A stretch of 5,044 nucleotides of DNA from IMG/VR virus record IMGVR_UViG_3300030250_000049, positions 1 to 5,044 of that record, one strand, 5' to 3'. Within the stretch, counting starts at the first letter, position 1, and the number at the start of each line of letters is the position of its first letter. Of the stretch, positions 1-5,044 are shown in pieces. A program made the position numbers and the translations under genes. The notes beneath the pieces were generated by a model. It was not told where the DNA came from, did not search any database, and was given only the letters and a program-made list of their open reading frames with translations. Source of the stretch: a virus.

Positions 1-77
1 TAAAGTTTCATAAAAAATACCTCTAAAAATTTCAAAATTTTCTGTCTACCATTTACTGACTATAATGCGCATTCTGT
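1..77. repeat. Terminal direct repeat: bases 1-77 are identical to 4968-5044. This is the circular-closure overlap of a 4967-nt circular genome.
   Basis: Direct comparison of the two ends shows an exact 77/77 match with period 4967. The repeat is direct, not inverted. ORF-A and its RBS run across the junction, so the window is a circle opened inside the ORF-A 5' region. Confidence 0.95.
38..66 (+). promoter_or_regulatory. Candidate antisense (+ strand) promoter: perfect -10 TATAAT at 61-66, AT-rich upstream region, weak -35.
   Basis: TATAAT is perfect. The best -35 is ttttct (3/6) at 17-bp spacing, with an A/T-rich UP-like tract at 25-40. It would drive a transcript of about 360 nt ending at the 415-436 terminator. 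Confidence 0.25.
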
Positions 78-99
78 TAATTTCGGCTCAACCATTCAA
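71..99 (-). promoter_or_regulatory. Candidate sigma70-like promoter for the minus-strand operon: -35 TTGAAT (99-94), 17-nt spacer, -10 CAGAAT (76-71), about 55 nt upstream of the ORF-A start (wrapped).
   Basis: Read from the minus strand: cattaaTTGAATggttgagccgaaattaaCAGAATgcg. Weak alternatives are TTGAGC (91-86) with CATTAT (67-62) at 18-nt spacing. This is the only place a promoter for the whole gene string can sit. Confidence 0.25.
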
Positions 100-214
100 T
101 TAATGCTTTAATTAACCGACGAGCAGGGGAGAGCCAAAGAATGAACAATAAACAAATAAAAGGCAACATCATTTCCATATCAAAATCATAGCATGATTTT
201 AAAACGGTGTCAAC

Positions 215-250
215 TGGCAATATTAACGACGAGAGCATACCATATTGCCA
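215..250. promoter_or_regulatory. 9-bp perfect inverted repeat (tggcaatat ... atattgcca) with an 18-nt loop in the only large intergenic region. Candidate origin / Rep-recognition or complementary-strand origin hairpin.
   Basis: Stem 215-223 pairs with 242-250; loop 224-241. It is immediately preceded on the + strand by caact (211-215), and the stem contains atattaa, loosely echoing the phiX174 origin core CAACTTGATATTAATAAC. It sits in non-coding DNA. Confidence 0.35.
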
Positions 251-260
251 CGTTGCCGAA

Positions 261-270
261 AAAAAAAACG
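261..270. repeat. A10 homopolymer (T10 on the virion/mRNA strand), flanked by gccg/cggc.
   Basis: Plain A10 run at 261-270 in the intergenic region. The flanking gccg and cggc are complementary. Confidence 0.9.
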
Positions 271-323
271 GCGCAGTTTACACACTTTCCCACAATCACC
301 ACACGTTTAATTCGTGCGCTCAT

Positions 324-339
324 GTGGAAAAGTGGAAAA
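324..339. repeat. Tandem direct repeat gtggaaaa x2 (iteron-like) in the intergenic region, followed by a polypyrimidine mirror repeat ctctctttctctc at 346-358.
   Basis: Exact 8-mer copies at 324-331 and 332-339. The CT-only mirror-symmetric tract begins a few bases downstream. Confidence 0.8.
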
Positions 340-377
340 CTGCGCCTCTCTTTCTCTCGGCACCGCTTCCGCTACGG

Positions 378-899
378 TCAGCCCTCAAGGGGCTTCGTTG
401 ACACCGTTTCACTTTCCGCCGTAGGCGGATTTTTTTCCGGGGTTTGAACAGTCGGTACATGTGGCGATTCATGTGCATCGCCCTGAAGCGTTCCACTATT
501 CAAACGTATAGATTCAAGCTCATCTTTAAGCTCATGGGCACGAGCCAACAAATCAGAACGGCTCATGAAAAGCATATCATCTTGCGGCAGCTGCTCATCA
601 GCTTTTGCAAGCTCTTCATAAATCGCTCTATACTGCGGCGAATGCTTGAAATCAAGAAGCCGCTCACCGTCTGCAATCATACGTTTAATCTGCTTGTCTA
701 ACGGTACATATCCAGCGTCATCCACTCGGCGGCGGTTATAAACCCAGTCTGATACACTGGGAGGAGCGATACATTTATCCCATGGAGAGCGAAATTTCTT
801 TTCATCTTGCACGGCAAAATCATATTCAATTTTCTTCGGCTGCTTCTTTTCAATTGTTTTTTCAAAAGCAAGTTCGGCAATGTCTTTTTCTTCATCCAT
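378..899 (-). CDS. VP3: Putative internal scaffolding protein (VP3-like), acidic, 173 aa from the ATG at 899. The ORF track starts it at 917 (179 aa).
   Basis: The ATG at 899-897 is preceded by GAGGAA with a 5-nt spacer that overlaps the VP1 stop (aTGTGAGGAAtttATG). The 917 start has no SD and would overlap VP1. The protein is highly charged and D/E-rich, its position is immediately after VP1, and its size fits VP3 of gokushoviruses. Product assignment is by position and composition, not by a motif I recognise. Confidence 0.5.
   Translation of the reverse strand: MDEEKDIAELAFEKTIEKKQPKKIEYDFAVQDEKKFRSPWDKCIAPPSVSDWVYNRRRVDDAGYVPLDKQIKRMIADGERLLDFKHSPQYRAIYEELAKADEQLPQDDMLFMSRSDLLARAHELKDELESIRLNSGTLQGDAHESPHVPTVQTPEKNPPTAESETVSTKPLEG
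415..436 (+). terminator. Intrinsic-terminator-shaped element on the + strand, antisense to all genes: GC-rich 6-bp stem tccgcc/ggcgga, 3-nt loop, then T7.
   Basis: Stem 415-420 pairs with 424-429, loop gta, and the T-run is 430-436. On the minus (coding) strand the same bases encode VP3 residues E-K-N-P-P-T-A-E and read as A7 followed by the hairpin. It therefore cannot terminate the genes' own transcripts. Confidence 0.4.
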
Positions 900-906
900 A
901 AATTCC

Positions 907-2589
907 TCACATATCATGATCCATTCGACCAGGCTCTGGGTAAGCTGTAATCGGTCTTACTGCGTCCAAAATCGTAGCGAACTGACAAATAATTCCTGGC
1001 TCTGACTGAACGGCATAAATCTTCTTTGATTCGCTAGGCTTGCATTCAATAAAATCAGCGTCCAGTTCCGGGCGGCTATCAAAATGACGGCTGAAATTCC
1101 AATATGCGTAAGTATCACGCATAGCACCACAAGCAAGACTTGTTCCGGCTCGCATTTCATTCCAACGACCTTGAAAACCCCAAATCTTGGTATCATCTTC
1201 AGTATTATCTACGTAAAGTTCACCGGCGTAAATTCCTTGCTCCGACAAATTACAAAGCTGAGGCAAATAGAAATCATAACGGCTTTTCTTAAACCACTGT
1301 CTATTTACGCCTTGAGTATAAAGCGGAGTAGGGCGGCAGAAAACAATACCAACAAGACAGCCATATTCCTCGGCAAAATACTTTCCAACATAATTCGAAG
1401 CAACTGAAATTCCATGTCCGGCTTGAGTACCCTGGGCGGAGCTATCAGTAGTCTGTGAAGTCTGCAAAACCTCATTAATTACTACTGGAACCTTTCTTGC
1501 ACCAATAAACTCCGGTCTTTGAAGTCTTGAATCCTTTGGAGAAACAGAGAAGAAAGAACGAAGATATTCAGTGTAACGGCTTCCAGTACGGTTAGCACGC
1601 TCAAGAATCTTCTGAATCTGGATGACTGTACGAAGCTCCGAAACGTCAAATGTAGTTGCGTCAGCAAGTTTAACAGATAACAAAGAAGTATCATCATCTT
1701 TAACTTTCAAATCACGAGGACTTAAAAAATAAACAGAACCGTCAGGACTACTAGCTTGCCACGCATACGAACGCTTATCACCGGAATTAGAACCAGTAGG
1801 AGAATAAGATAAATTTAAAAAATTTGTACCACTTGCCGGAAGTGGATCACCATTAGAAGAGCCAACTCGCTTATAATTAAACCAAACCGGCAACTCACCA
1901 CTAAGCGGCAAACTTGGCGCAATTCCTTTCTGCTGAGAGAGTAGAGCAGAAGTAAAATAGTCCTTTTTCCAAGCAACATTAAAAATTCCGTATTCCTCTT
2001 GGTCAACAGTAGTAGACGGAACAAGGGAATTGTCAAAATCACGCTTGGTAACCATTAATTTACGCTTACGCTGCAGATTCTCATCTCTGAACCACTCATT
2101 GTAAATGCTATGATAAGCACGGATAAAATAATCTGTACACATCTTAGCAATCGGAGAATTTGAAGTAAGACCAACAGGCAAACCGGCATAATCCATAAGA
2201 CTATACTTTTTTACAGTCTGAACATTAACGTCTGAAAAATTAGAGCCAATGCTAGGAAATGAATAGTCAAATGCAACCGGGTTTCCTTCTTCGTCCAGGT
2301 CTTCATCATCTCCGCCAGTAATTCCTCTCTCAAAATTGGGGTCAAGATTACGATAAGGCACAAAGAAATAAAAAGCCCAGAAATCCAATTTTCCCATAAC
2401 TGGACTAACAAGCGGCTTAAAACGGTTGATAACATTAAAGTAAATCTTGAAATTATCACCAGGAACCATATCACGAAATTCCACCGGAATAGCCTGGCCG
2501 ATGTCATAATCAAATGAACGCTCATCAACAAGAGTTCTTCTGGAACGCTTTGGAACTAAAGAGCGTATACTGTTAAATGGATCACTCAA
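907..2589 (-). CDS. VP1: Major capsid protein (VP1 / F-protein family), 560 aa, TTG start.
   Basis: This is the only ORF of its size in the window. The N-terminal region SFDYDIGQAIPVEFRDMVPGDNF...PLVSPVMGKLDFWAFYFFVPYR matches the conserved gokushovirus VP1 N-terminus (...SFD...PGD.F...P.MG..D.....FFVP.R). The start is the TTG at 2589-2587, preceded by GGAGGA with a 6-nt spacer (tttGGAGGAataaagTTG). The first in-frame ATG, at aa 41, would delete the conserved N-terminus. The stop TGA is at 909-907. Confidence 0.92.
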   Translation of the reverse strand: MSDPFNSIRSLVPKRSRRTLVDERSFDYDIGQAIPVEFRDMVPGDNFKIYFNVINRFKPLVSPVMGKLDFWAFYFFVPYRNLDPNFERGITGGDDEDLDEEGNPVAFDYSFPSIGSNFSDVNVQTVKKYSLMDYAGLPVGLTSNSPIAKMCTDYFIRAYHSIYNEWFRDENLQRKRKLMVTKRDFDNSLVPSTTVDQEEYGIFNVAWKKDYFTSALLSQQKGIAPSLPLSGELPVWFNYKRVGSSNGDPLPASGTNFLNLSYSPTGSNSGDKRSYAWQASSPDGSVYFLSPRDLKVKDDDTSLLSVKLADATTFDVSELRTVIQIQKILERANRTGSRYTEYLRSFFSVSPKDSRLQRPEFIGARKVPVVINEVLQTSQTTDSSAQGTQAGHGISVASNYVGKYFAEEYGCLVGIVFCRPTPLYTQGVNRQWFKKSRYDFYLPQLCNLSEQGIYAGELYVDNTEDDTKIWGFQGRWNEMRAGTSLACGAMRDTYAYWNFSRHFDSRPELDADFIECKPSESKKIYAVQSEPGIICQFATILDAVRPITAYPEPGRMDHDM

Positions 2590-3487
2590 CTTTATTCCTC
2601 CAAATAGTATTATTAAAACGGTAATTAATATTATGCTCTACCATGTTAGCCTGGTAAACATATTCCAACATATCCTCATTCACAACGGATTTAAACCGTC
2701 TTGAAATAGGGTCATAAAAACTATGAGATAAACCACGCTTGCGAGCTTCCGCAAATCTCTTGCGCCTATGCTCATGCGTCATACAAGTATAGTAATCTGT
2801 CAAAGAATCGCTAAAATGAGGCGGAAAAGCATGGCAAACCTTAAGTTTTTTCTTATAATAACGGGGTAGGGGCGCAACCTTACCACGCCACGGACAACCA
2901 TGGATTGACATAAGCCTGTCAAAATTAGCAATAAAATACTGGTAGCCTATACCCTGTGATTGCAGCTGAAAAGGCGGAATTCTTCCGGTTGTCGAATAAA
3001 CCGAATTAGGAACTTTTCCATAAAGCTTTTTCTGAATGTAACCGGCAACATAACTACACGTCTTTTGATTAACATCATCATAACTTTTTCCTTTACACCA
3101 AAAAAAATCAGCCTGATAAGTCCAGCATTTCTTGACTATCTCAACATCAGCTCTATCAATACCAAAAATAATTGCGTGATAATGAGGACGACCTTTTGTG
3201 CCATACTCACCACACGCAAAATACTTAATAAAGCGTCCATGCAAATTTTTTCGAAGCCTCTTAAAGAATTTCTGCAAGTCTGATTTAACCAAAGTAGCAT
3301 TTTCCGGCAAGAACTCCGGCGCATAAGTCAGAGTGATGAAAAGGGCTTTTCCGTGAAAACTCTCATACTCATGGAGCATACGGATTGCCCATTCTCGAAC
3401 ACGGTTTATACGGCAAGGCATACACCGACCGCAAGGAAATTCAAGACCACTTTTATCTTTATAAGGTTTCAAACAAATCATATACAA
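2582..3487 (-). CDS. VP4: Replication initiation protein (VP4; HUH rolling-circle endonuclease). 301 aa from the TTG at 3487, or 299 aa from the ATG at 3481.
   Basis: N-terminal Cys cluster PCGRCMPCR at aa 18-26. Motif I is FITLTY (aa 50-55). The HUH motif HYHAIIF is at aa 102-108 (nt 3184-3164). The double-Tyr catalytic motif SYVAGYIQKK (aa 145-154) matches the phiX174 gene A pattern YVAKYVNKK. The N-terminus MICLKPYK is typical of gokushovirus VP4. The stop TGA at 2584-2582 overlaps the VP1 start region by 8 nt. Confidence 0.92.
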   Translation of the reverse strand: MYMICLKPYKDKSGLEFPCGRCMPCRINRVREWAIRMLHEYESFHGKALFITLTYAPEFLPENATLVKSDLQKFFKRLRKNLHGRFIKYFACGEYGTKGRPHYHAIIFGIDRADVEIVKKCWTYQADFFWCKGKSYDDVNQKTCSYVAGYIQKKLYGKVPNSVYSTTGRIPPFQLQSQGIGYQYFIANFDRLMSIHGCPWRGKVAPLPRYYKKKLKVCHAFPPHFSDSLTDYYTCMTHEHRRKRFAEARKRGLSHSFYDPISRRFKSVVNEDMLEYVYQANMVEHNINYRFNNTIWRNKVE

Positions 3488-3495
3488 TCATATAC
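3476..3495. repeat. Perfect 10-bp tandem duplication (aatcatatac x2 on +; GTATATGATT x2 on the coding strand) spanning the J-like stop and the VP4 start.
   Basis: 3476-3485 equals 3486-3495. It places two ATGA motifs 10 nt apart: the first carries the J-like stop plus an out-of-frame decoy ATG (10 codons), and the second is the in-frame VP4 ATG. Confidence 0.85.
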
Positions 3496-3556
3496 GAATA
3501 CCACCACGTCCAACACGGACTGAATGAATCCGACGACCTCGGCGACGTCTACGCAT
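3488..3556 (-). CDS. 22-aa arginine-rich peptide (MRRRRRGRRIHSVRVGRGGIRI). Candidate DNA-binding/packaging protein analogous to phiX174 J or the gokushovirus ORF8/VP8.
   Basis: Perfect GGAGG at 3566-3562, a 5-nt spacer, then ATG at 3556-3554. Ten of 22 residues are Arg. The stop TGA at 3490-3488 is immediately followed by the VP4 TTG/ATG. The peptide sits between the capsid-associated genes and rep, consistent with a small basic DNA-condensing protein. Confidence 0.6.
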   Translation of the reverse strand: MRRRRRGRRIHSVRVGRGGIRI

Positions 3557-3557
3557 T

Positions 3558-3659
3558 CTAACCTCCTATAGAAGCAAACAAATCCAATAACATTTTGCCA
3601 ACAGTGACAACAATGTTAAGCACAACTGTACCAATAGTTATCTTGGTTTCCTTATTCAT
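3558..3659 (-). CDS. 33-aa single-pass transmembrane peptide (MNKETKITIGTVVLNIVVTVGKMLLDLFASIGG). It is not in the ORF track and is a candidate membrane/lysis-type protein.
   Basis: Perfect GGAGG at 3670-3666, a 6-nt spacer, then ATG at 3659-3657. That ATG overlaps the VP2 stop (ATGA). The peptide has a charged N-terminus (MNKETK) followed by about 26 hydrophobic residues. The stop TAG is at 3560-3558. It lies in an otherwise unexplained 168-nt gap between VP2 and VP4 and overlaps no other gene. Confidence 0.55.
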   Translation of the reverse strand: MNKETKITIGTVVLNIVVTVGKMLLDLFASIGG

Positions 3660-4513
3660 TTTTTACCTCCAAAACCAAATATAGATTTTCCGAGCTCACC
3701 AATAGACTCAAAAAAACCGCTAAGTCCATTCTTGACAGAATTAACAGCATTAGGAACACCAATGCCAACTGCATTATTGGCAGTCAAAAGGGGTAAACCC
3801 CATTGAGAACCATAAAGCTTAGACGGCTGAATACCGAATTTCTGATTATAAACTCTATCCCAATCAGAAAAATAAAGCTCATTATTCAAAATGTCAGTCT
3901 TATATTGCTGCGCCTTTATCTGATTCTCCTTAGTACGTTCAAGAATTTCATTACTAAAAGCTTGATTCTTATTTTTCAAATCAAGCCCATAATTCCGAAG
4001 CTTGTACCAATCGCCAGCATTCTCGCCAAATATCAGCTTATTAGCAGTATCGGCTTGGACATTCTTAGATTGATTCTGCAAATACTCAATTTCAGACTTT
4101 TGCCTATTAAGCTCACCAACTGCCTTCAAAGCGTCAAGACCGGCACCTATCATAGAACTAAGTCCATAAGTCGGCATAATCTTAGGCGAATAATCATTAT
4201 GCAAGGCTTGAGTTTCAATAGCCTGGCCGGCATTAGCGGCACTACCAGCGGCAAGGGTAGGACTAAGACCGGCAGCAACCAAATCATCTACACGTCTCCG
4301 GACTGCGTTATCCTCACGAGCAAAAATTTGTTTCTGCAAATCTTTCTGATACTGCAAGTTCTCATTCTGAAATTGCAAGTTCTGATTCGCAATATCTTTG
4401 TTCGCCTGGTTAGTCTTATCCGTATTGCGCATATTTCCTAAAGTGTCTATTAAACTAGACACTCCGGGAAGTGCGGCAGTAGCAATACTACCAATAGTTC
4501 CAAGAACAGACAT
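3656..4513 (-). CDS. VP2: Minor capsid / DNA pilot protein (VP2-like, 285 aa).
   Basis: Hydrophobic N-terminus (MSVLGTIGSIATAALPGV). A long Q/N/K-rich predicted coiled coil follows. The motif FAREDNAVRRRVDDLVAAGLSPTLA resembles the conserved (Q)R.V.D..AAGLNP block of gokushovirus VP2 proteins. The C-terminus is Gly-rich. GAGGA lies 9 nt upstream of the ATG. The stop TGA at 3658-3656 overlaps the next ATG as ATGA. Confidence 0.8.
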   Translation of the reverse strand: MSVLGTIGSIATAALPGVSSLIDTLGNMRNTDKTNQANKDIANQNLQFQNENLQYQKDLQKQIFAREDNAVRRRVDDLVAAGLSPTLAAGSAANAGQAIETQALHNDYSPKIMPTYGLSSMIGAGLDALKAVGELNRQKSEIEYLQNQSKNVQADTANKLIFGENAGDWYKLRNYGLDLKNKNQAFSNEILERTKENQIKAQQYKTDILNNELYFSDWDRVYNQKFGIQPSKLYGSQWGLPLLTANNAVGIGVPNAVNSVKNGLSGFFESIGELGKSIFGFGGKK

Positions 4514-4710
4514 TAGCCATTATCCTCATCAAAACCGAACTCTTGCTGAATTTCCTTTGAATAAGCTAATGAAACTTCTGCAACAGTCTGACGGCAAAGA
4601 AGCAATTCAGAAGCATTGTAATCATTGTGCTGCTTTTGTTCACAGTTAATCAAATAACGCTGCTGCTTATCCAACAACTGCAAAATATAAAACAAGTTCT
4701 TAGTCTTCAT
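4513..4710 (-). CDS. Hypothetical small protein ORF-B (65 aa, predicted helical, acidic C-terminus ...EFGFDEDNG). Its stop overlaps the VP2 start.
   Basis: The ATG at 4710-4708 is preceded by GGAG with a 7-nt spacer (ccGGAGttgcgtaATG). The track's TTG start at 4743 lacks an SD. The stop TAA at 4515-4513 overlaps the VP2 ATG as TAATG, which is translational coupling. Confidence 0.55.
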   Translation of the reverse strand: MKTKNLFYILQLLDKQQRYLINCEQKQHNDYNASELLLCRQTVAEVSLAYSKEIQQEFGFDEDNG

Positions 4711-4978
4711 TACGCAACTCCGGCAATAAATCAAGCATTTCAATCTCTTTTACAAGAATCCAATCAGAATGACTTTTTGAATCCTCTGGACAAACATTTC
4801 CATGTTCATATTCATAAATTGAAAATCCATCACGCAAGAAACCGGGTTTTCTTCCTTTTCCATTCTTCACATCTTCAAAGCAATCTTTAAAAGAACGCTC
4901 CAAAGTCGCTTCATTCTGCATAAAAAAACAACTTACATCTTCATTTGCAATTTGGTCATGTACTACATAAAGTTTCAT
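4700..4978 (-). CDS. Hypothetical small acidic protein ORF-A (92 aa from the ATG at 4978; the ORF track extends it to a TTG at 5002). First gene downstream of the intergenic region.
   Basis: The minus-strand ATG at 4978-4976 is preceded by GAGG with an 8-nt spacer (gaGAGGtattttttATG). The TTG at 5002 has no SD. The ORF is 93 codons with the acidic tail ...EIEMLDLLPELRNED. Its stop TAA at 4702-4700 lies 11 nt inside ORF-B. I recognise no family. Confidence 0.6.
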   Translation of the reverse strand: MKLYVVHDQIANEDVSCFFMQNEATLERSFKDCFEDVKNGKGRKPGFLRDGFSIYEYEHGNVCPEDSKSHSDWILVKEIEMLDLLPELRNED

Positions 4979-5044
4979 AAAAAATACCTCTAAAAATTTC
5001 AAAATTTTCTGTCTACCATTTACTGACTATAATGCGCATTCTGT
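4968..5044. repeat. Second copy of the terminal redundancy, identical to 1-77.
   Basis: Exact match to 1-77. Base 4967 (a) and base 78 (t) flank the repeat. Confidence 0.95.

Follow-up and report, generated by a model that had tools for sequence, protein, structure and literature searches.

A gokushovirus-like microvirus found integrated at a dif-like site in chromosomes of gut Treponema

The window analyzed here (the whole 5,044-nt stretch of IMG/VR record IMGVR_UViG_3300030250_000049) raises the question of whether a microvirus whose sequence closes on itself exists only as a free circle or also has a chromosomal phase. Positions 1 to 77 recur exactly at positions 4968 to 5044 (77 nt, 100% identical, spacing 4967), and a repeat comparison, which bore out a preliminary description of the sequence on this point, found this to be the sole long repeat within the window. 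With VP1, VP2, and VP4 identified and its ends self-closing, the window represents the complete 4,967-nt genome of a gokushovirus-like microvirus, as that description had held. The overlap is as long as a SPAdes k value (k = 77), and because a tandem prophage would yield one too, it proves a phage-phage junction only and is no test of whether the genome was a free circle or such a prophage. No single-assembly artifact accounts for the junction, since it is present, 100% identical, in four more contigs from independent assemblies (L032, L033, L034, and L036). One of these, L036, is an unbranched cycle of ~5 kb with a 30-nt overlap, which suggests that a circular or tandem junction was dominant in that sample. 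The 77-nt repeat stops precisely at the boundary of an attachment (att) core, copies of which lie at positions 55 to 77 and 5022 to 5044.

The preliminary description took the redundancy to mean that the window was not a chromosomal segment, a reading contradicted by five Treponema chromosomal contigs (L031 to L035) that carry the 4,967-nt unit as a prophage with 100.000% identity (0 mismatches). The integration is embedded within contigs of 44 to 306 kb, and in L008 to L014, L031 to L035, and L037, a radical-SAM/DUF2344 gene and mfd flank the same seven-gene block. Homologues of the 173-aa open reading frame (ORF) of the phage occur on contigs of up to 306 kb, one of which is named T. succinifaciens by NCBI. 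Empty sites are present in Treponema reference MAGs and in five metagenome contigs, which read exactly host-left, 28-mer, host-right and have flanks 98 to 99.7% identical to those of the lysogen. There is no tRNA at the integration site. A further prophage variant (L051) occupies the same host site, and at least five diverged prophage lineages all use one and the same crossover core. The insertion of identical copies at a dif-like host site implies that the phage is temperate and not only a free circle.

The attL, attR, and attP sequences have a 23-nt core, ACAGAATGCGCATTATAGTCAGT, in common (window positions 55 to 77). This core lies within the 28-bp attP, in the host site, and at both prophage ends, so that the identity between attP and the host site covers the XerC-type arm and spacer but only 6 nt of the XerD-type arm. 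The extra host-type half-site near attP (2 matches where chance would give 0.03) is kept in L038, the most divergent prophage. We scored these sequences with a matrix built from 26 non-Treponema dif sites, 24 of them from the supplement of Kono 2011, whose dif predictions do not have Treponema among the genomes covered. The host motif was top-ranked, in the exact 28-bp register and in consistent orientation, at all seven of the seven loci carrying it. The window attP came first among ~10,000 positions with 11.3 bits, a score that is not significant alone, being reached by 8.2% of shuffled windows; dif-matrix scores were 9 to 17 bits. The XerD-type arm matches the published dif site of Leptospira chromosome II at 9 of 11 positions, and TGCGCA is not a typical dif spacer. 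The 28-bp host motif is conserved, between diverging flanks, across Treponema species, including species without the prophage, which argues that the site has a host function. GC skew falls by ~0.12 across the site at all loci, as measured over only ~10 kb per side and confounded by gene orientation; gene orientations converge at the site, and its polarity is kept where the flanks are inverted (L018). From these sequence features, the insertion site looks like the dimer-resolution (dif) site of the host chromosome.

Table 1. Features of the 5,044-nt window
Feature	Position	Strand	Remarks
Terminal redundancy	1..77		Copy of 4968-5044; shows that the 4,967-nt unit closes
Extra host-type XerD-arm half-site	40..50	-	GGTAGACAGAA; 4 nt past the XerC-type arm
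attP, 28-bp dif-like site	55..82	+	XerC-type arm ACTGACTATAA, spacer TGCGCA, XerD-type arm TTCTGTTAATT
Conserved membrane-type ORF, 33 aa	77..178	-	MEMMLPFICLLFILWLSPARRLIKALIEWLSRN; stop codon overlaps first att core base
Sigma-70-type promoter	185..213	-	TTGACA-17 nt-TATGAT, extended -10 TG; 11/12 matches; best site in the window
Stem-loop	215..250	-	GGCAATAT...ATATTGCC, loop CTCTCGTCGTT; adjoins the -35 element
Long conserved hairpin, then T10 run	256..361	-	dG -79.5 kcal/mol, z = -10.6; inverted repeat I1
Acidic protein, 173 aa, clade specific	378..899	-	After VP1; "VP3-like" ORF of the preliminary description
VP1 major capsid protein, 560 aa	907..2589	-	Phage_F E=1.4e-85; phrog_514 E=8.7e-128
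VP4 rolling-circle replication initiator (Rep), 299 aa	2582..3481	-	PF23343 E=3.5e-21; phrog_942 E=8.1e-70
Tandem duplication, 10 nt	3476..3495	-	GTATATGATT x2; sets VP8 stop apart from Rep ATG
VP8/ORF8-type arginine-rich DNA-binding peptide (predicted), 22 aa	3488..3556	-	C-terminal RGGIRI; own GGAGG ribosome-binding site
Transmembrane peptide, 33 aa	3558..3659	-	Flanked by VP2 and VP8; very high conservation
VP2 DNA pilot protein, 285 aa	3656..4513	-	phrog_11693 E=1.7e-9
ORF-B, conserved protein, 65 aa	4513..4710	-	Function not assigned by any family match
ORF-A, divergent VP5, 92 aa	4700..4978	-	Start ATG with GAGG before

All substantial ORFs lie on the minus strand, and the ORF map agrees with the co-orientation and order given earlier: in the coding direction, ORF-A, ORF-B, VP2, the transmembrane peptide, the arginine-rich peptide, VP4, VP1, the 173-aa ORF, and then the noncoding region. 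Sequence comparison identifies ORF-A as a divergent VP5; its match to PF20577 (E=1.7e-3) is under the Pfam cutoff, its N-terminal motif aligns with the VP5 proteins of Chp2 and phiMH2K, and its counterpart at the same position in L044 gives a full Phage_ORF5 match. ORF-B had no match in family searches, PHROG among them; it is 198 nt long in all relatives, with more synonymous than nonsynonymous changes, and has a 63-aa counterpart in L044. VP2 also matches several other pilot-protein PHROGs. The transmembrane peptide after VP2 shows 0 nonsynonymous against 2 to 9 synonymous changes in each of six comparisons. The arginine-rich peptide, which we identify as VP8/ORF8, is kept in relatives, and its RGGIR[LFI] C terminus is common to Chp2 ORF8, the J-like peptide of phiMH2K, and gut relatives; the relatives have a single copy of the 10-nt unit duplicated here, and their VP8 stop and Rep start codons overlap. 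The VP4 translation shows the HUH motif HYHAII and the tyrosine pair YVAGY, and the 3′ end of the gene overlaps the start of VP1. The "VP3-like" label for the 173-aa ORF was rejected, as no VP3 homology was detectable (no match to Chlamy_scaf; hhalign probability against VP3, 0.06%). A search of 1.84 billion representatives gave only 5 clusters of homologues. The protein (pI 4.96) has a motif in common with its positional counterparts and is predicted to be helical (pLDDT 64); by position and elimination, it is possibly a scaffolding protein in place of the missing VP3. Pfam and PHROG profile searches found no integrase domain in any ORF.

The noncoding region of ~380 nt, the intergenic region of the preliminary description, contains a conserved 33-aa ORF; in order, it comprises the long hairpin, the stem-loop, one strong promoter, this small membrane ORF, and attP. 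The frame of the ORF is kept in six relatives, where indel lengths are multiples of 3 and changes in the C-terminal half are mostly synonymous; the ORF was not found in L044. Its product (GRAVY 0.95) is a candidate lysis or membrane protein. The promoter is directed through attP into the gene block and is conserved in all relatives, including L044. The L044 stem differs from that of the window stem-loop yet is complementary (GGCATAGT/ACTATGCC), and the loop is conserved; this element is a candidate Rep origin or operator. Seven of the 47 pairs of the long hairpin show compensatory changes among seven genomes, and it is probably the transcription terminator of the gene block and/or the complementary-strand origin of the single-stranded DNA (ssDNA) genome.

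Although the gene order had been listed correctly, its description as noncanonical was largely an effect of the point at which the circle was cut. The placement of VP4 directly upstream of VP1, thought unusual, also occurs in phiMH2K, in which VP4 (3651..4) leads straight into VP1. Nor does the distance between VP1 and VP2 set this genome apart: the cyclic order VP1→VP2→VP4 is canonical, being almost universal in Suborder III, in which the position of VP3 varies (Kirchberger et al. 2022), and an extra ORF between VP1 and VP2 has been published in Sukshmavirinae, of which the VP1-extra ORF-VP2-VP4 layout is a hallmark (Tikhe & Husseneder 2018, PMC5759034). When the synteny comparison proposed earlier was run, the layout matched that of the nearest GenBank relatives, Sukshmavirinae, and Kirchberger Families 11 and 12. 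The one unusual feature of the order is VP5, which lies after the noncoding region and ahead of ORF-B and VP2, a placement common to L044 (VP1, 54%). The suggestion of a distinct lineage was upheld: across 3,563 matching GenBank phage records, VP1 identity did not exceed ~40%; it was 25 to 29% to Chp2, phiMH2K, and SpV4, and neither GenBank phages nor IMG/VR contained a nucleotide-level relative. The window phage is a distinct lineage, with a gene order of a kind that has been published before.

With no phage integrase, insertion is best explained as conservative site-specific recombination of attP with the host 28-bp site, most likely by the host Xer recombinases, in analogy with the enterobacterial gokushoviruses. 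Because recombination restores a host-type site at attL and one of phage type at attR, insertion should be reversible. XerCD/dif integration was shown experimentally for gokushovirus EC6098 (Kirchberger & Ochman 2020, eLife, PMC7062461), whereas Xer use by the window phage is inferred. Both have small, integrase-less gokushovirus-type genomes with the dif motif in the noncoding region, integration that is reversible in principle, and prophages with a host-type dif at one end and, at the other, a phage-type dif altered mainly in the XerD arm. Unlike the enterogokushoviruses of Enterobacteriaceae, the window phage has a host in Spirochaetota, a VP1 with only 25 to 29% identity to classical Gokushovirinae, no recognizable VP3, VP5 before VP2, and a small membrane ORF adjoining attP.

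The termite gut Sukshmavirinae resemble the window phage in layout (VP1, clade-specific ORF, VP2, VP4, and also a VP5-like ORF) and in predicted spirochete host ("CRISPR predicts Spirochaetes"; Kirchberger 2022), but their VP5 follows VP4, and their descriptions report neither a prophage state nor a dif site. phiMH2K and Chp2 likewise have a VP8/J-like peptide with an RGGIR[LF] C terminus immediately upstream of VP4, but they are lytic, lack a strong dif-like site, and carry VP3 (Chlamy_scaf) after VP2, whereas the window phage has no VP3 homologue and an unrelated 173-aa ORF after VP1. Family 9 of Kirchberger et al. 2022, the sister group of Family 3 within Gokushovirinae sensu lato, is, compared by description only, Treponema associated as well [host "Spirochetes (Treponema)"]; those authors regarded their Spirochaetes associations, single contigs in fragmented MAGs, as possibly erroneous, whereas the window phage is integrated within long contigs. 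Among more distant systems, the Vibrio IMEX elements CTXphi, VGJphi, and TLCphi are filamentous Inoviridae, integrase-less ssDNA phages that use host XerCD at dif and commonly form tandem arrays. The attP of CTXphi is folded ssDNA with two inverted sites; the window phage has a single complete site and a direct half-site only, which gives no support to a CTX-type hairpin attP.

The exact terminal overlap, the unbranched L036 cycle, and the divergence of VP1 would all suit a free, closed-circular, purely lytic microvirus with no chromosomal phase, its rearranged order marking a new Microviridae lineage. We consider this highly improbable, as its exclusive form is already refuted by the identical genome with host flanks on both sides in L031 to L035, near-identical hosts have empty sites, and every junction contig would have to be chimeric, which is implausible for at least six independent assemblies with identical junctions; the order is, moreover, published, present in the nearest relatives, and classical in leading from VP4 into VP1. 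It is conceivable, though rather less likely than the integration of a phage that also circularizes, that the window represents a tandem prophage collapsed in assembly, or a loop in the assembly graph of a lysogen, and that it seems circular because chromosomal copies lie head to tail. Contigs with two copies and host flanks exist (L013/L014, L032, L033, and L034), and the window ends at the att-core boundary, where k=77 graph paths (phage-phage and phage-host) part; judged from assembler behavior, this end points to host junction reads in the source sample. However, short-read assemblers cannot count identical 5-kb copies, and one prophage plus free circles gives an identical graph. The two-copy contigs (L013 and L032 to L034) could thus have arisen when the assembler passed through a loop in samples containing both a single prophage and free circles, so that tandem integration is no more than possible. 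Moreover, the L036 cycle suggests that phage-phage junctions far exceeded host junctions in that run, and replicating microviruses necessarily make circular forms.

Integration might also be real but independent of Xer, through joining by the HUH Rep at an origin-like sequence or through homologous recombination on the 23-nt identity. Rep is the only encoded DNA-processing enzyme, and the spacer is atypical for dif. We nevertheless think this unlikely, given complete 28-mers of 11-6-11 dif architecture regenerated at both junctions, the host function implied by conservation in prophage-free species, an identity that is short for RecA-dependent recombination, a single core used by diverged prophage lineages, and the precedent of EC6098. 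Equally doubtful is that the host 28-mer is some other conserved intergenic element, such as a regulatory site or a sequence on which an unlinked host tyrosine recombinase acts. The lack of a published Treponema dif for comparison, weak terminus evidence, and moderate matrix scores leave room for this, but the motif is the top dif-matrix match at every locus in register and orientation, its arms resemble published spirochete dif sites, and the converging genes and skew shift persist with the inverted flanks of L018.

Taken together, these results make it likely that the window derives from a temperate gokushovirus-like microvirus of gut Treponema (T. succinifaciens group) that integrates at a dif-like site, most likely through host Xer. 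Its integration, without a single difference over 4,967 nt, in Treponema (T. succinifaciens-group) chromosomes is the principal new finding.

The 4,967-nt unit has family matches for VP1, VP2 and VP4, and the preliminary description was right in reporting a 77-nt exact terminal redundancy, a complete genome of gokushovirus-like gene content and co-oriented genes: the repeat is present with a spacing of 4967, no other long repeat occurs in the window, and every ORF of any size lies on the minus strand. In the Rep translation, HYHAII supplies the HUH motif and YVAGY the paired tyrosines. We concluded that the window is a complete gokushovirus-like microvirus genome of a distinct lineage. Within VP2, a 21-nt tandem repeat codes for the two heptads NQNLQFQ and NENLQYQ, a pairing typical of the coiled-coil part of pilot proteins.

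Features of the window, with family matches where found
Feature	Position	Strand	Match or remark
Terminal redundancy	1-77 = 4968-5044		exact; spacing 4967
Host-type XerD-arm copy (half-site)	40-50 (also 5007-5017)	minus	direct orientation
att core	55-77 and 5022-5044		23 nt
Membrane-type small ORF	77-178	minus	within the 'IGR' of the preliminary description
-10 element to small-ORF ATG	176-190	minus	TATGAT
Stem-loop	215-250	minus	
173-aa ORF	378-899	minus	
VP1	907-2589	minus	Phage_F PF02305 E=1.4e-85; phrog_514 E=8.7e-128
Rep/VP4	2582-3481	minus	PF23343 E=3.5e-21; phrog_942 E=8.1e-70
10-nt tandem duplication	3476-3495	minus	
Arginine-rich 22-aa ORF (VP8/ORF8)	3488-3556	minus	
Hydrophobic 33-aa ORF (TM peptide)	3558-3659	minus	
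VP2	3656-4513	minus	pilot-protein PHROGs E=1.7e-9
VP2 21-nt tandem repeat	4341-4382		two heptads
ORF-B	4513-4710	minus	
ORF-A (divergent VP5)	4700-4978	minus	

By sequence comparison, ORF-A is a divergent VP5: its match to Pfam Phage_ORF5 is sub-threshold (E=1.7e-3), it aligns to the VP5 proteins of Chp2 and phiMH2K via the N-terminal motif MK[LV][YF]x[VI]xD…FFMQ…R[SA]F, and the gene at its position in L044, a more distant relative with a 54% identical VP1, gives a full Phage_ORF5 match. The arginine-rich peptide is recognizable as VP8/ORF8 from its C terminus, which reads GRGGIRI in the window, MRGGIRF in Chp2 ORF8, MRGGIRL in the J-like peptide of phiMH2K and …VSRGGIR[LF] in peptides of gut relatives; it has its own GGAGG and is kept in all Treponema prophage relatives. 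An apparent frameshift of this ORF in relatives was traced to a downstream 10-nt duplication and is an artefact; the peptide itself is conserved. The duplication (two copies of GTATATGATT) separates the stop codon of VP8 from the ATG of Rep. In every diverged relative a single copy is present and the VP8 stop (TGA) overlaps the Rep ATG; in the window's strain VP8 and Rep are uncoupled by the duplication. Judging by its substitutions, the 33-aa TM peptide is a real gene, six comparisons each giving 0 nonsynonymous changes against 2-9 synonymous ones. ORF-B has a constant length of 198 nt, with more synonymous than nonsynonymous changes, and the membrane-type small ORF (33-35 aa; M.M.LPFI…SPARRLIKALIEWL.RN) is conserved with in-frame indels, its stop codon touching the att core.

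The 173-aa ORF had been labeled VP3-like, a label that failed every homology test. Genuine VP3s match Chlamy_scaf, the Pfam family of the VP3 internal scaffolding protein, at E ~1e-40, and no window ORF matched it; the 173-aa ORF had no Pfam or PHROG match of any kind. Comparison of its family profile with a 24-sequence VP3 profile gave an hhalign probability of 0.06%, an exhaustive phmmer search of 1.84 billion representatives found only 5 clusters, of which 0 were VP3, tblastn gave marginal matches only, and Foldseek against BFVD gave nothing at E ≤ 1e-3. The protein is acidic (pI 4.96), its AlphaFold model is helical and of low confidence (pLDDT 64), and it shares the motif V[ED]xAGY[IV]P…KQI…G..L with the ORFs at the same position in the nearest GenBank relatives. 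A likeness to VP3 motifs in a mixed MAFFT alignment was not upheld by these tests. A scaffold role for this ORF is suggested only by its position and by elimination.

The preliminary description had also called the gene order non-canonical, with VP4 directly upstream of VP1 as one of its points. Three co-oriented genes on a circle have only two possible orders, and VP1-VP2-VP4 is the classical one. Read cyclically, Chp2 is VP1-VP2-VP3-ORF8-VP4-VP5, phiMH2K is VP1-VP2-VP3-VP5-J-VP4, and the window is VP1-173 aa-[non-coding]-VP5-ORF-B-VP2-TM33-VP8-VP4. Since VP4 of phiMH2K (3651..4) overlaps the start of VP1, a VP4 directly upstream of VP1 is itself classical. Kirchberger et al. (2022) describe Suborder III as "almost exclusively ordered VP1-VP2-VP4," noting variation "in the location of VP3" and, for Family 3, all possible orders. 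The nearest GenBank relatives (OR149008, MK765576 and MG945468) have the order VP1-hyp-VP2-VP8-VP4-VP5, and Family 11 and Family 12 genomes have VP4-VP1-hyp-(hyp)-VP2. The Sukshmavirinae, defined in 2018 by VP1-ORF1-VP2-VP4-ORF2 with a VP5-like ORF2 (PMC5759034), share the VP1-ORF-VP2-VP4 part with the window, but their VP5-like gene follows VP4, whereas VP5 of the window precedes VP2. The sole unusual point is the position of VP5, which follows the non-coding region and precedes ORF-B and VP2; L044 has the same position, so it is a trait of the clade. The "non-canonical order" is mostly an effect of linearization combined with a published variant, and rearrangements in circular genomes have to be judged cyclically and against the current literature, which is far broader than the classical phages.

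The further proposal of a distinct Microviridae lineage is supported at about genus to subfamily level, because VP1 identities are low and no nucleotide-level relative was found: a nucleotide search of GenBank phages gave one 36-nt match only, and scans of IMG/VR with VP1 and with the attP 28-mer found nothing. VP1 is 80-85% identical to that of the Treponema prophage relatives, 37-40% to the gut/saliva clade, 28.6% to Chp2, 29.4% to phiMH2K, 25.5% to SpV4 and 22-27% to Families 10-12, against a Kirchberger family threshold of at least 30% amino acid identity in VP1 (with at least 80% coverage in the Family 9 criterion). The genome therefore falls outside the ICTV Gokushovirinae of the Chp2, phiMH2K and SpV4 type, both in VP1 closeness (at least 30%) and in VP3. 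It has the small circular genome (about 4-6 kb; here 4,967 nt) and co-oriented cyclic VP1-VP2-VP4 of Suborder III, and its Phage_F VP1, HUH Rep, gene order and VP8 ending RGGIR[LFI] are those of the Gokushovirinae sensu lato (Suborder III), within which a rough NJ tree places it beside the gut/saliva clade. Table S4 of Kirchberger 2022 contains the entries "Family 9 – Spirochetes (Treponema)" and "Shukshmavirinae – CRISPR predicts Spirochaetes," and the window's lineage may already be catalogued under Family 9 or the Sukshmavirinae.

The redundancy had been read as showing that the window is not a chromosomal segment. This reading was contradicted by contigs L031-L035, in which the same 4,967 nt, 100.000% identical, are integrated. 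Contigs of up to 306 kb carry homologues of the 173-aa ORF (74-94% identical), one of these contigs being Treponema succinifaciens according to NCBI, and in contigs L008-L014, L031-L035 and L037 the gene block stands in the window's order between a radical-SAM/DUF2344 gene and mfd, with relatives of the flanking gene in Treponema or Spirochaetales MAGs. At attL, host sequence …TTTTAGTAG is followed by the core ACAGAATGCGCATTATAGTCAGT and phage sequence AAATGGTAG…, whereas at attR phage sequence …CGAAATTA and the core are followed by host TGTGT…; attP in the window joins …CGAAATTA, the core and AAATGGTAG…. The attL site is the host 28-mer and attR the phage 28-mer. Empty sites are present in reference Treponema MAGs and in 5 metagenome contigs with flanks 98-99.7% identical to the lysogen, which consist of exactly host-left, 28-mer and host-right, and a further contig, L051, has another variant (78-86% identical) at the same site. 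Insertion is therefore precise, and the element is polymorphic within a host species. One prophage variant, L037, has a 31-nt insertion (AGTTTTGCACAACCTGGTTGTGCATAACTTT; 4875-4905) between the small-ORF stop and the att core, and the insertion contains an inverted repeat resembling the host flank right of attB (…GTTGTGCATG…). The contig CAVKBG010000043.1 (L019) bears the label "Desulfovibrionaceae bacterium" but is probably mis-binned, since both the radical-SAM locus of Treponema (94% protein identity) and its dif-like motif are present on it. Our literature searches found no dedicated description of microvirus prophages in Treponema or other spirochaetes.

Whether the window represents a circle or a tandem array can be weighed from the assemblies. 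The 77-nt overlap, which equals a SPAdes k value, proves only the existence of a phage-phage junction, and the window sequence alone is compatible with either state. A tandem might be read from the two-copy contigs L013 and L032-L034, but a short-read assembler can yield such contigs by going through a loop once, so they leave tandem integration unproven. The end of the window coincides exactly with the att core boundary, a hint that its source sample included reads across the host junction. Another record, L036, is an unbranched cycle, suggesting that phage-phage junctions were dominant in that run. In two Logan contigs of about 5 kb, L015 and the most divergent prophage, L038, both the first and the last bases fall exactly at the att core, and their ends overlap by 23 and 21 nt; the graph of the assembly breaks there, as a footprint of alternative host and phage continuations. 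Probably both states, circle and tandem, occur.

No integrase or recombinase domain was found in any window ORF with Pfam or PHROGs, and a tRNA-type attachment site was rejected, the nearest tRNA being >5 kb away. On the window's plus strand attP reads ACTGACTATAA-TGCGCA-TTCTGTTAATT and the host site ACTGACTATAA-TGCGCA-TTCTGTCTACT, an 11-6-11 dif architecture in which the difference is limited to the outer 5 nt of the XerD-type arm; the candidate host dif sequence in the T. succinifaciens group is ACTGACTATAATGCGCATTCTGTCTACT. We scored these sites with a dif log-odds matrix comprising 26 non-Treponema dif sites, 24 of them from the supplement of Kono 2011 and the other two those of E. coli and B. 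subtilis. In each of the 7 loci carrying the host motif (about 20 kb each), that motif came out on top (9-17 bits), in exact register and with a consistent orientation. In the window, attP came first of about 10,000 positions, with 11.3 bits against 2.0 for the next independent match. The attP score is weak by itself, since 8.2% of shuffles reach 11.3 bits (p ~0.08), and the weight of the dif call comes from the coincidence of this match with the independently mapped crossover. Nine of the 11 positions of the XerD-type arm agree with the dif published for Leptospira chromosome II, the 28-bp motif is conserved across species while its flanks diverge, and GC skew drops by ~0.12 across the site in every ~20-kb locus, which is only suggestive of the terminus. 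Relative to the neighbouring radical-SAM gene, the dif-like site has the reverse orientation in two Treponema species (L018, 12720-12747; L029, 12771-12798), and in L018 motif polarity is kept though the flanks are swapped, as expected from an inversion spanning the replication terminus.

A parallel is the enterogokushovirus EC6098, whose XerCD dependence was shown experimentally (Kirchberger & Ochman 2020, PMC7062461). As in EC6098, the prophage is flanked on one side by a host-type dif and on the opposite side by a phage-type dif, the two differing in the XerD arm, and from this shared junction pattern we infer that integration of the window's phage is Xer-mediated and reversible. A double attP of the CTXphi type was considered and rejected: only one site is complete, the second element being an 11-nt half-site in direct orientation. 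This host-type XerD-arm copy, GGTAGACAGAA, is found 4 nt past the XerC-type arm of attP, and even L038 has kept it; it may serve as an accessory half-site for XerD binding or be a scar left when the dif module was acquired. A dif-like 28-mer of very high score, ATGTCGCATAATATATATTATGTGTAAA (26.2 bits), also occurs in bajarodmic virus 498 (L004, PQ006660.1; 4335-4362), where it occupies the space separating VP2 from a VP8-type peptide. This microvirus of the rodent gut has the other cyclic order (VP1-VP4-VP2) and is probably also temperate, in another host.

Downstream of the 173-aa ORF come, in order, a hairpin, a stem-loop, a promoter, the small membrane ORF, attP, the XerD-arm half-site and VP5; no Rfam family was found in the window. 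The 106-nt hairpin with its T10 tail (dG -79.5 kcal/mol, z -10.6) has 47 pairs, 7 of them with compensatory changes among 7 genomes, and is a probable terminator and/or complementary-strand origin. Immediately upstream of the -35 element is the stem-loop (GGCAATAT/ATATTGCC, conserved loop CTCTCGTCGTT); its stem is compensated in L044 (GGCATAGT/ACTATGCC), and it is a candidate operator or nicking origin for Rep. The window's best promoter, TTGACA-17-TATGAT (213→185), has an extended -10 TG and 11/12 matches; its -10 element ends 6 nt ahead of the small membrane ORF's ATG, placing the predicted transcription start on or next to the A of the ATG and suggesting a leaderless mRNA. L044 (a 4415-nt contig, Logan DRR596601, with the window's gene order) has the hairpin, stem-loop and promoter and is without the small ORF or a dif-like site. 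The lysogeny module consequently looks like an insertion in the window's sub-lineage, and L044 is likely a sister lineage that does not integrate, which makes it useful for dating when lysogeny was gained.

With the sole strong promoter and its small membrane ORF on one side of attP and all of the gene block on the other, insertion separates the two: in the integrated state the promoter is at the attR end, facing outward, and the phage genes stand behind the host operon with no terminator between. A speculative reading, to which we give only a small chance of being correct, is that dif integration acts as a topological on/off lysogeny switch with no need of a repressor. Insertion would move the promoter out of the prophage and leave the phage genes promoter-less behind the host operon, a circle or head-to-tail tandem would rejoin promoter and genes, and from a tandem Rep could roll unit-length single-stranded DNA off the chromosome between two origins, in the style of CTXphi and without excision.

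A temperate, probably dif-targeted life in gut Treponema is a more interesting fact than the gene order. Most gut microviruses are without a known host; here the phage-host link is physical, the genome being embedded in Treponema contigs of 44-306 kb with exact junctions and matching empty sites. It ties a microvirus lineage to the group of T. succinifaciens, a culturable taxon typical of non-industrialized human guts, in a phylum that had only uncertain microvirus associations before. The few spirochaete associations had been set aside as possible binning errors (Kirchberger et al. 2022). The results extend integrase-free, probably dif-targeted lysogeny of gokushovirus-like phages beyond the Enterobacteriaceae and supply a candidate dif sequence for Treponema, a genus outside the published dif surveys. 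If the proposed switch is true, no microvirus lysogeny in Spirochaetota would have been physically established before this one, and it would operate by a topological on/off mechanism.

What the first reader, a model, noticed from the sequence alone, without database searches (positions are those of the whole stretch)
3558..3659. Unannotated 33-aa single-transmembrane peptide translationally coupled to VP2: candidate single-gene lysis or membrane-targeting peptide
The ORF is below the ORF-track size cutoff but has the best translation signals in the window: GGAGG with a 6-nt spacer to the ATG, and an ATGA overlap with the VP2 stop. It is non-overlapping and fills an otherwise empty 168-nt gap. 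The product is one hydrophobic helix of about 26 residues after a charged N-terminus. No gokushovirus lysis gene has been described, as far as I know. By analogy with phiX174 E and the ssRNA-phage single-gene lysis (Sgl) peptides, a tiny TM peptide is the obvious candidate for a cell-wall-synthesis-inhibiting lysis protein or a membrane anchor for DNA delivery.
Basis: partly seen in the sequence, partly recalled or inferred. Interest (0 to 1): 0.72.

Follow-up and report, generated by a model that had tools for sequence, protein, structure and literature searches.

The report
Conserved 33-residue membrane peptide gene
A tiny gene between the DNA-pilot and replication genes of a Treponema gut microvirus is real and strongly conserved, encodes one membrane-type helix, and also occurs in unrelated small tailed phages, which makes it a testable but unproven candidate for how this virus breaks out of its host.

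Summary
It has GGAGG, a 6-nt spacer and an ATG that overlaps the VP2 stop as ATGA.

It is a real gene. Every relative retrieved through VP4 keeps it. Variable sites fall 5/1/24 on codon positions 1/2/3, and dN/dS is about 0.03-0.06. Within its clade it is the most conserved protein of the genome.

AlphaFold2 predicts one helix (residues 3-32). It is moderately hydrophobic and has a polar stripe with an invariant Asn15.

Corrections to the finding:
- GenBank already lists the peptide as a hypothetical protein (DAO53681.1).
- The gap also holds a 22-aa Arg-rich ORF in the position of gokushovirus VP8 (J-like), whose ribosome-binding site lies in the peptide's last codons.
- The gene is not general to gokushoviruses. 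The family has only 11 clusters among 5.8 billion proteins.

The virus is a circular or integrated microvirus of Treponema succinifaciens. Unexpectedly, family members also sit in phi29-like podovirus contigs. This argues against a microvirus-specific DNA-delivery anchor and for a host-membrane-directed role. Lysis is the most likely role (about 0.4) but is untested.

The parts
3558..3659 (-). 33-aa ORF (pep33), MNKETKITIGTVVLNIVVTVGKMLLDLFASIGG, including the TAG stop at 3558-3560. Codons for the helix core, residues 7-31, lie at about 3567-3641.
   Evidence: sequence. (purifying selection, codon-position pattern 5/1/24). (AlphaFold2 helix 3-32). (identical peptide in 305 blocks of the assembly collection; DAO53681.1).
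3666..3670 (-). Shine-Dalgarno GGAGG of pep33, inside the last codons of VP2 (..GGKK*), 6 nt before the ATG. A GGAGG or AGGAGG is kept 5-9 nt upstream in all relatives, although the type of junction with VP2 differs.
3656..4513 (-). VP2 DNA pilot protein gene (285 aa). Its TGA stop (3656-3658) overlaps the pep33 ATG (3657-3659) as ATGA.
   Evidence: phrog_11693 and phrog_8689, pilot protein. (tblastn to annotated DNA pilot proteins).
3562..3566 (-). Shine-Dalgarno GGAGG of the downstream Arg-rich ORF, formed by pep33 codons 32-33 (GGA GGT). These codons are invariant at the nucleotide level in all close relatives.
3488..3556 (-). 22-aa Arg-rich ORF MRRRRRGRRIHSVRVGRGGIRI.
   Evidence: 94 of 122 distant relatives have an Arg/Lys-rich ORF (typically ending ..SRGGIRL) in the gap upstream of VP4. 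The position matches VP8 in PMC7062461.
2582..3481 (-). VP4 replication initiator gene (start at ATG 3481). This was the anchor used to retrieve relatives without bias towards the peptide.
   Evidence: phrog_942, PF23343..
185..213 (-). Best sigma-70-like promoter match in the window (TTGACA-17-TATGAT, 11/12, extended -10 TG). It lies in the non-coding region upstream of the ORF5-like gene and is compatible with one polycistronic transcript through pep33.
   Evidence: consensus match only.

Best explanation
pep33 is a real, efficiently translated gene of a temperate microvirus of Treponema succinifaciens.

Shown:
- It lies in one co-directional gene string: VP5-like, 65-aa ORF, VP2, pep33, VP8-like, VP4, VP1, VP3.
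- It has a consensus ribosome-binding site and an ATG overlapping the VP2 stop.
- Its protein sequence is under very strong purifying selection.

Inferred:
- The product is a single 30-residue alpha-helix that inserts into the cytoplasmic membrane with the N-terminus inside (Lys3/Lys6 on the N-terminal flank).
- One face of the helix carries a polar stripe (E4, T8, T11, N15, T19, K22, D26, S30). Asn15 is invariant across the whole family, so the helix probably works by specific helix-helix association.
- The partner would be either the peptide itself, giving an oligomeric membrane lesion of the holin, viroporin or TisB type, or a conserved host membrane protein of cell-envelope synthesis, as phiX174 E does with MraY and LysM with MurJ.

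Most likely role: this association damages the host envelope and allows release of progeny, that is, a single small lysis or egress factor. Homologues sit in unrelated phi29-like podoviruses, so the function is directed at the host cell, not at the microvirus particle.
For: Real gene:
- The ORF is intact in all relatives retrieved through VP4: L097-L100, L177/L178, and as 45-aa versions in L179/L180.
- dN/dS is about 0.03-0.06, with 16 synonymous and 4 non-synonymous differences against L177.
- Variable sites fall 5/1/24 by codon position, and the other frames are closed apart from one antisense frame in L081.
- Residues 9-27 are invariant in all 33-aa variants.
- pep33 is 94-100% identical where VP1 is 77-87%, VP4 71-97% and VP2 74-79%.

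Membrane helix:
- AlphaFold2 predicts a helix at 3-32 with pLDDT 89.6.
- The Kyte-Doolittle 19-residue mean is 1.97.
- The hydrophobic moment of residues 7-31 exceeds all but 0.4% of shuffles, and all but 1-2% in the 45-aa homologues.
- N15 is invariant in alignments A1-A4.

Expression: a full GGAGG occurs only before pep33, the VP8-like ORF and VP1.

By elimination: no muralytic enzyme, holin or other membrane protein is recognisable in the genome.

Host-directed:
- A profile search of 1.84 billion representatives finds only five clusters. The three found besides the query's own members (P0152-P0154) lie in contigs with DNA_pol_B_2, Podovirus_Gp16, Phage_connector and Phi29_MCP.
- One of these contigs (L186) comes from a Hadza gut sample, the same kind of sample as the Treponema prophages.
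- Within the T. succinifaciens clade the peptide does not change although VP2 varies in sequence and length: 285, 286, 292 and 303 aa.

Open niche: gokushoviruses have no known lysis gene (PMC7062461). The only accessory genes described as spreading into microviruses are lysis peptidases and methyltransferases (PMC3394797; PMC9239249).
Against: - No functional data exist, and there is no similarity to any known lysis protein or holin in Pfam, PHROGs or PDB.
- Hydrophobicity is only moderate. The summed Hessa scale is about +2.7 kcal/mol against about -3.4 for phiX174 E (scale values quoted from memory).
- A very strong ribosome-binding site and the position between two virion-protein genes fit an abundant or structural protein at least as well as a lysis protein.
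- In the podovirus contigs the homologue lies inside the morphogenesis block, between a connector-proximal gene and the scaffold and capsid genes. It is not next to a recognisable endolysin.
- Known single-gene lysis proteins are, as a class, poorly conserved, whereas this peptide is the best conserved protein of its clade.
- Most relatives lack any such ORF and must lyse by some other means.
- The link between the 33-aa form and the 45-49-aa forms rests on synteny plus a modest profile score (hhalign P = 6e-4, probability 29%).
Confidence: 0.4

Rival explanations
1. Non-lytic host-membrane modifier, for example superinfection exclusion or another lysogen-benefiting membrane peptide. The helix would sit in the inner membrane of cells carrying the integrated or episomal phage and block DNA entry or another step of competing phages.
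For: - The phage is temperate. Prophages are flanked by a 23-nt direct repeat in T. succinifaciens chromosomes, with a tandem copy in L084.
- Small single-pass membrane proteins are a common form of exclusion factor (general knowledge).
- Horizontal sharing with podoviruses from the same habitat fits a host-directed accessory gene.
- Extreme conservation fits a fixed host or phage target.
Against: - The gene sits in the middle of the structural and replication gene string, coupled to VP2. No promoter-like site lies just upstream; the only nearby match, at 3619..3592, lies inside the ORF.
- The podovirus homologues are inside a late morphogenesis block.
- There is no evidence for separate lysogenic expression.
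Confidence: 0.22
2. Virion, assembly or DNA-delivery accessory. The helix would associate with the pilot protein VP2 (or, in podoviruses, with the portal or tail machinery) and help to cross or dock at the membrane during infection or assembly.
For: - It is translationally coupled to VP2 and lies directly before the packaged DNA-binding peptide gene.
- Its ribosome-binding site is as strong as that of the major capsid gene.
- In podovirus contigs the homologue also lies among structural genes.
- A polar stripe on a hydrophobic helix could line or pack against a conduit.
Against: - The same family serves two unrelated virion architectures, microvirus and phi29-like.
- The peptide stays invariant while VP2 varies strongly, including its C-terminal part and its length.
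- The great majority of related microviruses have VP2 and the VP8-like ORF without any such peptide.
- The junction with VP2 changes between relatives: ATGA, TAATG, an 8-nt overlap, or a 9-nt spacer.
Confidence: 0.15
3. No protein function. The ORF would be only a translational-coupling spacer, or an upstream ORF that delivers ribosomes to the VP8-like and VP4 genes, or a chance ORF in AT-rich DNA.
For: - The last two codons double as the Shine-Dalgarno sequence of the next ORF and are invariant at the nucleotide level.
- A 33-codon open frame in a short gap is not very improbable on its own.
Against: - The amino-acid sequence, not the nucleotide sequence, is conserved. There are 24 variable third positions against 1 second position, dN/dS is 0.03-0.06, and synonymous sites are near saturation against L177.
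- Homologues lie in other genomic contexts.
- No Rfam family matches the region.
Confidence: 0.03

Closest known systems
phiX174 lysis protein E (Bullavirinae; inhibits MraY together with host SlyD)
   Same: It is a small protein of a microvirus whose active part is a single transmembrane helix. It belongs to a phage without a holin-endolysin pair, and the helix works by binding within the membrane.
   Different: - E has 91 aa, is overprinted inside gene D in another frame, is weakly expressed, and has a strongly hydrophobic Leu-rich helix with an essential proline and a basic C-terminal domain (general knowledge).
- pep33 has 33 aa, is not overprinted, has a consensus ribosome-binding site, is rich in Val, Ile and Thr with a polar stripe, and has no tail.
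- There is no sequence match: zero Pfam hits at E<=1.
LysM / SglM of ssRNA phage M (37 aa, blocks the lipid II flippase MurJ; PMC12506998)
   Same: Nearly the same size, and essentially nothing but one transmembrane helix. It shows that a peptide this small can be a complete lysis protein.
   Different: It comes from an ssRNA phage of Enterobacteria, and no sequence relationship was detected. The target of pep33 is unknown, and the host is a spirochaete.
Holins and pinholins of tailed phages
   Same: They are membrane helices with polar residues that oligomerise, they are abundantly made late in infection, and they are often exchanged between phages.
   Different: Holins are usually at least 60 aa, have a charged C-terminal tail, and are paired with an endolysin gene. 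pep33 ends with the helix. No endolysin is recognisable in the microvirus or next to the podovirus homologues.
TisB-type small membrane toxins (29 aa; amphipathic transmembrane helix with a polar 'charge zipper' stripe) - resemblance from memory, not tested
   Same: Similar length, with a hydrophobic helix carrying a narrow polar or charged stripe. The action would be membrane depolarisation by small oligomers.
   Different: TisB is a chromosomal type I toxin controlled by an antisense RNA. It has no sequence relationship and no phage context.
Gokushovirus VP8 / phiX174 J (for the neighbouring 22-aa ORF, not for pep33)
   Same: The neighbouring ORF is very small and Arg-rich, lies directly upstream of VP4 and downstream of VP2 as described for enterogokushoviruses (PMC7062461), and has a C-terminal ..RGGIR[IL] motif shared by most relatives.
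   Different: No profile hit was found, because it is too short. DNA binding and packaging are not tested.
GenBank DAO53681.1, 'MAG TPA: hypothetical protein [Microviridae sp.]'
   Same: Identical 33-aa sequence.
   Different: It is only a gene call, with no function, family or comment attached.

Membership tests
Single-gene lysis proteins (Sgl / amurins: phiX174 E, Qbeta A2, LysM, MS2 L) | Encoded by a very small phage genome that lacks a holin-endolysin cassette | tested here: met
   The microvirus genome is 4,967 nt. Pfam and PHROG scans of all eight ORFs show a capsid protein, a pilot protein, Rep and an ORF5-like protein only, with no muralytic enzyme or holin.
Single-gene lysis proteins (Sgl / amurins: phiX174 E, Qbeta A2, LysM, MS2 L) | Small product with a membrane-spanning helix (true of E, LysM, L and most metagenomic Sgls) | tested here: inconclusive
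   AlphaFold2 predicts a helix at 3-32 and the Kyte-Doolittle value of 1.97 is above the 1.6 threshold. The summed Hessa scale is about +2.7 kcal/mol, and K22 and D26 lie inside the segment. No dedicated transmembrane predictor was available.
Single-gene lysis proteins (Sgl / amurins: phiX174 E, Qbeta A2, LysM, MS2 L) | Expression alone is necessary and sufficient for host lysis | not testable with these tools
   This needs inducible expression and a knockout.
phiX174 E family (Pfam Microvir_lysis) | Sequence homology to E, and overprinting within the external scaffold gene | tested here: not met
   There are no Pfam hits at E<=1 and no PHROG hit better than E=0.6. The ORF is not overprinted.
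Holins | At least one transmembrane domain followed by a hydrophilic, charged C-terminal tail | tested here: not met
   The 33-aa form ends ..LFASIGG immediately after the helix. The 45-aa forms have a 17-residue tail with net charge about 0.
Holins | Gene adjacent to or paired with an endolysin gene | tested here: not met
   No endolysin is recognisable in the window or beside the podovirus homologues. The podovirus contigs may be incomplete.
Gokushovirus VP8 / J-like DNA-binding peptide (neighbouring ORF 3488-3556) | Very small, highly basic ORF located between VP2 and VP4 | tested here: met
   The ORF has 22 aa and is 45% Arg+Lys. Equivalent Arg/Lys-rich ORFs, typically ending ..SRGGIRL, occur in 94 of 122 related loci. 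The position matches PMC7062461.
Gokushovirus-type microvirus (for the window as a whole) | Phage_F capsid protein of about 550 aa, VP2 pilot, VP4 Rep and VP5-like ORF, with no external scaffold or spike genes | tested here: met
   PF02305 at 1.4e-85, phrog_942, phrog_11693, and a weak PF20577 hit. The nearest records are gokushovirus-like Microviridae. Subfamily placement by phylogeny was not done.

The most novel reading that the evidence does not exclude
pep33 is the first single-gene lysis protein of a non-phiX (gokushovirus-type) microvirus. It would be a 33-residue transmembrane helix that kills a spirochaete by binding, through its Asn-centred polar stripe, a conserved envelope-biogenesis membrane protein, or by forming a minimal pore. 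The same lysis peptide would have been exchanged horizontally between ssDNA microviruses and dsDNA phi29-like podoviruses sharing that host.
Probability: 0.3. Interest if true: 0.8.

Novelty: new member of a known kind. Interest (0 to 1): 0.55.

Why it matters
How microviruses outside the phiX174 group lyse their hosts is an acknowledged gap (PMC7062461). This gene gives one concrete, cloneable candidate of 99 coding bases for a phage that is widespread in non-industrialised human guts: the identical peptide occurs in 305 blocks of the assembly collection.

If the peptide is lytic, it would be a new 'protein antibiotic' lead against spirochaetes. It would also be a rare case of a micro-gene moving between ssDNA and dsDNA phages.

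Even if it is not lytic, it shows that genes of 22-33 codons in microviruses can be the most strongly constrained genes of the genome. Such genes are ignored by size cut-offs, or sit as bare 'hypothetical protein' calls with no family in Pfam or PHROGs.

Tried and rejected
1. VP2-pep33 fusion by -1 frameshifting on the run GGT AAA AAA TGA. Rejected because the A-run and the frame relationship are not conserved. Relatives have AAG AAG AAA TGA, TAATG, an 8-nt overlap, or a 9-nt spacer.
2. A structured RNA or another reading frame as the conserved object. Rfam shows nothing in the region, all other frames carry stops (bar one antisense frame in L081), and variation is concentrated on third codon positions.
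3. Known families. Pfam, PHROGs and PDB sequences gave no match for pep33. The weak phrog_814 hit (E=0.0026) concerns one podovirus member only. NCBIfam and PADLOC were not scanned.
4. A general gokushovirus feature. Surveys of 99-122 VP4-anchored loci found the hydrophobic ORF only in this family, plus a few unrelated analogues such as L122 and GenBank PQ006220.
5. Close relatives in the annotated phage collection and in IMG/VR. None were found: megablast gave a 36-nt hit only, the VP2 scan was empty, and VP4 identity was at most 50%. Relatives had to be found through exact-peptide look-up and metagenome contigs.
6. The search for homologous proteins with the 33-aa peptide alone. This was solved by using alignments headed by a 45-aa homologue.
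7. Overprinted hydrophobic ORFs in the 3' part of VP2 (3652-3774, 3784-3882) as alternative lysis genes. Their translations change non-conservatively or disappear among close relatives, so they are probably by-products of a T-rich frame. This was not analysed formally.
8. A fold search on the model was not run, because a single helix gives meaningless matches.

Full report
**What the window is**

The 5,044-nt window is one unit (4,967 nt) of a circular microvirus genome plus a 77-nt terminal redundancy. All genes are on the minus strand:
- a VP5/ORF5-like ORF (weak PF20577 hit);
- a 65-aa ORF;
- VP2 DNA pilot (4513..3656; phrog_11693);
- the 33-aa ORF in question (3659..3558);
- a 22-aa Arg-rich ORF (3556..3488);
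- VP4 Rep (3481..2582; PF23343, phrog_942);
- VP1 capsid (2589..907; PF02305, 1.4e-85);
- a VP3-like ORF (917..378).

The best promoter-like site (11/12 match) lies in the non-coding region upstream of the first gene. This fits a single polycistronic transcript, but it is a consensus match only.

**Checking the observation**

The reverse-complement reads ..TTT GGA GGT AAA AAA TGA with ATG AAT AAG.. one base earlier.
- GGAGG is at 3670-3666, followed by a 6-nt spacer and ATG at 3659-3657. The VP2 stop is at 3658-3656, so the signals and the ATGA overlap are as described.
- The product is MNKETKITIGTVVLNIVVTVGKMLLDLFASIGG.
- The rest of the gap is not empty. Codons 32-33 (GGA GGT) form a second GGAGG, 5 nt before the ATG of MRRRRRGRRIHSVRVGRGGIRI.
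- A full GGAGG precedes only pep33, this Arg-rich ORF and VP1.

**Is it a gene?**

There are no close relatives in the annotated phage set or IMG/VR. An exact look-up, however, found the identical peptide in 305 blocks of public assemblies.

To avoid selecting on the peptide itself, I retrieved relatives through VP4. They are L097-L099 (97% VP4 identity), L100 (87%), L177/L178 (71%), L179 (47%) and L180 (43%).
- All carry an intact small ORF in the same slot. It has 33 aa in the nearer relatives and 45 aa in L179/L180.
- Against L177 there are 16 synonymous and 4 non-synonymous differences (dS about 1.7, dN/dS about 0.03). Against L100 there are 11.5 and 3.5 (about 0.06).
- Variable sites fall 5/1/24 on codon positions 1/2/3, and the other five frames contain stops, with one exception (one antisense frame in L081).
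- Residues 9-27 are invariant in all 33-aa variants known.
- Within the clade pep33 is the most conserved protein: 94-100% identical where VP1 is 77-87%, VP4 71-97% and VP2 74-79%.

A chance ORF, a pure coupling spacer and an RNA element (no Rfam hit) are therefore excluded.

**The product**

- AlphaFold2 gives one continuous helix, residues 3-32, with mean pLDDT 89.6.
- The most hydrophobic 19-residue window (7-25) averages 1.97 on the Kyte-Doolittle scale, above the classical 1.6 threshold. The summed Hessa scale is about +2.7 kcal/mol, compared with about -3.4 for phiX174 E (scale values from memory). It is a moderately, not strongly, hydrophobic membrane helix.
- K22 and D26 are spaced i/i+4 and could neutralise each other (inference).
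- On a helical wheel E4, T8, T11, N15, T19, K22, D26 and S30 fall on one face.
- The hydrophobic moment of residues 7-31 is reached by only 0.4% of shuffles, and by 1-2% for the 45-aa homologues. These windows were chosen after looking at the sequence, so the result is suggestive only.
- Asn15 is invariant in every family alignment.
- Polar residues, and Asn in particular, inside membrane helices are known drivers of helix-helix association (general knowledge). This is the basis for proposing specific association within the membrane.

**Surroundings**

The Arg-rich ORF ends ..RIHSVRVGRGGIR[IL] in all members of the clade. Comparable Arg/Lys-rich ORFs, typically ending ..SRGGIRL, lie in the gap upstream of VP4 in 94 of 122 distant relatives. 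Its position matches VP8, the putative DNA-binding protein of enterogokushoviruses (PMC7062461).

pep33 is different. In 99 non-redundant loci a small hydrophobic ORF following VP2 occurs only in this family and in a few unrelated cases. The convincing ones are L122 (36 aa, own ribosome-binding site, ATGA-type overlap, also ending GG) and GenBank PQ006220 (a 48-aa 'hypothetical protein' directly after the pilot gene). Intergenic small transmembrane ORFs anywhere in the genome are also rare: 10 of 116 contigs. So this is a clade-specific accessory gene, and the slot behind VP2 has been filled independently more than once.

**Host and life style**

The look-up loci are prophages inside contigs of up to 340 kb from Hadza, Nepali and other human gut samples. 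They lie between a TIGR03936 radical-SAM gene and mfd. The radical-SAM protein is WP_273466834 / AEB14159 of Treponema succinifaciens. A perfect 23-nt direct repeat, ACAGAATGCGCATTATAGTCAGT, flanks the prophage and occurs at window 55-77 and 5022-5044. L084 carries a tandem copy. The identical peptide is already in GenBank as DAO53681.1, a hypothetical protein.

**Extent of the family**

- Word-indexed profile searches of 5.8 billion proteins return only 11 clusters.
- An exhaustive HMM search of 1.84 billion representatives returns five, at E from 5.8e-22 to 8.9e-4.
- The three new clusters (P0152-P0154) are not in microviruses. They lie in contigs with a protein-primed-type DNA polymerase B, Podovirus_Gp16 ATPase, Phage_connector and Phi29_MCP. 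One is an 11.8-kb, 436x-coverage contig from a Hadza gut sample (L186).
- In these contigs the homologue sits between a connector-proximal gene and the putative scaffold and capsid genes. It is followed directly by a second small transmembrane ORF of 30-37 aa, two of the three ending ..GGI(N/ML). No endolysin is recognisable nearby, but the contigs may be incomplete.
- P0154 is clearly homologous to the 45-aa microvirus peptides. By eye from the listed sequences, 11 of 15 core residues are identical, and a ..KVA..L..GG tail is shared.
- The 33-aa form shares LNIVV.V with P0153. It aligns with the longer forms without gaps over 27 columns (hhalign P = 6e-4, probability 29%) and occupies the same slot as the 45-aa forms. 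Homology of the 33-aa form is therefore probable but not proven.

**Interpretation**

A structural partner of the microvirus pilot protein would not be expected in phi29-like phages. It would also be expected to co-vary with VP2, which it does not. The function is therefore most likely directed at the host membrane.

Among host-directed roles, lysis or egress is favoured for four reasons:
- The genome has no other candidate.
- Gokushoviruses lack a known lysis gene.
- Lysis genes are the main class known to move into microviruses.
- Peptides of this size can be complete lysis proteins (LysM, 37 aa; PMC12506998).

Four points argue against it:
- the very strong ribosome-binding site;
- the position among structural genes in both virus types;
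- the unusual degree of conservation;
- the only moderate hydrophobicity.

I put lysis or egress at about 0.4, a non-lytic membrane role such as superinfection exclusion at about 0.22, a virion or assembly role at about 0.15, and no protein function at about 0.03. The remainder is for something not thought of.

**Comparison with known systems and novelty**

pep33 works, at most, like an Sgl or a minimal holin or toxin. It is not a member of the phiX174 E family: there is no homology and it is not overprinted. It also fails two defining features of holins, the charged C-terminal tail and the endolysin partner.

The gene call exists in GenBank. The family, its conservation, its host and its presence in two unrelated phage groups were not found described in the literature searched.

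I rate it a new member of a known kind (small single-pass phage membrane peptides) with interest 0.55. It turns part of an old question into a simple experiment, but only for a narrow clade.

Noticed in passing
window 3488-3556 (-): A 22-aa Arg-rich ORF, MRRRRRGRRIHSVRVGRGGIRI, has its own GGAGG (3566-3562). It is probably the VP8/J-like DNA-binding peptide. It is too short for the gene callers (no call in L081-L086), yet its ..RGGIR[IL] end is conserved in 94 of 122 distant relatives.
   Followed up: partly
window 3476-3495 (-): A 10-nt tandem duplication, GTATATGATT x2, occurs only in this window. In all close relatives the Arg-rich ORF's TGA overlaps the VP4 ATG (ATGA). Here the duplication separates them by 6 nt.
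   Followed up: partly
window 55-77 and 5022-5044 (-); L081 3620-3642 and 8576-8598: A 23-nt att core, ACAGAATGCGCATTATAGTCAGT, flanks the prophage in Treponema succinifaciens contigs between a TIGR03936 radical-SAM gene and mfd. L084 has a tandem prophage. The core contains TGCGCAT, reminiscent of a XerC-arm/dif half-site. No integrase is encoded, so host Xer recombination is a lead, but it was not tested.
   Followed up: partly
L186 6894-7146; L188 8002-8276; L182 394-616: phi29-like podovirus contigs, one from a Hadza gut sample, carry a homologue of the peptide. It is followed immediately by a second small transmembrane ORF (30-37 aa), just upstream of the scaffold and capsid genes. No endolysin is recognised in the 9-12 kb available.
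   Followed up: partly
L122 (36-aa ORF overlapping the VP2 stop); L181 1175-1321 (GenBank PQ006220.1): Unrelated small transmembrane ORFs occupy the same slot directly after the pilot gene in other gokushovirus-like genomes: MSELDKLLKTIRFLLIIGVIIFLLYHILIFVGLMGG and MNGDLFSDVMKDVSIFVISNKYLFAILPIVALLLVMICIRLIIKCVKK. This suggests recurrent, independent acquisition of a membrane peptide at this position.
   Followed up: partly
window 3652-3774 and 3784-3882 (-): Two hydrophobic ORFs (40 and 32 aa) are overprinted on the 3' part of VP2 in another frame. They are present in several close relatives, fused to 77 aa in L098, but with non-conservative changes, and they are absent in L081/L082. They are probably by-products of a T-rich frame. 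No formal selection test was done.
   Followed up: no
window 415-439 (+): A strong terminator-like hairpin, TCCGCCGTAGGCGGA followed by TTTTTTT, lies on the plus strand, opposite to all genes and inside the 3' end of the VP3-like ORF. Its meaning is unknown.
   Followed up: no
window 185-213 (-): A near-consensus sigma-70-type promoter (TTGACA, 17 nt, TG-n-TATGAT; 11/12) lies in the non-coding region upstream of the VP5-like gene. It is a candidate single promoter for the whole gene string.
   Followed up: no
window 4513-4710 (-): A 65-aa ORF between the VP5-like gene and VP2 is conserved in the clade (71-89% identity) and has no family match. Its function is unknown.
   Followed up: no
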